A DNA stretch of 64,000 nt. Origin: a virus. Lineage: Duplodnaviria; Caudoviricetes. Below are positions 1 through 64,000 of this stretch, piece by piece. How positions within the stretch are numbered: position 1 is the first letter of the stretch; each line of letters opens with the position of its first letter. Where the stretch lies: positions 1,355-65,354 of IMG/VR virus record IMGVR_UViG_3300020470_006081, one strand, 5' to 3'. The notes beneath the pieces were generated by a model. It saw only the letters and a list, made by a program, of their open reading frames with translations, was not told the DNA's origin and made no database searches. Both the position numbers and the translations under genes were made by a program.

Positions 1-3000
1 GTTCCTCTTGTGTCCAGATATGCTATAGACCAATTGGTGCCAGCAGTAATGTGTTGCTGACCAGACAAGATTTTTGCGCCAGAAACTGCTGAAGTGGTGC
101 TTCCAAGACTACCCCATCGAACTTCTAAATCTTCGACTGCAAAATCAAAATCAGGGCTCTCGCAAGCTTGTATTCTTAAATTACCTATGCCCAGGCCGTG
201 CATGTGATAGCCAAATTGCATAATAATCCATGAATCATCACTCACGTCTAATAAATCAATTAATGGAGTTATTAAGCTGAAAGTCTGACCAACCTTGCTA
301 GGCAAAACCTCACAATATGCATAAGGAGAATTTACGTCTGGAGTAGCACCATAGCCGCCGGCTGGGCCAGTGCCGGGTGATGGAGTAGGGCCTTTTAAAA
401 ACGTCCATTGGTTACTAGAATCAGTTCCATTTTTCCAGTATTCAGTTGGGTCAAGCTCGCTATTTGTTGAACCAATTGGAGGATTTAGTATCGATACATC
501 TTTTGATCGAATAGTTGTTGCATTTGAAAAGCTTTCTTCTATTATTACCTCATCAGATGATAAATTTAAAAATTCTTGTAAATGCCAACCTTCAGGTCTT
601 GTATAAACAGTATCAGATCCTTGATTTAATTTAATATGTCTGTGTTGCATGCCACCAACATGCTGATCAGTAAATGGCCCTTGCATGGGAATTTCTAAAT
701 CGTTTCCATATTTATCATCGTGTGCGTTTGTAAAATCAACATTAAACTGATCAGAATATAAACCTTGGTATCCAGTATTAACAGACGAGGAGTAAGCACT
801 AAAAGGAAGTAGTAAGCTAGCTTTGCCATCTGTTGGTAACTTATCGTTTGCGCCTGAACCATCGTATTTTGAATCTATTGTTTCACCGGCAGTCATAGTT
901 AATGCACGAAGCTTGAGCCTTTTTTTGTTTATTTCATCTGGCTTGAATTTATCCTCACAATATTCCCTCTCTTCGTTGTCCATGTCAATATAAATAAAGT
1001 CATCATCGCTGGCCCATTTTATAATATTTTTATAAACATCATGCCTATTTTCTTGTTGTGAGTTCGATCCGCCCTTAAGTTTTAAAGAGCGGCCTACAAC
1101 TAAATCAATAGGACGTCTTAAGCTTCTGTTTGGGTAATAACTTTCAGAATAAACAACCCCATCTGACGTTATGAGGCCAGCGGTGGAACTTGAAACTTCA
1201 GTGACTGCTGCCTTTAAAATTATTTCCTTGTTTGAATCAATGTTTGAATTTCCAGAAGATAATACAACATCTCTTTCTGCTCTTTCTTTCCACCACAAAC
1301 AATTTGTATTTTGATTTGTATTTTGCTCTGGGTTAACAGGTGCGTGTCCAACCCTCCAATTATATTTTAGTTCTTCAATTGCATGCATTGTTGAAACAGG
1401 CTCAGGTATACTACTTTCCATTGTTGGAAATTTTGTTAGATATTTGTTTCTTTCTAAAACATGACTCTCGACCATATTTCTTAAAAGCTCTACAGTATTA
1501 GCTGAAGCAGGTATTAATTGACCAATCATAATTGTGATTGCATCGTCGACCCATTTAAAATATTCAATAAACTTTTCTAAATCTGGCTCATTTTCAACTC
1601 TTTCAAAAAACATTTGTCTAAGTTTTTGCATGCGCTTATAATCTAAACGATAGCGGTTAACAGGCTGACCAACCAAGTTATTAAAATCAACAATAGTAGC
1701 AAAATATTTTAACATCTCTTCAGATATTATTTGATACATGCTTTTTTCTACTGAAAGAAGATGCTGAACATATGTTGTATCTCTGGTAAAAACAAAATCA
1801 TCTTGTTTATCTAAGATTTTAACCATGTCGTCGCTATTGACGACTTCTGGAAGTTTTTGTTTTGCAGTTTGAACATATTCAACATCAACAGCTTGATCAG
1901 TATATCCACTAGTTGTAGTAAAAAAATCACCTCTGGCAGGATAGTTTCTTTTGCTTACATCACTGAACCAGCCATACCTTTTATTATTAACATCGTCTAA
2001 AGAGCCAGAAGCAACATCGGCAATAAAAATCTGCCCATTAGTGTTCGAGCCTGTAACATTATCCAGAGACCAATGAAATAATAAAGTGTCAATCTGTGGG
2101 ATAGAAAATTTAAAAAGTTGATCATTGCTAAATGCAACGTTAGAATTTCTGTAAGGATTTAAAGTACCAAAACTACTTGCATCACGAGCGTGTGCACGAA
2201 TTGTTTCATCGTCTAAATAGCTATACCACATTCTAGTTGATGATACTTTTACATCAGAGTATAAAGTCGGCTCTCCAATAAAATCATTTCTTGCAGCGCC
2301 AACAAAAACTCTTTTGTTGCTGGCAAAAAACTTAGCAGCATTAGCTAAACTCATGGTGCCAGAAACAACAAATTCGTTTTGAAGAATGTTTGATAAATAA
2401 TTTACACCGTAAAACTCATAAGTGTAAGCTGAACTAGGATCAAGCAACGTATCATCAACAAAATCAGCTAGAGGATATTTTGTTGGCCTAAGTCTAAAAG
2501 CTAATGTCCATTTTTCATTATCATATGTACCTGTGTAAGTGTCATCACTAAACAAATCAGATATAACATTGCCAGACCCAGAGGTTATAAGGCCAAACTT
2601 AACATTTCTTTTGTCATTATCAGGCTTGGTAGCAACAATATTGAAATTTATTTTGTCGTCTGCAGCAAATGATAAGTCTGTATTGGAAGCTACAACAGCG
2701 TGCATTCCCATAATTGAAGAGGTGGTATGCTGAAACATAGAATAATTTTTATCATCTTTTATTTCGCGCTTTGGAAAGAATACCTCTGTTTCAATCGTCA
2801 TTGAGGCACCTGACATGTGAATTTCATTTATTGCCGGTACGTATGAAAGCGAATTAGAGTTTGTTGAATCATAATATTGATAAGCGTTTGCAGAAAAAGA
2901 ATTGGTGTATAGACCAGTTGCGTCAAATCTGGTCTCTAAATCATCAAAATCTAAATATTTTTTGCGAACTGCAGTATTTGTAAAATTATTTTTAAATTCA

Positions 3001-4862
3001 TATGTGTCGTTATTAGCATAAATGTTTAATTTTATAAGCTCCTCATCTATGCCATAACATCTTAAGAAGTTTCTTAGTGACTTATATGTACCCTTAGATT
3101 TCTGTATATAAACAAGATTATTGTAAATGTTTTGATAAATAATATTTTTTATTTCATACAGCTTTTTTTCGAATAAAAGCTTCTCATCTCTTTCAAGATA
3201 TTTTGCTAAAGCAGAAGCATGCGCAAAAAGCTCCGGAGCGTCGTAACCGCGAGAAGATAAAAGCCTATCAGCAAAAGGTAGTGGCTTTTCATAGTTATTA
3301 TCATCAGGATAATTAATGTCTTTTAATCTAGGCAGCTTCTGTATTTGAAGATAGATATCATCAAAAAAGTTAGCAATTATTTGAGTTAAATATTTTAAAT
3401 GCTTAGATTGCCCTTCGTCCTCTTCAGCAATCCATCCCGGCAATGACCGGTATATTGAAAAACTATTTTGATGATCATGGAAAGATCCACTAAGTTTCTT
3501 GTTTGTTAAAAGCGCTGATACTTGTGGATGACCAGAATAAATAATTGGATCTTTGAATTCCTTAGTTGCGTGACCCGATTGAACCATTGCTGACTGAATA
3601 TTTCTTGTTTCAGAAGAATTATAGTTTACAAACTGACCATTTGAAATTCTTCCAGAGTAATCTAATATAATAGAATCATCTGTTCTGTTTTCAGTAATCC
3701 CTTCATTAAATTTGTAATATACACCTAGATCTACAAAATTTGCTATATCATCATATTTTTCATTATCAGTGTTAGTGCCGCCGCCTACTTGATCGCGCCA
3801 ATATCTTCCTATTTGCTGGCCGTCTCTTTCTGTTTTCCAATATCTAAACTCATCAAATGAGGTTGCCACTACATTTCCCCATCCCAAGGTAGCATCAGAG
3901 GTGCCTATGGGCCCTGCAAGAGACCCAATCGAGGCAATCATAGTCCCATCCATTGCATTGATGCTGGCTATAGACAAAGAAGAGGCGTGCTGGCCATCAA
4001 CATAAAGATTGGCTATGTTATCTTTGGCTGTAATTGCATAATGATGCCACTTGCTATCCGCAATATCAGTCAAGCCGGTTTCAAAAGAGCTATTTATAGA
4101 AGTAGTTGAGCCAGATTGTATAGTTATATACAGATTATTTTTAGTTGCCGTGCTATTTCCATTGATGTATAGATGAAATGTACCATAATTACCAGCACCT
4201 GAAGAGCCAGATATGGTATTATGAAAAATAAATTCATCTTTATTGCCGCCTACCCAAGAATTCTTTTTCATCCAAAATTCAGTTGTTACACCTTTTGAAA
4301 GATCAAACTCAAGATTGTTTGTTCTTTGACTAGCGGTATGGTAGATGTTAGCTTTAGACACTCCTTTTTTTGATGGCCCTGCAAAGAAGTCACTTTTAAA
4401 ATCTCCGCCTGGATCAGGATGAGGTCCGCCTTTTATAAAAATATATTGTGGATTGCTACTGTTAAAAATTGTTGCTACACCTGAATCTGCAGTAGAGGTG
4501 TATGTATTTGAGCCACTGTTTATTGTAACAAAGCCATTTGTTCTAGGATATTCATGTTCAAAAATAAATAAATCTAAATAATTACTGCTGTTTTCCCATT
4601 CTATTTTCTCAGCCCTAGATCCATCATAAGGATAAGTTTCATAGATTCTTTTTATAGATGACTCATAATATTCTTCAGCTAAACCAAAACGTGCAAAATT
4701 AGAAGCTGTACTAAAATCAACATCAGGTATAAATCTAGCTTGTTTTTCTGCGTATGAATCAATATAACGATATGATTCTAAATCTTCTCTAATAGCATCG
4801 CGGCTTTTATTTTTCAAAAATTTTAGAGAATAGCCTTTATCGAATAGATCTTTAACGCCCAT
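1..4862 (-). CDS. large virion/baseplate protein (>1620 aa, runs off left edge) with two LamG-like domains and a MAM-like domain
   Basis: Not in the ORF track because the stop is outside the window. Manual translation from ATG at 4862 (MGVKDLFDKGYSLKFL...) was open in every segment checked, down to base 3. Motifs: WHHYAITAK...LYVDG...FDEFRYW (LamG), IYNNLVYIQKSKGTYKSLRNFLRCYG (baseplate wedge-type), WTFLKGPTPSPGTGP...FGYHMHGLGIGNLRI (MAM). Confidence 0.8.
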   Translation of the reverse strand, partial: MGVKDLFDKGYSLKFLKNKSRDAIREDLESYRYIDSYAEKQARFIPDVDFSTASNFARFGLAEEYYESSIKRIYETYPYDGSRAEKIEWENSSNYLDLFIFEHEYPRTNGFVTINSGSNTYTSTADSGVATIFNSSNPQYIFIKGGPHPDPGGDFKSDFFAGPSKKGVSKANIYHTASQRTNNLEFDLSKGVTTEFWMKKNSWVGGNKDEFIFHNTISGSSGAGNYGTFHLYINGNSTATKNNLYITIQSGSTTSINSSFETGLTDIADSKWHHYAITAKDNIANLYVDGQHASSLSIASINAMDGTMIASIGSLAGPIGTSDATLGWGNVVATSFDEFRYWKTERDGQQIGRYWRDQVGGGTNTDNEKYDDIANFVDLGVYYKFNEGITENRTDDSIILDYSGRISNGQFVNYNSSETRNIQSAMVQSGHATKEFKDPIIYSGHPQVSALLTNKKLSGSFHDHQNSFSIYRSLPGWIAEEDEGQSKHLKYLTQIIANFFDDIYLQIQKLPRLKDINYPDDNNYEKPLPFADRLLSSRGYDAPELFAHASALAKYLERDEKLLFEKKLYEIKNIIYQNIYNNLVYIQKSKGTYKSLRNFLRCYGIDEELIKLNIYANNDTYEFKNNFTNTAVRKKYLDFDDLETRFDATGLYTNSFSANAYQYYDSTNSNSLSYVPAINEIHMSGASMTIETEVFFPKREIKDDKNYSMFQHTTSSIMGMHAVVASNTDLSFAADDKINFNIVATKPDNDKRNVKFGLITSGSGNVISDLFSDDTYTGTYDNEKWTLAFRLRPTKYPLADFVDDTLLDPSSAYTYEFYGVNYLSNILQNEFVVSGTMSLANAAKFFASNKRVFVGAARNDFIGEPTLYSDVKVSSTRMWYSYLDDETIRAHARDASSFGTLNPYRNSNVAFSNDQLFKFSIPQIDTLLFHWSLDNVTGSNTNGQIFIADVASGSLDDVNNKRYGWFSDVSKRNYPARGDFFTTTSGYTDQAVDVEYVQTAKQKLPEVVNSDDMVKILDKQDDFVFTRDTTYVQHLLSVEKSMYQIISEEMLKYFATIVDFNNLVGQPVNRYRLDYKRMQKLRQMFFERVENEPDLEKFIEYFKWVDDAITIMIGQLIPASANTVELLRNMVESHVLERNKYLTKFPTMESSIPEPVSTMHAIEELKYNWRVGHAPVNPEQNTNQNTNCLWWKERAERDVVLSSGNSNIDSNKEIILKAAVTEVSSSTAGLITSDGVVYSESYYPNRSLRRPIDLVVGRSLKLKGGSNSQQENRHDVYKNIIKWASDDDFIYIDMDNEEREYCEDKFKPDEINKKRLKLRALTMTAGETIDSKYDGSGANDKLPTDGKASLLLPFSAYSSSVNTGYQGLYSDQFNVDFTNAHDDKYGNDLEIPMQGPFTDQHVGGMQHRHIKLNQGSDTVYTRPEGWHLQEFLNLSSDEVIIEESFSNATTIRSKDVSILNPPIGSTNSELDPTEYWKNGTDSSNQWTFLKGPTPSPGTGPAGGYGATPDVNSPYAYCEVLPSKVGQTFSLITPLIDLLDVSDDSWIIMQFGYHMHGLGIGNLRIQACESPDFDFAVEDLEVRWGSLGSTTSAVSGAKILSGQQHITAGTNWSIAYLDTRG

Positions 4863-4883
4863 AAAAAATGCCCAACTATATTA

Positions 4884-6830
4884 TTAATTATTCTCAACTC
4901 TAAATTTGTGCACCTCTTCTTGTTCTCTCCAGCCATCAGAAGAATGATAAGCAAATTTAACACCGTACATGTAGCCAGGCTCCAACAAGGACATGTCTAA
5001 ATCAAAATAACTACCTGAATTATCATATGATAAGTATGTATGGTACACAGCACTTCCAGTAGAATGCTCAATTACGCATCTTTCATCAATCATTCGTAAA
5101 ACTTTAAAAGAAGCGCTATGTATAATTGTGTTCTCTATATCAGAAGTAGCCACGTTATATATTGTTGGACTGGAATTTCTGTCCCTAGTAAATACTCTAA
5201 ATCTTGCCTGCTCTTCTTTGGAGTAGCTTTGTTTTAAATTAGTTATTTTAGTAGTATAATTTGGATAAGCATTCCATCCTGATGAATATAATGTTTTTGG
5301 TTTTATGCTGCCAGTTGAATACAATATTGTCTCACCTTGACCATTGTGCCATACATCATATATGGTTTTTAAACTATCAGAGCCAGTAAAAGCAAATGAG
5401 GCTGAATATATACCTGTTGATACATGGCCACCAGTAACATGATAATATGTTCCACCTGCTAAAACGTCACCACCTGGACTTAATTGTAATTTGGGGCCAG
5501 AAGGCTTGCTGTCGTCAGCTGACCCTGAATAAATACTTAAATATATTTTTCCGCTGTTGCCAATACCATTTGTACCAGGTATATCTCTTAATTGCCCTCT
5601 AACATAATTGTATAGATAAACTGTGTTTAGGTTTTCTTGAGCTGGAGCTAAAGAGGAGCTATAGTAAAAATTTCCGCGGTCATCTGATATTCTTGAATCC
5701 CATCTTGCCTCAAGAGCAGGCTTTTTAAAGAAAAACTCACTTGATCTAGAGAAAAATCTTTTTGTATAAAAACTTTTTTTAGAGCCGCCAGTATTAATAG
5801 CACCAAATATATCAGAAGATGTTGTATATGCTTCATATTCAGGTGATAAAAATATTCCAAAACCATAATTTTGTTTATTACCAGCGATCCATTCTTCAAC
5901 TGCTTCTGTAACATCTAGAAGCATATCTTCTCCACCACTATTAAAAGTATACGTATATTTTGGCATTGTTACACTGGAAACGTAAGATCCAGAAAAATAA
6001 TCGCCGCCAGCGCTGACCCATTGGCCTGTGCCACCTGAAAAACCAGTCGAAGAAAGGTGTGTTACTCCACTAACATCAATATACGTATTACCACCCAGGC
6101 CAGTAGCGTCTTGCGTAAGAGCTAAAGTCATTTGTGAGTCAGAATCTCCAGCAGCGGTCACAGTTCCAGCAGTTATGCCTAAAGCCGAGACATTATTTAT
6201 AGCAGTCTTAATTGAATCGATCGCTTGAGTAGTGTTTGAGTCTCCAGTAAAACCAATAGTTCCGGCTGAGTTAATTGAACCATCAAAATCAAAAGTAAAT
6301 GTTTGTGAAACACCAGATGCATCTGTGAGCACAAAAGTTTGTGCGTCCATAGAAGCCAGATTGGCCCCACCTTGTAACACCAGAGTTGCTGTAGCAGCAG
6401 TAAAAGTACTGCCAGCGTTCACCCAGTTAGACCCCTCTATACCATCTTTTGTCTCGTCGGTGTAACTTTCCATATCTAGGCCATAGCCTTCTTGCCAACT
6501 CGCGGAAACAGCTTGTACAGATACATTAAAGTTTTTTGGAAGTTGCTCAGAGTGTCTAGCATTAAAAAGTCTTAAATAAAAATTAGCGCTACCTGAAGCT
6601 GGGATTTTTCCTGCCGCTCTATCTGTTGAAATAGAGTCAATGGGAAATTGTACTAAAACACGAGATAACTCTGCTGAAGAAGTTGTTTGTTGCCCATAAA
6701 TTGAAAAAACCTCTAATATATCAGACGCGCCCATATTAGATCCAGTTGCCCGACTAGACAAATTATTTTCTACACCAAACGCATTAGTAATGGTGTTATC
6801 TTTTGTGGCAATGTATTTTTTTATTCCCAT
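4884..6830 (-). CDS. virion structural protein (baseplate-associated)
   Basis: 648 aa, Ser/Gly/Thr-rich and beta-rich, lying between baseplate genes. Confidence 0.6.
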   Translation of the reverse strand: MGIKKYIATKDNTITNAFGVENNLSSRATGSNMGASDILEVFSIYGQQTTSSAELSRVLVQFPIDSISTDRAAGKIPASGSANFYLRLFNARHSEQLPKNFNVSVQAVSASWQEGYGLDMESYTDETKDGIEGSNWVNAGSTFTAATATLVLQGGANLASMDAQTFVLTDASGVSQTFTFDFDGSINSAGTIGFTGDSNTTQAIDSIKTAINNVSALGITAGTVTAAGDSDSQMTLALTQDATGLGGNTYIDVSGVTHLSSTGFSGGTGQWVSAGGDYFSGSYVSSVTMPKYTYTFNSGGEDMLLDVTEAVEEWIAGNKQNYGFGIFLSPEYEAYTTSSDIFGAINTGGSKKSFYTKRFFSRSSEFFFKKPALEARWDSRISDDRGNFYYSSSLAPAQENLNTVYLYNYVRGQLRDIPGTNGIGNSGKIYLSIYSGSADDSKPSGPKLQLSPGGDVLAGGTYYHVTGGHVSTGIYSASFAFTGSDSLKTIYDVWHNGQGETILYSTGSIKPKTLYSSGWNAYPNYTTKITNLKQSYSKEEQARFRVFTRDRNSSPTIYNVATSDIENTIIHSASFKVLRMIDERCVIEHSTGSAVYHTYLSYDNSGSYFDLDMSLLEPGYMYGVKFAYHSSDGWREQEEVHKFRVENN

Positions 6831-8626
6831 TATTTGATAGTTCCTCTAATATCTGTGTTTGGAAATCTTAGCTCATATACAACATCTTGTGGTGCATATA
6901 AAATTCTGCCATCAGCTGATGTCCATTCTTTTATAGATAAAGTGTGATCAGAATATAAACCGCCAGACTTATTTGTAATTTTAACATTTGTTACGTCAAC
7001 AATCTCCTCTAAATTATTTAGAACATCATATATTTTAGTAATATAAATTGGCTGGTTGATGTCCATTTTCTCTCTAAACATCCTCTGTAACTCTGTTATA
7101 GCGACATTTAAAGCTTCAAATTTATCTTGTGAATAATCAACAACAGCAGTAAAATCAATATTAATATTAATAACTTTAGGATCTAAAATATCTATTGTAT
7201 CGTTTATCATTCGGTAATTGTTGAGCCAAACTTTAACATTGTTTTTAAGAACCTTACTACTAGTTGTAAGGAAACCATCAGAATTTTCTGATAATAAATA
7301 CAAATTTAAATTTCTTTTAAAAGAATCATTATCTCTAAAAATTTTTGCCCTTTTCACCTGTCCAAATCTAGAGGGCATTCTATAGACCAAAGCCTCATAA
7401 TCATCTGCTGTCACAGCTCTATTTTGTGAAGAAAAAACGTCATTAACCCTTTGTTTAAGTTCTGCTACAGAAGGTAAACTTACATCACCATTTATTGGCT
7501 CTTCGTTGACAATTTCCAAGCTATCTCTTACAAAATCAATTTTTGTATTATTTGTTGCAGAAGATCCAAAAACATAAATTGGATCTAAAATCGTAGTAAG
7601 TCCTCTGGTAGCAACGTTGACATTTTCTGAAGTATTCGATCGGTATGTAACTCGTAAAGTTGTATTTGCAGGAGCGATTCCAAATTTATCAGCTTCAAGT
7701 AATTTTGAAGGGTCAAAAGACCGATCTTTTTCATAATCTCTGCCATGAAGCTTTAAAACAACGTTTGAAGGATGGGAAAGATTATCGATTTTTAAAGATG
7801 ATTCAGAGCCATATCCAAATTTCAACTGCATGCTTCCATTTTTGTTTATGGTTACAAATCTACGTGGAACTGATGTAGTAACAATTATATTAGGGACATG
7901 TTCACGTGTTGCAGAGTCTTTATTAACTACGCTTCTAAAAATAGTATCTTGTGATAAATAATCAACCTCGAAATACTCATGACCCTCTGTATCTACAACT
8001 GAGACAATTTCTGTAATATTTGGATCTGCTAGAGTTAACGTTAAAAATCTAGTAAAATCACCAACATTGAAATCTTCACGATTTTGTGTGCCTGATATTA
8101 CTCGACCATACGCTTTGATAGCGTAAGAAGTAGGCTTACCGTCAGAACTATTAGAGGTCGCAACAACTACTTCGTTATTAGAAGACTTAAAATCTACATC
8201 ATCTATTAAAGTAAATACTTGCCCCCCATTTGAAGAAAAAGTACTATTTTTTGCTAGTATCGGCAAGTAATCAGTATCTGGCCCTACGCCATTTGCCGCA
8301 GGAGGACATAAAACATATAAAGATATTACACCAGAAGAGTTAGCTCGTAATGGCTGTTTATAGCCAACTTGCTCTCCTAGTCTGAGAATATTTTCATATT
8401 CAATGGCAGTATCTAAAAAAGACTCGTTAGCTTGATAATCTAAATAGAAAGAAAGCATATCCCCAATGTAAGCTGTGGTGTCTAACATTAGCGAGCCAAA
8501 TGAAGCTTCTGAAAAATCTTTGAATACATTTGGATAATATCTTTTTGTGTACTCTACTAAAGACTCTTTTATAGAATTAAATTCTCTATTTGTATATCTT
8601 ATTAATTTTTTGTCTTTTTTAGCCAT
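6830..8626 (-). CDS. baseplate wedge subunit (T4 gp6 / baseplate J-like)
   Basis: Motifs FKDFSEASFG...AYIGDMLSFYLDYQANESFLDTA, QLKFGYG, SQNRAVTADDY. Confidence 0.9.
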   Translation of the reverse strand: MAKKDKKLIRYTNREFNSIKESLVEYTKRYYPNVFKDFSEASFGSLMLDTTAYIGDMLSFYLDYQANESFLDTAIEYENILRLGEQVGYKQPLRANSSGVISLYVLCPPAANGVGPDTDYLPILAKNSTFSSNGGQVFTLIDDVDFKSSNNEVVVATSNSSDGKPTSYAIKAYGRVISGTQNREDFNVGDFTRFLTLTLADPNITEIVSVVDTEGHEYFEVDYLSQDTIFRSVVNKDSATREHVPNIIVTTSVPRRFVTINKNGSMQLKFGYGSESSLKIDNLSHPSNVVLKLHGRDYEKDRSFDPSKLLEADKFGIAPANTTLRVTYRSNTSENVNVATRGLTTILDPIYVFGSSATNNTKIDFVRDSLEIVNEEPINGDVSLPSVAELKQRVNDVFSSQNRAVTADDYEALVYRMPSRFGQVKRAKIFRDNDSFKRNLNLYLLSENSDGFLTTSSKVLKNNVKVWLNNYRMINDTIDILDPKVININIDFTAVVDYSQDKFEALNVAITELQRMFREKMDINQPIYITKIYDVLNNLEEIVDVTNVKITNKSGGLYSDHTLSIKEWTSADGRILYAPQDVVYELRFPNTDIRGTIK

Positions 8627-8628
8627 TT

Positions 8629-9027
8629 TTAATTAATTTCCTCACTTTCCAACAAAAGAGATGCCTGTAAGCCTATACTTGGGACATCATATATAATTTT
8701 TATTGATATAACATTGGAATCTTCGTATACTGAGGGATCATAGTGGCCTGTGTCAAATTCAATAGAGCTTATCCTAATATAAGGTAAGTATTTATTTACT
8801 TGCTGCTCAATGCGTTGTCTAATTTGAGGCGCTGCATGAACACGAGGCTCAAAAAGATATCTTCTTAATCCTACACCAAAATCTGGGTTCATCATCCTCT
8901 CACCAGGAGATGTTAATAATAAATTTTTAAAATTTTGTTTTACTTCTTCTTTATAAGAGGTTATCTGAGAATAAACACCAAATTGTTCAGTTCTGTTAAG
9001 TGGCAATTCCGGTCCTATTCCATCCAT
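8629..9027 (-). CDS. baseplate wedge protein gp25 / GpW family
   Basis: VKQNFKNLLLTSPGERMMNPDFGVGLRRYLFE signature. Confidence 0.92.
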   Translation of the reverse strand: MDGIGPELPLNRTEQFGVYSQITSYKEEVKQNFKNLLLTSPGERMMNPDFGVGLRRYLFEPRVHAAPQIRQRIEQQVNKYLPYIRISSIEFDTGHYDPSVYEDSNVISIKIIYDVPSIGLQASLLLESEEIN

Positions 9028-9038
9028 AATTTTATCCT

Positions 9039-12000
9039 CTATAGTTGATCATCGCAGTCATCTGGGTTTAAATCTCTATGCTGTTTATCTTCTATTGCAT
9101 CTATAAGTAGTAGCGCAAGATAAATCATACCAGGAACTGTGCTTGGCGGGCCCAAGTAAAAAGGTGGTGGAATAATCCCACCGCCAAGAGGCATCATAGA
9201 AGGTAAAAGCGCTGCCCAGAGACCAGGCAATAAATAAGGCGAAGAAAATACATCTTCCATTGTTTCCTTTGCTTCTTCATGAAACTCTTCTAAATCTTTT
9301 ACTATGCCTTCTAATTCCTCAGTTATTTCATCTAGCTCTTGTTTCGCAGATATGTAGACAGAGATCAAACTGTCTTGGTTATCTTTGGCGAAAACTCGGT
9401 TGAATTCACGCGTGAAGCCTTCAAAAGTGTTTTTCTGATCTTCGTCTAATTTATCTAAGCAGTCCTGCGGAACATCATCAACTTTCATTTCCCATGTTTC
9501 TGGATCTTCACCATCCATCTGTATCGTTATATATGTTTTAAGAGGCTTGCAGCCATCAGCTTCTGCAGGAAAATTTAAAGTGTCTTTTGTCACTATTAAC
9601 ATTGAGCCAGCCATTTTAACCTGCATTAAAGCTTGTGTTAAAGCACTCTCAGCCATAATTTTAGAACCATTCAATACTAATTTTGTAGCATTTAGACCGC
9701 TTTCAATAGCACCAAGCGTTGCCATTGTAATTGCATTAGCTATATCAATAATTAATTTAGCTATTATAACTGCTGGATCAGTAATTTCTACAAATCCTTT
9801 AAGAATCATAAACATTGTTTTGTATATCATCTTAAGAATTAAGGGATATATATCTGTATCTTTTCCAGTGGTACCACCAGCGTTTCTAAGCATTGCATCA
9901 CCTAGGGAATTCAATACATCATTTGGTACATATTTATAATCCTGCGAGTTAATTAAGTTTTCCATTATCATCATAAGTTTTTTCTTAGTCAGATCCAAAA
10001 CATCTGTTGGCTCCGGAATAAACTTTGATAAGCCATCTGCAGCATACATAAAACCCATAACCATGTATTTACGCATAGGTATGCAATGATCAAAAATAAG
10101 CTTAAACTCTGCAGAATTTTTCAACTCCTGTACTAAACCCGGAGCCAAGTTCTTGTAGAAGAAAGAACTTGCAGAATTAGCCATATATTTTAACTTTTCT
10201 TCGCTAAGATTAGCTAAAGAATAGTAGTCGGGATTTTTATACTCACTATTTCCATAGCCTGATGAGCCAGCGTACGCCCAGAATCCTAATTCGTCTAAGT
10301 TTATTAAATCGCTGCTATCATCCAAGACAAAGCTGTAGCTACCTTCTACAACATTTAAAGATCTTTCAACTTCCACTACTGGTACATGAATCTCAGACAT
10401 TATTATTTTAGCTTGCTCTTTATTCTGGTCATTATAAATATAATATGGACGCTGCACATATAAGGACTTGCTTCTTTTTAGGCCTTCAATTTCTTGCTCT
10501 CCCCTAAAAGCATCAAACATAACATTTCTTATATTTTCTTCTGGAAAAGCAGAGTGAAATTGGTCTAAAGTTTCCGCAGGTATTGCATAAGTCAAGCGAA
10601 GACCTATTTTTAGCTCCTTAAACATCAATTTAAAGCCATATTTTTTGTATAATTCAAATAGCGGGCTCTGCACACCAGGATGCGCTGGACTGTAATGATT
10701 AAAAATTGTCTTTAAAAATATACTACTATAAAAATGACTCCAAGCTGTTAAAGGAACATAATCAAAAATATGACATTTAAATATGTTTCCTTCTTCTTTT
10801 CTTTTTCCATTTATTTCTTGGAAAACGCCCTCAAATTCAGAAGCAGAAATAGGATCAGATAAACTGTATTCCGGATCACAAGGCTCGCCTGTTGTTGGGT
10901 CTACATCGGAGCCATCTATCTTAGTTAACACAGAAACTGTCATATTCTGTCTTTCTTCTGGCGTAGTATCAACTATCTTAATGTAAGGTTGAATTATGAA
11001 ATTTCCTAATTCTTTATGTAATTCTGTACCAAAAGTGTTTTCAAGTATGTTCTCTTTTGAAAAAGCATTTGCATTATGAGCCTGGGTCAAGCGCGCAAAA
11101 TTTAATCTAGTAAAGTCTCTATATTCTTCGTCAAATTCACCTCCACTATTGAAAAAGTCAGTATCTGCATACGCTCTGTAGGCATCATATTTAGCAACGT
11201 GTTGCTTTGCATTTAAACCAACTTTCCAATCAAGCGAATATGCACCAGGAGTGTGATTAGTCTTAATTTCCCCCACGTAGTAGGTGTCAATGTCAACAGA
11301 ACTGCGATGACTCATCGGTAAAGAGTGAAAGAAATTTTTATTATCTGTTGAAATTACTCTACCCTCTTCGGTCTTTGTTCCCTTGAATGGGAAAAAGCCA
11401 AATAGTTCTGAGTCTCTCCATTCTGTAGAGATAGTTGGGCCAGAATTACCACCTTGAGTATTATAGAACGGCGTATTATGTTTATGACCGTGGTGATAAT
11501 TCATTGTGTATATATTATTTGTGAACCTTGCGTCATGTACAAAGTCTATTCCTGTTTGAGTATTAAAAGAGTTAACTTGTGCTTCAAAACGAGATCCAGT
11601 TAACAATAATTCTTGTGGACCACTGTCGCTGCCACCTGAAAAACCCATTTTCTTTACAACATCTCTAGCGTTAATGTCGCTAGATTTTATTACTTCTAAA
11701 TTTAAATCTTCGGACATTGGGTTTGAGTTACTAAACAAATCTTTTACAGTAGAAATTATATTTCTGCTTTCTGCTTTAATAAGATACTCTAATCCGCTAC
11801 TTTGTCCTCTAAAATAAGCAATCTCTATATCAGACATTCCTTCTTCTTTTCTTAAAATATCATTGGCAATTTTAGATATCATTTCAATGCTAATATCTTC
11901 TTTGATATTTTGAACGATTATTTTTACCATAATATCGTCTTTTATAATATCGCTAAGATCATAGCTGTCCCATGCAATTATACTAGCTAAGCATACTTCT

Positions 12001-15000
12001 AGAGCGTATACTTTAACTAATAATATTACACAACCCTGAAGAAGAGCAACACGAGCAGCATTATCGTCAGGATCATTTTTCTCATATACATCATGGCAAA
12101 GTGATTTTTCATAGAATGACATTATTCTTTGTTTTACATCATCTAAATTAAAAAAGTCAGTCTCTGCATTTTCCAAGTCGTCTCTGTCAAAAGCAGCAAA
12201 TTGATCTAAAACTGTAGCGCAACGAGGGTCTACAGGCGCATTAGAGTTCATAGGATGTTTAAGTATTTTTTTCCATAAAGATTTCATCATGCCGCGTTCG
12301 TGTAAGCGAGAATCTTTTAATTTAGAAAAAGCTTGATGCACATGTGTTGCTTGCATTGCTGTAAAAGAGTGTCTAGTGAAAGATAATCTCATCCTTGCTT
12401 TACAATTATTAGGTATGGTATAACTGTCAGGCTTATATTGTTCAAATGCTTCAAAAAATCTTTTTGTAAGTAACATACCAAATATTTGACCTTTAAGATT
12501 TAAAGGATGCACACGCGGCGCTGAGGACCAGCTTTGATAAGCGTTCATTGCTTTATCTATAAATCTTTCTCCAGAAAAAGAATTATATAAGTTATCAACA
12601 AGTTCCTTTACATCATCGTCTACTTTTTTTCCAAAGTTAAAATTATATTTTTCTTTACCAATGTAATTTTCTCCAGCAATAATATCTGGATAATCATATG
12701 CACCAGTTATTTTTCCCTTTACAAATTTAAAAGCGTCTTTGAACTCTTCTGAGTTAATAGAAAAATTGTTATATAATGGCAAAATAGCATTTTGATATAT
12801 TAAACTTTCTCTTTTATTATGAAATTCTAATTCGCTAGTAAGAGAAGCAAACTGGTCTGTTGTATTTTCCATACTGGTTGCTATACTAGCAATTTTGTTT
12901 GTTAAGTCTACTCCGCTAAAACCAGCAACTGATTGAGCGGTTAATTCTGTAAAAGAAGTATCAATTTTAATAATATCCGGATTCCAATGATCACTCTGTT
13001 TATTAATATCTTTTGACACAGGATTAGAATTATATTTATAATCAAACCCTATACTTTTTTGAAACGTGCTTCCGTCTGTCAAAGCAGTATAAAGCTCTTC
13101 ATTGACTTTATCTTTATCATTCGAAAAATATTCAATCATTTTTTCAGGCTCGTAACTTAAAGGACTTTCTGGGTCAGGAAAGTGTTGCCTGAAAACAATA
13201 TATTGTGCACCCCATTGACCAGTAGTATCTTGTGTTACTTTTTTTGTTGCTTCAGTAGTCGCCCACTCACCCAAAGTAGTTGTTTCTTGTAGAGGGCCCT
13301 TATAAGTATCGCCGCTCATGACCCATTGTGTCGACCCTTCATACTCATCAGGAATACTTTCAGGGTTAAACGCAGAAAACTTAGAAATTCTTATTACTCT
13401 ACCGCGCCAAGTACCTCTTTTTAATATTACTCCGCCGGCGCCGACGACAGGACCAAAACTTGGAAACATCCCAATTACGCGGGAGTCTTCAAGACCTAGA
13501 GCTTCTGCCAAAGTTAAGTTCATGAATGTTTTAACAATCCACTGATTGCCTTTAAAAGGATTATTATCATCTACGATTAGAGATAGTTCGCCTTCAGCTT
13601 CGCTTGTTTCACCAAAGTCATCACTGTCTTCATCATCATTTACTAAAGCGCGCTCATAAAGTTGTAACCAATCTTCATATAATTTTGCATAGCCTGGCGA
13701 TATTGACAGGGCAGATGCCATCACTGAATCATGAAGCAAATCATCAATTTCTTCTTTAGTAGCTCCTATAAAGTCACTAAATGTAATTTCACCAGCGTCA
13801 TTCTTTAAAACTGGATATGTTGCATCTGTAAGTTCATAATTAGCAGTCTGGCTAAATTCGTATCTAAATGCATCGTATGGTGTTCCACCTACAGCTAGTG
13901 CTGCGTTGTCACTTTTAGAGTGCCTTAAGCCGGTATAAGACTGCAGCATGCCTATCCAGTTTTGAGGGTTGTCATCTATGTCTCTTAATTTCATATGAAG
14001 AGGAAATACAACGCGTGTTTCAGCTCTTGGCACAGGACCTAGGTCATTACCCTGATTAAGAAAAAATAAATCTCTCTTGGGTATCATAAGGTCTTTTAAA
14101 AATCTAGGTTTAGAATCATTTTGCCAATATTCTGATATTTTATTATTTATATTCACTGCACTTTCGTGTGTAAGTATAGTGTTTTCCCCAGTCAATACTT
14201 GTTGAACTGGCAAACTTTCTCCAGCTTCATTTACAACTTTTGAAATTGCTGTTACATACCCTGGCCTCCTTGAAACTACTTTTTGTAGGGTAGCCGCAGA
14301 TGAACTACGAACGTCTGTTGTAGAATTTTCACTAATCGCTCTAATAATATTACCATAATGTATAGGTTCAAAAAATCTAGAATTTTTTACAAAAGATTCC
14401 CACTTTGTAAGATCTTCTTTTATATCTTTTTCAGATAACGGCCAATACATATTCCACTGTGGAGCGGTCTCCAAAGTTTCTAATAATTCAAATTGATTTG
14501 CATCATTTACATTTTTGCTAGTTTGTGGCAACTCTTCGCCTGAGAATATAAATCGGTTTTTAGAGTTTGGAATTTCTATTTCCATCGGCCCTGTATCTGG
14601 CCACGACCATATTTGCCCATTATCATTTTCTTCAATCAGAATTTTTTGTTCTAATGCTTTTTCAAGCCAGGAAGGTATATTAGTTGTTGAAACTACTTCG
14701 TTGTCACCTCTGGTTATTAAACCACCATAATGTGAGTATTTATTATAAGTTATAGGATAAATTTTACCTCTCCAACTTTGATGAAAGCCTGAGGTAAAAC
14801 TGTAACTATAAGGATCACCAATATATGCAAAAGCTTCTTTATAATAAGGATTGTTTGTTATCTGCGAAAATATTTGCATTGAATCCTTCATTTGTTGAGG
14901 ATCTGTCATAACAGCTATAGCTCGCGGCGGAACAGCAAAAAATTCTAAAGAAGCAAGATCTTGTATTAAAGAACCCTTTACTGTCGACAAAATGTTGTCA

Positions 15001-18000
15001 GTGACTCTTGACATTGAATCTTTTACACCAGGCGGTATTTCAAAAAAACCTCCTTCGCCGCATGCTGGGGGCATAACATTGTCTAGGGGGTCCATCCCAA
15101 ACATCCCTAATCCTGCCATGGCAATTACTTTATTTCTTAAGTCGTCTAGCTCTCTTTCTATTTGTGTTTCACACTCTTCCGGTGTTAAGCCTGACATTTT
15201 CAACTCTTCGCATCTGGCATCTCTGTTATAAATTGCGTCACAAACATCAATTATGACCGGTGATGAGGCAGTAAGCAAATCACAGACATCCAAATCGTCT
15301 CCAAGACTCGTTCCTAAATCTTCAAAAATGATACGTATTTCATTTATTGTATCTATTCCTGCAGCGTATATTTGTGGCCATCTATCTTGAGTTATTATTA
15401 AACAATCATATAGTGTAGATTTTGAAGCAATACCTCTTAAAAGATTACATAATTGTCTATTTTTTAAACTATCTATCAAATCTTGAAGCCACGCAACGAC
15501 ATCTGCATCTGATATTCCAGGAATTTGCGGTAAGTTTTCTCTCCTTAAGGACGGGATTGTTTCAGATGCAGGTCTTTTAGTTAAGGCAGGATTTGGGCCC
15601 GGGCCTTGATCAGTGTTTTCCTCTAAACATCTTTCTAATGCATCTTTTATGAGAAGATGTGCTATTTGTCCTAATATTATGCCTATCATCGATAGCAACA
15701 TCATTAACAATTTAGGTCCATAGTCCCCCATATGACTGTCAGTATTTAATTTTTCTGGAAAACGTATTGAAGGGATCTTAAGAGGAAAAGCTCTCACTAA
15801 AGTCTCTATAAAATCCTCCCACCAAGTTCCCAAGCCTCCAAGCAGGGCGCCGGGATTTTTAAATAAATCCTCTAAGCCATCCAATAAATCACCTACAATC
15901 AGCTCACAAATCTCTTCTATATTAATTACATTATTTTTCATGTAATCTAGCCACTCTTTGGCATCTTGTAAGGCTTTTCTAGAATCTTCTGCAGCAGAAT
16001 ATTCTGCAACTGATTTAGCTGTTTTTAGTAGACTTTTATAATCAACAGCACTAATCGGGCCCGCAAAAGAATCTCCAGATAAATAAGGCCCATATTGATT
16101 GGGATCCGGAATTAAATAATTATTTTGAACCAACAAAGCGTTAGCTTCAGCAATACTATAGCCAAGCTCTATTAGGCGTGTTTTTTCAAATTCAATTTCA
16201 TCTGATCTATATTGTCGGGGATTAAAACTATTTTGATTAGATATAGGTGGTACCTCGCCGTGCGCTTGTGGTATACTAATTGGACCTTTATCTTCAATAG
16301 CTTTATTTAACAAGTTAATTTCTATGTTTGCTTTTTCAAAATTTCTAATAACTTCAATCGCTTTTGGATTGATATTGATTTCTCCAACTATCAACGCTGT
16401 TGCGATAGGACAATCATTAAACCTTGCGTCCAACACCAATCTTTGACTATTTTCTGTGTCAATTGCCTCTGACTTATTATCAACTTTTAGAGCATCCGGA
16501 TGTGCGTAAGGAGAGTCAGGGTTTCCTAGTATAGCCAATATTCTTTGTGAAGACTGCCTATTGGGGTGGAGAAGAGCGTTGGCTACCAATATACCGCCTA
16601 CAGCATGTGGTCCAATTGATTCAACTAGTTTTAAAATAGCAGACTCACATATTGCCTGTAAGGTTAAATCTAAACCTAATTTTTTCTGAAGACATGCAAA
16701 TATAAGAGAAAGCAATGCCATAGGATCCAAAGAATGAAAAAAGCCTCTGTATAACATAGTAAGGCCTTTTTTAGCAGCGTCCGGACTTTTAGCATCAAAT
16801 GTCCCAGCCATTTCGCCTAATTCTTCGCTTGTCTTTTCTAAGCTTTTCTTTTGAAGCGAAGGATCACCAGCATATGTAGGTGTTTTAAACTGTTCAAAAT
16901 ATTTTTCTTTACATTTAGGATTGTTATATAGCTTTTCTTGTAATAACTTCTCTTGCCGGCCAGAATTAGGTCCTGTTTTATTCAATTGATCTATAAGTTC
17001 ATCACAGTCAATTTCTTCAGGATCATCAAATTTTTGTGGATCTTTAGACGGATATATCTTTAAAGGTGGTACACAATATTTTTGCAAAAACTCAGCCCAA
17101 TCATATGAACTCATATCAGAGCCACCATCATTTAAAGTTTTAGTGATACTACTATGAGAAAGAATTATATGGAGTGTTCTACTGCCATATGCGCCAGCAA
17201 ATACTTCTCTTATATAAGGCAATGCGACTTTTAGATTAACGCCGCTGCGGTTAACCCCTGTGCTGCCATCTATTTCATTATTCGTTATAAAAGGGTCAAA
17301 ATCAAATAAGCTTAAATTACTTTCTTCGCCCTCTAAAGATTTTGGGTCTGGAGAGAACATAACGTATGAAATTGTCTCTCTAACAGAGCAACCTTTTTTA
17401 TCATTGTCCGTTATACCAAACTGTAGTATATGATCAAACTCTGTTTTAGTGCCGGATGAAGCAAGAGAGGAAATTTGTGAAGTATCTGTTGTTGCAGGAA
17501 AAGACTGTCTAGCTAAAAATAAATCAATTTCTTTTGCAAAATTTTCTATTTGCTCAATTTGTACGTTTATATTATAATCCAGGCCATTAACATCTGTAAT
17601 TTTAAGCTTTGACGTTTCTAGCTTTCCCTTCACATTTTTAAACTTTTTAGCTAAATCTGCACATATTTTAGGCAATTCTTTTATATTAACTGAGAAAGCA
17701 TAATTTTTACCATTTTCATATTCAGTGCCAGCTAAAATATTAGAAAAGCTTGTATCTGGAAGGGCATCAATATAATTTGCTCGAATAGCAAAAAGTGCTT
17801 TTTGATTATTTGGATTGGCTGTCTGAGTATTTACTTTCAAGCCGGCTAAAATAAAATGTTCATCTCTTAGCATATCAGCCGCAGGTGTATTTCTTTTTCC
17901 TAGATAAGTCAATAAATTATCAAAAGCGTTTTGTTTTAGTTCCGCTATTGAATTACTTGAGACTACCTGCTTTTCACTCTCTATCTGTTGTTCGCTTTTA

Positions 18001-18761
18001 TATTCACCGTATATTTCACCACTTGTAACAGCTTCGGATTGTCTTTTATTCTCACCTAAAATAAAATAATAATATCCCTCTGAGCACTTCAGTGTCGGGT
18101 TTTTATTAATTCCTTCAGCATTATAAGAAGTACCGACAATGCCACTTTTAGAATTGTGCTCATTAAAATTATAATACACAAGTCTTACATCGTTTGCAGT
18201 AAGAGATAGCCAACTTTCGTTATCCTTAGGAGAAACTTCGCGGGCGCCTTCGGGAACGTATACTTTTGACAGGGGATCGCTGGGCTGTAAAAATCTTTTT
18301 GATATTAAAGCACAGGTCTGCCCATCTTTTATTCTAATATACTCTGGCTTTGTATATAATAAACGTGATTGGCCACGAGTATGTTTAATCAATAATTCAG
18401 GAGAATGAAATCCAACCCAAATACCTGTTTCGCTCTCAACAATCTCAACAGGAATAATTGGCATCCCTAAATTAACCTCAATTCCATCAGAATTTTTATC
18501 TTTTGATTTAATCAACGAGCCATCGTTATTTAAAATAGAAAAATCTAAATTTGACCAACCACCCTCAAGCTTTTCTAAATGAGGGGCCACACGACATGGT
18601 AAATAAGATCTTGCTGGCTTATTAGGTGAATCAGAACTCATTAGAAACCCAATGTAATAATCATAATCACCAATATTTATTTGAGATTCTAAATACTTAT
18701 CACTTGTTATTGGTGATGGTATTGTATTTTCATGAATTTCTGGTGCTGGTTTAGTATCCAT
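9039..18761 (-). CDS. giant hypothetical protein (3240 aa), probably virion/baseplate-associated
   Basis: Uninterrupted 9.7-kb ORF between gp25-like and spike genes, with scattered Cys and several hydrophobic helices. Confidence 0.6.
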   Translation of the reverse strand: MDTKPAPEIHENTIPSPITSDKYLESQINIGDYDYYIGFLMSSDSPNKPARSYLPCRVAPHLEKLEGGWSNLDFSILNNDGSLIKSKDKNSDGIEVNLGMPIIPVEIVESETGIWVGFHSPELLIKHTRGQSRLLYTKPEYIRIKDGQTCALISKRFLQPSDPLSKVYVPEGAREVSPKDNESWLSLTANDVRLVYYNFNEHNSKSGIVGTSYNAEGINKNPTLKCSEGYYYFILGENKRQSEAVTSGEIYGEYKSEQQIESEKQVVSSNSIAELKQNAFDNLLTYLGKRNTPAADMLRDEHFILAGLKVNTQTANPNNQKALFAIRANYIDALPDTSFSNILAGTEYENGKNYAFSVNIKELPKICADLAKKFKNVKGKLETSKLKITDVNGLDYNINVQIEQIENFAKEIDLFLARQSFPATTDTSQISSLASSGTKTEFDHILQFGITDNDKKGCSVRETISYVMFSPDPKSLEGEESNLSLFDFDPFITNNEIDGSTGVNRSGVNLKVALPYIREVFAGAYGSRTLHIILSHSSITKTLNDGGSDMSSYDWAEFLQKYCVPPLKIYPSKDPQKFDDPEEIDCDELIDQLNKTGPNSGRQEKLLQEKLYNNPKCKEKYFEQFKTPTYAGDPSLQKKSLEKTSEELGEMAGTFDAKSPDAAKKGLTMLYRGFFHSLDPMALLSLIFACLQKKLGLDLTLQAICESAILKLVESIGPHAVGGILVANALLHPNRQSSQRILAILGNPDSPYAHPDALKVDNKSEAIDTENSQRLVLDARFNDCPIATALIVGEININPKAIEVIRNFEKANIEINLLNKAIEDKGPISIPQAHGEVPPISNQNSFNPRQYRSDEIEFEKTRLIELGYSIAEANALLVQNNYLIPDPNQYGPYLSGDSFAGPISAVDYKSLLKTAKSVAEYSAAEDSRKALQDAKEWLDYMKNNVINIEEICELIVGDLLDGLEDLFKNPGALLGGLGTWWEDFIETLVRAFPLKIPSIRFPEKLNTDSHMGDYGPKLLMMLLSMIGIILGQIAHLLIKDALERCLEENTDQGPGPNPALTKRPASETIPSLRRENLPQIPGISDADVVAWLQDLIDSLKNRQLCNLLRGIASKSTLYDCLIITQDRWPQIYAAGIDTINEIRIIFEDLGTSLGDDLDVCDLLTASSPVIIDVCDAIYNRDARCEELKMSGLTPEECETQIERELDDLRNKVIAMAGLGMFGMDPLDNVMPPACGEGGFFEIPPGVKDSMSRVTDNILSTVKGSLIQDLASLEFFAVPPRAIAVMTDPQQMKDSMQIFSQITNNPYYKEAFAYIGDPYSYSFTSGFHQSWRGKIYPITYNKYSHYGGLITRGDNEVVSTTNIPSWLEKALEQKILIEENDNGQIWSWPDTGPMEIEIPNSKNRFIFSGEELPQTSKNVNDANQFELLETLETAPQWNMYWPLSEKDIKEDLTKWESFVKNSRFFEPIHYGNIIRAISENSTTDVRSSSAATLQKVVSRRPGYVTAISKVVNEAGESLPVQQVLTGENTILTHESAVNINNKISEYWQNDSKPRFLKDLMIPKRDLFFLNQGNDLGPVPRAETRVVFPLHMKLRDIDDNPQNWIGMLQSYTGLRHSKSDNAALAVGGTPYDAFRYEFSQTANYELTDATYPVLKNDAGEITFSDFIGATKEEIDDLLHDSVMASALSISPGYAKLYEDWLQLYERALVNDDEDSDDFGETSEAEGELSLIVDDNNPFKGNQWIVKTFMNLTLAEALGLEDSRVIGMFPSFGPVVGAGGVILKRGTWRGRVIRISKFSAFNPESIPDEYEGSTQWVMSGDTYKGPLQETTTLGEWATTEATKKVTQDTTGQWGAQYIVFRQHFPDPESPLSYEPEKMIEYFSNDKDKVNEELYTALTDGSTFQKSIGFDYKYNSNPVSKDINKQSDHWNPDIIKIDTSFTELTAQSVAGFSGVDLTNKIASIATSMENTTDQFASLTSELEFHNKRESLIYQNAILPLYNNFSINSEEFKDAFKFVKGKITGAYDYPDIIAGENYIGKEKYNFNFGKKVDDDVKELVDNLYNSFSGERFIDKAMNAYQSWSSAPRVHPLNLKGQIFGMLLTKRFFEAFEQYKPDSYTIPNNCKARMRLSFTRHSFTAMQATHVHQAFSKLKDSRLHERGMMKSLWKKILKHPMNSNAPVDPRCATVLDQFAAFDRDDLENAETDFFNLDDVKQRIMSFYEKSLCHDVYEKNDPDDNAARVALLQGCVILLVKVYALEVCLASIIAWDSYDLSDIIKDDIMVKIIVQNIKEDISIEMISKIANDILRKEEGMSDIEIAYFRGQSSGLEYLIKAESRNIISTVKDLFSNSNPMSEDLNLEVIKSSDINARDVVKKMGFSGGSDSGPQELLLTGSRFEAQVNSFNTQTGIDFVHDARFTNNIYTMNYHHGHKHNTPFYNTQGGNSGPTISTEWRDSELFGFFPFKGTKTEEGRVISTDNKNFFHSLPMSHRSSVDIDTYYVGEIKTNHTPGAYSLDWKVGLNAKQHVAKYDAYRAYADTDFFNSGGEFDEEYRDFTRLNFARLTQAHNANAFSKENILENTFGTELHKELGNFIIQPYIKIVDTTPEERQNMTVSVLTKIDGSDVDPTTGEPCDPEYSLSDPISASEFEGVFQEINGKRKEEGNIFKCHIFDYVPLTAWSHFYSSIFLKTIFNHYSPAHPGVQSPLFELYKKYGFKLMFKELKIGLRLTYAIPAETLDQFHSAFPEENIRNVMFDAFRGEQEIEGLKRSKSLYVQRPYYIYNDQNKEQAKIIMSEIHVPVVEVERSLNVVEGSYSFVLDDSSDLINLDELGFWAYAGSSGYGNSEYKNPDYYSLANLSEEKLKYMANSASSFFYKNLAPGLVQELKNSAEFKLIFDHCIPMRKYMVMGFMYAADGLSKFIPEPTDVLDLTKKKLMMIMENLINSQDYKYVPNDVLNSLGDAMLRNAGGTTGKDTDIYPLILKMIYKTMFMILKGFVEITDPAVIIAKLIIDIANAITMATLGAIESGLNATKLVLNGSKIMAESALTQALMQVKMAGSMLIVTKDTLNFPAEADGCKPLKTYITIQMDGEDPETWEMKVDDVPQDCLDKLDEDQKNTFEGFTREFNRVFAKDNQDSLISVYISAKQELDEITEELEGIVKDLEEFHEEAKETMEDVFSSPYLLPGLWAALLPSMMPLGGGIIPPPFYLGPPSTVPGMIYLALLLIDAIEDKQHRDLNPDDCDDQL

Positions 18762-18769
18762 CTTTTTCC

Positions 18770-20224
18770 TTAGTTTACTTTATTCAAAGTACTGTTTATA
18801 TAATTATCGCCGCTTTCTGTTAAATAATTCGCTCTAATACCTTGCAAATTTGTTGATTGTTTTATGGTTGATAATTCAGTCTTAGTCATAGTTTCTATGC
18901 CACACTGAATTCCGCCTGCTTCTGCTTGCCCAGAAACAGTTGTTGGTAGGGCAAAAAATGGAGACAAGTGTGTATGACTCATTACCGCTTGATTCATTTT
19001 CATTTGATATTTTACACTAGCATGTGTTATATTTGCTAAACTCTCTATTTGGCCAATAATTGTATCTAGTAATTTTATTAAATTATCACCTAAAACCATT
19101 GGCTGCAGGCTATCAGTTTTATTCATAGCAACAATTTCAATTCCGCTTTTACCTAATACTTCTCCACCTTGAGAATTAAATTTATCTGTACCGGTAACTA
19201 TTCTAATACTTTCTCGCCCTATTAAACGTACATTATCGGCCTTAACAACCACTGCAGATTTTGCTCCATATTTTCCTATCGCAGTTATATCTGTTTCTTG
19301 GTTTTCTTCTTCATTTGATTTTCCAAATTCACCTATTGCAAAGTTTTTATCTACATCAGTTTTTTGTGACATGTATATTCTAGCAGAATCAATTAGAAAG
19401 TAAGGATTAACCTTTATCTCACTCTCAACCATATCACCATTATCAGTCTCTATTTTTTCTACTTCCTTTGGATTATAACCGCCTAGACCAGCTACTAAAT
19501 CAATAGAATCACATTGTGTATGGCCTTTTCCGCCATATCCAGTGTGTGGTTTATTTACTCTGTCGTTACCTATTACAATAAAAGCATTATTATCTACGCC
19601 GCGGCCTACAATTACTTCGCTAGCTGTGTTTTCTCTCTTAACCATCGCTTGGACGCGCTTTGAGCCAAAGACTCCGCTAATATTTTTCTGTCCTCTTTGC
19701 TCTTCAGATAATTTTTCAAATTGCTCTTTTTTCTTCTCTGAAGAGCCACCAAGATCGCGGGCCTTTTTTTCAAAAAGTGAAGTACTAAAAAGTGAAGTGC
19801 GAGAAAGACCACTTTTACCCGGAGGGTTATAAGGCGGTACAGTATCATCAAAATTACTTAAATTATTATATGAACTTACATTACTATCATTTGTAGCAGG
19901 CACGCCTTGTTCGTTTAATAAATTATTTTGTATGTCAGCATCTAAATTTAAATCTTCTCTGTCTTTTTCTTCATCAAAGTTTTTTTCTGGTTCAAATGTG
20001 CCATCAGAAAAAGGATCGGTGTCTGATTGTCCGTTTATTGTAAAATTTGAATTTTTTTCTTTTTGTTCTGCAATAAATGCTTCTGCTTCAGATTGCTTAG
20101 TTGTTAAAATAGCCGCATCAATTTGGCCTGTCTGTTCATTTACAACCACCATATTATAGTATGTCTTTACACCATCGGCAGTAGGTACATTAATATTTTT
20201 TGCGACTGCATTAAAATTAGCCAT
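18770..20224 (-). CDS. central spike protein (gp5 C-terminal / gpV-like beta-helix)
   Basis: Beta-repeat segment SAVVVKADNVRLIGRESIRIVTG, then PMVLGDNL and an H-x-H motif (SHTH) near the C-terminus; baseplate context. Confidence 0.6.
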   Translation of the reverse strand: MANFNAVAKNINVPTADGVKTYYNMVVVNEQTGQIDAAILTTKQSEAEAFIAEQKEKNSNFTINGQSDTDPFSDGTFEPEKNFDEEKDREDLNLDADIQNNLLNEQGVPATNDSNVSSYNNLSNFDDTVPPYNPPGKSGLSRTSLFSTSLFEKKARDLGGSSEKKKEQFEKLSEEQRGQKNISGVFGSKRVQAMVKRENTASEVIVGRGVDNNAFIVIGNDRVNKPHTGYGGKGHTQCDSIDLVAGLGGYNPKEVEKIETDNGDMVESEIKVNPYFLIDSARIYMSQKTDVDKNFAIGEFGKSNEEENQETDITAIGKYGAKSAVVVKADNVRLIGRESIRIVTGTDKFNSQGGEVLGKSGIEIVAMNKTDSLQPMVLGDNLIKLLDTIIGQIESLANITHASVKYQMKMNQAVMSHTHLSPFFALPTTVSGQAEAGGIQCGIETMTKTELSTIKQSTNLQGIRANYLTESGDNYINSTLNKVN

Positions 20225-20227
20225 TTT

Positions 20228-23200
20228 TTAACCTATCCTCTTTTTTGTAGCAGCAATCTGGGACCATGGCACCAATGATCTTCCTGACCAAAAATGAAAA
20301 TGCATATGATCTTCCACAGACGTTGTCGTCCAAGATATTGCTTTAATTCTTTTAACTATGTTGGGTATATTATATATTTCTGAAATTCTTTTTTGTTCTG
20401 CTTCTGACCATCTAGATCCACCTCGCCAGCGTTTTTTCATAAATTTTGCGTTTCCCCACCTCATTCCTGAAGTTTCGCAAAAAGTGATTAGCCATAGAGT
20501 TGGATTTGCGCCTGGAGGCACAATCGGACCTCCTGCTGCAGCGCGCATAATTTTTTTGTATATTTCTCTTTGGCCTCCAGATTCACCGCCGCCTTTATAA
20601 GCGTTTGGAGCTTGCTCCCAATTTTCAGCCATCCTTAACACATTGCTAGCTTCAAAAGCATTATTTGATAGAGTAGAAGGTCTAGTTTTAAAAACACCCA
20701 AATCATATAATTCTTGTGCGTGTTGTGATAAGAAAGCTGCTGACCAAGCGCCAGTGTAAACACTATATAAAGGAGAACCATCGCGGCTATAACCAGTAAT
20801 AAAAGGATCTACATCAATAGCCAGGCCAAATGCATGCAGAGACATACCAAAACGATAAGCGGTATTGCCTTTAAAATTTCCATAGCCTCTTATTCCACGA
20901 ACAATTGAAAACGGAACATAATTTGATATACCGCATGCTGACGACCAAGCGCTAGAAACTCTGTCTGTTATACACGACCATATGGGAGGACTTTTTGAAT
21001 TAGTTGTCTGGCCTGAAGCAGCGCGATGTTGAAAATCAAAACTTTTAATCTCATACGTATTAATCGTATCTAGTTTAGTTGGTATCTTAGAAGATCTGCC
21101 AGAAATTACAAATCTTTTTTTATCTGGAAGATACGGTATCATTTCATAGATTTGATCAAAATTGTTAGGAACTGAAACTTGTATACCAGCGCAATCAGCG
21201 GCGCCTACTGCGTTAAAAGCTTCTGGAGTATCAACCGGCTTTGGAGCTATCATATCTCCTAGTTTTATAGGTGGTGGCGCACATTCTGGATCTAAACTAA
21301 CGGCTTTCGAAGAAATTTTTTCAATTGTATTTTCTACTTTAAGTTTTATTTTTTCGTATGCGTCTGCTGCAGCCATAGTTTGAGCGTATTGATTTAAAGT
21401 ACCATCAACATTAGCATCACCATTAACAAATTGAACTGTACCAAACGTATTAAAATCAAATCTTTTATATAAATCGTTCCAACTTCCAGAAACTAGTTTT
21501 TGTGTTTTTTTTGCAGCTGCTAGCATTTCATCTAGATCTGTTTTAAATTTTTCAAGCCTAGGTTTATACAGACTGTGAGAAAGCAATTGCTGTTCAAAAT
21601 TAGATATTATTGTAAGTTCTGCTAAATCTTTTTTGCTTGTCAAGTATCTGGTATAATCAGAAAAAAATTGACTGGTTTTATTTGTCACTAAACCACCGTT
21701 AGCATCACAATATATCCTAAGATTAGGATTATCTGGATTCCCCTCATCTCTGCAATAAGCCTGGGATCCGTTCTGTATAACATTCGTTAAGAAAGTTTCA
21801 AAATAATTTATTGATTCATTTAATTGACTAATCTTTTTTTGAATCTTAGCGGCATCAGCTGCGGCTTGAGATTTAGTGCAAGCCTCTGCATGATCAGGCA
21901 CAGAATCAAAAGATCTTGATTGGCTATTGTCACTATCGCTTTTTCTTCTTGCAATATCTCCAGAATAATCATTTAACATTGAGAAAGCATAACCAACTTT
22001 TCCTTTTAAATTTGCTTTATCTTTTGCTGTAACATGAAAGCTAACAAAACTATTAACACCTTCTTCAAAATTAAAAGAAAATTTTCTTTCACCCAATCCT
22101 CCGACTTGCTTATTATGTTTTTTATAAAGGTCTATCCTGTTAAGTTCATCAAAAAATTGGTTAACGTTTTGATTTGAAGGAGCGTATTCAGTTATGTAGT
22201 TAAATTCAAATACAGAATCAACCGGCTTGTGCATTATATAATCAGTATAAAGTGTTCTAGATGGTGATTTATTATCAAAGAATGGGTCAAAACCAGCAGT
22301 GTCATACCCTGTGTCAACAAAATCTATTCTTCTAACTTCACTAACTGACATAAAGCTTTGTCTAGCAACAACATGACTAGCATTTGTTGTAATATCTTTT
22401 GCCATAGCTGCTAGAGCTACACCACCCATGCCTTCAGCTAATATCGATGCATATTCAATTTTATCAGAAATATTTGGAAAATGCCTTCCTAAAACCGTAA
22501 CCACTTCATCATAAAATTTTCCGAAATCTCCACCACTAAAAGTACCATCAAAAGTTGCAAATTGACGATTATACAGATGATTTACCTCAGACAAGTTTTC
22601 TCCTGCACTACTTGGCATGTTTTTAAGATAATTTTTCATCATCTCTCTAACTTGAGGATCCATAAAAGTTCTGGATGTAGTTTTTCTATACCCCAATATA
22701 CCATTAGCTACTTCTTCACCATTCATTATTTCTCTTGTGCGCGCTGAGCCAACTGTTCCAAAACCTCTAGAATAAGACATTTCCGGTATAACTAAAATAA
22801 AATTTCTACCGTCACGGATCAAATCTTTTATTCCGGGCGCAACTTTCTCTTTAAAATCATTGTCTTTTATTGTTGTCGCATGTTGTATTGCTGCTTCAAC
22901 TGATGTTAATGGCCCTGTAATCCAAGGATACCCAAAACCACCTCTATCATGAAAATAAAACTTAAGTTCTATTTCAGAATTTAAGTCTAAAGTCCCAGGT
23001 GCATATATTATTGTCTCTCTACCCAAATTAAGCGGGCGGTCAATAACGTCTAAATAGCCATTATTTTTTAAATGCCCCACCCATATAAAGGCATTGCTTG
23101 AGTTTGGCGCTGCGCCAGGGATATTGTGCTTTGCTGATGGAGTAGCAAGCCTTAAACATTCATCGAAATGTTGTTTAGTTTGTTGAGTTCCGTTACCAAA

Positions 23201-23947
23201 CAGGCCAGTTTTTATTCTACCTTTGAATTTTCTTATTGGAGGGCCCATAAATAATACTGGATCAGGCTCTGTATGACCTATATATATACCGCCTCCAGGT
23301 GCTGTCAAATTTCTAAGAGACTTACAAGGTGGATTAAACCCTTCTTCAGAGCTATCTTCCGTCTCCATATGAGCAAAATTTCCAGGCTCATGAAGAGCAA
23401 CTATTTTACCAGCTGGACCTCCATGATAACCAGTAGTATTATTCAAAGAGTGGTATTCAACCCATATTAATGAGCCAGGTACAACCTGCTCCAAAAGTTT
23501 GTCTTCTCTCATTTGATGAAATTCACCATGAGCTGCTAGGCGAGCCTCATCTTCTTCGTCTTCAGGCCAATCTATGTCAGAATCTATTTCTGGTACTCTA
23601 GCTATAACTTTTAAAGGCTGAGGCTTGTTAGCTTTTTCTTTTTCTTCTGATAAAGCTGATTTATAGTTATTTAAACTAATTGATTTTGTTAAATTACCGC
23701 CGTTTGTAGCAGCCTCATTATTAACCTGAGGGCCAGACAAGACTTTTAGAACAACTGCTAAATAAGGCCCTGCTTTATTCGAAAGCAAGTCGTGAGAGAA
23801 ATTTTTTCTATGAATCTCAGAATAACTAGCAAAGATATCTTTACCTTGATCATACGATGTAAAATCAAAAATATTATCATCTAGAGGATTTAACTCTCCT
23901 AGATCATAATTTTCATATACTGCCCAGGGTGGTTTGGGTTTTGCCAT
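20228..23947 (-). CDS. gp5-like baseplate hub protein: OB-fold-like N-terminus, alpha/beta-hydrolase-like middle, C-terminal M15 peptidoglycan peptidase
   Basis: KVIARVPEID...PGSLIWVEY (OB-like); FYFH...FILVIPE...LAEGMGG...FVD (hydrolase-like); SLHAFGLAID...WG...DHMHF (M15 Zn motifs). Confidence 0.65.
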   Translation of the reverse strand: MAKPKPPWAVYENYDLGELNPLDDNIFDFTSYDQGKDIFASYSEIHRKNFSHDLLSNKAGPYLAVVLKVLSGPQVNNEAATNGGNLTKSISLNNYKSALSEEKEKANKPQPLKVIARVPEIDSDIDWPEDEEDEARLAAHGEFHQMREDKLLEQVVPGSLIWVEYHSLNNTTGYHGGPAGKIVALHEPGNFAHMETEDSSEEGFNPPCKSLRNLTAPGGGIYIGHTEPDPVLFMGPPIRKFKGRIKTGLFGNGTQQTKQHFDECLRLATPSAKHNIPGAAPNSSNAFIWVGHLKNNGYLDVIDRPLNLGRETIIYAPGTLDLNSEIELKFYFHDRGGFGYPWITGPLTSVEAAIQHATTIKDNDFKEKVAPGIKDLIRDGRNFILVIPEMSYSRGFGTVGSARTREIMNGEEVANGILGYRKTTSRTFMDPQVREMMKNYLKNMPSSAGENLSEVNHLYNRQFATFDGTFSGGDFGKFYDEVVTVLGRHFPNISDKIEYASILAEGMGGVALAAMAKDITTNASHVVARQSFMSVSEVRRIDFVDTGYDTAGFDPFFDNKSPSRTLYTDYIMHKPVDSVFEFNYITEYAPSNQNVNQFFDELNRIDLYKKHNKQVGGLGERKFSFNFEEGVNSFVSFHVTAKDKANLKGKVGYAFSMLNDYSGDIARRKSDSDNSQSRSFDSVPDHAEACTKSQAAADAAKIQKKISQLNESINYFETFLTNVIQNGSQAYCRDEGNPDNPNLRIYCDANGGLVTNKTSQFFSDYTRYLTSKKDLAELTIISNFEQQLLSHSLYKPRLEKFKTDLDEMLAAAKKTQKLVSGSWNDLYKRFDFNTFGTVQFVNGDANVDGTLNQYAQTMAAADAYEKIKLKVENTIEKISSKAVSLDPECAPPPIKLGDMIAPKPVDTPEAFNAVGAADCAGIQVSVPNNFDQIYEMIPYLPDKKRFVISGRSSKIPTKLDTINTYEIKSFDFQHRAASGQTTNSKSPPIWSCITDRVSSAWSSACGISNYVPFSIVRGIRGYGNFKGNTAYRFGMSLHAFGLAIDVDPFITGYSRDGSPLYSVYTGAWSAAFLSQHAQELYDLGVFKTRPSTLSNNAFEASNVLRMAENWEQAPNAYKGGGESGGQREIYKKIMRAAAGGPIVPPGANPTLWLITFCETSGMRWGNAKFMKKRWRGGSRWSEAEQKRISEIYNIPNIVKRIKAISWTTTSVEDHMHFHFWSGRSLVPWSQIAATKKRIG

Positions 23948-23959
23948 CTAAGTTTATCC

Positions 23960-24259
23960 TCAATCATCTTTCTGAATTAAATCATATATATCAGACTTAT
24001 CTGCTGAAGATAAACTAGATACAACAGTCTCTTTTTTAGAGACCAAAGAAGCCAATTTCACCAGTTGTTCATTTGATCTTTGTAATGTTTCTAAATATTT
24101 AGCAGCAACAGGTCCAGAGTATTGATGTTTTGTCTCATCTTGCTTAAGAACTTTCATCAATTCCACTAACAAGGTTGAGGCTAGCGCGCGATCTTTACGT
24201 ACATTGTCGATTGCTTCTTCAACAAATTCCTGTGAATTTAAATTATTCCCTTTTCCCAT
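23960..24259 (-). CDS. hypothetical protein (99 aa, helical)
   Basis: ORF with operon-like spacing. Confidence 0.6.
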   Translation of the reverse strand: MGKGNNLNSQEFVEEAIDNVRKDRALASTLLVELMKVLKQDETKHQYSGPVAAKYLETLQRSNEQLVKLASLVSKKETVVSSLSSADKSDIYDLIQKDD

Positions 24260-24957
24260 TCGTTTTTAAATGTCCTATATTTTTTTCTTATTCTGTTAAG
24301 ATTGTTAACAATCTGTTTTGTATTCAATCCTGTTATCTCGCGCATGTATAGGTAAATAGCTTTTTTATTAAAAATTTCAATTTCATTAATACTATTGAAA
24401 AGTATATTAATAGCGTCTAATACCTTTTTTTCATTTTCTTTAAGCTTCATGTTCTCCCAGCTCTTCATTTCTGTAAATAAGTGCTGCCAAAACTCTGCTT
24501 CTTCGCGTTGGTCTTCATAAGTATTTTCTACTATTAATTCTTTTGATTCTATCTCTGATGATAAATCTTCGTATTGTAAATCTCTTTTTAATCTTTTTGA
24601 ATTTTGCTTAACTTTATGAATAAACCAGTTTTTTGTAATTACGCTAAAATAAGAAAAAGCTTTAGACTTCTTACTAGAGTCATATTTGTCTAAGATAGTC
24701 ATTAACCATATTTTACAATCATCTTTTAAATAATCTATGTTAGGTAAATTATTAAACTTATATGTATAAACTATCTTGTCTACCATTTCGTCAAAAGCAG
24801 GGCCAATATAAGATATATATAACTCTGATCTGACACTCTTGTCATCAGTCAACGCATATTTTATTATGGCGTCTTCATGGACTTTTGTAAAATAATTATT
24901 CTTCTTGCGTTTCGCCCTCTTCTTCGGAGGACTCGTCGTATTCTTCGTCTGACTCAA
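24238..24957 (-). CDS. phage sigma factor (T4 gp55-like late sigma)
   Basis: Region-2-like LDKYDSSKKSKAFSYFSVITKNWF and a C-terminal HTH-like IYLYMREITGLNTKQIVNNL. Confidence 0.7.
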   Translation of the reverse strand: MSQTKNTTSPPKKRAKRKKNNYFTKVHEDAIIKYALTDDKSVRSELYISYIGPAFDEMVDKIVYTYKFNNLPNIDYLKDDCKIWLMTILDKYDSSKKSKAFSYFSVITKNWFIHKVKQNSKRLKRDLQYEDLSSEIESKELIVENTYEDQREEAEFWQHLFTEMKSWENMKLKENEKKVLDAINILFNSINEIEIFNKKAIYLYMREITGLNTKQIVNNLNRIRKKYRTFKNEWEKGII

Positions 24958-25312
24958 TTTCTACCTCTATATCAAAATACCTTTCTTGCATATCTATATA
25001 CTCGTTAATTAATTCTTTCGAGTGTATAATAAGGCTTTCTAAATTTTGATCTCCGTAATACATCTCTAATTCATATAAGTTTTCTAGATGATTGATAAAC
25101 TTATCTGTGCTTTGAAATATAAAACCTAAATCTTCTTCAATTTTTTTATTTTCATTTATAAATTGATATGAATACCATAATAAAAATACGTTTACTAAGA
25201 TACTAATATATAGAAAAAATGGCACTATTCCTGCCAAATACATTAAAAGTATTGCATTTAAGATTAAAGATATATATAATACATATCTACTAATTTTCGT
25301 CATAATATTCAT
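24896..25312 (-). CDS. hypothetical membrane protein
   Basis: Two N-terminal hydrophobic helices and an acidic tail. Confidence 0.6.
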   Translation of the reverse strand: MNIMTKISRYVLYISLILNAILLMYLAGIVPFFLYISILVNVFLLWYSYQFINENKKIEEDLGFIFQSTDKFINHLENLYELEMYYGDQNLESLIIHSKELINEYIDMQERYFDIEVEIESDEEYDESSEEEGETQEE

Positions 25313-25553
25313 TACTTATTTTTTCTTTCTCTAGCTTAAGATCTTTCTCAAAATCTTCTATTGATTTTTTAACAACGTCACCAACATTTTTTTTATCTTC
25401 TTTTGTATTTATTAAAAATCTAGTTGGTATTTTATTGAGAGTTTCTTTTTTGCAAGATTCACACTCTAATTTTTTCTCAGTCATAGAATGAAAATAAGTA
25501 AACTCCGCATTACACTCTGAACACCTATAAAAATATTTAGGCATCATCCTCAT
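25290..25553 (-). CDS. FmdB-family zinc-ribbon protein
   Basis: MPKYFYRCSEC...CESC motif. Confidence 0.75.
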   Translation of the reverse strand: MRMMPKYFYRCSECNAEFTYFHSMTEKKLECESCKKETLNKIPTRFLINTKEDKKNVGDVVKKSIEDFEKDLKLEKEKISNEYYDEN

Positions 25554-25719
25554 CTTCTCTAAGTTTTATAAGAGGGGGATTCATTACAAACAATTCTTTT
25601 TCTTCGCCAACCTTAAAATTAAAACCTTTTAAAACAGGAACAATATCACTCTGTTCCATTAAAGAATTTTGCAGTGCCATCATAACGGCCCCTAGCGCTT
25701 CATCTGATAATTTATACAT
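25537..25719 (-). CDS. hypothetical protein (60 aa)
   Basis: ORF overlapping both neighbours, with a GGAG SD. Confidence 0.6.
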   Translation of the reverse strand: MYKLSDEALGAVMMALQNSLMEQSDIVPVLKGFNFKVGEEKELFVMNPPLIKLREDEDDA

Positions 25720-26626
25720 TTTGTAACTCCTTTTTTAGCCATTTTTCTAAATTAACTTTAGGCTCCCAGCCTAATTTTTTATTTGCTTTTTTGTTGTCTG
25801 CTAGTGTTTCTTCACATTCAGCTGGGCGCGGTGGGAGGTAAACACACTCACCATCTAAAATTTTTACTAGTTCTAGTATATTATAATTCATACCGGTGCC
25901 AATGTTCAATATTTCTCCAAATATATTACTTTTTGACTTTGCTGCTAATAAATTAGCCTGAACAGCGTCTCCGACATACGTGAAATCTCTTCTTTGTAGC
26001 CCGTCACCTATAACTGTTAATGGTTGTCCTAGTTTTTTCTGATTTAAAAATTTTCCAATAACGGTAGCGTATTGACCTTTTAAAGGCTGTCTTTCGCCAT
26101 ATATATTAAAATATCTTAATATAACTGTTTCAAGTCCATACAATCTATAAAACATCTTGCAAAGATCTTCGCCAGCAACTTTTGATACACAATATGGATT
26201 CATACAATCAACTTGCATATCTTCTTTGTGCGGAGGCTTGTTGTTTCCATAAGATGAAGAAGTTGAAGAATATATAACTCTTTTAACATTATTTTTACGA
26301 GCAGCTTGTAAAACATTGCATGTTCCCACAACGTTAACGTTAGTTGTAAGCACGGGATTTTCTATTGAAGGTTGTATTCTAGCCTCTGCCGCTAAATGAA
26401 AAACTACATCGACGCCCTCAAAGAGAGGAAATATTTTTTCATATTCACAAATATCATATTTATAATTTTTGGCTCTTTCATTCCAATAAAACTGATCATG
26501 GCAATCAGAAGACTCGTTGTCTATTACAACGACTTCGAAACCTTTTTTTAAAAGTTCATCAACTAAATTAGAACCTATAAAACCAGCGCCCCCTGTAACT
26601 AAAGCTTTTTTAATATTGTTTTCCAT
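25712..26626 (-). CDS. NAD-dependent nucleotide-sugar epimerase/dehydratase (extended SDR)
   Basis: TGGAGFIGS, HLAA, YxxSK, LRYFNIYG, RDFTYV. Confidence 0.93.
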   Translation of the reverse strand: MENNIKKALVTGGAGFIGSNLVDELLKKGFEVVVIDNESSDCHDQFYWNERAKNYKYDICEYEKIFPLFEGVDVVFHLAAEARIQPSIENPVLTTNVNVVGTCNVLQAARKNNVKRVIYSSTSSSYGNNKPPHKEDMQVDCMNPYCVSKVAGEDLCKMFYRLYGLETVILRYFNIYGERQPLKGQYATVIGKFLNQKKLGQPLTVIGDGLQRRDFTYVGDAVQANLLAAKSKSNIFGEILNIGTGMNYNILELVKILDGECVYLPPRPAECEETLADNKKANKKLGWEPKVNLEKWLKKELQNV

Positions 26627-27663
26627 TTATCATATACCATTTCTTTTCTAAAACTATTATGTTTTTTCATATTTTTAGATATTACATCTAAATCGACATT
26701 TTGTAATAAACTTTTAAGATCTTCAAAAGAATCAAAATATTGAATAAAAGGCATATTATCCTGATCATAATAATCAGCTAGCCTTACCCACTCCATCATA
26801 ACTTCGTTATCTAAAAAATTATTTGGATCTTGGCCTTCCTTTAAAATAAGAGATTTAGATTCTAAACCATGAACTTGATTCCAAGAAAGCTCAGATAAAA
26901 CGCCGTTTCTAAAAAAAGTTTCTCTTAATTGAGAAAGAAACTTATGTGAAGGAAAAAATAAAGGAATATTACAAGTATACTGCTCAAACAAAGACATAGT
27001 TGATGCATTGTATGGAATATTAACAATACCAGAGTAATCTGCTAAATCTTGCCACTTATAATTTTGCCCTAAAGCGTAATTTTTTTCTAAAAGATTTTCG
27101 ATATAAGAAGTATTGATTCTTAATTTTGATGAAAAAATAAACTGTTTTTTTTGCCCAGTATACTTTGAGCTTGTATATTCGCAAAGACTAGGTATGTGTT
27201 GCCAATCTCTCTCAGTAAAAAGCTCTGTGTATTTTTTATCATATTTATTATTAGCAACCGGTATAATTTTTCCACTATCTATGTTATTTTTAAGATAAGA
27301 ATTAAAATCTTTCCAGCCAGATAAATTTTTTGAAAACGGATCCTCGTATCTAGTGCTAGCAACAGTTATAATTGGCTTATCAAATTTTTCGTATAATAAA
27401 GAAAAACAAGGTGTATGCGTAACAATAAAACCATCGTATTCACTTAACTCTTCCTTATAAAAATTATAAAATTTTTCAATCAAATCTTCATCAATATTTC
27501 TCCAAGTATTTTGATTAATGTGTTTTAAATTTTTTTGCTGCCACCCCATTATATGGGAATGGCCAGATATACTCCAATTATCAACTTGATGGCCTAGTTT
27601 TTCAAATATGTATTTAATATCTGAAATAACAGAAATATGCAAATCTAAGTTAAAAAATTTCAT
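26599..27663 (-). CDS. putative glycosyltransferase-like protein
   Basis: Glyco-island context; GT-B-like C-terminal IPYNASTMSLFEQY...IPLFFP. Confidence 0.5.
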   Translation of the reverse strand: MKFFNLDLHISVISDIKYIFEKLGHQVDNWSISGHSHIMGWQQKNLKHINQNTWRNIDEDLIEKFYNFYKEELSEYDGFIVTHTPCFSLLYEKFDKPIITVASTRYEDPFSKNLSGWKDFNSYLKNNIDSGKIIPVANNKYDKKYTELFTERDWQHIPSLCEYTSSKYTGQKKQFIFSSKLRINTSYIENLLEKNYALGQNYKWQDLADYSGIVNIPYNASTMSLFEQYTCNIPLFFPSHKFLSQLRETFFRNGVLSELSWNQVHGLESKSLILKEGQDPNNFLDNEVMMEWVRLADYYDQDNMPFIQYFDSFEDLKSLLQNVDLDVISKNMKKHNSFRKEMVYDKWKTILKKL

Positions 27664-28574
27664 TATTTTAGTATGCCTTTCTGTTTAAGCTTTGCGTCAA
27701 TACTAGTCTGAAATTTTTCAAACTTTGAGCCTTGTTTAACCTCTTTGTGTTTATTGGAAGAATTATGCCAGTGCCAAGTAAAAACTCCGTCAAATATAAA
27801 ATCCTCATCATACCCAGCGTCTTCAAACCAACCCTTTTGGATGTGTAAACTTTTACCTTTATGCTTAACATTAACACACCACTCTGTATTGAAAAAAGTA
27901 GATGGTAATACTGTAAAGGGGTGTCTTCTGTATAATGTAGCAAACATATCCTTACCCCAACATGTAGTTGCTGGGCGTGCAGGGGTTATCAACACCTCCT
28001 TAAGTAATTCTTCTGAAAGTTTGCTTTCTTTCTGTAATGACAGGACAGTAGCACATGCACCCTCTGTCGCATAATCTGTTTCAGAACCCCACATGTACAT
28101 ATACTCTTGGTCCAGTAGGGGTTTAAAATCTCTGAGAAAAATTATGTCCATATCCGCCCATACACCACCATATTTGTGAAGAGCAATCAACCTTAGTAAG
28201 TCAGATTGAAGATAATATTTGTGATCTTTAGCATTCAAGATATCATATTTATTTTCCAAAACAGTGCCGCGCGCTTCTTCAATTGCGTCCCAGACTTTAA
28301 AAGTAACATGATCTTTGTAGGGCTGAATTAAAGGATTATCATTTATATTATAATCAGACCAAACTATCATTTCACAATGTTGTAAATTTTGTGTTGCAAG
28401 AAAAGATTTAATTACCATTAGCTCTTTAGGATTTTTTATCTCAGTATATACGTGAAAAATTGTTTTATTTTCAGGATATTTATAATCTTTTATATCAATT
28501 TTTTTTAAAAAAGAAAGACACGCTTCGTAGTCTTTATACAGTAAAGGATGAGTCTCTAAGCTTACATCAATCAT
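27663..28574 (-). CDS. DxD glycosyltransferase (GT32 / Gly_transf_sug-like)
   Basis: SDLLRLIALHKYGGVWADMD. Confidence 0.85.
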   Translation of the reverse strand: MIDVSLETHPLLYKDYEACLSFLKKIDIKDYKYPENKTIFHVYTEIKNPKELMVIKSFLATQNLQHCEMIVWSDYNINDNPLIQPYKDHVTFKVWDAIEEARGTVLENKYDILNAKDHKYYLQSDLLRLIALHKYGGVWADMDIIFLRDFKPLLDQEYMYMWGSETDYATEGACATVLSLQKESKLSEELLKEVLITPARPATTCWGKDMFATLYRRHPFTVLPSTFFNTEWCVNVKHKGKSLHIQKGWFEDAGYDEDFIFDGVFTWHWHNSSNKHKEVKQGSKFEKFQTSIDAKLKQKGILK

Positions 28575-29559
28575 TATTATTTTCCTTGTTTGTGTGTTGA
28601 AAGTATTTCATAAAAAAATTACTTGGTCTGATATATTCTTCGTATACTTTTCTACAATCTTTTTGTCTTGTTAAAAATTGTTTTTGTGTCATATTATTAT
28701 AATCACTTAAGATAATATTATCAATGTTTTTTATTTCAGAAGAATCAACAAAGACTGAAATTTCTTTCCACGGAATTAATTTTTCGTGAGGAAGTACAAT
28801 ATCGGTATCAATTATAATTGGTATTCGACCAGCTGAAAGAGTTTCATATAGTCTATAAGAAAAATTTCCGGCTCCTCTACAACATAAAATATAATCAGAA
28901 TTACTCATATTTTCTCGAAAATTACCCCTAGCATCATTAGCATAACTGTAGTCGTTACTATCTGCGGATCCGTATCCCCAGCCGGCCCAAAACTTATCAT
29001 GCAAAATAAAATTAGAAATTAATTTTTCGCTTTCATATATTTCTTTTAGAGAATGAAAACGAAAATAGTTGTTGTTAGCACATCCGCAAAAACCAACAAT
29101 TGGCTTTTCGCTTTTTTCCCTTAAAGAAAACGCCCCATAATCAGGACTCCATCCTGGCAAGGCAATTTCATTATTTTTTTGCCTACTCTTATAAAAAGAA
29201 GTTCTAAATACAACTACATTTTCCTCTTGAAGATTCATATCACAATCAGAATCATCATTAAAAAAAACTAATGTTTTCTTATCATATTTTTTTGCTTCTA
29301 ATAAAAAATTTTTAAACTGTGTTGAATTATCCTGCCATTTAACAGGATAAACAAAATAATCAGAATTTTCTGGGTTCTCTGTTAAAGTTAAAAAATTATT
29401 ACCATTTTTCTCTAAATTTTTAAATCTGCCATATTGTGGGTGCTTATCATTTTTATCACTATCGCCAAAAAATGGTATTAAAACTTCAATGTGATTTTTA
29501 TCGTTAATCAAAGATCGATCAGTATATAAGCTATATTTTTTTGTCATAATTTTCCTCAA
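28567..29559 (-). CDS. exostosin-family (GT47) glycosyltransferase
   Basis: SDYILCCRGAGNFSYRLYETLSAGRIPIII...LPHE. Confidence 0.82.
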   Translation of the reverse strand: MRKIMTKKYSLYTDRSLINDKNHIEVLIPFFGDSDKNDKHPQYGRFKNLEKNGNNFLTLTENPENSDYFVYPVKWQDNSTQFKNFLLEAKKYDKKTLVFFNDDSDCDMNLQEENVVVFRTSFYKSRQKNNEIALPGWSPDYGAFSLREKSEKPIVGFCGCANNNYFRFHSLKEIYESEKLISNFILHDKFWAGWGYGSADSNDYSYANDARGNFRENMSNSDYILCCRGAGNFSYRLYETLSAGRIPIIIDTDIVLPHEKLIPWKEISVFVDSSEIKNIDNIILSDYNNMTQKQFLTRQKDCRKVYEEYIRPSNFFMKYFQHTNKENNND

Positions 29560-30343
29560 TTATACGCTTGGTTAAATAATATGATCCTTTAGGAGAGGCA
29601 TTTCTTTCATACCAACCAATGCACTCGTTTGACATGTATTCCCATTTATCTTTGCTACATTCTAACACAATTCTAGGAGCGTCTTCAGGCTTTTCAGCAA
29701 AAAGAAAATGTTTATCTTTTTCTAGTTTTTCATAATACTGGGTTGACACACCAGGAGTAAAAATTGGTACCGTTCCTAGGCCAATTAACTCCATATCTCT
29801 CAAGCACTTTGGGCCAACGCCTGGGAGACATAAACCAAATTTAAACTCAGACAAAGTCTGTAAATATTTTTCATGATCAAAAAGTCTTTGATTAGCATAG
29901 CCCATCCAAAAAAAATCAATATTTTTAGACCAGTCTGCTAATCTTTTTGGTGTCGTATAACTACCAATAAAAATGCTTCCCCCAGGCCGGCCATAATAGC
30001 TGTTTATGCCTTTATGAACAATTTTTGCATGTTTTTTAGGATGTTTTGGCCAAAATGTCCAAGAAAAACTGTTTTCTTCTTCTAGTACAGCATTTGCCCA
30101 AAGAGCCATTTTCCAGTTTAAATTTTCGTGCAATTTATCTAAAATTGGATTATCATATAACATAATATCCCCAATTTCATTTACCCATGGTCTTGCTTCA
30201 GGATATAGAGTTTCATTTTTATAATTTCCACTTCCAGCAGGCCCTGGTATGACTTCACAATACCCTGCTTCTTCCCACATATCTATAAGCTCTCTAAAAG
30301 AGCTTCCGTCATGACCTCCAACTGTTGGCTTAATTATTTTCAT
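29531..30343 (-). CDS. GT47/GT-B-like glycosyltransferase
   Basis: KFGLCLPGVGPKCLRDMELIGLGTVPI. Confidence 0.6.
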   Translation of the reverse strand: MKIIKPTVGGHDGSSFRELIDMWEEAGYCEVIPGPAGSGNYKNETLYPEARPWVNEIGDIMLYDNPILDKLHENLNWKMALWANAVLEEENSFSWTFWPKHPKKHAKIVHKGINSYYGRPGGSIFIGSYTTPKRLADWSKNIDFFWMGYANQRLFDHEKYLQTLSEFKFGLCLPGVGPKCLRDMELIGLGTVPIFTPGVSTQYYEKLEKDKHFLFAEKPEDAPRIVLECSKDKWEYMSNECIGWYERNASPKGSYYLTKRIIEENYDKKI

Positions 30344-30911
30344 AATATTTCCTTATATTCTCTTCCCACCCTTGTTTTGTATTCCAACCATGGATCCATT
30401 GTCTAGGATGATCATCAGGTAGGCCAGATTCATCATCATAAGTATTTTTAAATAAGAGTGATTTTTCTTGTGTAAGATTCAAAATTTTATCATGTTTGAT
30501 AGGATCAAATATCCATAAGTTTTTAATATTTTTAGTATTTTGTGCTGCACGTACAACTTCTTGATGCACTTGTATATGGTGCGGATGGCCATATTCACCA
30601 TTAGGGCCATGTGTTAAAATATTGCTCCAATTTTTACTTTTTATTTTGTTTAATATAGGTGTATAAATATCTCCTATAATATTACGATAATAACCAGTAT
30701 CTACAAATTCTAACATTTCTGTATTCGCAGATAAATAAGAACTGACTTTATCTAAAAATATTGGTATTCTAAAAAGGCTCTGATAATCCGGGCGCACTAT
30801 GCAGAGTATATCCCACTGCTCTTTTTCTTTAAGAAGCTTTTCGCCAGCCCAAATTAATTCGTCGTCTGCATGCGCAACAATCAATAAATTTTTTGTGTTT
30901 TTAAATTTCAT
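30330..30911 (-). CDS. PIG-L / LmbE family N-deacetylase
   Basis: VAHADDE and THGPNGEYGHPHH. Confidence 0.85.
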   Translation of the reverse strand: MKFKNTKNLLIVAHADDELIWAGEKLLKEKEQWDILCIVRPDYQSLFRIPIFLDKVSSYLSANTEMLEFVDTGYYRNIIGDIYTPILNKIKSKNWSNILTHGPNGEYGHPHHIQVHQEVVRAAQNTKNIKNLWIFDPIKHDKILNLTQEKSLLFKNTYDDESGLPDDHPRQWIHGWNTKQGWEENIRKYYENN

Positions 30912-31477
30912 TTTTTACGCAAGAACCTTATATCCCATATAGTACCGTATACTGGACACTGTATAACCTCAACAGGCTGATAGTTAGAAAATTTGCTAGA
31001 CACAAAGTTTGGCGCGATAAACTTCTCTAAGTTAATTTGATATTCTGGATCTTGCTCAATACGATCAGAGTGCAATATATACAATCCATCTTTTTTTAAA
31101 AGTCTAATAATATTTTTAATATATTTTTCTTGCTCTAATTGGTTAAATTTTGTACCATTCCAACCTAGTACTCCAATGTCAAATATTATATCAAACTTAG
31201 AAATACTATCTGGATATTTATCAGCGCATTCTTGCATTGTGCAAAAATAAAAACCATCATTTGTTTTAGATTTTTTAAAAGGATCTAGCTGCCAATATTC
31301 TACTAAATCATTGTTGATTAGTTGCGGACAAATAGAGTTATAATCTTCAACACCAATATCTAGAATTCTAGGCTCTTCTTTATCTTGCAAGAAAATACCA
31401 GCTTCTTTATAAACGTTTTTTAAAAATTTTCTATCTGTTACGTTATTCCACCAGGTTATACTCATCTGCAAGCCCAC
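30908..31477 (-). CDS. class I SAM-dependent methyltransferase
   Basis: ILDIGV, FDIIF, RLLKKDG. Confidence 0.72.
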   Translation of the reverse strand: MGLQMSITWWNNVTDRKFLKNVYKEAGIFLQDKEEPRILDIGVEDYNSICPQLINNDLVEYWQLDPFKKSKTNDGFYFCTMQECADKYPDSISKFDIIFDIGVLGWNGTKFNQLEQEKYIKNIIRLLKKDGLYILHSDRIEQDPEYQINLEKFIAPNFVSSKFSNYQPVEVIQCPVYGTIWDIRFLRKK

Positions 31478-32211
31478 TTCATATTAGAAATTTTATTATA
31501 CCATATTAAGGGTGAGTCTATAATCATAGACTTATTATAATAAAAAAGTGTATCCATGCAGAAATCATAATCATAGGAGACATCCATATTCCATTCCCAA
31601 TTAATTTTTTCTAAAACTTCTTTTTTTATTGCAGTACTGCCTCCAGTAATTGACCAACCAAAACCACTACCATATGGTAAAGAATTTCCGGCTGGGCCAT
31701 ATACTTTTCTAGGTCTATTTTGTCTTATTCTTTTATCTTGTTCTACATTCAAAAAATCAGAAAAGTAAAGAGAAAATAAATCACTAGAATTTTTGCTCCT
31801 CACAGAATCAATTTTAATTTGATTGAATTCTTGTGCAAAAGTAAAACTATGATTTAAGTGTAATATGTTTTCATTTTTAAAAAAATGTTTTATAATTTCA
31901 ATTCTTTGAGGGTGAGGAATATCATCTGAATCTTGATAAATTATTATTTCATTTTTTGCAGACCTACTACCAAAACCTCGATTAGGACCTTCTGGTACAG
32001 TCATATTATGTGAAACAATGTTTACGGTATCAAAAGAATTTTCATATTTATTTTGTAAATTACAAATTGCATCGACGTCCATTAAGTGGCCATTAGAAAT
32101 AGATATTATAACCTCATCCGGACGAACAGTGCCAGCAGCATAATGCTTCAATATACAGTCTACATAATGAAAATGATTATTAGTTGATGGAATAACTAGA
32201 CTAGTTTTCAT
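31462..32211 (-). CDS. GT2-family glycosyltransferase
   Basis: SLVIPS, PDEVII, NRGFG, YQDSDDIPHPQRIE. Confidence 0.8.
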   Translation of the reverse strand: MKTSLVIPSTNNHFHYVDCILKHYAAGTVRPDEVIISISNGHLMDVDAICNLQNKYENSFDTVNIVSHNMTVPEGPNRGFGSRSAKNEIIIYQDSDDIPHPQRIEIIKHFFKNENILHLNHSFTFAQEFNQIKIDSVRSKNSSDLFSLYFSDFLNVEQDKRIRQNRPRKVYGPAGNSLPYGSGFGWSITGGSTAIKKEVLEKINWEWNMDVSYDYDFCMDTLFYYNKSMIIDSPLIWYNKISNMKWACR

Positions 32212-32212
32212 T

Positions 32213-32989
32213 TTATTGATATCCTTCCGTAACTGGATATGGTAGATTACGATTTATATTTTTGTGATACTTTAGTGTAAGAGGGTGAAAAATATTTCCA
32301 CATATTACAGCCCATGGAATTGGATATATCGATCTTGCTCCAGTCTCTGGATTTATATGACCATATGAATCCCTAGGCCAAGAGCCTGGATTAGCTTTTA
32401 ATTCTTTTAAATAACCATTCATTTTTTCGTTTAAACCATCCCACCAGTCTTGTGTCAAAGGGGAGTTCTTACGACATATAAATGCTCCATTTCCTATTAG
32501 TAATCTCCAATTTGCTCTTATGTGAGTTGAAGACCAAGCATCTTCAGACATATTTAAAGTAAAGTCTCTACAAAACTTTGATTTTTCTGGATTTAAACGA
32601 CAATTTTCTAAACGTGCAACATCGCTGACTTCTTTTTCTCCGTATCCTATAGCATATAAATCTTTATTCTCTATAATTGCGTTAAAATATTTTGACCAAG
32701 GTTCGTCAGTAGCTTTAATATCACTATACCCACCGCCATAATGATGAAGAAAATAACATTTGAGATAATCACCTTTTTGTATTTCAGATAAATATTGATA
32801 TCCTTCATGCAAGTTAGGAAGATTGTCAATTTGCTCATGTGTAATTAATCGAACATCGCAATCTTCATTTACTTCACAAAATTTGTCATATGATTCTTTT
32901 CTATTTTTAGACATTTTATTTTTTCCTGTCCAAAACATCCAAATAGTTTTTTTCTGTAAATAATCTTTTTCTTGGTCTAACACACTCAT
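32213..32989 (-). CDS. capsular-polysaccharide-synthesis-type (GT32-like) glycosyltransferase
   Basis: IWMFWTG...GDYLKCYFLHHYGGGYSDIK. Confidence 0.75.
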   Translation of the reverse strand: MSVLDQEKDYLQKKTIWMFWTGKNKMSKNRKESYDKFCEVNEDCDVRLITHEQIDNLPNLHEGYQYLSEIQKGDYLKCYFLHHYGGGYSDIKATDEPWSKYFNAIIENKDLYAIGYGEKEVSDVARLENCRLNPEKSKFCRDFTLNMSEDAWSSTHIRANWRLLIGNGAFICRKNSPLTQDWWDGLNEKMNGYLKELKANPGSWPRDSYGHINPETGARSIYPIPWAVICGNIFHPLTLKYHKNINRNLPYPVTEGYQ

Positions 32990-33645
32990 CCTAATACTCT
33001 CTTTAAAATCTCTTTATGTTCTAACACTGTATTTTCGTTTTCGTCAAATATTTGACCTACAAATTCATAATTTTCTCTAGCAATTGGAAATGGCTTTCTT
33101 TCAAAAAATTCATCATGAACACAAGAGTTATCTTTTACGATGGGATATATAATTTCCTTTAAAAAGTTTTGATCAACTTGCCAAAAATCACCTTTTTTAT
33201 AATTTTGTATTAGATTTTTCATATTGTTAAGAAAATTATTTTTTACTCCCCACATACCACCCAATATCTCAGTTGCATGATGCGGGTGGTCTCTCATAAT
33301 GTGAAAATCTTTCTCGCTTGCTAGCCATTGATCAACAGCTTTTTTTTCTCTATACGTTAAGCGGCTATCAGTATCACGAGATATCATTGCATATACATTT
33401 TGATCTGATGCTGCGTAAAAACGCCAAAACATCCCAGTCCAGTCGCCAGGCTCATTCATTATAATAATCTCTGTGTTATCAAACTTTACTATATTTTCTA
33501 TAATAGAAATAGGCACAGATTTACCAATATAAAACCTGCATATCCATTCAGGAAAAATTTCTTTTGCTAACTGTATATTTTTCAAAGCGCCCACAGTATA
33601 TTTCGGACTGTCTCCCCATAAACTAAAACATATAACTTTTTTCAT
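32986..33645 (-). CDS. putative GT-A glycosyltransferase-like protein
   Basis: FSLWG...GMFWRF...SRDTDSR...MRDHPHH...DQNFL; DxD motif and island context. Confidence 0.55.
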   Translation of the reverse strand: MKKVICFSLWGDSPKYTVGALKNIQLAKEIFPEWICRFYIGKSVPISIIENIVKFDNTEIIIMNEPGDWTGMFWRFYAASDQNVYAMISRDTDSRLTYREKKAVDQWLASEKDFHIMRDHPHHATEILGGMWGVKNNFLNNMKNLIQNYKKGDFWQVDQNFLKEIIYPIVKDNSCVHDEFFERKPFPIARENYEFVGQIFDENENTVLEHKEILKRVLG

Positions 33646-35270
33646 TGTGAAAAATAATCCTTAAAGTTGTCTGTCACGGACTTGCCAAATATATCAGTAT
33701 AATTCCAAAAAATTGATTTCTCTTCTAGATATTTTTTATTTTGAGTTTCGTGGTTTGTTGATAGCCCTTTAGGATTGTGGTAATACAATCCATAAATTCC
33801 GTCAACTTTTAAAAATTTTGATCCGTTTTGTACTGATCTTAGCCACATATCCCAATCGCCGGCTGATTTTAATTTTTCATTAAATAATCCAATATTTTTA
33901 TGCATTGAGCGACGCCATAAAGGCATGCAGCCGGGAAGGCACTTTATCATGGCCTGTTTAGAAAAATTAGCTACGGGATACACATTGTACTGAGAGGAAT
34001 TTTCAGAAAACTTCTCATTTGGCTTGTGTGTTACGTAGCATTCAGAATATACTAAATCAACGTCTGGATTATTGCTTAGATGATGTAGCAGTATTTCTAT
34101 TTGTTGTTTTGACCTGCAATCGTCTAAATTAGCATTTGTTAAAAATTCGCCGGATGATTTTTCAATAGCAATATTCCAGCAACCATATATACCTGGATCG
34201 TAATCTAGCTTTTGATAAATAATATTTGAAAATGACTCCATGTATTTTTTAACAACAGAACATTCATTGCCAGGAGAATTAGCATTTATTATTATAAGTT
34301 CACAATCAGAAAAAATAGTTTGTGAAGTTATGTTTTTGAGAAATTCTTCAATATGATCATCTCCTTTGTAGAGGGAAGTTATGATAGATACCTTTGGGTT
34401 TTTTGCCTTCTTTAGTTGCCAATATACGTTTTCTTCGTTAAAAATATTCTCCACAGAATCAACTATATCTTCTTTTTTTTGACGCATAAAATCAATCAAT
34501 TCTTGACCTTTTAATTTAAACCAGGGTTCACTGCTGGCGCCAAGTCTAGAATTAGTGTGTACTTCTACATCCATCATACGTGCCTCGACTGCAACCCTAG
34601 ACAAAGTTTCAGGCGTTTTAGGTAAAAAAACAAATTTTTTGTTTTCTGATAGTTTTTTTAAAAACTGGTGATAATCATTAGATTTAATAAGATTATATTT
34701 TTGTTTTATTGAATTACAATATTCTATAGCGCCGAAAGTATTTTTGTGTTGTATCGGAGAATCCATAATAGAAAAACAATTCTTTTTGTCAACAAGGCGT
34801 AAACTCTCTAATAAGCTTAGTATTTCTTCCGACCAAATATTACCACCTACATTTTTAATATTATCAATGTTGATGTTTCTGGCAACTATACTAGAGTGAA
34901 GAGCACTCTGACAATAAACTGCTTTAGCGTTTTTATAGAAGCTTTCGTTAATTTTTGCTAAGTTTGGAGCCTTATAATCATTATAAAGAGCAGGATTTCT
35001 AGATTTGAGATATTTGTGGTCGTGTTCATATATAATATATGATAGGTTCTGAAGTTTCTTTATTACAACTGCAGAAAGCTGAACAAAATTACCAATAATA
35101 AAATTATAATTGGAGTGGGCCTCAATAAAATTGACATCGACATCAATTGATTTTTTTTCTATTATATTATGCCCGCGCTCTCTCAAGGATTCAATTAAAT
35201 ATTGATTATTTAATTCACCGCCACCATTGATCTCGTTAGAGAAAAAATCGGCTATGAAAACAAATCTCAT
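33642..35270 (-). CDS. bifunctional glycosyltransferase (GT-B N-terminal domain + GT2 C-terminal domain)
   Basis: N-terminal PETLSRVAVEARMM; C-terminal KVSIITSLY...GEFLTNANLDD...GDWDMWLR. Confidence 0.8.
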   Translation of the reverse strand: MRFVFIADFFSNEINGGGELNNQYLIESLRERGHNIIEKKSIDVDVNFIEAHSNYNFIIGNFVQLSAVVIKKLQNLSYIIYEHDHKYLKSRNPALYNDYKAPNLAKINESFYKNAKAVYCQSALHSSIVARNINIDNIKNVGGNIWSEEILSLLESLRLVDKKNCFSIMDSPIQHKNTFGAIEYCNSIKQKYNLIKSNDYHQFLKKLSENKKFVFLPKTPETLSRVAVEARMMDVEVHTNSRLGASSEPWFKLKGQELIDFMRQKKEDIVDSVENIFNEENVYWQLKKAKNPKVSIITSLYKGDDHIEEFLKNITSQTIFSDCELIIINANSPGNECSVVKKYMESFSNIIYQKLDYDPGIYGCWNIAIEKSSGEFLTNANLDDCRSKQQIEILLHHLSNNPDVDLVYSECYVTHKPNEKFSENSSQYNVYPVANFSKQAMIKCLPGCMPLWRRSMHKNIGLFNEKLKSAGDWDMWLRSVQNGSKFLKVDGIYGLYYHNPKGLSTNHETQNKKYLEEKSIFWNYTDIFGKSVTDNFKDYFSQ

Positions 35271-36514
35271 CCATATACCTCTACCTTTTGCTCCTCAGTA
35301 GAATCAGTATTTAGACCTAAAAGATCAATAAATTGATTATAGATTTTTTGTTCTTCAAATTCATCGCAAATCCATTTTTGTAGTTCTTTAGAGCGCTTTT
35401 TAAAACGACCATGATCTTTATAAATTTCTCTCATTGCAGTTTTTGTAGAGCCCTCTTCTGGAAATGCCCATAAGGAATCTTCCGGTACAACACCCTCCCA
35501 GACGGCAGCTTTTTGCACTGGTTGCAGCGTATAGGTTATTCTACCAAACATATGCTTCTTTTTAATATTGCCGTTCTTTTGCTTAACAGGCTTATAAAGA
35601 AAATCCAAATGTCCACTCCAATCGGTTGCAGCAATTGGCAACCCATAATAAGCTGCTTCGTAAAGAGGTAAGCCAAATCCTTCACCGTGTGCAGTAGAAA
35701 CAATAGCTTTAATCTTTGGGTGTGTATACAGGCCTGCCATTTCATGATCAGAAAGATATCCGTGAAGAAGATATATCTTACACTTTCTTCCAGAATATCT
35801 AGCTAATAAATTTTTAAAATTATTAATTGTAGTAACTCTATCGATGAGCGAGTTTTTAGCAATATTGCCTTTTATTACAAGACCGACATCTGGATTATCT
35901 CCAAATTCTTCTACAAAACATCTTATAAGATGCTCTGCATTTTTTCTAGGTGATAGTTGTGCAACAGTAAGAAAATTAAATTTAGTCGTTAGATTTAAAT
36001 CTAATTTTACAGGGTCAAATTTTCTAACAGGATACGTAATGTATTCAACCGGAGTTTCTACTTTTAAAGAAAATTGTTCACCAGTCTGCTCGTTCACAGC
36101 TTCATATTCAGTATTCTCGAAAACTTGCTTAGAGTGTTGGCTAATTGTAATAATCTTATCCATCAGGAAAGACTTCTCAACCCACTGCGGGGCAATTCTA
36201 GTAGTCTCAATGCCGGCAGTAATCCCAATATTAACTGGTGCTAATTTTTCCCACTCGTTAGGAATGGTTACCTGTAATGAAACATCGAATTGGCCTCCGG
36301 AAGAAGTGTAATGAATTGTTTTTTGTAGTGCATTATCAATCCATTGTCTTTCTTCATTATCTTGCCATAGCCAACTAGTTTGCCCCCAGTTGAGTGGATG
36401 AATAAAAACATCAAATATATCTTCTTTTGTACGTAGCGCTCTCAAGACAGTTCTTGCATGATGGCCATAGCCAGTTTGTGTTAAAAGCGGCCCTTTAAGT
36501 AAAACTTTTATCAT
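35267..36514 (-). CDS. GT4-family glycosyltransferase
   Basis: RKN and GEGFGLPLYEA. Confidence 0.87.
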   Translation of the reverse strand: MIKVLLKGPLLTQTGYGHHARTVLRALRTKEDIFDVFIHPLNWGQTSWLWQDNEERQWIDNALQKTIHYTSSGGQFDVSLQVTIPNEWEKLAPVNIGITAGIETTRIAPQWVEKSFLMDKIITISQHSKQVFENTEYEAVNEQTGEQFSLKVETPVEYITYPVRKFDPVKLDLNLTTKFNFLTVAQLSPRKNAEHLIRCFVEEFGDNPDVGLVIKGNIAKNSLIDRVTTINNFKNLLARYSGRKCKIYLLHGYLSDHEMAGLYTHPKIKAIVSTAHGEGFGLPLYEAAYYGLPIAATDWSGHLDFLYKPVKQKNGNIKKKHMFGRITYTLQPVQKAAVWEGVVPEDSLWAFPEEGSTKTAMREIYKDHGRFKKRSKELQKWICDEFEEQKIYNQFIDLLGLNTDSTEEQKVEVYG

Positions 36515-36515
36515 T

Positions 36516-37769
36516 TTATAATTCCTCTAATTGCCAAGTCTTATATCCAGTTCTAGTTTCCCAAGAACCATATTTTTCATGTATTTCAGTCAATAAAGAT
36601 TGCCATTTTTCACTGTATTTATCAAATCCATAATTTTCCTGTACATGAGCAAGCCCTAGCTTAGCCATTTCATCGCGTTCAGCATGAGACATATTGTAAA
36701 GTTTTTCTAAAGCTGATATAAAATCTTCTTTACTAACTCTATCCTCATAAATATAAGGAATATCTTGTGACCCTATGACAGCTTTAGCTGTCGGCTCTAG
36801 ACCAACACCAAACCAATTTTCACCATCAGTTACTTGCTCTTGCAGACCACCTGTCATATTAACAATAACTGGCGTACCACAGAACAAAGATTCTAAGGTA
36901 GCTAGACCAAAACCTTCGGCATCAGAAATATTAACAGTTACATCAGAAGCGTTGTAAATTGCCGCTAATTCTGGAAAATCAACTTTTTGAGTTGAGAACT
37001 GTACCTCTCCATTTTCCAACCCAAGCTTATTAATTATAGAAATTAAATTTGGTCCGTTAGTATCATTAGGATCAGTATGCATAACTAATTTTGCATTTTC
37101 ATGACCCACTCTATCTAAAAATTCTTTAAACCAAAAAATCAAAGTGCCTGGGTGTTTTCTCCTTGCATTTCGATTATTCCAAAAAACAACAAATTTATCT
37201 TCAGAAACTCCCATTTTGTTACGTAGCTCTCTTTTTTGGTCTCTATCAATGGGCTTAAAATGGTTTGTGTTAACAGTATGTGGCAGGTAATGAGACTCAA
37301 CATCTGGCGCAACTTTTTGCACAATATCGTAAGTTAACTTAGAAATACATGCTACTACATCACATGAATCATACCAAATCTTATTAAAATCCGGATAAGG
37401 ATAATTATCCCACACATGGTAATATACCATTGGAATCAAGGATCTAATTTCATCCTCTATTTCCCATAGCCATGGGAAAAACCTTGGATCAGTCATAAAC
37501 CATAACATGTCTGGTCTTTCAGTGCGAATAATTGATCGTACAGCTTCTTGCGTGCCGTAGCCATCTACGGGATATATAACTAAATCATCTCCCCATTGAT
37601 CCAATTTTTGAGGGGAGTAATCTTTATGTTTTATTGCTCCACCAAAACATATAAAACTAAATTTTCCTGTTTTCAATAGAGGTTCGATCATATATCTTGT
37701 CTGCACACCAACTCCTGATGGAGAAAAAGGATGATCTGCAATAACAAAGATCTTTATTTTTTCTTTCAT
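36516..37769 (-). CDS. GT4-family glycosyltransferase
   Basis: NRNARRK and EGFGLATLESLFCGTPVI. Confidence 0.88.
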   Translation of the reverse strand: MKEKIKIFVIADHPFSPSGVGVQTRYMIEPLLKTGKFSFICFGGAIKHKDYSPQKLDQWGDDLVIYPVDGYGTQEAVRSIIRTERPDMLWFMTDPRFFPWLWEIEDEIRSLIPMVYYHVWDNYPYPDFNKIWYDSCDVVACISKLTYDIVQKVAPDVESHYLPHTVNTNHFKPIDRDQKRELRNKMGVSEDKFVVFWNNRNARRKHPGTLIFWFKEFLDRVGHENAKLVMHTDPNDTNGPNLISIINKLGLENGEVQFSTQKVDFPELAAIYNASDVTVNISDAEGFGLATLESLFCGTPVIVNMTGGLQEQVTDGENWFGVGLEPTAKAVIGSQDIPYIYEDRVSKEDFISALEKLYNMSHAERDEMAKLGLAHVQENYGFDKYSEKWQSLLTEIHEKYGSWETRTGYKTWQLEEL

Positions 37770-37771
37770 TT

Positions 37772-38551
37772 TTACCTACAATGTTTTGTTTTATAAAACT
37801 CACAACCAAAACCTGAAGTGCAGGATAGTCGATTTTTTATAAAGTTCTTATTTTCAATATTATAAACAGCTTTTGACAATAATTTAAGTGAATTTTGTAT
37901 TTTTTTAGATCCACTGGTCGTACGAAAAATTTCAACTTTATTACTTTTAGCTGTTCTTTTTAAAAGAGCAAAATAAGTTTCAATATTTTTTGGATCGATG
38001 CCATGCTTTATAGCAAAAAAGTTTTTATAAAGAGCAAGTTGATAGTTGGTAATTTTTTCATTTTTTCGTTTTGTATCCCAGCCCCAAGAACATGTTTTCC
38101 AATCAATAACATGATATTTTCCATCTGAGGTTTTTAACACCAAATCAACATAGCCTTTAAACTTTAAGTTAGTGTTTTCAAGATCTTCCATCAAGCTTTC
38201 TTCAACCGATACAACATCAAAAGAATCAAAATATTTTTTTACTGCAGGAAATATAAAATCAATTAAATTATTTCCCTGGCCTCTCATAGAATTTATAAGT
38301 TCTTTTTTTAATTCTACATTTGATTTCTTAAGAAGAGACAGTTCTTCTAAAAATTTTTCTTCAAATAGAGAGGAATAATTTTGTTTTTTCTTGTCTGTTA
38401 ATACTCTCTCACAAACGTAATGCATTGCAGTACCAAAAGCAGTATGTTCGTTTCCTACAAACTTTTTGATATTGTCAATATAAACTAGCTTATGTTTAAA
38501 AGCACACTCATTCCATATTTTCATCTCTGAAAACGATATGTGTTTTCTCAT
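37772..38551 (-). CDS. Cas4/RecB-like PD-(D/E)XK exonuclease with putative Fe-S cysteines
   Basis: SFSE...C, GTAMH, GYVDLV, IDWKT, QLALY, C-terminal C-x5-C-x7-C. Confidence 0.85.
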   Translation of the reverse strand: MRKHISFSEMKIWNECAFKHKLVYIDNIKKFVGNEHTAFGTAMHYVCERVLTDKKKQNYSSLFEEKFLEELSLLKKSNVELKKELINSMRGQGNNLIDFIFPAVKKYFDSFDVVSVEESLMEDLENTNLKFKGYVDLVLKTSDGKYHVIDWKTCSWGWDTKRKNEKITNYQLALYKNFFAIKHGIDPKNIETYFALLKRTAKSNKVEIFRTTSGSKKIQNSLKLLSKAVYNIENKNFIKNRLSCTSGFGCEFYKTKHCR

Positions 38552-38913
38552 TTTTTTACACTAGTTTTCTTAGTGCGAGGTGCAGCTGACTTTTTAGTAG
38601 TTTTTTTAACCTCTGCTTTAGACTGCGTAACCGGTGGGCTTTTCTGCAATAATTGGAAGGTCCAAGATCCTGTACAATTTGAATCATAAAAGCTGTCTAA
38701 TTTAACATGCATATTTGAAATTAAATTTCCCAGAGTATGTGTGTCTGGAACAGAATAATTTTCTTTTAACAACTTTATTACATCATCATATTTAAAGATT
38801 CTTCTCTCTTCACTAGCTTTTTTTCTAGAAGGAATATCAACATCTACTGTTACAGTGTTGTTTTCCAAATCTTCTTTAAATTTAAAATTCATATTTTTCT
38901 CCTGTTTATTCAA
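38548..38913 (-). CDS. hypothetical protein with basic tail
   Basis: ORF; the second Met has a GGAG SD. Confidence 0.55.
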   Translation of the reverse strand: MNKQEKNMNFKFKEDLENNTVTVDVDIPSRKKASEERRIFKYDDVIKLLKENYSVPDTHTLGNLISNMHVKLDSFYDSNCTGSWTFQLLQKSPPVTQSKAEVKKTTKKSAAPRTKKTSVKK

Positions 38914-39580
38914 ACGTGTCTAATAATATAGATAATTTATTAAAAATATACGGACAAACTTCTTTTAAGTAAAGTCTATCACCTAAAAAATACTCTTCAA
39001 AGCCCCGGGCAAAAAATTCTCTTAATGACGTTGCGGAATAAGACCCTAAAAAAATACCTCGTGATAAGTTATTTAATTTTTCATATCCAATGTGCCAGAA
39101 AAAAAGTTTATCTAACTCATCATCAAAATCAACAACGTCAAAATTATAATCTTCTACATTGTATTCTAAATATTTTAAAATATTTTTTAGTTTATTTCTT
39201 TTAAATAAGAAGCTTTCTTCAATCGAACCGTCACCATATAAATAATCACCATATCTATCTTCTACTGCATGGGCAAACTCATGAATAATATCATCTATTA
39301 GATCTTCTTCATCGTCTTGTTCATTAGTAACATATATGGCGCCATCAGAATATTTAGCGTTCATTTGTTTTTTATTTAAATCTTCAAAATTTCCTACATA
39401 TATCACGTCGACTAATTCTAATATCTCATCTGGTAACAAAGAATTAACTTTTTTAAAAACTAATTCGTCATTTATTTGATCTTGAAATCGATCTTTAAAG
39501 AAGATATTTAGTTGTCCGTGGCGTTGATTAGAAAGTAGTTTATTTTTATTTTTCACATAGTTTACAAGTTTTTCTTTCAT
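38906..39580 (-). CDS. putative zinc metallopeptidase (HExxH)
   Basis: IIHEFAHAVE plus downstream EFFARGFEEY. Confidence 0.6.
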   Translation of the reverse strand: MKEKLVNYVKNKNKLLSNQRHGQLNIFFKDRFQDQINDELVFKKVNSLLPDEILELVDVIYVGNFEDLNKKQMNAKYSDGAIYVTNEQDDEEDLIDDIIHEFAHAVEDRYGDYLYGDGSIEESFLFKRNKLKNILKYLEYNVEDYNFDVVDFDDELDKLFFWHIGYEKLNNLSRGIFLGSYSATSLREFFARGFEEYFLGDRLYLKEVCPYIFNKLSILLDTFE

Positions 39581-39836
39581 TTTTTTCTAAACTTACCCCT
39601 GTTTCAACATCTTGTAGCGCTTGCTGATAGCCTCTAACCCAATTTTCCTCTGCAACTGCAAGAAGAAACTCTGGAAATTCTTGTGCCATCGTGTCGACAA
39701 TCATCTCAACTGTGATATTTTTATCTTCCGGATTAAATTTTTCACCGGTATATTCTACCAAAAAATTTTTTAAATCATTTTCTGGCTCTACAAGCTCATG
39801 TAGAGTTGGATTTTCATTTTCATTAGTTATGTTCAT
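39546..39836 (-). CDS. hypothetical protein (96 aa)
   Basis: ORF abutting phoH. Confidence 0.6.
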   Translation of the reverse strand: MNITNENENPTLHELVEPENDLKNFLVEYTGEKFNPEDKNITVEMIVDTMAQEFPEFLLAVAEENWVRGYQQALQDVETGVSLEKNERKTCKLCEK

Positions 39837-41144
39837 TTATAATACCTTTGAAGCTAAAGTCGCGACTTTCGAACGTTCACCCTTTACAAGAGTCATGTGC
39901 GCAGATATGTCATAAGGTTTGAATTTTTCAACTGCATAAGATAGACCATTTGATGTTGAATCTAAATACACGCTATCAACCTGCTCAATATCTCCTGTAA
40001 GAATTATTTTAGTGTTCTCACCCACACGAGTAATTATAGTCTTTAATTCATGCATTGTTAAATTTTGTGCCTCATCAACGATAATAAATGCGTTTGATAT
40101 TGATCGCCCACGAATATATGTAAGAGCCTCTATTTGAATGGTTCCATTATCAAAAAATATTTCCATATTATCTTTTTTACCATTTAATAAGTGATCAATA
40201 TTATCTTGTATAGGCATTAACCATGGCCGCATCTTTTCTTCCATTGTTCCCGGCAAATATCCAATATCTTTGCCTAAAGGCTGCACCGGTCGTGAAACAA
40301 CTAATTTTTTATATCGACTTTCTTCTAATACTTGATCTAAACCAGCTGCAATTGCTAAAAGAGTCTTTCCACAGCCAGCTTTTCCAACTAAAGTTACAAT
40401 TGGTATTGAAGGATCTAATAAAATGTCTAAAGCAAACATTTGCTCTTTATTTCTAGGTTTCAAACCCCAAACACTATTTTTATATTCAGATATTTTATGT
40501 AATGGTAAATTATAATTTTTAAATCTAACTAAAGCAGTCTTTTTTTCGTTTGCGTTTGAAACTAACATTAAAAATTGATTTGGTGTAAATCTTCCTTCTT
40601 CTTTGTCAAAAACAACTTCTTGTCCCTCATATATGTGATCTATTAGCTGGTCATCTACTAGATGCTTTTTAAAACCAGAAAACAACTTATTGTGATCAGT
40701 CACAATTTTATTAGTTGTATAATCTTCAGTTAATATACCTAAAGAATCACACTTAACTCTCATATTAATATCACGTGTAACAACTATAACTTTTCGTTTA
40801 GGATTTTTCTTCTGTTCTGTAATAGCTGTAGTAATAATTTCATTGTCAGCGCTTTTTAAATCACATGCAGCGGGAAGATCTTCAATATCATAGCCCCTCA
40901 CAGATAAAATACCTTTTCCTCTTGCAATACGTATACCTTTATGAAGATTACCCTTACTTCTTAAATTATCCAGTATTCTTATGATAGATCGCGCATTTAG
41001 CCCTACTCCATCTTGTCTTTTTTTATGTTTGTCTATTTCATCTAACACTTTTAAAGGAATGACAATATCATTGTTTTTAAACTCAAATAACGACCTTGAA
41101 TTCGTTAAAAATACATTAGTATCCAATACATAAGTTTTTTTCAT
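39837..41144 (-). CDS. phoH: PIN-domain PhoH ATPase (PhoH2/YlaK type)
   Basis: YVLDTNV and VTRDINMR (PIN); GKAGCGKT, GYLPG, YIRGRS, DEAQN, GDIEQ. Confidence 0.93.
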   Translation of the reverse strand: MKKTYVLDTNVFLTNSRSLFEFKNNDIVIPLKVLDEIDKHKKRQDGVGLNARSIIRILDNLRSKGNLHKGIRIARGKGILSVRGYDIEDLPAACDLKSADNEIITTAITEQKKNPKRKVIVVTRDINMRVKCDSLGILTEDYTTNKIVTDHNKLFSGFKKHLVDDQLIDHIYEGQEVVFDKEEGRFTPNQFLMLVSNANEKKTALVRFKNYNLPLHKISEYKNSVWGLKPRNKEQMFALDILLDPSIPIVTLVGKAGCGKTLLAIAAGLDQVLEESRYKKLVVSRPVQPLGKDIGYLPGTMEEKMRPWLMPIQDNIDHLLNGKKDNMEIFFDNGTIQIEALTYIRGRSISNAFIIVDEAQNLTMHELKTIITRVGENTKIILTGDIEQVDSVYLDSTSNGLSYAVEKFKPYDISAHMTLVKGERSKVATLASKVL

Positions 41145-41164
41145 GCTTTACTCTTTTGCCGAAA

Positions 41165-41172
41165 ACTAGTTA
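41165..41172 (+). promoter_or_regulatory. putative late-promoter motif ACTAGTTA
   Basis: 7 nt upstream of the protease start. Related (A/T)CTANTTA words lie upstream of several - strand genes. Confidence 0.4.
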
Positions 41173-41179
41173 AGATATA

Positions 41180-41926
41180 GTGAAAAAATATTTTACATTT
41201 TTTATATTATTCTTTTTAGCATCGTTTATAAATAGTTGTGCAATTCAAACAAATGTAAATAAGTCGCTTCAAAACGTCAAAAAATCGATTTTAAAGATTG
41301 AAACATGGGCCAGACTAGGCGCATGTGATGAAGAATCAAAAGTCTGCTCAGATCATGAACTGATATCTATGGGCTCGGGTGCTGTTGTACTTTATAATAA
41401 TAAAAAAGCTGTTTTAACAGCAGCACATGTATGCAAACAAGAAAGTTTTGAAGCTTTTGTAAAAATGCATAATGGTCACTTTTTTTTAAAAGCTATTGAT
41501 CGAGATAACAAAGAATATGTTATAAAAGTAATAAAATATGATCATAGTCAAGATATATGTTTATTAGATAGCACATCTGGTGAGTTACCCCCTTATTTAA
41601 AAATAAGTGTAAAAAAACCAGAATATGCAGAACTAACATATAATCTAGCTGCACCGCTTGGAATTATCGACGAGGAAATGGTGCCGGTATATCAAGGATT
41701 CTTTTTTGGTGACTCAGAGGGTAGTGCGTTCTATAGCATTGCAGTAGCTCAAGGATCCTCAGGATCTCCTATAATTAACTCTAAAGGAGATTTAATTGGA
41801 ATGGTACATTCTGTACACTATAAGTTTCATCACATAAGTCTTTCTGCAACTTACCAGCAGCTGTGGAACTTTTTAAAGATTCCAGGAAACTATACATTAG
41901 AATTCCAGAACTCGTCCCAACGTTAA
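41180..41926 (+). CDS. trypsin-like serine protease, probable lipoprotein
   Basis: LTAAHVC, DICLL, GSSGSP; hydrophobic signal followed by INSC. Confidence 0.85.
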   Translation: MKKYFTFFILFFLASFINSCAIQTNVNKSLQNVKKSILKIETWARLGACDEESKVCSDHELISMGSGAVVLYNNKKAVLTAAHVCKQESFEAFVKMHNGHFFLKAIDRDNKEYVIKVIKYDHSQDICLLDSTSGELPPYLKISVKKPEYAELTYNLAAPLGIIDEEMVPVYQGFFFGDSEGSAFYSIAVAQGSSGSPIINSKGDLIGMVHSVHYKFHHISLSATYQQLWNFLKIPGNYTLEFQNSSQR

Positions 41927-42440
41927 GGCTACGTACCGATCCATACTGCGGAATTTCTACGCTATAATCGGCAATTTCTAACGTTTCTTTAGTTAATCCG
42001 ACTCCCTCTTCACCAAAGACCATAAGAGGTGGTTTTTCTAGAGATTGCCAATTAAATTCATTCAATTTGCGGGTGTTGGGTACATTGTTGTCGATTGCAA
42101 CAATAGTATACTTGTTTTTTAAGTCTACCAGCTCATATATACCACCGCTAAGAAATACCAAATCCACATAATGGTGTGAACCAACAGTGCCACGTCGGTC
42201 AAAGCGCTTTTTACCCAAATAAAAAACTTTTTCAGCATTGAATGCATTTGCGTTGCGAATGAGTGTGCTGATGTTGAAATCGCCCTGCCAATGTTCCATA
42301 CAGACTGCAAAGGGATTTGCGGTTCTCTGCAAATCCCTCTTAATGGATTCAGTAGACCAATTTTTGTATCTGTCAACAACATTTCGCTTCCATAGACTCC
42401 AACGTTCAGACATTGTCTGAGCCGATGGTAATTTCAACAT
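41781..42440 (-). CDS. SpoU/TrmH-family RNA 2'-O-methyltransferase
   Basis: NISTLIRNANAF, VFGEEGVGL, IPQYGSVRSLNV. Confidence 0.88.
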   Translation of the reverse strand: MLKLPSAQTMSERWSLWKRNVVDRYKNWSTESIKRDLQRTANPFAVCMEHWQGDFNISTLIRNANAFNAEKVFYLGKKRFDRRGTVGSHHYVDLVFLSGGIYELVDLKNKYTIVAIDNNVPNTRKLNEFNWQSLEKPPLMVFGEEGVGLTKETLEIADYSVEIPQYGSVRSLNVGTSSGILMYSFLESLKSSTAAGKLQKDLCDETYSVQNVPFQLNLL

Positions 42441-42729
42441 AATCTTCTAGATTTGAAAACAATTCATGTTGTTTATTTTCAATTGCAATAATAGCACTTT
42501 CAAGATTTTCATGCTGCCCACAACTTTCATTTGGGTATGAAATAGCATTGTAGAGAGTAACTAGACGATCGCTAACTGTCATTTTAAGAGTTTTATCTTT
42601 TTTATATTCTGACCAATCGATATCTTGACGTTCTTTAATTTCAGAAAAAACATGGCCTAAACAACGACCATCTTTCCATACATATCTTTTAGATGATAGA
42701 AAATTATCTTTTTTAAGCTTATAATTCAT
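42406..42729 (-). CDS. hypothetical protein
   Basis: 107-aa ORF overlapping both neighbours. Confidence 0.55.
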   Translation of the reverse strand: MNYKLKKDNFLSSKRYVWKDGRCLGHVFSEIKERQDIDWSEYKKDKTLKMTVSDRLVTLYNAISYPNESCGQHENLESAIIAIENKQHELFSNLEDYVEITIGSDNV

Positions 42730-43645
42730 ATTTCATTAGTTCCTTCATTTTAAACAAGCCAATTTCTTTATGTTTACATTCTAGCATTACATCTAGATCT
42801 AGGTTATAAAGATTAATTGGCGTCCAATACGAATCTGAGTGAGCATTAGCACGAATTTTAGGATCATTATACTCTTCAGATCTAGATTGTGAATAGTGCA
42901 CAACTGGTTTAATGTCTTTCCAAGTCATGCATGCAGTTAGAAGCGCCTCTTCTTCGTCTTGACCACCAGTACAAAATTTGTGATGATGATAATCAAATAC
43001 AATTGGAATTCCAATTTGCTTGTAAATGTCATTATATAATTCTTTGGTGGAATATAGGCTAGCTTTATCATCATTTTCTACAGTCAAACGAGACTTAACT
43101 GCATCAGACAACCTATCAAAGTTACGACAGAAATTAGCAACAGCCATTGGTTTGTTATTATAGTGTGCGCCGACATGAATATTAATTTTAGCGTAGGGCG
43201 TACGTGGTAAGCCCATCAAATCAAAAATTCTACCATGATTTTCAAGATCTACTATAGTATTGGTAACTACATGCGCAGTAGGACTAGTCAGCTTGTTAAA
43301 GGGGCCCGGGTGCGTTGTAATTCTCTGACCATAAGACTTAGCTAAGTTGCCTGAGCGCTTTAAAGACGACGCAATTGCTTTAAAATCAGGCAGCTGTTCA
43401 AGCTCATACTCACTATGCCAAGGAGCAATATCTGATGACATACGATAAAACTTAATTCCGTTGTCTTCATTCCACTGAATAATTTTTTCAAGATCTAGAC
43501 AATTTTGAAGAGTTAGTTCTGACGCGTATGGTAAGCCTTTTTCATCAAAAGTTCTTCGAATCATCGATCGATTCGTAGTAATTCTTTTAGATTTGGGTAA
43601 ATTACTTAAGCCCATGTTGATACAAGCGTATCCTAAGTTGTACAT
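42719..43645 (-). CDS. uvsE: UV DNA damage endonuclease (UvsE/UvdE)
   Basis: LGYACIN, FYRMSS, THPGPF, NIHVG, LTVENDD, VFDYHHH, HSD, MLECKHKE; GGAGG SD. Confidence 0.93.
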   Translation of the reverse strand: MYNLGYACINMGLSNLPKSKRITTNRSMIRRTFDEKGLPYASELTLQNCLDLEKIIQWNEDNGIKFYRMSSDIAPWHSEYELEQLPDFKAIASSLKRSGNLAKSYGQRITTHPGPFNKLTSPTAHVVTNTIVDLENHGRIFDLMGLPRTPYAKINIHVGAHYNNKPMAVANFCRNFDRLSDAVKSRLTVENDDKASLYSTKELYNDIYKQIGIPIVFDYHHHKFCTGGQDEEEALLTACMTWKDIKPVVHYSQSRSEEYNDPKIRANAHSDSYWTPINLYNLDLDVMLECKHKEIGLFKMKELMKYEL

Positions 43646-43665
43646 ACAAATACCTCCATGTATGA

Positions 43666-44673
43666 TCAGCTAAGATTGTTTTTATTTCCAGAAAAATATA
43701 TTTCTTGTAATTCTTGTAATAATTCTGGTGTTTCTAATCTACCCATAATATAAGCACACATATCACTAATATCATCAAAATTATTAATTTCTTTTTGATC
43801 ATATAATGCATATGCCTTTACTTTGTCTAAAACATCAACTTTATTTAATACTAAATGAGTAATTCCATTAATATTGATAGATTTAATTAACCTATCAATG
43901 TCCAACCAATCACATTGTCGAGGTCGACCAGTTGTTGCTCCGTATTCTTCACCAACTTCTCTAATTTTTTTAAATATTTTATCATCTGGCTCAAAACTTT
44001 TCTGGCCAACATAAGTGTCGTAGACTTTTCCAACACCCCAGACATTTCGAACTGCATGTGCTGGAATGCTGTTGAGTAAAGCGCTCGCAGACGTACAGTG
44101 GCTGGACGTAACATATGGGTAATCACCCCAATCAATATCCAACTCAAAGCCTTGAGCACCCTCACATAAAATTTGTACATTATTTTCATTATTAAAAAAT
44201 TCCTCATAAAGATCGATCAAAAAAGGTCTAAGCTCTAGAGCATCTTTGGCGCGGAGTCCTGTACGATTATATTTATTTCTATAAGCTGGACCTGTGCCTT
44301 TTTTAGTCGTGCCAATCTTTTGATCTCTGCTATCTTCTTCTAGATGATCACGGGTAATAATATGACAATTTTTAGCAATTTTTACTAAAGAAGTATCGAT
44401 ACCAGCCTTTCTTAGTTGACTTAATTCATTAAAAAAATGTTGGACATTTAAAACACAACCATTTCCAATAATGCTAGTGATTCCATGAAACACTCCGGCT
44501 GGTATGTAATGTGTAATAAATTTTTGCCCGTTATGATAAATTGTATGACCGGCATTACCGCCACCATTAAATCTCAATACATGCGTATATTCACCCTTTG
44601 AGCAAAGATGGTGGGTAACTTTTCCTTTCGCTTCATCTCCATGTTGTAATCCAACAACAATATCTGCAATCAT
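43666..44673 (-). CDS. purA: adenylosuccinate synthetase (short, ~335 aa)
   Basis: QHGDEAKGK, GGGNAGHT, EGAQG, YPYVTSS, GATTGRPR. Start moved to ATG 44673 (AAGGA SD) because the track's extension overlaps the tRNA. Confidence 0.9.
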   Translation of the reverse strand: MIADIVVGLQHGDEAKGKVTHHLCSKGEYTHVLRFNGGGNAGHTIYHNGQKFITHYIPAGVFHGITSIIGNGCVLNVQHFFNELSQLRKAGIDTSLVKIAKNCHIITRDHLEEDSRDQKIGTTKKGTGPAYRNKYNRTGLRAKDALELRPFLIDLYEEFFNNENNVQILCEGAQGFELDIDWGDYPYVTSSHCTSASALLNSIPAHAVRNVWGVGKVYDTYVGQKSFEPDDKIFKKIREVGEEYGATTGRPRQCDWLDIDRLIKSININGITHLVLNKVDVLDKVKAYALYDQKEINNFDDISDMCAYIMGRLETPELLQELQEIYFSGNKNNLS

Positions 44674-44690
44674 TTTTTTTCCTTTATGTT

Positions 44691-44767
44691 TGGTTGGCCC
44701 AACGGGACTTGAACCCGTGACTCCCACTTTATAAGAATGGCGCTCTAACCTACTGAGCTATGGGCCA
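44691..44767 (-). tRNA. trnI: tRNA-Ile, anticodon UAU, encoded CCA
   Basis: Acceptor TGGCCCA/TGGGCCA+A+CCA; D arm GCTC/GAGC; anticodon arm CCATT-CTTATAA-AGTGG; T arm ACGGG-TTCAAGT-CCCGT. Confidence 0.93.
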
Positions 44768-44782
44768 TTATTTTACAGTATA

Positions 44783-44810
44783 ATTGTAAGCTCAGATTAA
44801 TGGTCGTAAA
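44783..44810 (-). promoter_or_regulatory. putative sigma70-type promoter for the tRNA-purA-uvsE unit
   Basis: TTTACG-16 nt-TACAAT, 15 nt before the tRNA and just after a terminator. Confidence 0.4.
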
Positions 44811-44844
44811 TAAAAAATCCCTAGTGAAAAATCACTAGGGATTT
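44808..44844 (-). terminator. rho-independent terminator
   Basis: Perfect 13-bp stem (44815-44827 / 44832-44844) with a 4-nt loop, followed by a U-rich tail on the - strand. Confidence 0.8.
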
Positions 44845-44855
44845 AGTTTAGCTAA

Positions 44856-44939
44856 TTAAAGAATATTCTTTTTAGCTAGTACCCAGCCGACAACTGCGCC
44901 GACAACACCGCACAAAGCGGGGACCAATAAGCTTTCCAT
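44856..44939 (-). CDS. 27-aa membrane peptide MESLLVPALCGVVGAVVGWVLAKKNIL (Fst/Ldr-like)
   Basis: Below the track's length cutoff. Strong AAAGGAGG SD, one TM helix, basic tail, directly followed by the terminator. Confidence 0.75.
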   Translation of the reverse strand: MESLLVPALCGVVGAVVGWVLAKKNIL

Positions 44940-44955
44940 AGAAAACCTCCTTTAG

Positions 44956-45153
44956 TTAGTCCAACAAAAGTTGGAGTTGGTTATTTGAATCCTCATTTAA
45001 TTTGCTTTCTTCTGAAAGTTCTTCATATTGAAGAGAGGCAAGATGAGGATATTTTTCAAATACTTGTGGTAGGGTCAAATTTTCTTCCACCTGAATTTTT
45101 TTTATTTTTTTTGCGACTTTTCCCACTTTTCTTTTCCTCCTTTTTTGGCTCAA
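44956..45153 (-). CDS. hypothetical protein (start uncertain)
   Basis: ORF filling the gap; overlaps the upstream gene. Confidence 0.45.
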   Translation of the reverse strand: MSQKRRKRKVGKVAKKIKKIQVEENLTLPQVFEKYPHLASLQYEELSEESKLNEDSNNQLQLLLD

Positions 45154-45337
45154 AGTCAGGATGTAATCTTATTTTTACTACAAATTTATTTTTAGAAGAC
45201 ATCCATCTTACTTTAACTTGCATGCCTTCATATATTGGATTTTCTTTCCAAATTCTAAGAAGCTTACCTCTAATATAATCTGCTTCTTCAAAGGTAGCAT
45301 GTGTACTCTCAATTTTCCATGGCTTATTTACACTCAA
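45056..45337 (-). CDS. hypothetical basic protein
   Basis: AGGAG SD and TTG start. Confidence 0.6.
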   Translation of the reverse strand: MSVNKPWKIESTHATFEEADYIRGKLLRIWKENPIYEGMQVKVRWMSSKNKFVVKIRLHPDFEPKKEEKKSGKSRKKNKKNSGGRKFDPTTSI

Positions 45338-45427
45338 TATTTTCTCCTTATAATATAGGCTGAGGACTGCATAAATAATATTATAATAACAAATAATAAA
45401 TAATTTAAATAAAATAAATTAATATTA

Positions 45428-45976
45428 TTATTTTCTTATTTGAATTATTGGATCACTAGCTTTTCTATTATTATAATTATAATACTCTATACGAGTACCA
45501 ACAGCTTTATCAACCCAATCAGTAGTAACACCCCAGTTAGCATCTTGATTTTTACCCATATGGTGATCATAATGCCATGGCAAATGTTTCTTACACCACT
45601 CAACATCTAAGTGAGCTTTTTTATGAATTTTAAAATATCTTATTGCACATACTATTAAAGTATAGTAAAATAAAGGTGATATTAATATTGTAGGAATATG
45701 TATTAACCCCAAAGCTAATAATCCTAAAATTTCTGACCTAACAGACACATCAAACATTCCTTTACTATAATCTGAATCGTAGTTATCATTTTTACGTGAG
45801 CTTCTATGATGCGCATGCCAGTGTGAAGCCCATCTACTTTTTTTATTTTTCCCCAATCTATGTAATACATATTTATGCAATACCCACTCTAAAATATGCG
45901 AATACATAATTGCAAGTGGGATGCACAAAAGATGCAACACTGCCAACAAGGTTACCCCATAGATTGGTACCTCCAA
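45428..45976 (-). CDS. fatty-acid hydroxylase / sterol desaturase superfamily membrane protein
   Basis: His boxes EWVLHKYVLH, HWHAHH, IHKKAH, HYDHH, then NWGV; TM helices. Start uncertain. Confidence 0.82.
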   Translation of the reverse strand: MEVPIYGVTLLAVLHLLCIPLAIMYSHILEWVLHKYVLHRLGKNKKSRWASHWHAHHRSSRKNDNYDSDYSKGMFDVSVRSEILGLLALGLIHIPTILISPLFYYTLIVCAIRYFKIHKKAHLDVEWCKKHLPWHYDHHMGKNQDANWGVTTDWVDKAVGTRIEYYNYNNRKASDPIIQIRK

Positions 45977-46009
45977 TCATAACTAGCAGATAATATTATA
46001 AAAAGCTGG

Positions 46010-46441
46010 CTATTTTAAAGAAGTTCTAATAAAACCACCTCGCCGAGCCGGCTTTTTATCAGGTCACTGCTCTTCTAAACCTTTTTTACCTCTATTAGCA
46101 TCATCTTCTTTTTGTTCACCATGCTCATCATCGCGCTTATGGCCATCTTGTTCTCCAATTATTTCTTCTCGTAATAAATTGCGAACAATTGTATTACCAA
46201 ATTTCATATCATAAACACCGATATCGCCATTCTCATTCAATGAATGCCAAAGTACCTTGCCGACAGCATCTTTGTCGGAGATTCCATATCTTTCTTGAAG
46301 GTCTGAACTCAGACGCCCTTCCTTCATTCACTTGTGGTTGATCTTCTCTAATTCACCTTCAAGTTCTTTTTTTCTTTTTTTATCAGCGTCAGTTAATTCT
46401 TCATTAACAAAACTTCTAAAATTTTCAAATAATTTTTTCAT
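46010..46441 (-). CDS. leader-bearing head protein; either separate ORFs (46328-46441, 46064-46327) or one 143-aa frame with two recoded UGA codons
   Basis: One continuous frame: MKKLFENFRSFVNE...INHK-UGA-MKEGRL...GLEEQ-UGA-PDKKPARRGGFIRTSLK-UAG. Confidence 0.55.
46026..46062 (-). other. SECIS-like hairpin 3' of UGA 46064-46066
   Basis: CUGAUAAA...CCG-G-CUC-[GGC]-GAG-G-UGG...UUUAUUAG; the loop G is nt 23 counting the U of UGA as 1. Confidence 0.4.
46296..46326 (-). other. SECIS-like hairpin 3' of UGA 46328-46330
   Basis: GAAG-GGC-GUCUG-[AGUU]-CAGAC-CUUC; loop G-U at nt 23-24. Confidence 0.5.
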
Positions 46442-46461
46442 TTTTTTACTCCTTAAGGACT

Positions 46462-46737
46462 TTATTCAACTTCTTCTTCTAAACTACCCCAACTCCATCC
46501 TTCATCATCAGCCTCTAAAGACTGTTTCAGGCCGGGGTCTTCTAAAGCTTTTTTTAGTCTTCTTTCTTCTTGTTCTCTACGTTTTCTTTCTTCTGTTTCT
46601 TTTTCTAGTTTTTGCAAGTGTCTTTCCATAGCACTAGTAATTTTTGGACTGAGAATTATTTCACGTGACTGTTCATTTAAGATTTTATTTAATTCTTCTT
46701 TAATAATTCGTTTTAATTGTAATTTTGTTATTTTCAT
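46462..46737 (-). CDS. putative head-internal protein, class A leader
   Basis: MKITKLQLKRIIKEELNKILNE. Confidence 0.65.
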   Translation of the reverse strand: MKITKLQLKRIIKEELNKILNEQSREIILSPKITSAMERHLQKLEKETEERKRREQEERRLKKALEDPGLKQSLEADDEGWSWGSLEEEVE

Positions 46738-46749
46738 AAAATTGACTCT

Positions 46750-47157
46750 TTAGTAAATATTACCTAACTTTTCTTTAATTCCTTTTATTATGTCTCCAGG
46801 CTTAACATTATTTTGATCAAACCATCCTTGATTCATTTCTAAGGCATATTGAGCTGGTCCCATTGACTTAATTGGCGACATACTATGTGGAGTCATATCT
46901 TCTATGTTTAAAATAGAGCCGTCACTATTAGCATATGCAATTGATAATGGAATTTGTGTATTTTTCATCCAAAAAGATCGATCTTTCTGGTCCGGAAAAC
47001 AAAAAAGCATGCCTGAATTATTATCTAAATTTTTTCTGTGCATCAAACCTTTTTTTATACTATCAGGGCTGTGAGATATTTCAACATTAATTGGCATCCC
47101 ATTAATTGATATAGTTTCATTTAAAAACATACGCCAACTTTCAAATAGTGTTTTCAT
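46750..47157 (-). CDS. DUF192-family protein with class B leader
   Basis: MKTLFESWRMFLNE, then GLMHRK...GMLF.F...FWMKNTQIPLSIAY...ALEMNQGWF. Confidence 0.85.
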   Translation of the reverse strand: MKTLFESWRMFLNETISINGMPINVEISHSPDSIKKGLMHRKNLDNNSGMLFCFPDQKDRSFWMKNTQIPLSIAYANSDGSILNIEDMTPHSMSPIKSMGPAQYALEMNQGWFDQNNVKPGDIIKGIKEKLGNIY

Positions 47158-47507
47158 TATTCTTCAGCCCAATCTCTACATGCTTGACCTTTTGGAGTAT
47201 TTGATTTAGCCCCCGCACAGCCATGTCTAGCTTTAAAAGATTTCTTTCTTTTTGTGTTGCCAGATTTTCCAGTAACACGTACGCCTTTCTGACCCCAGTG
47301 AATTCTTTTGTAACCTTTTCCATTTTTTTTAACACACTTCATCCACTTTTTACCTTTAGAAGTAGAAGATGCTTTTTTTGTTGGTCCAGTACATCTACTA
47401 GATTTTTTCTTTTTCTCTTCTAGAGAATCTTCTTGTAAATCTTCCTCAAGAACAGCTGCTAATTCTTCTTTGATAATTTGTTGTAATTGTGATCTTGTAA
47501 TTTTCAT
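47157..47507 (-). CDS. putative head-internal basic protein, class A leader
   Basis: MKITRSQLQQIIKEELAAVLEE; WGQKG...RKKSFKARHGC domain related to that of 50936-51562. Confidence 0.7.
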   Translation of the reverse strand: MKITRSQLQQIIKEELAAVLEEDLQEDSLEEKKKKSSRCTGPTKKASSTSKGKKWMKCVKKNGKGYKRIHWGQKGVRVTGKSGNTKRKKSFKARHGCAGAKSNTPKGQACRDWAEE

Positions 47508-47734
47508 TTCTTTTTTGATAAATCCTGAGTTTTTGTTTGAAGAATATTTGATTTAATAATAAATCTTAATATTCTTTTTAGTTCAGAGTCTTTAATGTTT
47601 TTATCTTTTGCTACTTTTTTAAGATAATTTAAATCTTTTTTTGATAAACCATGGCCCTCGTCTAGACGGCGATCTCTGTAATTCTTTAGTTCTTCTTTGA
47701 TAATTTGCTCTAATTGTAATTTTGTAATTTTCAT
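47504..47734 (-). CDS. putative head-internal protein, class A leader
   Basis: MKITKLQLEQIIKEEL...LDE. Confidence 0.65.
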   Translation of the reverse strand: MKITKLQLEQIIKEELKNYRDRRLDEGHGLSKKDLNYLKKVAKDKNIKDSELKRILRFIIKSNILQTKTQDLSKKK

Positions 47735-47737
47735 ATC

Positions 47738-48712
47738 TTAAGATCTCTTTTTTGGCTTTGTACTAACATTTTTAGCTTTGCCTTTCCGATCCGGATTAGG
47801 ATCTTCTTTGCGTTTTCTACGCGCTGCGCTTTCTTTTTCAGCTTTAGTCATGGTAGCAGCTTTTTCTGGTGACGCACATTTTGGTTTTGTTGTTTGCCCG
47901 GGCTGTCTTGCGCAGGGCTTTCCATCATACTTGCCGCCAATCTGTTCCCAGCCTTTTTGTCCATCACCATCTGCATCATCAAACCATGAACGTAAATTCT
48001 CTTCCTCTAACTCTTGTTTTAATAAGCCTTCTTTTGGTACGCAATTAGGCACCATTCGTCCGCCTTTTTTCTTCATACCAACTTGTTTGTGGGTATCCCA
48101 ACATGCTTCATCTAATACATTTTGTATTTCTTCTCTAATAATATCTTCTAGTGATAGAGATTCGTTCTTCCGTTTCTTCTTCTTTTTGCCACCAGTACCC
48201 CAGTTTTTAGCGCCTTTATTACGACATTTTACAAGAGCACCAGATGCATATGCGGATGGCCAAACTTTGTATCTTGCTTTGACTTTATAATAACAAGCAT
48301 CTCTTTTTTTTGCTTTCTTTTTTTTCTTCTTGCGTTTTTTACGTTTACGTTTTTCGTCAAGCGTTTCTTCCTGTGCTTCTAGAAAAATCTCAATACCTTC
48401 AGCAATTTCTTCTTTTGTAATGTTTATCTCTTTGCCATCAGCTGCAATGATATCTTTATGGTCATGAACTCCAATATCATTACTACCTTCAATAAATTCA
48501 TCAATAAAAGCATCTAGATCAAAACCATCGGGAAGTTCAACACCTTGTTTTTTTAAAAAAGGCTCAAGCTCTTCTGGATCTTTTAACATTTTACGACCAA
48601 TAGCACCACCTTCTTTAGCGATTAGATCTCTGGCCGCAGTCTCAACTTCTTTTTTAGAAGCTTCTTTATCTTCGTTTATGTATTTTCGCCAGTTTTCAAA
48701 TAATAATTTCAT
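47738..48712 (-). CDS. modular head-internal (poly)protein, class B leader
   Basis: MKLLFENWRKYINE; basic Cys-containing modules (DACYYKVK...WPSAYASGALVKC; CWDTHKQVG...VPNCVP; LRSWF...KPCAR...PKC). Confidence 0.7.
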   Translation of the reverse strand: MKLLFENWRKYINEDKEASKKEVETAARDLIAKEGGAIGRKMLKDPEELEPFLKKQGVELPDGFDLDAFIDEFIEGSNDIGVHDHKDIIAADGKEINITKEEIAEGIEIFLEAQEETLDEKRKRKKRKKKKKKAKKRDACYYKVKARYKVWPSAYASGALVKCRNKGAKNWGTGGKKKKKRKNESLSLEDIIREEIQNVLDEACWDTHKQVGMKKKGGRMVPNCVPKEGLLKQELEEENLRSWFDDADGDGQKGWEQIGGKYDGKPCARQPGQTTKPKCASPEKAATMTKAEKESAARRKRKEDPNPDRKGKAKNVSTKPKKRS

Positions 48713-48867
48713 TTACTATTTTTCCTTGCTATTCTCTTTATTTGTTTTTGTAGTTTTGTAACTTCTTGTTCTAGACTATCAAGTCTAATTTGTGTTGTAT
48801 AATAAAAACCACTCAATGTAGCTGTTATTGTTAGTAAAGTAATTAGTGTTTTTATGTCAAGTTTCAT
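48709..48867 (-). CDS. 52-aa TM + coiled-coil membrane protein (holin-like?)
   Basis: Manual translation MKLDIKTLITLLTITATLSGFYYTTQIRLDSLEQEVTKLQKQIKRIARKNSK; AAGG SD; ATGA-coupled to the next gene. Confidence 0.7.
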   Translation of the reverse strand: MKLDIKTLITLLTITATLSGFYYTTQIRLDSLEQEVTKLQKQIKRIARKNSK

Positions 48868-48878
48868 AAAAAAAACCT

Positions 48879-48914
48879 TTAAAATATAATCCAGTTTTCA
48901 AATAGTTTCTGCAT
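48879..48914 (-). pseudogene. truncated class B leader remnant MQKLFENWIIF*
   Basis: Copy of the start of gene 48927-49499 that ends after 11 codons. Confidence 0.6.
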
Positions 48915-49511
48915 ATTATTAAATAGTTAGTTTGATTCTAAATCAGGAGAGGTAACTGTTCTTTGATCGTAATTGGCTGATATAAAGTCTCGCAGAAGTT
49001 TATTAATATTAACATTCTGTAAAAGCGTCTCATCAGGAAGTTGCTTTAAACGATCAGATATAGTGTTCAAGAAATTATTCTCTACATCATTTGCAACGAT
49101 CGCTGATATCTCTGGATCTATTTGTAGTTGATCTAAACCAGTGCCAGTAATTTTTTCATCTGGTAATTTATATGCTTTTACAATTAATTCTCCTACAGAT
49201 GCTACTTGTGCAAGAGGAAATCCTAGTGCACTACCCAACGCTGTAAAAAATCCCCCTTTAGCAGCACCCGCAGCTGCTTGCTGTATTTCAGAAGATGCTT
49301 GCTGTTTTCTTTTTGCAGTTTTTGCTTTATTGATGATTCTTCTTAAATCACCGATTGTACGTACATTTAAATTACCTTGAACCGGCTCGCTCTCGATAGA
49401 ATTTGGATGTATAGAAGTTTCTGCTTCGTCTGGCAATCCATCATTATCTATATCTGCTTCGTTTAGGTATTTTCGCCAATTTTCAAATAGTTTCTGCATA
49501 TTATTAAATAG
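48895..49511. repeat. 32-bp exact direct repeat (48895-48926, 49480-49511) bracketing one gene
   Basis: TTTTCAAATAGTTTCTGCATATTATTAAATAG occurs twice; it covers the promoter-like motif, ATG and first leader codons. Confidence 0.92.
48927..49499 (-). CDS. putative head-internal protein, class B leader
   Basis: MQKLFENWRKYLNE, DIDNDG loop, hydrophobic Gly/Ala segment. Confidence 0.7.
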   Translation of the reverse strand: MQKLFENWRKYLNEADIDNDGLPDEAETSIHPNSIESEPVQGNLNVRTIGDLRRIINKAKTAKRKQQASSEIQQAAAGAAKGGFFTALGSALGFPLAQVASVGELIVKAYKLPDEKITGTGLDQLQIDPEISAIVANDVENNFLNTISDRLKQLPDETLLQNVNINKLLRDFISANYDQRTVTSPDLESN

Positions 49512-49513
49512 AA

Positions 49514-50782
49514 CTAAGAATTAGAAAATGGAGTAGGATCCCAAATTGGATAAGCTGTTGTGTCTCCAGAAATAGCAGCAAAAGTTGCGTGATTGCCATT
49601 TCCGGAATGATCTGTAACAGTAGTTCCGGTGCCTTCATTAAATTTCCAATACCCTACAAGACCACTTTGGTTTCTAAGATCAAATTTTCTTCGTGTTCGT
49701 GGTCTGTTTGGGCCATTAGTATCATACACAGTTTTAACCCAGTCAGCATCTTTTGCTGTATTAAAAATAGCTACTTCACTAAGAGCACAAGCCCAGCCAT
49801 TGTTGTAGCTATCGACATTATTCCTTGCCCCAAAATACATACCACCAGTCGAGCCGCCTGTAGCATCCCAATTGAAAGTGTTTGTGTGACGAAGCACACC
49901 GTTTACATATATCTTACGATCCGCACCAGAAGATGTATCTGAACGGTCGTCATACGTTACTGCTATATGATACCAAGTGCCATCTGTTTTTAGATTCCAG
50001 TATTCACCTTCCTGAACTAACAATGATTCTTCCACCGGGGTGTCCATGTTAACCCACGCTGTTGTTGTTTTATTTTTACCAATACCGAAGTATGATTGAC
50101 GTTTTCTAAGTATGCCAAACACAAATCGTTGATTATTGTTATGTCTTCTACCAAATGCAAACATACTATTTCCTACTTCATCCGGCCTAAGCCAATAAGA
50201 AACAGTAAATCCTAAATTAAGATTATAATCATCAGGATTAAAGTCAGTTGTTGCATAGCTCCGCGACGCGTCACCGGTATTTCCGCTAAATACTAAGACA
50301 TCACTTGGAGTTCTTCCCCTCTCACGCGTACCGTGGCGTCGTTTTGCCATTAGGTTGTCGTGTTTGAACATTTCCATCGCGCGATCATAATCTAATTCAG
50401 CTAATCTTTGGTTGAGAGGATCAGATAACCAGGCATCCCAATCTAGATTTTGAATAGAAGGCTCGCGATTTTGGATTATAATCCTTATTTCTTCAAGCTT
50501 ATTGTTTTCTTGTTTTCGACGATCTAGCTGGCCTAATAAAGTATCAAGCTGTTCGTTCCATTTATCTTCAGCTAATTTTTCTTTTGCTTGAATATACTTT
50601 TGACGAAGACGTTCAGCTTCCTTTTGTTCTTGAAGAAGTCTTTTGCGTGTTGCAATCTCTTTTTTTTTACGAGCTTCGGCTTCCATTAAAGCAACTCGCT
50701 CTGCTTCTTTTTTAGCTTCTAGTTCAGCTTCGCGTTGCCATTTCTTTTGCCATTGTTTTTGCCGTCGCTTAATATATTCCAA
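49514..50782 (-). CDS. coiled-coil + LamG/concanavalin-like domain protein
   Basis: FTVSYWLRP, WYHIAVTYD, IYVNG, LSEVAIFN, LVGYWKFNEGTG; TTG start with GGAG SD. Confidence 0.82.
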   Translation of the reverse strand: MEYIKRRQKQWQKKWQREAELEAKKEAERVALMEAEARKKKEIATRKRLLQEQKEAERLRQKYIQAKEKLAEDKWNEQLDTLLGQLDRRKQENNKLEEIRIIIQNREPSIQNLDWDAWLSDPLNQRLAELDYDRAMEMFKHDNLMAKRRHGTRERGRTPSDVLVFSGNTGDASRSYATTDFNPDDYNLNLGFTVSYWLRPDEVGNSMFAFGRRHNNNQRFVFGILRKRQSYFGIGKNKTTTAWVNMDTPVEESLLVQEGEYWNLKTDGTWYHIAVTYDDRSDTSSGADRKIYVNGVLRHTNTFNWDATGGSTGGMYFGARNNVDSYNNGWACALSEVAIFNTAKDADWVKTVYDTNGPNRPRTRRKFDLRNQSGLVGYWKFNEGTGTTVTDHSGNGNHATFAAISGDTTAYPIWDPTPFSNS

Positions 50783-50806
50783 AGTTTACTCCGTATATTT
50801 TCTTGC

Positions 50807-50908
50807 TTAGCAAGCTCCGGAACAACAAGCACATGTACAACATCCACAACAACAGCAGCAATGACTGCCATTAAATAGATTTGCTAATTTTTGTAATAAT
50901 AATTTCAT
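50807..50908 (-). CDS. 33-aa cysteine-rich peptide MKLLLQKLANLFNGSHCCCCCGCCTCACCSGAC
   Basis: Manual translation; GGAG SD 8 nt before ATG; fills the intergenic gap; 11 Cys in the last 17 residues. Confidence 0.72.
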   Translation of the reverse strand: MKLLLQKLANLFNGSHCCCCCGCCTCACCSGAC

Positions 50909-50935
50909 AATTTTATCTCCCAGATTTATTTTGTA

Positions 50936-51562
50936 TTAAGATCCTTTTACCCATTTCTCATTATCTTTATCTTTTGTGTCTTTTGCGCTCCATTTTACTT
51001 TGTCAGCCCAATATGCTGCTGACATTTTTCCCTTTGCAATATTTTTTGCATGCCGACTTTTAAATGCTTTGCGCTGACCGGCTGTTTGATTAGTCTTAAC
51101 ACCTTGCTGGCCAAATCTAATTATTTTTTCTTCTCCACCTTCACAAGCTTTTACAATATGGGATTTTGTAGGATGACTTGGTGTTCTTTTGGGCTTGTTG
51201 CAGGGCATATTTTTTTTATCAATTTCTTCTTGTAAGTTAATTTGATTATCAGGCCGATCAGCAAATTTACGATCTGCGATTGTTTCGTAATCATCATCAT
51301 ACCAATCACTTCCTTGCCTATCTTTGCCTCTCATATAATTCATTACAGAAGAAAGATAATCTAAAGATTTAGTTATTTTTGATTCAACCCATTCTTCAAG
51401 ATTTTCCGAATCATCAAATTCTTGAGATATCATACCGGCCAACTCAGAAATTCTTTTAAGCTGCCCCTGCGCCATACTACCTTCGCCGCCATGTGCTTCA
51501 TTAACAACATCAGCTAGTTCTTCTTTAATAAGTTGTTTTAATTGCGACTTAGTAATTTTCAT
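50936..51562 (-). CDS. putative head-internal protein, class A leader, two modules
   Basis: MKITKSQLKQLIKEEL; LEEWVESKITKSLDYL module; RFGQQG...RKAFKSRH...SAAYWA module. Confidence 0.7.
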   Translation of the reverse strand: MKITKSQLKQLIKEELADVVNEAHGGEGSMAQGQLKRISELAGMISQEFDDSENLEEWVESKITKSLDYLSSVMNYMRGKDRQGSDWYDDDYETIADRKFADRPDNQINLQEEIDKKNMPCNKPKRTPSHPTKSHIVKACEGGEEKIIRFGQQGVKTNQTAGQRKAFKSRHAKNIAKGKMSAAYWADKVKWSAKDTKDKDNEKWVKGS

Positions 51563-52401
51563 TTTTTCATATACTTTTTAATTAATGCGGCTTCTTCTTT
51601 TTCAAATTTCTTAACATATTCTTCAAAAGTCTTTCTCATATTATCAGTACTAGCATTTCTTGCGCTGCGGGCAGCCTGCTCTCTTTTTCTTCTTACAGCT
51701 TCAATTTCTTTTTTAGCTTCAGGAGAAACCACTGCTGATGCTGGTCCACCGCCAACTCGCTCTACACCAGATTTGCCAAAAACTTCTCCTCTTTTCTCAA
51801 GGTCTTTTTTGGTTTGTAAAGCTTTCTTAATTAATTGTTGTATATTAGCAACTTGTTTTTTATCGCCTTTTTTCTTAGCTTTCTCCAAACTTACTCTTAA
51901 GTTTCGCAATGAGGCTTCATTAGCTTCAACATCAGCTGTCTCTGCAGCGCCTTTAGCTCCTGCCTTAGAACCTAAAATATCCATACTATGAATAGAAGTG
52001 CCTTTATCAACTCTTTGCTGGATTGCATTTTTTCTTCTAAGCTTGTCTTCAGGACTAAGATTTTTACTTGAGCCCATTGCTTTTGCTAAGCGAGATTTTT
52101 TTAATGATCTTAACTTTCTATAAGCTTTAGAAAATTCTTTTCTTGCTCGGCCGGCCGGAGAATCATCTTTTGGCATCTTATAAATGCTAGCATATTGACC
52201 ACCAGATTTTTTAAGAAAAGGCCTTAGCTTCGTACGCGCTCTTGCAAAATCTCTTCTAGCAGCTTTCACAGTCTTTTGATATTTGATTTGAATAGGATCT
52301 AATTCTATGGGGTTTTCAAAAGATCCTTTTTCTTGTTCAGAAAGAACTGCTTGTAGCTCTTCTTTGATTATCTGCTTAAGCTGTGTTTTCGAAAGTTTCA
52401 T
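51559..52401 (-). CDS. putative head-internal basic protein, class A leader
   Basis: MKLSKTQLKQIIKEELQAVLSE; K/R-rich. Confidence 0.65.
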   Translation of the reverse strand: MKLSKTQLKQIIKEELQAVLSEQEKGSFENPIELDPIQIKYQKTVKAARRDFARARTKLRPFLKKSGGQYASIYKMPKDDSPAGRARKEFSKAYRKLRSLKKSRLAKAMGSSKNLSPEDKLRRKNAIQQRVDKGTSIHSMDILGSKAGAKGAAETADVEANEASLRNLRVSLEKAKKKGDKKQVANIQQLIKKALQTKKDLEKRGEVFGKSGVERVGGGPASAVVSPEAKKEIEAVRRKREQAARSARNASTDNMRKTFEEYVKKFEKEEAALIKKYMKK

Positions 52402-52404
52402 ACA

Positions 52405-53157
52405 TTAGTCCCTAAAGATTGTGCTAATTGGAGCAACGTCCATACCTAGCATGCATGCTTTTACAACAGCAGCTGCTTTGTTCTCACCATCGTCACGCAG
52501 CCAGTCAATAAGGTCACCAGATTCTGTATCTTTCTTACGTTCCAAAACTTTATTGTAAGCTTTGTAAAGCGCTTTCATACATACACAATCTTGGTTCTTT
52601 TGAAGAATTCTATAAATTGCTTCTTCATCTGTACCCAAACCTTTCATAGCATCATATAGTTCAAATGCGTCGTACATCACATCTTCATTCTCGCAGACTC
52701 CCTCCATATCTTCCTCGGGGCAAGGAATAGGATTCAAATCTGCGTCAAAGCAATCACCCACTTCTGCCTCTTCAGGCTCTGGCCCAGGTCCAGGTCCTGG
52801 ACCAGGCTTGGGTTTAGGTTTGGGCTTGGGTTTACCTGGTTTAACAGTAAAGCCTTTGTTTGGATCTACAATTTTTGCTTTTCTGCCTCCAGCTCTTTGC
52901 TGCATGCCTGCAGCCCTAGCCATTGCCGCTTTTTTAATTGCCTCTTTGTTTCTTCCCTGGGCGGTAAATTCTTCTTCTTCCGCGCCGCCCAAATTATATC
53001 CCAATGAACTAACCTTTGTAGGATCTACAATTTTTGCTTTGTCACTAAGTTGGCCCGTTGGGTCCCACCATGGATCATCATCAAAAATCTGTTCGTTTAG
53101 AACATTTTCAATTTCTTCTTTAATAATTTGCCTAAGTTTTGATTTAGTAACTTTCAT
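52405..53157 (-). CDS. annexin-repeat protein with class A leader
   Basis: MKVTKSKLRQIIKEEI; (PK)n(PG)n linker; DAFELYDAMKGLGTDEEAIYRIL...AYN...GDLIDWLRDD. Confidence 0.78.
   Translation of the reverse strand: MKVTKSKLRQIIKEEIENVLNEQIFDDDPWWDPTGQLSDKAKIVDPTKVSSLGYNLGGAEEEEFTAQGRNKEAIKKAAMARAAGMQQRAGGRKAKIVDPNKGFTVKPGKPKPKPKPKPGPGPGPGPEPEEAEVGDCFDADLNPIPCPEEDMEGVCENEDVMYDAFELYDAMKGLGTDEEAIYRILQKNQDCVCMKALYKAYNKVLERKKDTESGDLIDWLRDDGENKAAAVVKACMLGMDVAPISTIFRD
52862..53040. repeat. 20-bp exact intragenic repeat encoding KAKIVDP
   Basis: GGATCTACAATTTTTGCTTT at 52862-52881 and 53021-53040. Confidence 0.85.
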
Positions 53158-53232
53158 TTTTTTCCCCTATCAACTTTAAAAGTTGTTTTTCTCAATAAAT
53201 AGATTATAATGTTGTAAAATTCTCAAATTATA

Positions 53233-54267
53233 TTATCTTTGTGCTCTATAAGCAGCTATAATTTCTCTTGCAAGCTTATGACGTCTGTGGTTTGGATTAT
53301 TTGCTGCATCAACAACACGCTTAATAAAACCCTGATCTTTATTTCTAATTCTTTCTAAAGACCGATCAATTGCCGCTTGTCGAGTCATAGATTTTTTAGC
53401 TTTCTTAGGTTGCTCGCCAGTTTTAGCAGCTTGCGCACCAGGTACGTCTTCTCCCATACTAGACAAAGTAGCCTTCGCTAAAAGATGTTTTTTATGATTA
53501 GGATCTGCAGCAATTCTTTTTAAGTCTTTGCGTAGTTGTTGTTTTTGTCTATCAGAAAACTTATCACTATTTAAAGCACTTACAATTCTGTCAATTTGTG
53601 GCTTGTACTGTTGCTGCATATATCTATCTTTAAAAGCAGCTGCTCCAGTTTTTCCAGTTTTATAAGTTTTTCCAGTTTTTGGATCTGTACGATATTCCGG
53701 GTTGACAGGCTGACCTTCTGGTTGTGCTGGTTCATCAGTTACAGCCGCAACTTTTTTACCCGCTCGCCAATCACGGTAAGCAACACGAGCTGGGTCATTA
53801 TACGGAAGTTGTGACCAAGTTTTACCTTGAGCTTTTGCTTTGTCAGTCATTGCTTTCCATAATTTTCGACCCATTGACCTGCCACCCTGTCTTTTAGCTC
53901 CTCCGCCTTTGTTTTTTTTCTTTGTCGGTGCAGGACCTGGGACATAGGAGCCGCCTTCAGGAGGTAGAACAAACATTTTCCCTCCAACTTTTACTTTTGG
54001 ATGCTGTGCTCCCTTACTTTGCGCTTCCCACTCATCCCAATTTTTGTAAGATGGCACACCGCCTTTCTTTTTCTTTACAATTGTGCCAGGAGGTGTTTTT
54101 AATTTTGTTTTTTCTTTTTCGGCCGGCTTCTCTTCCTCGGGCTCGGGCTCGGGAGTTTGTGTTCCAGTCTGCGTCGCCGTCATCGTTCTTAAAGCGGCTT
54201 CGGTCCCCTGCTCATTTAAAAACAACTTGTAATCTTTTGAGAATTTTTCTTCTTTTAGAGTTTTCAT
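53233..54267 (-). CDS. putative head-internal basic protein, class B-like leader
   Basis: MKTLKEEKFSKDYKLFLNE; WSQLPY module; two PNH(K/R)(K/R)HxLA repeats. Confidence 0.65.
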   Translation of the reverse strand: MKTLKEEKFSKDYKLFLNEQGTEAALRTMTATQTGTQTPEPEPEEEKPAEKEKTKLKTPPGTIVKKKKGGVPSYKNWDEWEAQSKGAQHPKVKVGGKMFVLPPEGGSYVPGPAPTKKKNKGGGAKRQGGRSMGRKLWKAMTDKAKAQGKTWSQLPYNDPARVAYRDWRAGKKVAAVTDEPAQPEGQPVNPEYRTDPKTGKTYKTGKTGAAAFKDRYMQQQYKPQIDRIVSALNSDKFSDRQKQQLRKDLKRIAADPNHKKHLLAKATLSSMGEDVPGAQAAKTGEQPKKAKKSMTRQAAIDRSLERIRNKDQGFIKRVVDAANNPNHRRHKLAREIIAAYRAQR

Positions 54268-54292
54268 AAATTAATTTCCTTAAAAAATTTAA

Positions 54293-55990
54293 TTAAGAGC
54301 CGCCCATCATAGCGCGCTTGACCATCATTGCTGCTCGATCTTCACCATCGTCTCTTAACCAATCAATAAGATCGCCAGATTCTGTATCACGCTTCCGCTC
54401 TAATACCTTATTATAAGCATTATATAAATCTCTTATATTGTCAGAATTTTTTTGTAGTACAGAATAAACTACTTCTTCGTCAGTACCTAAGCCCTTAAGA
54501 GCTTCATACATCTGAAAAGCGTCTTGAATGACTTCTTGATTGACTTGAGCTTTCGCTGGCTGATCACCACCAAATAAATCTGAGTAATCTTCTTCCTCTG
54601 GTGCTTCGGCACCGCCTTGCTCACTTGGCACTGGCTTACATTGGTACCATGCTCTATAATCAACACGAGCAGGATGCGTATATGGAAGTTGTGTCCAACT
54701 CCCAACTCCTGCTGCTTGAGCGGCCCTCTCCATTGCGCCTTGATATTTACTAGCTAGAGACATATCACGATTTTTGCAACCAGGAGGATATTTTACTTGT
54801 GCTTGTCGAACAATTTCTTTTTTCTGTTCTGGAGGCAAAGCCGCTGCTTTGTCTGCAACACTTTCTGGATCTTCATCATCATCAGCTAACAAATCGTAAG
54901 CTAGCATACCAACACTTAAGGCAATACCCACAGGACCAAGAAAACCAAGAAGCCTCGATCCTACTGTTCGAACAGCCGTCGCTCCTGCAGTCCTTGCCGC
55001 ATTTAAACCAAGAGTTCTACCGGCATGCTGCGCGCGTAAAGCAACGTTACTAGCAACTCGACCGGGAGTTGCAGCTGCAGCAGGTGCTCCAGGAACAACA
55101 GCCGGCGGCCTAAGTTTAGCTGCTCTATTAACATTTTTTACCCATGTATTGCGATTAGTGGTGTGTCTTAATTTTCCTGCGCTATCAACATACTGAATAT
55201 GCGGCGCGCCACGATACTGAACAATCTTTCCTCGATATCTTCTTCCATCAATCGTTGTACTAACACTCTGTTGTCCTGGCCTTATTCCGCCTCCTGCTCT
55301 AGCAACTTGGCCTCCTGTAGTGGCTAATTGACCTCCTGCAGGCGCTGGTAAGTTTGCACCACCAGCAGTTGGCACAAGCCCACCACCAGTTGTTGCAACA
55401 CCCCCAGGTATTCTTGCTGGTGTCATCGCTGCTCTTTGTGCCGCGGCCTGTTGTGCTTGTGTTGTATACTGTGCTCCAGCACCTCGCATTGCTCTACCTT
55501 GAGCACTCATACGTTCTGGATTGACCCCAGCTGGCGGGGTAGTCTGAAATCTAGCTGGGTTTGTCTGCGGCCGCGCCCCGGCTGGAGCAGGTCGAGGCGA
55601 CGCCATAGCTTGGCTGATTGCCCTACCTGCAGGCGCCTGTCTATTATAAGCTGCGAGCGCTTCTGGGTTGCCTGCTAATAATCTACTTACTGCGCGATCA
55701 ACAGCTTGTTTTTGTGAGGGATCTCTAGCTGCTCTGTCCATAAGTGTGTTCAATACTTGAACTGTGGTTTGTAAATCGCGAGGCCGTCCTTGAAGCACCT
55801 GTTCGTCTAATTGTAGTTGCTGTACAGTTTCTCTAATTATATTTAATATTTCTGGTTCATTATCATAAACATGGTTATAGTTCTCTTTTAAAAGACTTTT
55901 TATTATTTTGTTTTCTTGAATTGTTTTTTTGTACTCTTCCTGCACAAGTTTTTTCAATATTTTTTTATAATTGGATTTTTTAGTTGTCAT
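54293..55990 (-). CDS. annexin-repeat protein with Ala/Gly/Pro-rich region and a hydrophobic helix
   Basis: Leader-like N-terminus; LLGFLGPVGIALSVGMLAYDLL; DAFQMYEALKGLGTDEEVVYSVL. Confidence 0.75.
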   Translation of the reverse strand: MTTKKSNYKKILKKLVQEEYKKTIQENKIIKSLLKENYNHVYDNEPEILNIIRETVQQLQLDEQVLQGRPRDLQTTVQVLNTLMDRAARDPSQKQAVDRAVSRLLAGNPEALAAYNRQAPAGRAISQAMASPRPAPAGARPQTNPARFQTTPPAGVNPERMSAQGRAMRGAGAQYTTQAQQAAAQRAAMTPARIPGGVATTGGGLVPTAGGANLPAPAGGQLATTGGQVARAGGGIRPGQQSVSTTIDGRRYRGKIVQYRGAPHIQYVDSAGKLRHTTNRNTWVKNVNRAAKLRPPAVVPGAPAAAATPGRVASNVALRAQHAGRTLGLNAARTAGATAVRTVGSRLLGFLGPVGIALSVGMLAYDLLADDDEDPESVADKAAALPPEQKKEIVRQAQVKYPPGCKNRDMSLASKYQGAMERAAQAAGVGSWTQLPYTHPARVDYRAWYQCKPVPSEQGGAEAPEEEDYSDLFGGDQPAKAQVNQEVIQDAFQMYEALKGLGTDEEVVYSVLQKNSDNIRDLYNAYNKVLERKRDTESGDLIDWLRDDGEDRAAMMVKRAMMGGS

Positions 55991-56354
55991 GTGTATGAAC
56001 CTCGCTAAAATAATTAGTTGTATTATATTTCTTTAGTAATTTTTTAAAAGTATTGATATCAATACCTAAAAAAGAAGCAGCTTCTCTTTTTGTTCTAGCG
56101 GCAGAATACGCATATTTTATTATACCGTCTTTTACAATATCTTGAATAGAGTGCCAAATGTTTGCACCATATAATTTATAGTTAACTGTTTTCGCAGCTA
56201 ACTCAAGACGAAGACCAATAATTTCTTCTAAAGTTAAACTAGATAGCATAATTTCAAAACGCTCATTTACTTTACCTTCAGATTTAAGCTTGTTGGCAAT
56301 ACTATAGAAATCTTGATTTTGTTTTTTAAATCGGCTACGTTTACCTTCCCACAT
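55980..56354 (-). CDS. Fis-like HTH protein
   Basis: TKREAASFLGIDINTFKKLLKKY. Confidence 0.65.
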   Translation of the reverse strand: MWEGKRSRFKKQNQDFYSIANKLKSEGKVNERFEIMLSSLTLEEIIGLRLELAAKTVNYKLYGANIWHSIQDIVKDGIIKYAYSAARTKREAASFLGIDINTFKKLLKKYNTTNYFSEVHTHDN

Positions 56355-57241
56355 TATATTTCACCTAGTTGTGGTATACCCTCTTCTTGCTCTTCTTCAG
56401 GCTCCATTCCAAGATCTTCAAAATCCTCCTCAGGAGATCTGCCACCAGGAGTTTCAAATTCTTGTGCAGAAGCTGAAACTTTTGCACCTGAGGGCTTATC
56501 AACCATTGGCTCTGAAAATGCTGGCTCTTGTGCTTTTGTATCAGCTAGTTCTTTTTCATATGTTAAAAGCCACAGATCTATGTTATAGAGACCAAATTCT
56601 CTAAATTCTTGCTTGTCCGCATCATCAAAAAGAGTTTTTCTTTTATCAGCCAAGGTAGTTTCTATATTTGATTTGTTAATTGTTTCAAAAGCTACTCTCG
56701 CGCCAGTTGGATTTCTTCCAGGCTTGGCAAAGCTTTGAAATTCGTTTTCAAACTCTTGTTCAGGATCTATTTTATCTTCTTTAAATCGATCGTCTTCCTT
56801 ACCGTCTGAAGGCATAATTCTATCTGGATCATCAACTTTGACATTGACACCTTCAACATCAGTTTCTTGCTCCATTAGGCCGCTCTCACCTAAAGCACCA
56901 GCTGGGCCTACAGCACCGGAATCTAAAGCCTCGAAGCCATCAAAAATTGATTTAAACTTTTCTACTACATGTTCTCTGTAGGACTCTCTTTCTTCAGGTT
57001 TTGACAATTTTCTTAAGCCCGATTTTATAATCGGCAAAATTTCGTTGAAAGCATCAGCCAACATATTAATCGGAGTCGACTCATATGGTGCTGGTTTTGT
57101 ATCAGAATCTACATCGCCCTCGACAATAAGATTTCTTATAACACTTCTTAATTGATTTTCCTCAAACATTTGCTTTTTATTTTTTAATTGAAGCACTTCG
57201 CGAATCAATAGTCTAAGCTTTTTTTCTTCTGATTTATTCAT
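56354..57241 (-). CDS. acidic hypothetical protein with leader-like N-terminus
   Basis: EEKKLRLLIREVL...ENQLRSVIRNLIVE. Confidence 0.6.
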   Translation of the reverse strand: MNKSEEKKLRLLIREVLQLKNKKQMFEENQLRSVIRNLIVEGDVDSDTKPAPYESTPINMLADAFNEILPIIKSGLRKLSKPEERESYREHVVEKFKSIFDGFEALDSGAVGPAGALGESGLMEQETDVEGVNVKVDDPDRIMPSDGKEDDRFKEDKIDPEQEFENEFQSFAKPGRNPTGARVAFETINKSNIETTLADKRKTLFDDADKQEFREFGLYNIDLWLLTYEKELADTKAQEPAFSEPMVDKPSGAKVSASAQEFETPGGRSPEEDFEDLGMEPEEEQEEGIPQLGEI

Positions 57242-59738
57242 AAAAATCCCTCTTTTCTAAATCGCCCCAAGGCCCTTGAGGTTTCTTTTTTCCTTGCGCT
57301 CCGGCGTAACCAGCAACTGCAGAAACACCGCTAGTTTCTAATACGGGCTCTGTAGCCGGCTTTTCTTCTGGTTTTCTTTCAATTGCACCTTGTTGTCTTT
57401 TTGCCTCTTCTTCTCTTTCTGCTTTTTTTCTTTCTTCTGCAGCTGTAACTTTAGTAAATAGTGTGTTAGTTATTCCATCGATATAAGATTCAATACCTTC
57501 AACCCCAGCTTTTGCAAGAGGTTCTTTTAAGTTTGTTAATAAAGTGCTTATCATCCCTCTTAAATTTGCTTCTTCTTGTTCGGTTAATTTTCCGCGCTCT
57601 TCCATATCATTAGCAATTGCGTACGCTTGTTTTGGATCCTTGCCTTCTTTGTCAATTAGATATTGAGTTTTAGCATTGATGCGTTTTTTTGATGCAGATA
57701 CTTCTTCAACCAAGGAAAATAGGGAGGTCAGTGAAAAAAAATTTTCATCTAGTTTTCTCTCCCCTGAAGCTTGCCAATCTGTATCATCAATATCTAAAAT
57801 ATTTAAAACATTATTATAAACACTTTCATTTGGTAGAAGACTTAAAAACTCCTCCCGATCTTTGTTTACTATGGCTCTTCTCATCCTACTGGCGCTAGCA
57901 GCCTCTCCACCTACTTCATATGCCTTTGCTGGCTCAACTGCTATTATTTTAACATCAACCAATCCGGGGTTATTTTCATTGAAGTATTTTTCAAAAGCAT
58001 ATATTCTAGCTGCATCTTTGTCTTTATCACTTGCGCCTAAAGACCAAGCAGCATTACGAAATCTTTTAGTAAATTGAGAATCTTTCATAAATTCATAACA
58101 TGCAGTCATCGGCGTAGGATATCCATCTGCATTTTTAAACTCAACTTTATCAGAAAAACCTCCATATATATCAAAAATTTTCATACTCTGTTGATGAGTG
58201 ACACCTCCCCTAGGTTTAAAACCTACAACTACAAAAATCTTCACAACATCAGGATTTTTATCGTATTGTCGTATCATATTATAGTGTCCGACTGTCGGAG
58301 GCTTAAAACCACCAGGGATAAGAATTACATATTTGGCTCCGCCTGCAGTTTTTTCTAGATCTTGGTAAGTCAGCTCTTTAATGAGCTTTCCTTTTCTGTA
58401 TTTTTGCTCATCTAAGCCACCAAAAGGACCCTCGACGCCATCTAAAATAAAATTACCAGTTATTTTAAAAGGCACTCCACCACAAATATTTGCATCATCT
58501 ACAACACAACCTTCCTGTTCATTAACTGCGCCAAAATCTTCTGCATCCATAGCATCTAGAACAGCATTACCCATTATTCTTGTGGCATGCCAGACTACTG
58601 CAGCATCGACAATAGCTTCAATATCTTGTTTTATTTCCTCTCTTGTTCTATCAACCATTTCTTTTGTGTCAGGATCTTTTTTCTTTTTAGATATTATTTT
58701 ATCAACTGGTATTTTGTTTTTTCCTTTTGCGCCAATTGAAATATAAAAATTCTTAGCCATTGCGTCTTGTACACGGCCCATTCTAGGAAATTTGTTCATC
58801 ATATAATCAGAAATAATAACTTTTTTTCCTAGCGGGCTTTCACTTACATTTTCAAGCCACTGTTTAATGCTTTGTTGATTTCCTTCGCCTATTCCAAGCT
58901 CGCCCGGCTCTTCTTCATCTCGCATTTCTGAACTATACAAAACTAAAAATTGCTGGTTTAAGGCATCGTCCAGAAAAATCTCTCTTTTTACAGAGGCAGG
59001 AATTTTTGTAAAAATCTTAAAATCTTGTTGATTTGCAAATTTTTCCACTTTGTCTCGAATAATATCAAGTATTTTTTGATCAGCTTGTTTGCCTGCTCTA
59101 ATTAAATCTTTTATTTTTTGTATTTCTGCAGGATCTCCACCAGAAGCCTCTAGATTTTTCCATTGGTTGATTAAATCTTGTCTTGGGTCGACACCATGTC
59201 TTGATTTAGGTCCTTTTGGAACAAACTTTTTTATTCCATGCACAGCTATGAAATCAAATGGATATTCTCTAACATTAATTTGCTTGCGAACAAACTCAGT
59301 ATTAAGATATAATCCATAATGCCCACCTGTACCAGTTTCCGGATTATATGGGCTAGTTAACTCTAATTCTTCTAATTCTGGCATAATATCTGGTAATGCA
59401 TTATTAAAAATACTTAAAAGAATATTTGTTGCTTCAACCATTCCATGAGGTTCACCTGTTTTCGGATTTGGAGGAAATCTTTGCTCTGCATTTCTTGCTG
59501 TAATTCCATCGATGTCCAATTGCTTCATTGAAGACCGATCAACAACAAATTCATAAGGTGGAGATAAATTAGGATTTTGAATAAGACGAAAACTTAGATT
59601 TACACCATCTATTTTGAGTGCACATCCCTCTTCTCTTAAAGATTGTATACTTTTTCGAAAAAACTCAATTAAATCTGTTCCTGAATTGACATCTGGACAA
59701 TCAAAAGGATGCCACATATGTCCGCCGGCGCCGCCCAT
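57234..59738 (-). CDS. fusion of a KxDG (ligase-like nucleotidyltransferase) domain and a HIGH-motif cytidylyltransferase-like domain
   Basis: GHMWHPFD, LKIDGVN, EGCVV, FKITG; PGGFKPPTVGH and SASRMR. Confidence 0.65.
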   Translation of the reverse strand: MGGAGGHMWHPFDCPDVNSGTDLIEFFRKSIQSLREEGCALKIDGVNLSFRLIQNPNLSPPYEFVVDRSSMKQLDIDGITARNAEQRFPPNPKTGEPHGMVEATNILLSIFNNALPDIMPELEELELTSPYNPETGTGGHYGLYLNTEFVRKQINVREYPFDFIAVHGIKKFVPKGPKSRHGVDPRQDLINQWKNLEASGGDPAEIQKIKDLIRAGKQADQKILDIIRDKVEKFANQQDFKIFTKIPASVKREIFLDDALNQQFLVLYSSEMRDEEEPGELGIGEGNQQSIKQWLENVSESPLGKKVIISDYMMNKFPRMGRVQDAMAKNFYISIGAKGKNKIPVDKIISKKKKDPDTKEMVDRTREEIKQDIEAIVDAAVVWHATRIMGNAVLDAMDAEDFGAVNEQEGCVVDDANICGGVPFKITGNFILDGVEGPFGGLDEQKYRKGKLIKELTYQDLEKTAGGAKYVILIPGGFKPPTVGHYNMIRQYDKNPDVVKIFVVVGFKPRGGVTHQQSMKIFDIYGGFSDKVEFKNADGYPTPMTACYEFMKDSQFTKRFRNAAWSLGASDKDKDAARIYAFEKYFNENNPGLVDVKIIAVEPAKAYEVGGEAASASRMRRAIVNKDREEFLSLLPNESVYNNVLNILDIDDTDWQASGERKLDENFFSLTSLFSLVEEVSASKKRINAKTQYLIDKEGKDPKQAYAIANDMEERGKLTEQEEANLRGMISTLLTNLKEPLAKAGVEGIESYIDGITNTLFTKVTAAEERKKAEREEEAKRQQGAIERKPEEKPATEPVLETSGVSAVAGYAGAQGKKKPQGPWGDLEKRDFYE

Positions 59739-59749
59739 AGTAAAACTCC

Positions 59750-60541
59750 TTATTTAGTCCATTTTCTAACTAATTCTTCAAATAAAAACTGATCTTTACT
59801 ACCTTTGTGCCAGTTTTCCTTAACTTCGTCGCCGTCGTCGGTCTCGTCGTCGTCGTCGCCAAATGCTGCTTTCGCGCGGGCCATTTCCCAATCTTCTACT
59901 TTACCGCTATCGTCTATATCGGCTTTTTCCATGTCTACTGCCTCTTCCATTGGATCTACTTCTATACTAGATAACCAATCTAAATTCTTTTGATTGGCAG
60001 CTGCCTTTTCTTCTTCGGTTAATTCAATCTCTTGAACATTGCCCACCTCATCTTCAACTAATTCAACAATTTCGCTGATTAATTTTGCAAATTTATTGCT
60101 TTTCATTTTTTTATTCTCCTGTTGTTGTTTTTTTATACCGTCTTCCCAATCGCGAAAACAAATATTTCCATTTTTATAAGCGTCTAGCTCTAAATTTCGA
60201 AGATTTTCATCTTCTTGGGCATATCCAACGCCCATATTCGACCCACCCATAAATTTTCCTTGACAGTTTTGTCTATGGTGAACTAATTCGTGAGATAAGG
60301 ATCGCATAATGTCCTTAACATGACGACCGTCTACAAAAAGTGATATTTTCATCGCATTTGGCTCGTAAAAAGCAGTTTTGCCTAGTGGATTTTGAGCATT
60401 TTTTGGATCTGAAAGTAAATTTATGGTTACTGGCTTGTCAAAACCCATTTTTTGCTCTGCATAAGGCACATATTGCTTAATAAGTTTTTTTAAAACGTCT
60501 AAATGTTCGTATTTTTCAGGATTTCCAACAATTTTATGCAT
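59750..60541 (-). CDS. HExxH metallopeptidase-like protein with an EF-hand-like loop
   Basis: RSLSHELVHHRQ...ELDAY; DIDDSGKVEDWE. Confidence 0.65.
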   Translation of the reverse strand: MHKIVGNPEKYEHLDVLKKLIKQYVPYAEQKMGFDKPVTINLLSDPKNAQNPLGKTAFYEPNAMKISLFVDGRHVKDIMRSLSHELVHHRQNCQGKFMGGSNMGVGYAQEDENLRNLELDAYKNGNICFRDWEDGIKKQQQENKKMKSNKFAKLISEIVELVEDEVGNVQEIELTEEEKAAANQKNLDWLSSIEVDPMEEAVDMEKADIDDSGKVEDWEMARAKAAFGDDDDETDDGDEVKENWHKGSKDQFLFEELVRKWTK

Positions 60542-61491
60542 TATACGCCTCCAAAGCCTGGCGGAGCTGATTTTCCTCTGTTATAATTAGGCTTGTTCGG
60601 ATAAGCTGAACCAGCTTTTTGTTTTCCACGGCCAATATTGAGATTTTTAAGACGATTATGCTTGTCTCGTACTCTTTTTTGAAATATTTCAATCTCGTTT
60701 AGCCGATCAAAGCCCGGTTTTTCTAAAATTTCATCATTATTTATATAAATTTTAAATTTTTTGTCATATTTGCCTTCATATGATCTCATTTTGTCATAAG
60801 ATTCATCTCTTATGTCAAATAGTCTCTTCATATGTTCATAATTTCTTAAATATTTAAATGCTAAATTCTCATATGAATACTCACCTCGTTCTTCAAGACC
60901 TGACTGACGAAATTTTTTAATTTTTTTAATTAAACTTTTTGATTCTAGGTGTGCTTGCTTAAATTTTTTAGCTTCAAACACATCTTCTGTTCTTTCTATC
61001 ATATCAATAATTGATTTTATCTTTCTTTTTGCCATTTGTTCATCAATTTCTGGTTCAATTCTATTAGGTTGTGCAATCCATTCATTGTTCATGATGGAAA
61101 AAACACCTGTTGAGTGGTGGTCTTCATTCATGTCCTGCACATATATCTCTATTTCATAACCAAAAACAGTAATGTTGTGTTTTTTGTTCCAGTTCGAGGT
61201 TTTTGCACTAAAAAAATTTCTAACTAATTCTTTGTTTTCATCAACTTTATTAAAATCTACTATCAAATGTAAATCAACATCTGAAAACTTAGTGTAATTA
61301 TAATTAGCTAGCGAGCCTGTAAAGGTAACATCCTCTAATTTTACGTCGTCTAACTTGAGATCGTTAAAAAAATCTCTTGCAATAAGCAAAAGCTGCCATG
61401 AAACTTCAGAATTTAATCTTTCCCCACGCTCGCCGGCCCAAAATTTTTCATTTAAATTGTCGTTTATTGTTAAAAGATTATTAATTTTCAT
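60541..61491 (-). CDS. Pol-beta-superfamily nucleotidyltransferase
   Basis: TGSLANYNYTKFSDVDLH and EIYVQD. Confidence 0.8.
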   Translation of the reverse strand: MKINNLLTINDNLNEKFWAGERGERLNSEVSWQLLLIARDFFNDLKLDDVKLEDVTFTGSLANYNYTKFSDVDLHLIVDFNKVDENKELVRNFFSAKTSNWNKKHNITVFGYEIEIYVQDMNEDHHSTGVFSIMNNEWIAQPNRIEPEIDEQMAKRKIKSIIDMIERTEDVFEAKKFKQAHLESKSLIKKIKKFRQSGLEERGEYSYENLAFKYLRNYEHMKRLFDIRDESYDKMRSYEGKYDKKFKIYINNDEILEKPGFDRLNEIEIFQKRVRDKHNRLKNLNIGRGKQKAGSAYPNKPNYNRGKSAPPGFGGV

Positions 61492-61524
61492 TACTAAGGT
61501 TCCTAAAGTAAGTAGTTTTATTCT

Positions 61525-61553
61525 TTTACAATGTTAAATAATGTTTTTATATT
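61525..61553 (+). promoter_or_regulatory. putative sigma70-type promoter
   Basis: TTTACA-17 nt-TATATT upstream of a + strand gene. Confidence 0.5.
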
Positions 61554-61588
61554 ATTAATAGATAAAAAACATAACTTTGGAGGAAGCT

Positions 61589-61762
61589 ATGCTAACGTTT
61601 TTCGAAATTATCTGGGCAATTATTTGTTTTACGCTTTGGATCCCATTCAAAGCTTTAGGTATGATTTTTGGTGCTACAGTTGTAACTGGTAGAACAGCTG
61701 GTACCATGATGATTGCAGACCATGGAATTAGAAAAGTTAGAAAATATTACAAAGAAAGTTAA
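61589..61762 (+). CDS. 57-aa membrane protein
   Basis: GGAGG SD before ATG 61589; hydrophobic N-terminal half and basic tail. Confidence 0.65.
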   Translation: MLTFFEIIWAIICFTLWIPFKALGMIFGATVVTGRTAGTMMIADHGIRKVRKYYKES

Positions 61763-61998
61763 TTTTTCTCTAATTTTCCCTCTAGTCTTCCAACAATTCT
61801 TAAAATTTCATTGTTGTTTACTCTAATTTGTGTAATATCTTGTCTTAAAACTTGAATTTCTTTTTCAATTTTATTAAATTTGGGTTCATTAATTGATTGA
61901 ACCCAAAATATTACACCTGCAACTGTAGCAACTATACCTACAACAACAGTAAGCCACTCTTTAATATCTTGTACATTAATGGAACTAGAACTACTCAT
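61759..61998 (-). CDS. TM + coiled-coil small membrane protein (holin-like?)
   Basis: WLTVVVGIVATVAGVIFWV followed by heptads; AAGGA SD. Confidence 0.65.
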   Translation of the reverse strand: MSSSSSINVQDIKEWLTVVVGIVATVAGVIFWVQSINEPKFNKIEKEIQVLRQDITQIRVNNNEILRIVGRLEGKLEKN

Positions 61999-62049
61999 AA
62001 ATTGTCTTTCCTTAAGTTCGTCTTTTAAATAGTTTATAAGAATATAAAA

Positions 62050-64000
62050 TTATGTTGTGGTGTCATATTCCCACACACAAGTCGCTCTTGCATCATATAG
62101 TTGTGCATTAGCATCAACGCTAATGGACAAAAATTGATTTTTACTAAATGTATTACTGCTAGTAAAATTAAATGTTTGAGTAACTCCCACACCAGCTGAA
62201 GATTGAGCTAATGTTTCCGTTACTGTAGTAGCTGCTGTTGTATTCTGGTCTAAATGAAGCCCTACAACTGTTGATCCAGGAGCTGTGCCGCCGCCGGCGT
62301 GATCGCCGTCAGCGTTTATTATTACTTTAACTAATTTACCATCATAAGGCGCTATCATATGTACAAATACATATGTAATATCTGTATTTTCCACAGGAGA
62401 GTTGATGGGAAGATAAATTTTTGCAGTGCCAGTATAATTAAAATTATGATGTGTAAAATATAAATATTTTCCTTTTATAGGATCAGAAAAATGAAATTCA
62501 GACTCATCTTCTTTCCAAGTTATTGAGCCATCACTGGTATTACCCTTAAAGGACACCACTACATCAGTATCACCGTCATTTCCAATATTTAGAGCATCAG
62601 ATTCAATGTTAACTGCGGCAGCAGAGTCCAGAGTAACAACCGTACCCGCAAGTTCTGCTGTGCCATCAGCAGTTATCTGTAGGTTGGCGTTTGAGGCATC
62701 GTCGTCAACGGTTGTAATTGTAGTTGCGCCGTGGGTAGTGGTTTGAATCTGGAAATAATCGCCATTATCGGCTGAACTTTCAATTCTAAGATCGACACCG
62801 CCGTCCTCAACGTCAAGTTGGAGTCCGAAGTTGGTGTCTCCACCTCCGGCTTCGATCCTTGCGCCTTGGACGAGGCTGCTGCCGTTTGTTCCGCCTTGTG
62901 CGTTAATAAGCGCACCGTATACAAAGGTTCCACCAGCATCAGCGGCGTGTGTAAGCGTTGGGGTGACGTGCAAACCATACATGTAGTTGTTGCCATTGGT
63001 GGCTGTCGTATTATCCATATCAAGATAGATACCATACATGGTGTTGTCTGACGTGGAAGCGCCGGTCTTATCCCAGTCTATGTGCAAGCCGGTTATTGAG
63101 GCTTCGGTAGTGTCCGAGTAATTCTTGTCTAGCTTTATTCCTGTAACGCCACCATCCGACTGAACGGTGAACGCTGTTGCCGCAATAGCTGCTGCGTTAT
63201 TTTGAATTATGAGCGCGGTGTTCCTTGTTCCTGTATCTGATGAATTATCATCAACATAAAGAGCATTACCAGTTGTTAAGCCGTCTGCGCCGATGGCAAG
63301 CACTCTTGCTGTTGTTACATCGTTTGCTGTTATATTAACCACATTTGCGGTAATGTTGGAAGCATTAATATCAAGGCATTGCTGGTCTGTGTCGTTGCTG
63401 TTTAATTGTACAAGAGGCACTCCAAATGCTCCGGCAGAAGCATTATTTTTAACCTCTAGTGTTGCTCCTGGTGAGCCTGTGTTATCACCGATACTTATTC
63501 TGTTAGAAGAAGCCTCCATAAAAAACATATGGGTTTCGTCAGCAGATTCAATTCTAAAGTCAATATCAACACCGCCTTCATTAAAAGTTATATCGTTTTG
63601 GCTATCTTCAGTGAAATCTACAAAGTTAACGCCGCCACATTGAATGTTTATGTCGTCATCTGTAAAGTTGATATATGTATCCGTATCGCCTAAATGAAAT
63701 ACCTTAGCAGCGACGCCTAAGTCTGTCCCATCAAAGGTAAGATTTGACTCTACAGCAAAAGTATTATCACTTGTCACCCATGTTATAATACCATTATCTG
63801 TATCGCCAGAGACCGATCGCATGCCAGTGACAGGATCTTCCCAACCCGGCGCGCTCGCAGCATCATTCATTGTAAGCACTTGATCAGCTGAGCCTTTTGC
63901 AAATCTAACATAGCTAGTACCATTATGATAAAGCATATCTCCTGCAGCATCTGAGCCAACAGCGAAGCCGGCCGCAAAAGTAACTTTTCCGCCGTCAGCG
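62050..64000 (-). CDS. tail fibre / receptor-binding-type protein (5' end beyond window)
   Basis: Frame stays open from 63936 to the right edge (ADGGKVTFAAGFAVGSDAAGDMLY...). G/D/T/N-rich beta repeats with fibre-type motifs GSADQVLT, ESNLTFDGT, DTDTYINF, GATLEV. Confidence 0.7.
   Translation of the reverse strand, partial: ADGGKVTFAAGFAVGSDAAGDMLYHNGTSYVRFAKGSADQVLTMNDAASAPGWEDPVTGMRSVSGDTDNGIITWVTSDNTFAVESNLTFDGTDLGVAAKVFHLGDTDTYINFTDDDINIQCGGVNFVDFTEDSQNDITFNEGGVDIDFRIESADETHMFFMEASSNRISIGDNTGSPGATLEVKNNASAGAFGVPLVQLNSNDTDQQCLDINASNITANVVNITANDVTTARVLAIGADGLTTGNALYVDDNSSDTGTRNTALIIQNNAAAIAATAFTVQSDGGVTGIKLDKNYSDTTEASITGLHIDWDKTGASTSDNTMYGIYLDMDNTTATNGNNYMYGLHVTPTLTHAADAGGTFVYGALINAQGGTNGSSLVQGARIEAGGGDTNFGLQLDVEDGGVDLRIESSADNGDYFQIQTTTHGATTITTVDDDASNANLQITADGTAELAGTVVTLDSAAAVNIESDALNIGNDGDTDVVVSFKGNTSDGSITWKEDESEFHFSDPIKGKYLYFTHHNFNYTGTAKIYLPINSPVENTDITYVFVHMIAPYDGKLVKVIINADGDHAGGGTAPGSTVVGLHLDQNTTAATTVTETLAQSSAGVGVTQTFNFTSSNTFSKNQFLSISVDANAQLYDARATCVWEYDTTT

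What the first reader, a model, noticed from the sequence alone, without database searches (positions are those of the whole stretch)
46010..46441. Candidate phage selenoprotein: two in-frame UGAs, each followed by a SECIS-like hairpin
Seen: one frame reads MKKLFENFRSFVNE...KINHK-UGA-MKEGRL...GKVLWHSLNENGDIGVYDMKFG...GLEEQ-UGA-PDKKPARRGGFIRTSLK-UAG. Both UGAs are immediately followed by locally GC-rich hairpins in AT-rich surroundings (GUCUG[AGUU]CAGAC, and a long stem capped CUC[GGC]GAG). In both, the loop G is nt 23 counting the U of UGA as 1, and the internal ATG has no obvious SD. Known: the E. coli fdhF SECIS has loop G23-U24, and bacterial SECIS elements lie directly 3' of UGA with a G early in the loop. 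Unverified recollection: related phage domains with H..E.G...YD..F have an N-terminal H-x-C, which would align Cys with H-K-UGA. Inference: a capsid-targeted 143-aa protein with up to two Sec made by host SelABCD, or structure-stimulated readthrough.
Basis: partly seen in the sequence, partly recalled or inferred. Interest (0 to 1): 0.9.

Follow-up and report, generated by a model that had tools for sequence, protein, structure and literature searches.

The report
Phage capsid-cargo gene encoding selenocysteine
A small gene of this uncultured marine T4-like phage runs through an internal UGA "stop" that every relative keeps where other relatives have cysteine, followed by a co-varying RNA hairpin, so it most likely encodes a selenoprotein, which I found in no searched paper on viruses of bacteria.

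Summary
The sequence is as described. It lies on the minus strand: a 37-codon leader segment, UGA, an 87-codon domain, UGA, 17 codons, UAG.

First UGA (46330-46328): all 113 related DNA copies that reach the site have TGA, and none has TGG, TGT/TGC, TAA or TAG. The family's terminal stop varies: TGA 67, TAA 37, TAG 1. A hairpin with a G(U) loop about 23 nt from the U follows in 70 of 71 distinct sites, against 3 of 42 ordinary TGA stops. It covaries. More distant relatives, including cultured cyanophages, have Cys (TGT) at this column, giving H-x-[U/C]. This is the standard selenocysteine signature.

Second UGA (46066-46064): it belongs to a small clade with the motif (L/I)xE-x-UGA-Pro. In three relatives a conserved 27-codon stretch with no shared start codon follows in frame, then a third UGA. 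In this window the tail is not conserved and the hairpin looks like a terminator, so this site is unresolved.

The host and its Sec machinery are unknown, and the phages carry no selB, selD or tRNA-Sec. This scan already reported the family on other genomes. The multi-UGA tail is what this window adds, as far as the short summaries I saw show.

The parts
46010..46441 (-). Whole recoded gene: 143 positions if both UGAs are read, 125 if only the first
   Evidence: one frame throughout
46449..46454 (-). Shine-Dalgarno-like AAGGAG, 7 nt before the ATG at 46441
   Evidence: read from the sequence
46400..46441 (-). N-terminal leader MKKLFENFRSFVNE, a capsid-targeting-like sequence shared with neighbouring unrelated genes
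   Evidence: MKTLFESWRMFLNE at 47157, MKLLFENWRKYINE at 48712; T4 CTS and L/I-x-E cleavage from PMC9026906 passages
46331..46399 (-). Charged linker ending in the invariant His (H36) two residues before the UGA
   Evidence: H36 is invariant
46328..46330 (-). UGA no. 1, the proposed Sec codon (H-K-U)
   Evidence: TGA in all 113 related copies that reach the site; Cys in distant homologues
46299..46316 (-). SECIS-like hairpin 1, nt 15-32 after the U. The core stem is 46314-46310 with 46305-46301. The loop AGUU is at 46309-46306, with G23 at 46308.
   Evidence: covariation; control
46067..46327 (-). Conserved domain (WHSLxExG, YDxKFG, H...H), modelled as a small SH3-like beta-barrel
46064..46066 (-). 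UGA no. 2 in the motif L-E-E-Q-UGA-P-D: a possible second Sec codon or the true stop
46034..46052 (-). Hairpin 2, nt 15-33 after the second U. The loop GGC is at 46044-46042. There is one G.G mismatch, and UUUUAUU follows at 46034-46028, so it could be a SECIS, a terminator or both.
   Evidence: it fails my strict rule; compensatory change against L031
46010..46063 (-). 17-codon tail PDKKPARRGGFIRTSLK plus UAG. Only the first 7 residues (PDKK[P/T]AR) are shared, and only with L031; L034 has PGEEA.

Best explanation
The gene encodes one protein, not two. Translation starts at the ATG at 46441.

Proposed mechanism (inferred): at UGA 46330-46328 the hairpin that follows (loop AGUU, G23/U24) recruits the host's Sec-specific elongation factor SelB carrying Sec-tRNA. 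Selenocysteine is inserted and translation continues into the conserved domain.

Product: a member of a phage-only family with the site H-x-[Sec/Cys] plus several invariant His, Glu and Asp on a small SH3-like barrel. I infer a metal-binding or redox site.

Fate (inferred): its N-terminal leader resembles the T4 capsid-targeting sequence. The protein is probably loaded into the prohead, trimmed by the gp21-type protease and carried in the virion.

Second UGA: the window belongs to a clade whose C-terminus carries extra modules of the form (L/I)xE-x-[Sec/Cys]-Pro. The second UGA (46066-46064) is one of these. I put the chance that it is also read as Sec here at about 45%; otherwise it is the stop.

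Shown:
- the invariant UGA
- the one-frame coding on both sides
- the covarying hairpin
- the Cys homologues

Inferred:
- SelB and Sec themselves
- capsid loading
- function
For: (1) All 106 copies that reach the site in subfamilies i and ii have TGA. These come from 107 sequences: 26 viral, 80 metagenome and the window; L078 is cut at a contig end. A further 7 of 7 in two other subfamilies have TGA. None has TGG, TGT/TGC, TAA or TAG. The terminal stop of the same genes is TGA 67, TAA 37, TAG 1.

(2) The frame is open upstream for 37-282 codons in all copies not cut by a contig end; three are cut there. The codon after the UGA is ATG in only 86 of 104 informative copies's tally. It is CTG, GTG, ATA, CTT, ACG, CTA or AAG in the rest, and subfamilies ii to iv have no start codon there.

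(3) Hairpin: on 69 distinct sequences, 90.3% of cells are paired against 76.8% in shuffles (0 of 500 shuffles reach it). Pair 23:36 is GC 37, AU 27, CG 3, GU 1. Pair 24:35 is GC 45, UA 23, GU 1. The loop AGUU and its closing pair are nearly invariant at synonymous sites.

(4) Four subfamilies with unrelated stem sequences all place a G(U) loop at nt 22-27. By the fixed rule, 70 of 71 sites pass. This compares with 3 of 42 ordinary TGA stops, 1 of 43 terminal TGAs of other family members and 5.2% of all TGA trinucleotides.

(5) Cys homologues: 9 of the 31 spanning-candidate clusters I fetched (141 matched the profile) have H-x-C. The codon is TGT in L208-L210, with no hairpin by the same rule in the two checked, L208 and L209. 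Cultured cyanophages P-SSM7 and S-SSM2 have H-D-C. Profile-profile comparison gives probability 99.6%, E 4.8e-24, with the columns aligned.

(6) TGA is an ordinary stop elsewhere in these phages: 33 of 136 long ORFs in G001 end in TGA. So this is not a code change.

(7) Second UGA: 6 of 6 clade members have TGA-CCT. In L027, L040 and L041 the next 27 codons differ mostly at third positions ([5,2,9], [8,5,14], [7,3,14]). The other frames hold stops in all three except frame +1 of L041, and the stretch has no start codon shared by the three. A third UGA and further hairpins follow.
Against: No experiment exists.

Host and machinery:
- The host is unknown.
- No tRNA-Sec scores above the family cut-off, and the tRNAs that scored below it read as ordinary tRNAs.
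- No selB or selD was found in the window's record or in four relatives, one of them rated 100% complete.
- The nearest cultured major capsid proteins belong to phages of Flavobacterium, Microcystis and Rhodothermus. I did not test the Sec status of those hosts.
- According to a preprint, Pelagibacter, an obvious abundant low-GC host, lacks selC.

RNA evidence:
- Single-sequence folding is not exceptional.
- No Rfam family matches.
- My hairpin rule was written after I had seen the data.
- The sequences are related, so counts of copies are not independent events.

Cys homologues:
- The Cys forms are distant (28% identity in hhalign).
- The hhalign run had C standing in for U, which favours that column.

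Abundance: by recall, T4 internal proteins are made in hundreds of copies, whereas bacterial Sec insertion is slow.

Second UGA in this window:
- Only six DNA copies of the clade are in hand.
- The tail beyond PDKK is not conserved.
- The hairpin has a mismatch, fails my rule and is followed by a U run like a terminator.
Confidence: 0.72

Rival explanations
1. Hairpin-stimulated leaky readthrough of UGA by a normal tRNA (Trp or another), as in the Q-beta A1 protein. This would give a short leader peptide plus a minor full-length form.
For: An invariant UGA that is never replaced by a sense codon among close relatives would also fit a need for two products. UGA-C and UGA-A contexts are weak terminators in E. 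coli (recalled). No Sec machinery is found in the phages.
Against: The homologues that carry a sense codon here have Cys, not Trp.

Every W seen in database proteins traces to TGA read by table 4. P0023 matches L052, which has TGA. P0139 ends in a W where L018 has its TGA stop.

I recall no precedent in bacteria for hairpin-driven readthrough apart from SECIS.

Reading three UGAs in one small protein by leaky readthrough would give very little product.
Confidence: 0.13
2. Two separate, translationally coupled genes: a 37-residue leader peptide and an 87-residue protein that restarts at the adjoining ATG.
For: TGA-ATG adjoin in 86 of 104 copies, and gene callers list the 87-residue ORF on its own.
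Against: The junction is always in frame and always TGA. No start codon follows in 16 of the 104 copies (2 more have GTG) or in subfamilies ii to iv. There is no SD. The Cys forms are continuous proteins. A leader attached to nothing would have no use.
Confidence: 0.04
3. For the second UGA only: it is the ordinary stop of the gene, and hairpin 2 is its intrinsic terminator.
For: A GC-rich stem is followed by UUUUAUU and flanked by an A run. The 17-codon tail is not conserved beyond PDKK[P/T]AR. The hairpin fails the fixed rule. The next gene starts about 90 nt downstream.
Against: All 6 clade members have TGA-CCT within the motif (L/I)xE-x-UGA-P. Three of them demonstrably code beyond it. Hairpin 2 keeps a loop G at nt 23, and its stem change against L031 is compensatory. 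The terminator scan does not call it.
Confidence: 0.5
4. UGA is a sense codon for this phage or its host (code 4 or 25, or a phage suppressor tRNA).
For: Stop-codon reassignment is known in phages (abstract of PMC9523058).
Against: TGA ends 33 of 136 long ORFs in G001 and 67 of 105 genes of this family.

Only one in-frame TGA junction lies on the coding strand of the window.

The phage tRNAs found are Leu-UAA, Ile-UAU, Arg-UCU, Lys, Glu, Asn, Thr and Met. None reads UGA.
Confidence: 0.02

Closest known systems
Bacterial selenoprotein genes with a SECIS hairpin directly after the UGA, read by SelB (prototype E. coli fdhF; bSECIS consensus of Zhang and Gladyshev 2005, recalled; criteria as applied in PMC2398784, passages seen)
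   Same: There is an in-frame UGA, conserved coding on both sides, Cys in homologues, and a stem-loop a few nucleotides downstream with a conserved G in the apical loop. The G23/U24 position matches fdhF as I recall it.
   Different: The gene is carried by a virus of bacteria that has no sel genes of its own. The protein family is new and was found only in phage and metagenome contigs: 0 relatives were found by a VLWHSLNE pattern scan of the genomes of 185,579 prokaryote species. TGA forms outnumber Cys forms among the relatives I found. Some members have up to three UGAs.
T4 internal head proteins IPI, IPII, IPIII and Alt with their capsid-targeting sequence (PMC9026906, passages seen)
   Same: A short N-terminal leader is shared by neighbouring unrelated small genes and ends at a Glu. 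A T4-type prohead protease and gp23 are present in relatives.
   Different: The leader sequence is unrelated to that of T4. The window's own leader ends V-N-E, not L/I-x-E. Virion location is untested. No T4 internal protein is known to contain Sec.
Cys-form homologues in cultured cyanophages (P-SSM7 PSSM7_192, annotated 'possible cytitidyltransferase'; S-SSM2 CPLG_00127)
   Same: They share the domain motifs H-x-C, H-x-L-x-E-x-G, Y-D-V-x-F and H-E-H.
   Different: They have TGT/TGC where this gene has UGA. I did not examine the cyanophage genes for a hairpin or a leader. The Cys-form contigs L208 and L209 show no hairpin by my rule. Their function is also unknown, and the deposited name is not supported by anything I saw.
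Q-beta coat/A1 leaky UGA readthrough (recalled)
   Same: A phage structural gene continues past a UGA.
   Different: In Q-beta, Trp is inserted at low frequency without a dedicated hairpin. Here the sense-codon relatives have Cys and a covarying hairpin follows.
Selenoproteins of eukaryotic viruses, such as the poxvirus glutathione peroxidase (recalled; search listing and the abstract of PMC1802603)
   Same: A virus borrows the host's Sec machinery.
   Different: Those use eukaryotic-type SECIS elements and are copies of a host enzyme family. This one uses the bacterial type and belongs to a family without cellular members.

Membership tests
Bacterial-type selenoprotein gene (SelB/SECIS) | In-frame UGA conserved among homologues | tested here: met
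   106 of 106 copies that reach the site, plus 7 of 7, have TGA. The terminal stop varies.
Bacterial-type selenoprotein gene (SelB/SECIS) | Protein-level conservation on both sides of the UGA in one frame | tested here: met
   H at -2 is invariant, the domain lies downstream, and the upstream frame is open for 37-282 codons.
Bacterial-type selenoprotein gene (SelB/SECIS) | Cys in homologues at the UGA column | tested here: met
   9 clusters have H-x-C. The codon is TGT in L208-L210. Cyanophage isolates have H-D-C. hhalign probability is 99.6% (with C standing in for U).
Bacterial-type selenoprotein gene (SelB/SECIS) | Stem-loop just downstream with a G in the apical loop at the usual distance | tested here: met
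   70 of 71 distinct sites pass, against 5.2% of all TGA and 3 of 42 ordinary TGA stops. The rule was set after seeing the data, and the consensus distances are recalled.
Bacterial-type selenoprotein gene (SelB/SECIS) | Covariation that keeps the stem | tested here: met
   two pairs show GC, AU, CG and UA types, and 0 of 500 shuffles reach the score.
Bacterial-type selenoprotein gene (SelB/SECIS) | tRNA-Sec, SelA, SelB and SelD available in the cell | not testable with these tools
   The host is unknown. The phage records themselves carry none (selA was not searched).
Bacterial-type selenoprotein gene (SelB/SECIS) | Selenium in the product | not testable with these tools
   This needs 75Se labelling or mass spectrometry.
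T4-type capsid-targeted internal protein | Short N-terminal propeptide shared by unrelated neighbouring genes | tested here: met
   the same leader class heads the genes at 46441, 47157 and 48712, and a second class heads those at 46737, 47507 and 47734.
T4-type capsid-targeted internal protein | Propeptide ends in the L/I-x-E protease site | tested here: inconclusive
   The window has F-V-N-E. Neighbours have L-N-E and I-N-E, and relatives have I-I-K-E-E. The motif is taken from PMC9026906.
T4-type capsid-targeted internal protein | gp21-type prohead protease and gp23 capsid in the phage | tested here: inconclusive
   Both are present in relatives G001, G003 and G004. Neither is found in the window's own 65-kb fragment, which is rated 36% complete.
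T4-type capsid-targeted internal protein | Presence in the virion | not testable with these tools
   This needs virion proteomics.
Leaky UGA readthrough (Q-beta type) | Relatives with Trp or another ordinary sense codon at the site | tested here: not met
   0 of 113 copies have TGG. The W in database proteins is TGA read by table 4.
Reassigned genetic code (TGA as sense) | In-frame TGA in many genes, and TGA not used as a stop | tested here: not met

The most novel reading that the evidence does not exclude
Marine T4-like phages make a multi-selenocysteine cargo protein.
- Sec sits in a His-rich metal or redox centre (H-x-U).
- Further Sec residues sit in short C-terminal modules, (L/I)xE-x-U-P, each placed just after a prohead-protease site.
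- Maturation would therefore release small selenopeptides inside the capsid.

The protein and peptides would travel in the virion and enter the next host with the DNA. This would tie phage fitness to the host's selenium supply and Sec machinery. Phages of Sec-less hosts such as picocyanobacteria would use the Cys form.
Probability: 0.3. Interest if true: 0.92.

Novelty: new variant of a known kind. Interest (0 to 1): 0.85.

Why it matters
Selenocysteine decoding is known in cells and in a few viruses of animals. I found no paper that reports it for a virus of bacteria.
- Searches returned none.
- A 2026 selenoproteome review, the BSepDB and deep-Sep papers and a 2022 review each contain no occurrence of 'phage' or 'virus'.

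If the reading holds, several things follow:
- Abundant ocean phages depend on host SelABCD and on selenium for a virion component.
- Gene callers systematically split or mistranslate this gene. Database entries show W because they were translated by table 4.
- The Sec/Cys split could serve as a marker of host range.
- A new His-rich Sec site becomes available for biochemistry.

This scan has already reported the same family on other genomes. The C-terminal multi-UGA modules are what this window adds, as far as the short summaries I saw show.

Tried and rejected
- Rfam at a permissive threshold over 45900-46600 gave only chance snoRNA hits.
- Single-sequence folds gave unremarkable z-scores.
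- The terminator scan called nothing in 45900-46800.
- tblastn of the window's protein against 50,697 phage records found no match. Cys forms were found only when I queried with a Cys form.
- Pfam gave no family for this protein.
- A PDB profile search gave 0 hits. Foldseek against the PDB gave nothing below 1e-3. VIA-align wide gave a best Z of 5.6 among generic SH3, KOW and Tudor barrels. The ESM Atlas returned only viral hypothetical clusters. The fold therefore gives no function.
- Host inference failed. purA's nearest relatives are Patescibacteria and assorted MAGs at 52-64% identity. PhoH and a baseplate protein gave no close phage. psbA is absent.
- A degenerate DNA pattern for the 27-codon module found 4 unrelated GC-rich contigs. 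The clade therefore stays at six DNA copies, although 25 of the 258 family proteins fetched up to that call end in L-x-E-[QHS].
- The whole-genome scan of G001 found no second convincing in-frame TGA gene.
- I could not see the supplements of PMC2398784 (its selenoprotein datasets, including GOS_A and GOS_B) or the lists behind deep-Sep and BSepDB. They might already contain this family.

Full report
OBSERVATION

It has an AAGGAG and ATG, then 37 codons (MKKLFENFRSFVNE...KINHK) and TGA (46330-46328). ATG and 86 more codons follow, then TGA (46066-46064), 17 codons and TAG.

Both hairpins exist, and in both a loop G is nt 23 counted from the U of the UGA. The window is AT-rich, about 34% GC. 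It is part of a 65-kb IMG/VR virus record rated 36% complete.

On the coding strand this is the only in-frame TGA junction between two open stretches. The other eight such junctions are TAA or TAG gene boundaries.

THE FIRST UGA IS A CONSERVED CODON, NOT A STOP

A protein search found 392 relatives. I fetched DNA for 26 viral and 80 metagenome loci.
- Of the 107 sequences including the window, 106 reach the site and all 106 have TGA. L078 is cut by its contig end.
- Two further subfamilies, found through the profile search, add 7 of 7 TGA.
- No copy has TGG, TGT/TGC, TAA or TAG.
- The terminal stop of the same genes is TGA 67, TAA 37, TAG 1.
- The upstream frame is open for 37-282 codons wherever the contig reaches that far. 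It starts with a leader of the MKITKxxLKxIIKEE or MKKLFENFRxFVNE kind.
- In one search's tally of 104 informative copies, the codon after the UGA is ATG in 86. In the rest it is CTG, GTG, ATA, CTT, ACG, CTA or AAG. Subfamilies ii to iv read ...GHT-UGA-LTHV...AHN-UGA-ATHM and ...QHQ-UGA-FHHA, with no start codon.

Restarting at the ATG therefore cannot be the general mechanism.

THE HAIRPIN IS SELECTED

In 69 distinct 54-nt sequences the motif CUG-AGUU-CAG is almost invariant, including at synonymous sites, while neighbouring codons vary freely.

The two pairs below it covary. Pair 23:36 is GC 37, AU 27, CG 3, GU 1. Pair 24:35 is GC 45, UA 23, GU 1. Overall 90.3% of cells are paired against 76.8% in shuffles, and the score is reached by 0 of 500 shuffles. 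At the protein level this shows up as a linked R..D / K..A / R..A / T..A alternation, which only makes sense at the RNA level.

The other subfamilies encode different residues here and have unrelated stems. Each nonetheless has a hairpin with a loop GGG/GGA, GUC or GGUC(A) at nt 23-27.

I applied one fixed rule: stem of at least 5 pairs, loop of 3-6 nt starting at nt 19-27, G in the first two loop positions. Results:
- distinct UGA sites of this family: 70 of 71 pass
- ordinary TGA stops of long ORFs in the window and G001: 3 of 42
- terminal TGAs of other family members: 1 of 43
- all TGA trinucleotides: 302 of 5766

The rule was written after I had seen the data. The one miss (L083) has a different small hairpin.

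Single-sequence energies are unremarkable and Rfam has no match.

CYSTEINE HOMOLOGUES

A profile search of 1.84 billion representatives found 141 clusters. I fetched 31 clusters that could span the site. Of these, 9 have H-x-C-A-x-H and 19 have W there; the other three (P0216, P0255, P0256) read otherwise or I did not class them.

The W forms are the same sequences that have TGA in DNA (L018-L026, L211-L217). P0139 and P0023 also read their own terminal TGA as W. These are table-4 gene calls, not tryptophan.

Cys forms have a real TGT in viral contigs L208-L210, and L208 and L209 show no hairpin by the same rule. Cultured cyanophages carry the Cys form: P-SSM7 PSSM7_192 and S-SSM2, among 34 records.

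Profile-profile comparison of the UGA set with the Cys set gives probability 99.6% and E 4.8e-24, with U on C. In that run C stood in for U, which favours that column. The flanking His residues anchor the alignment independently.

An invariant UGA, conserved flanks, Cys homologues and a SECIS-like hairpin with a loop G are the criteria by which new bacterial selenoprotein families are called (PMC2398784, passages).

NOT A CODE CHANGE, NO PHAGE-BORNE DECODER

TGA ends 33 of 136 long ORFs in the complete relative G001, and no other convincing in-frame TGA gene exists there.

The window has one tRNA, Ile-UAU. The long tRNAs of the relatives are Leu-UAA, and none reads UGA. No selB or selD is present in five records. 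Decoding must therefore come from the host.

THE SECOND UGA

Six DNA copies (the window, L027, L031, L034, L040, L041) form a clade whose domain ends in L-x-E-[QHS], then TGA-CCT. 25 of the 258 family proteins fetched up to that call end this way.

In L027, L040 and L041 the TGA is followed in frame by 27 conserved codons, P-x-x-x-PGQG-x-GPG-x-P-x-x-AG-x-A-x-QYIDES.
- Differences are concentrated at third positions ([5,2,9], [8,5,14], [7,3,14]).
- The other frames contain stops in all three, except frame +1 of L041.
- The three share no start codon in this stretch.
- A third TGA follows, then 3-6 more codons (PDND, PDS or TSDDKA) and a TAA or TAG.

These UGAs are each followed by a hairpin with a GGUC, GUC or GUU loop, and 6 of 6 pass the rule. 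Relatives therefore translate through the equivalent UGA.

The repeated unit is (L/I)-x-E, one residue, then U-P. Paralogous units carry Cys instead (LEE-VG-C-PSK in L040, IQE-KS-C-PSDD in P0055).

In the window itself the tail is only 17 codons. It is shared with L031 for just PDKK[P/T]AR. The hairpin has a G.G mismatch and is followed by a U run. It keeps G23 and shows a compensatory change against L031, but it fails my rule. I leave this site at about even odds.

THE PROTEIN

The leader resembles the T4 capsid-targeting sequence in use and position. Neighbouring unrelated genes, including a DUF192 protein, share it. T4 propeptides are 10-19 residues long and are cut after L/I-x-E (PMC9026906). 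Relatives encode gp23 and a Peptidase_S77 prohead protease.

The AlphaFold model has mean pLDDT 73, and 84-92 over residues 41-90. It shows a small beta-barrel of the SH3/KOW/Tudor kind, with no informative match.

Invariant H36, U38, H66, E70, D78 and H101 (H107 is nearly invariant) suggest a metal or redox site. This is inference.

The family was found only in phage and metagenome contigs. A VLWHSLNE pattern scan of the genomes of 185,579 prokaryote species found 0 relatives.

AGAINST, AND OPEN

The host is unknown. The nearest cultured capsid proteins are from phages of Flavobacterium (48.7%), Microcystis and Rhodothermus. A preprint reports that Pelagibacter lacks selC whereas Actinomarina has the full machinery (10.64898/2026.04.03.716425, section 19 read). 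Nothing here links either to this phage. No experiment exists.

NOVELTY

I found no paper reporting a selenoprotein of a bacterial virus (searches; term look-ups).

This scan has already reported the same family on other genomes, with the same reading. I reached the reading before I saw those notes. One note gave the lead to the cultured cyanophages, which I checked.

VERDICT

The first UGA is a selenocysteine codon with about 72% confidence. The second is undecided in this window but is supported in relatives.

Noticed in passing
window 46462-48712 and 46750-47157 (minus strand): Neighbouring small genes start with one of two leader classes (MKITKLQLKxIIKEEL, or MKxLFExWRxxxNE) on unrelated bodies. 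One body is a DUF192 domain (Pfam E 5.9e-31). This looks like a T4-style capsid-cargo cluster.
   Followed up: partly
window 43666-44727 (minus strand): This is a short-form adenylosuccinate synthetase (purA). Its nearest relatives in genome collections are Patescibacteria and assorted MAG contigs at 52-64% identity. The listed GTG-start ORF overlaps the tRNA-Ile(UAU) at 44691-44767, so the true start is probably further in.
   Followed up: partly
window 45428-45976 (minus strand): A fatty-acid-hydroxylase-family membrane protein (Pfam E 2.2e-8) lies directly downstream. The same neighbour follows the gene in L027 and L040.
   Followed up: no
database proteins P0002, P0012, P0023, P0139 and others: Public protein sets hold this family either cut at the UGA or translated with W at the UGA. 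The W forms come from table-4 gene calls on short AT-rich contigs. Some of them also read through their own terminal TGA.
   Followed up: yes
L004, L007, L017, L010, L018 (upstream of the UGA): In several relatives the frame upstream of the UGA is 165-282 codons long. It holds a first leader, another domain and then a second, internal leader-like copy before H-K-UGA, as if two cargo genes were fused in frame.
   Followed up: no
L083:1052-1105: One relative replaces the CUG-AGUU-CAG hairpin with a different small GC hairpin (LSS becomes LRSP). It could be a real variant or an assembly error.
   Followed up: no
L232 (P-SSM7 PSSM7_192): The Cys-form homologue in cyanophage P-SSM7 is annotated 'possible cytitidyltransferase'. 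Nothing in my searches supports that name.
   Followed up: no
G001-G003 (related phage records): The relatives carry tRNA sets for AT-rich codons: Leu-UAA, Ile-UAU, Arg-UCU, Lys-UUU, Glu-UUC, Asn, Thr-UGU and Met.
   Followed up: no
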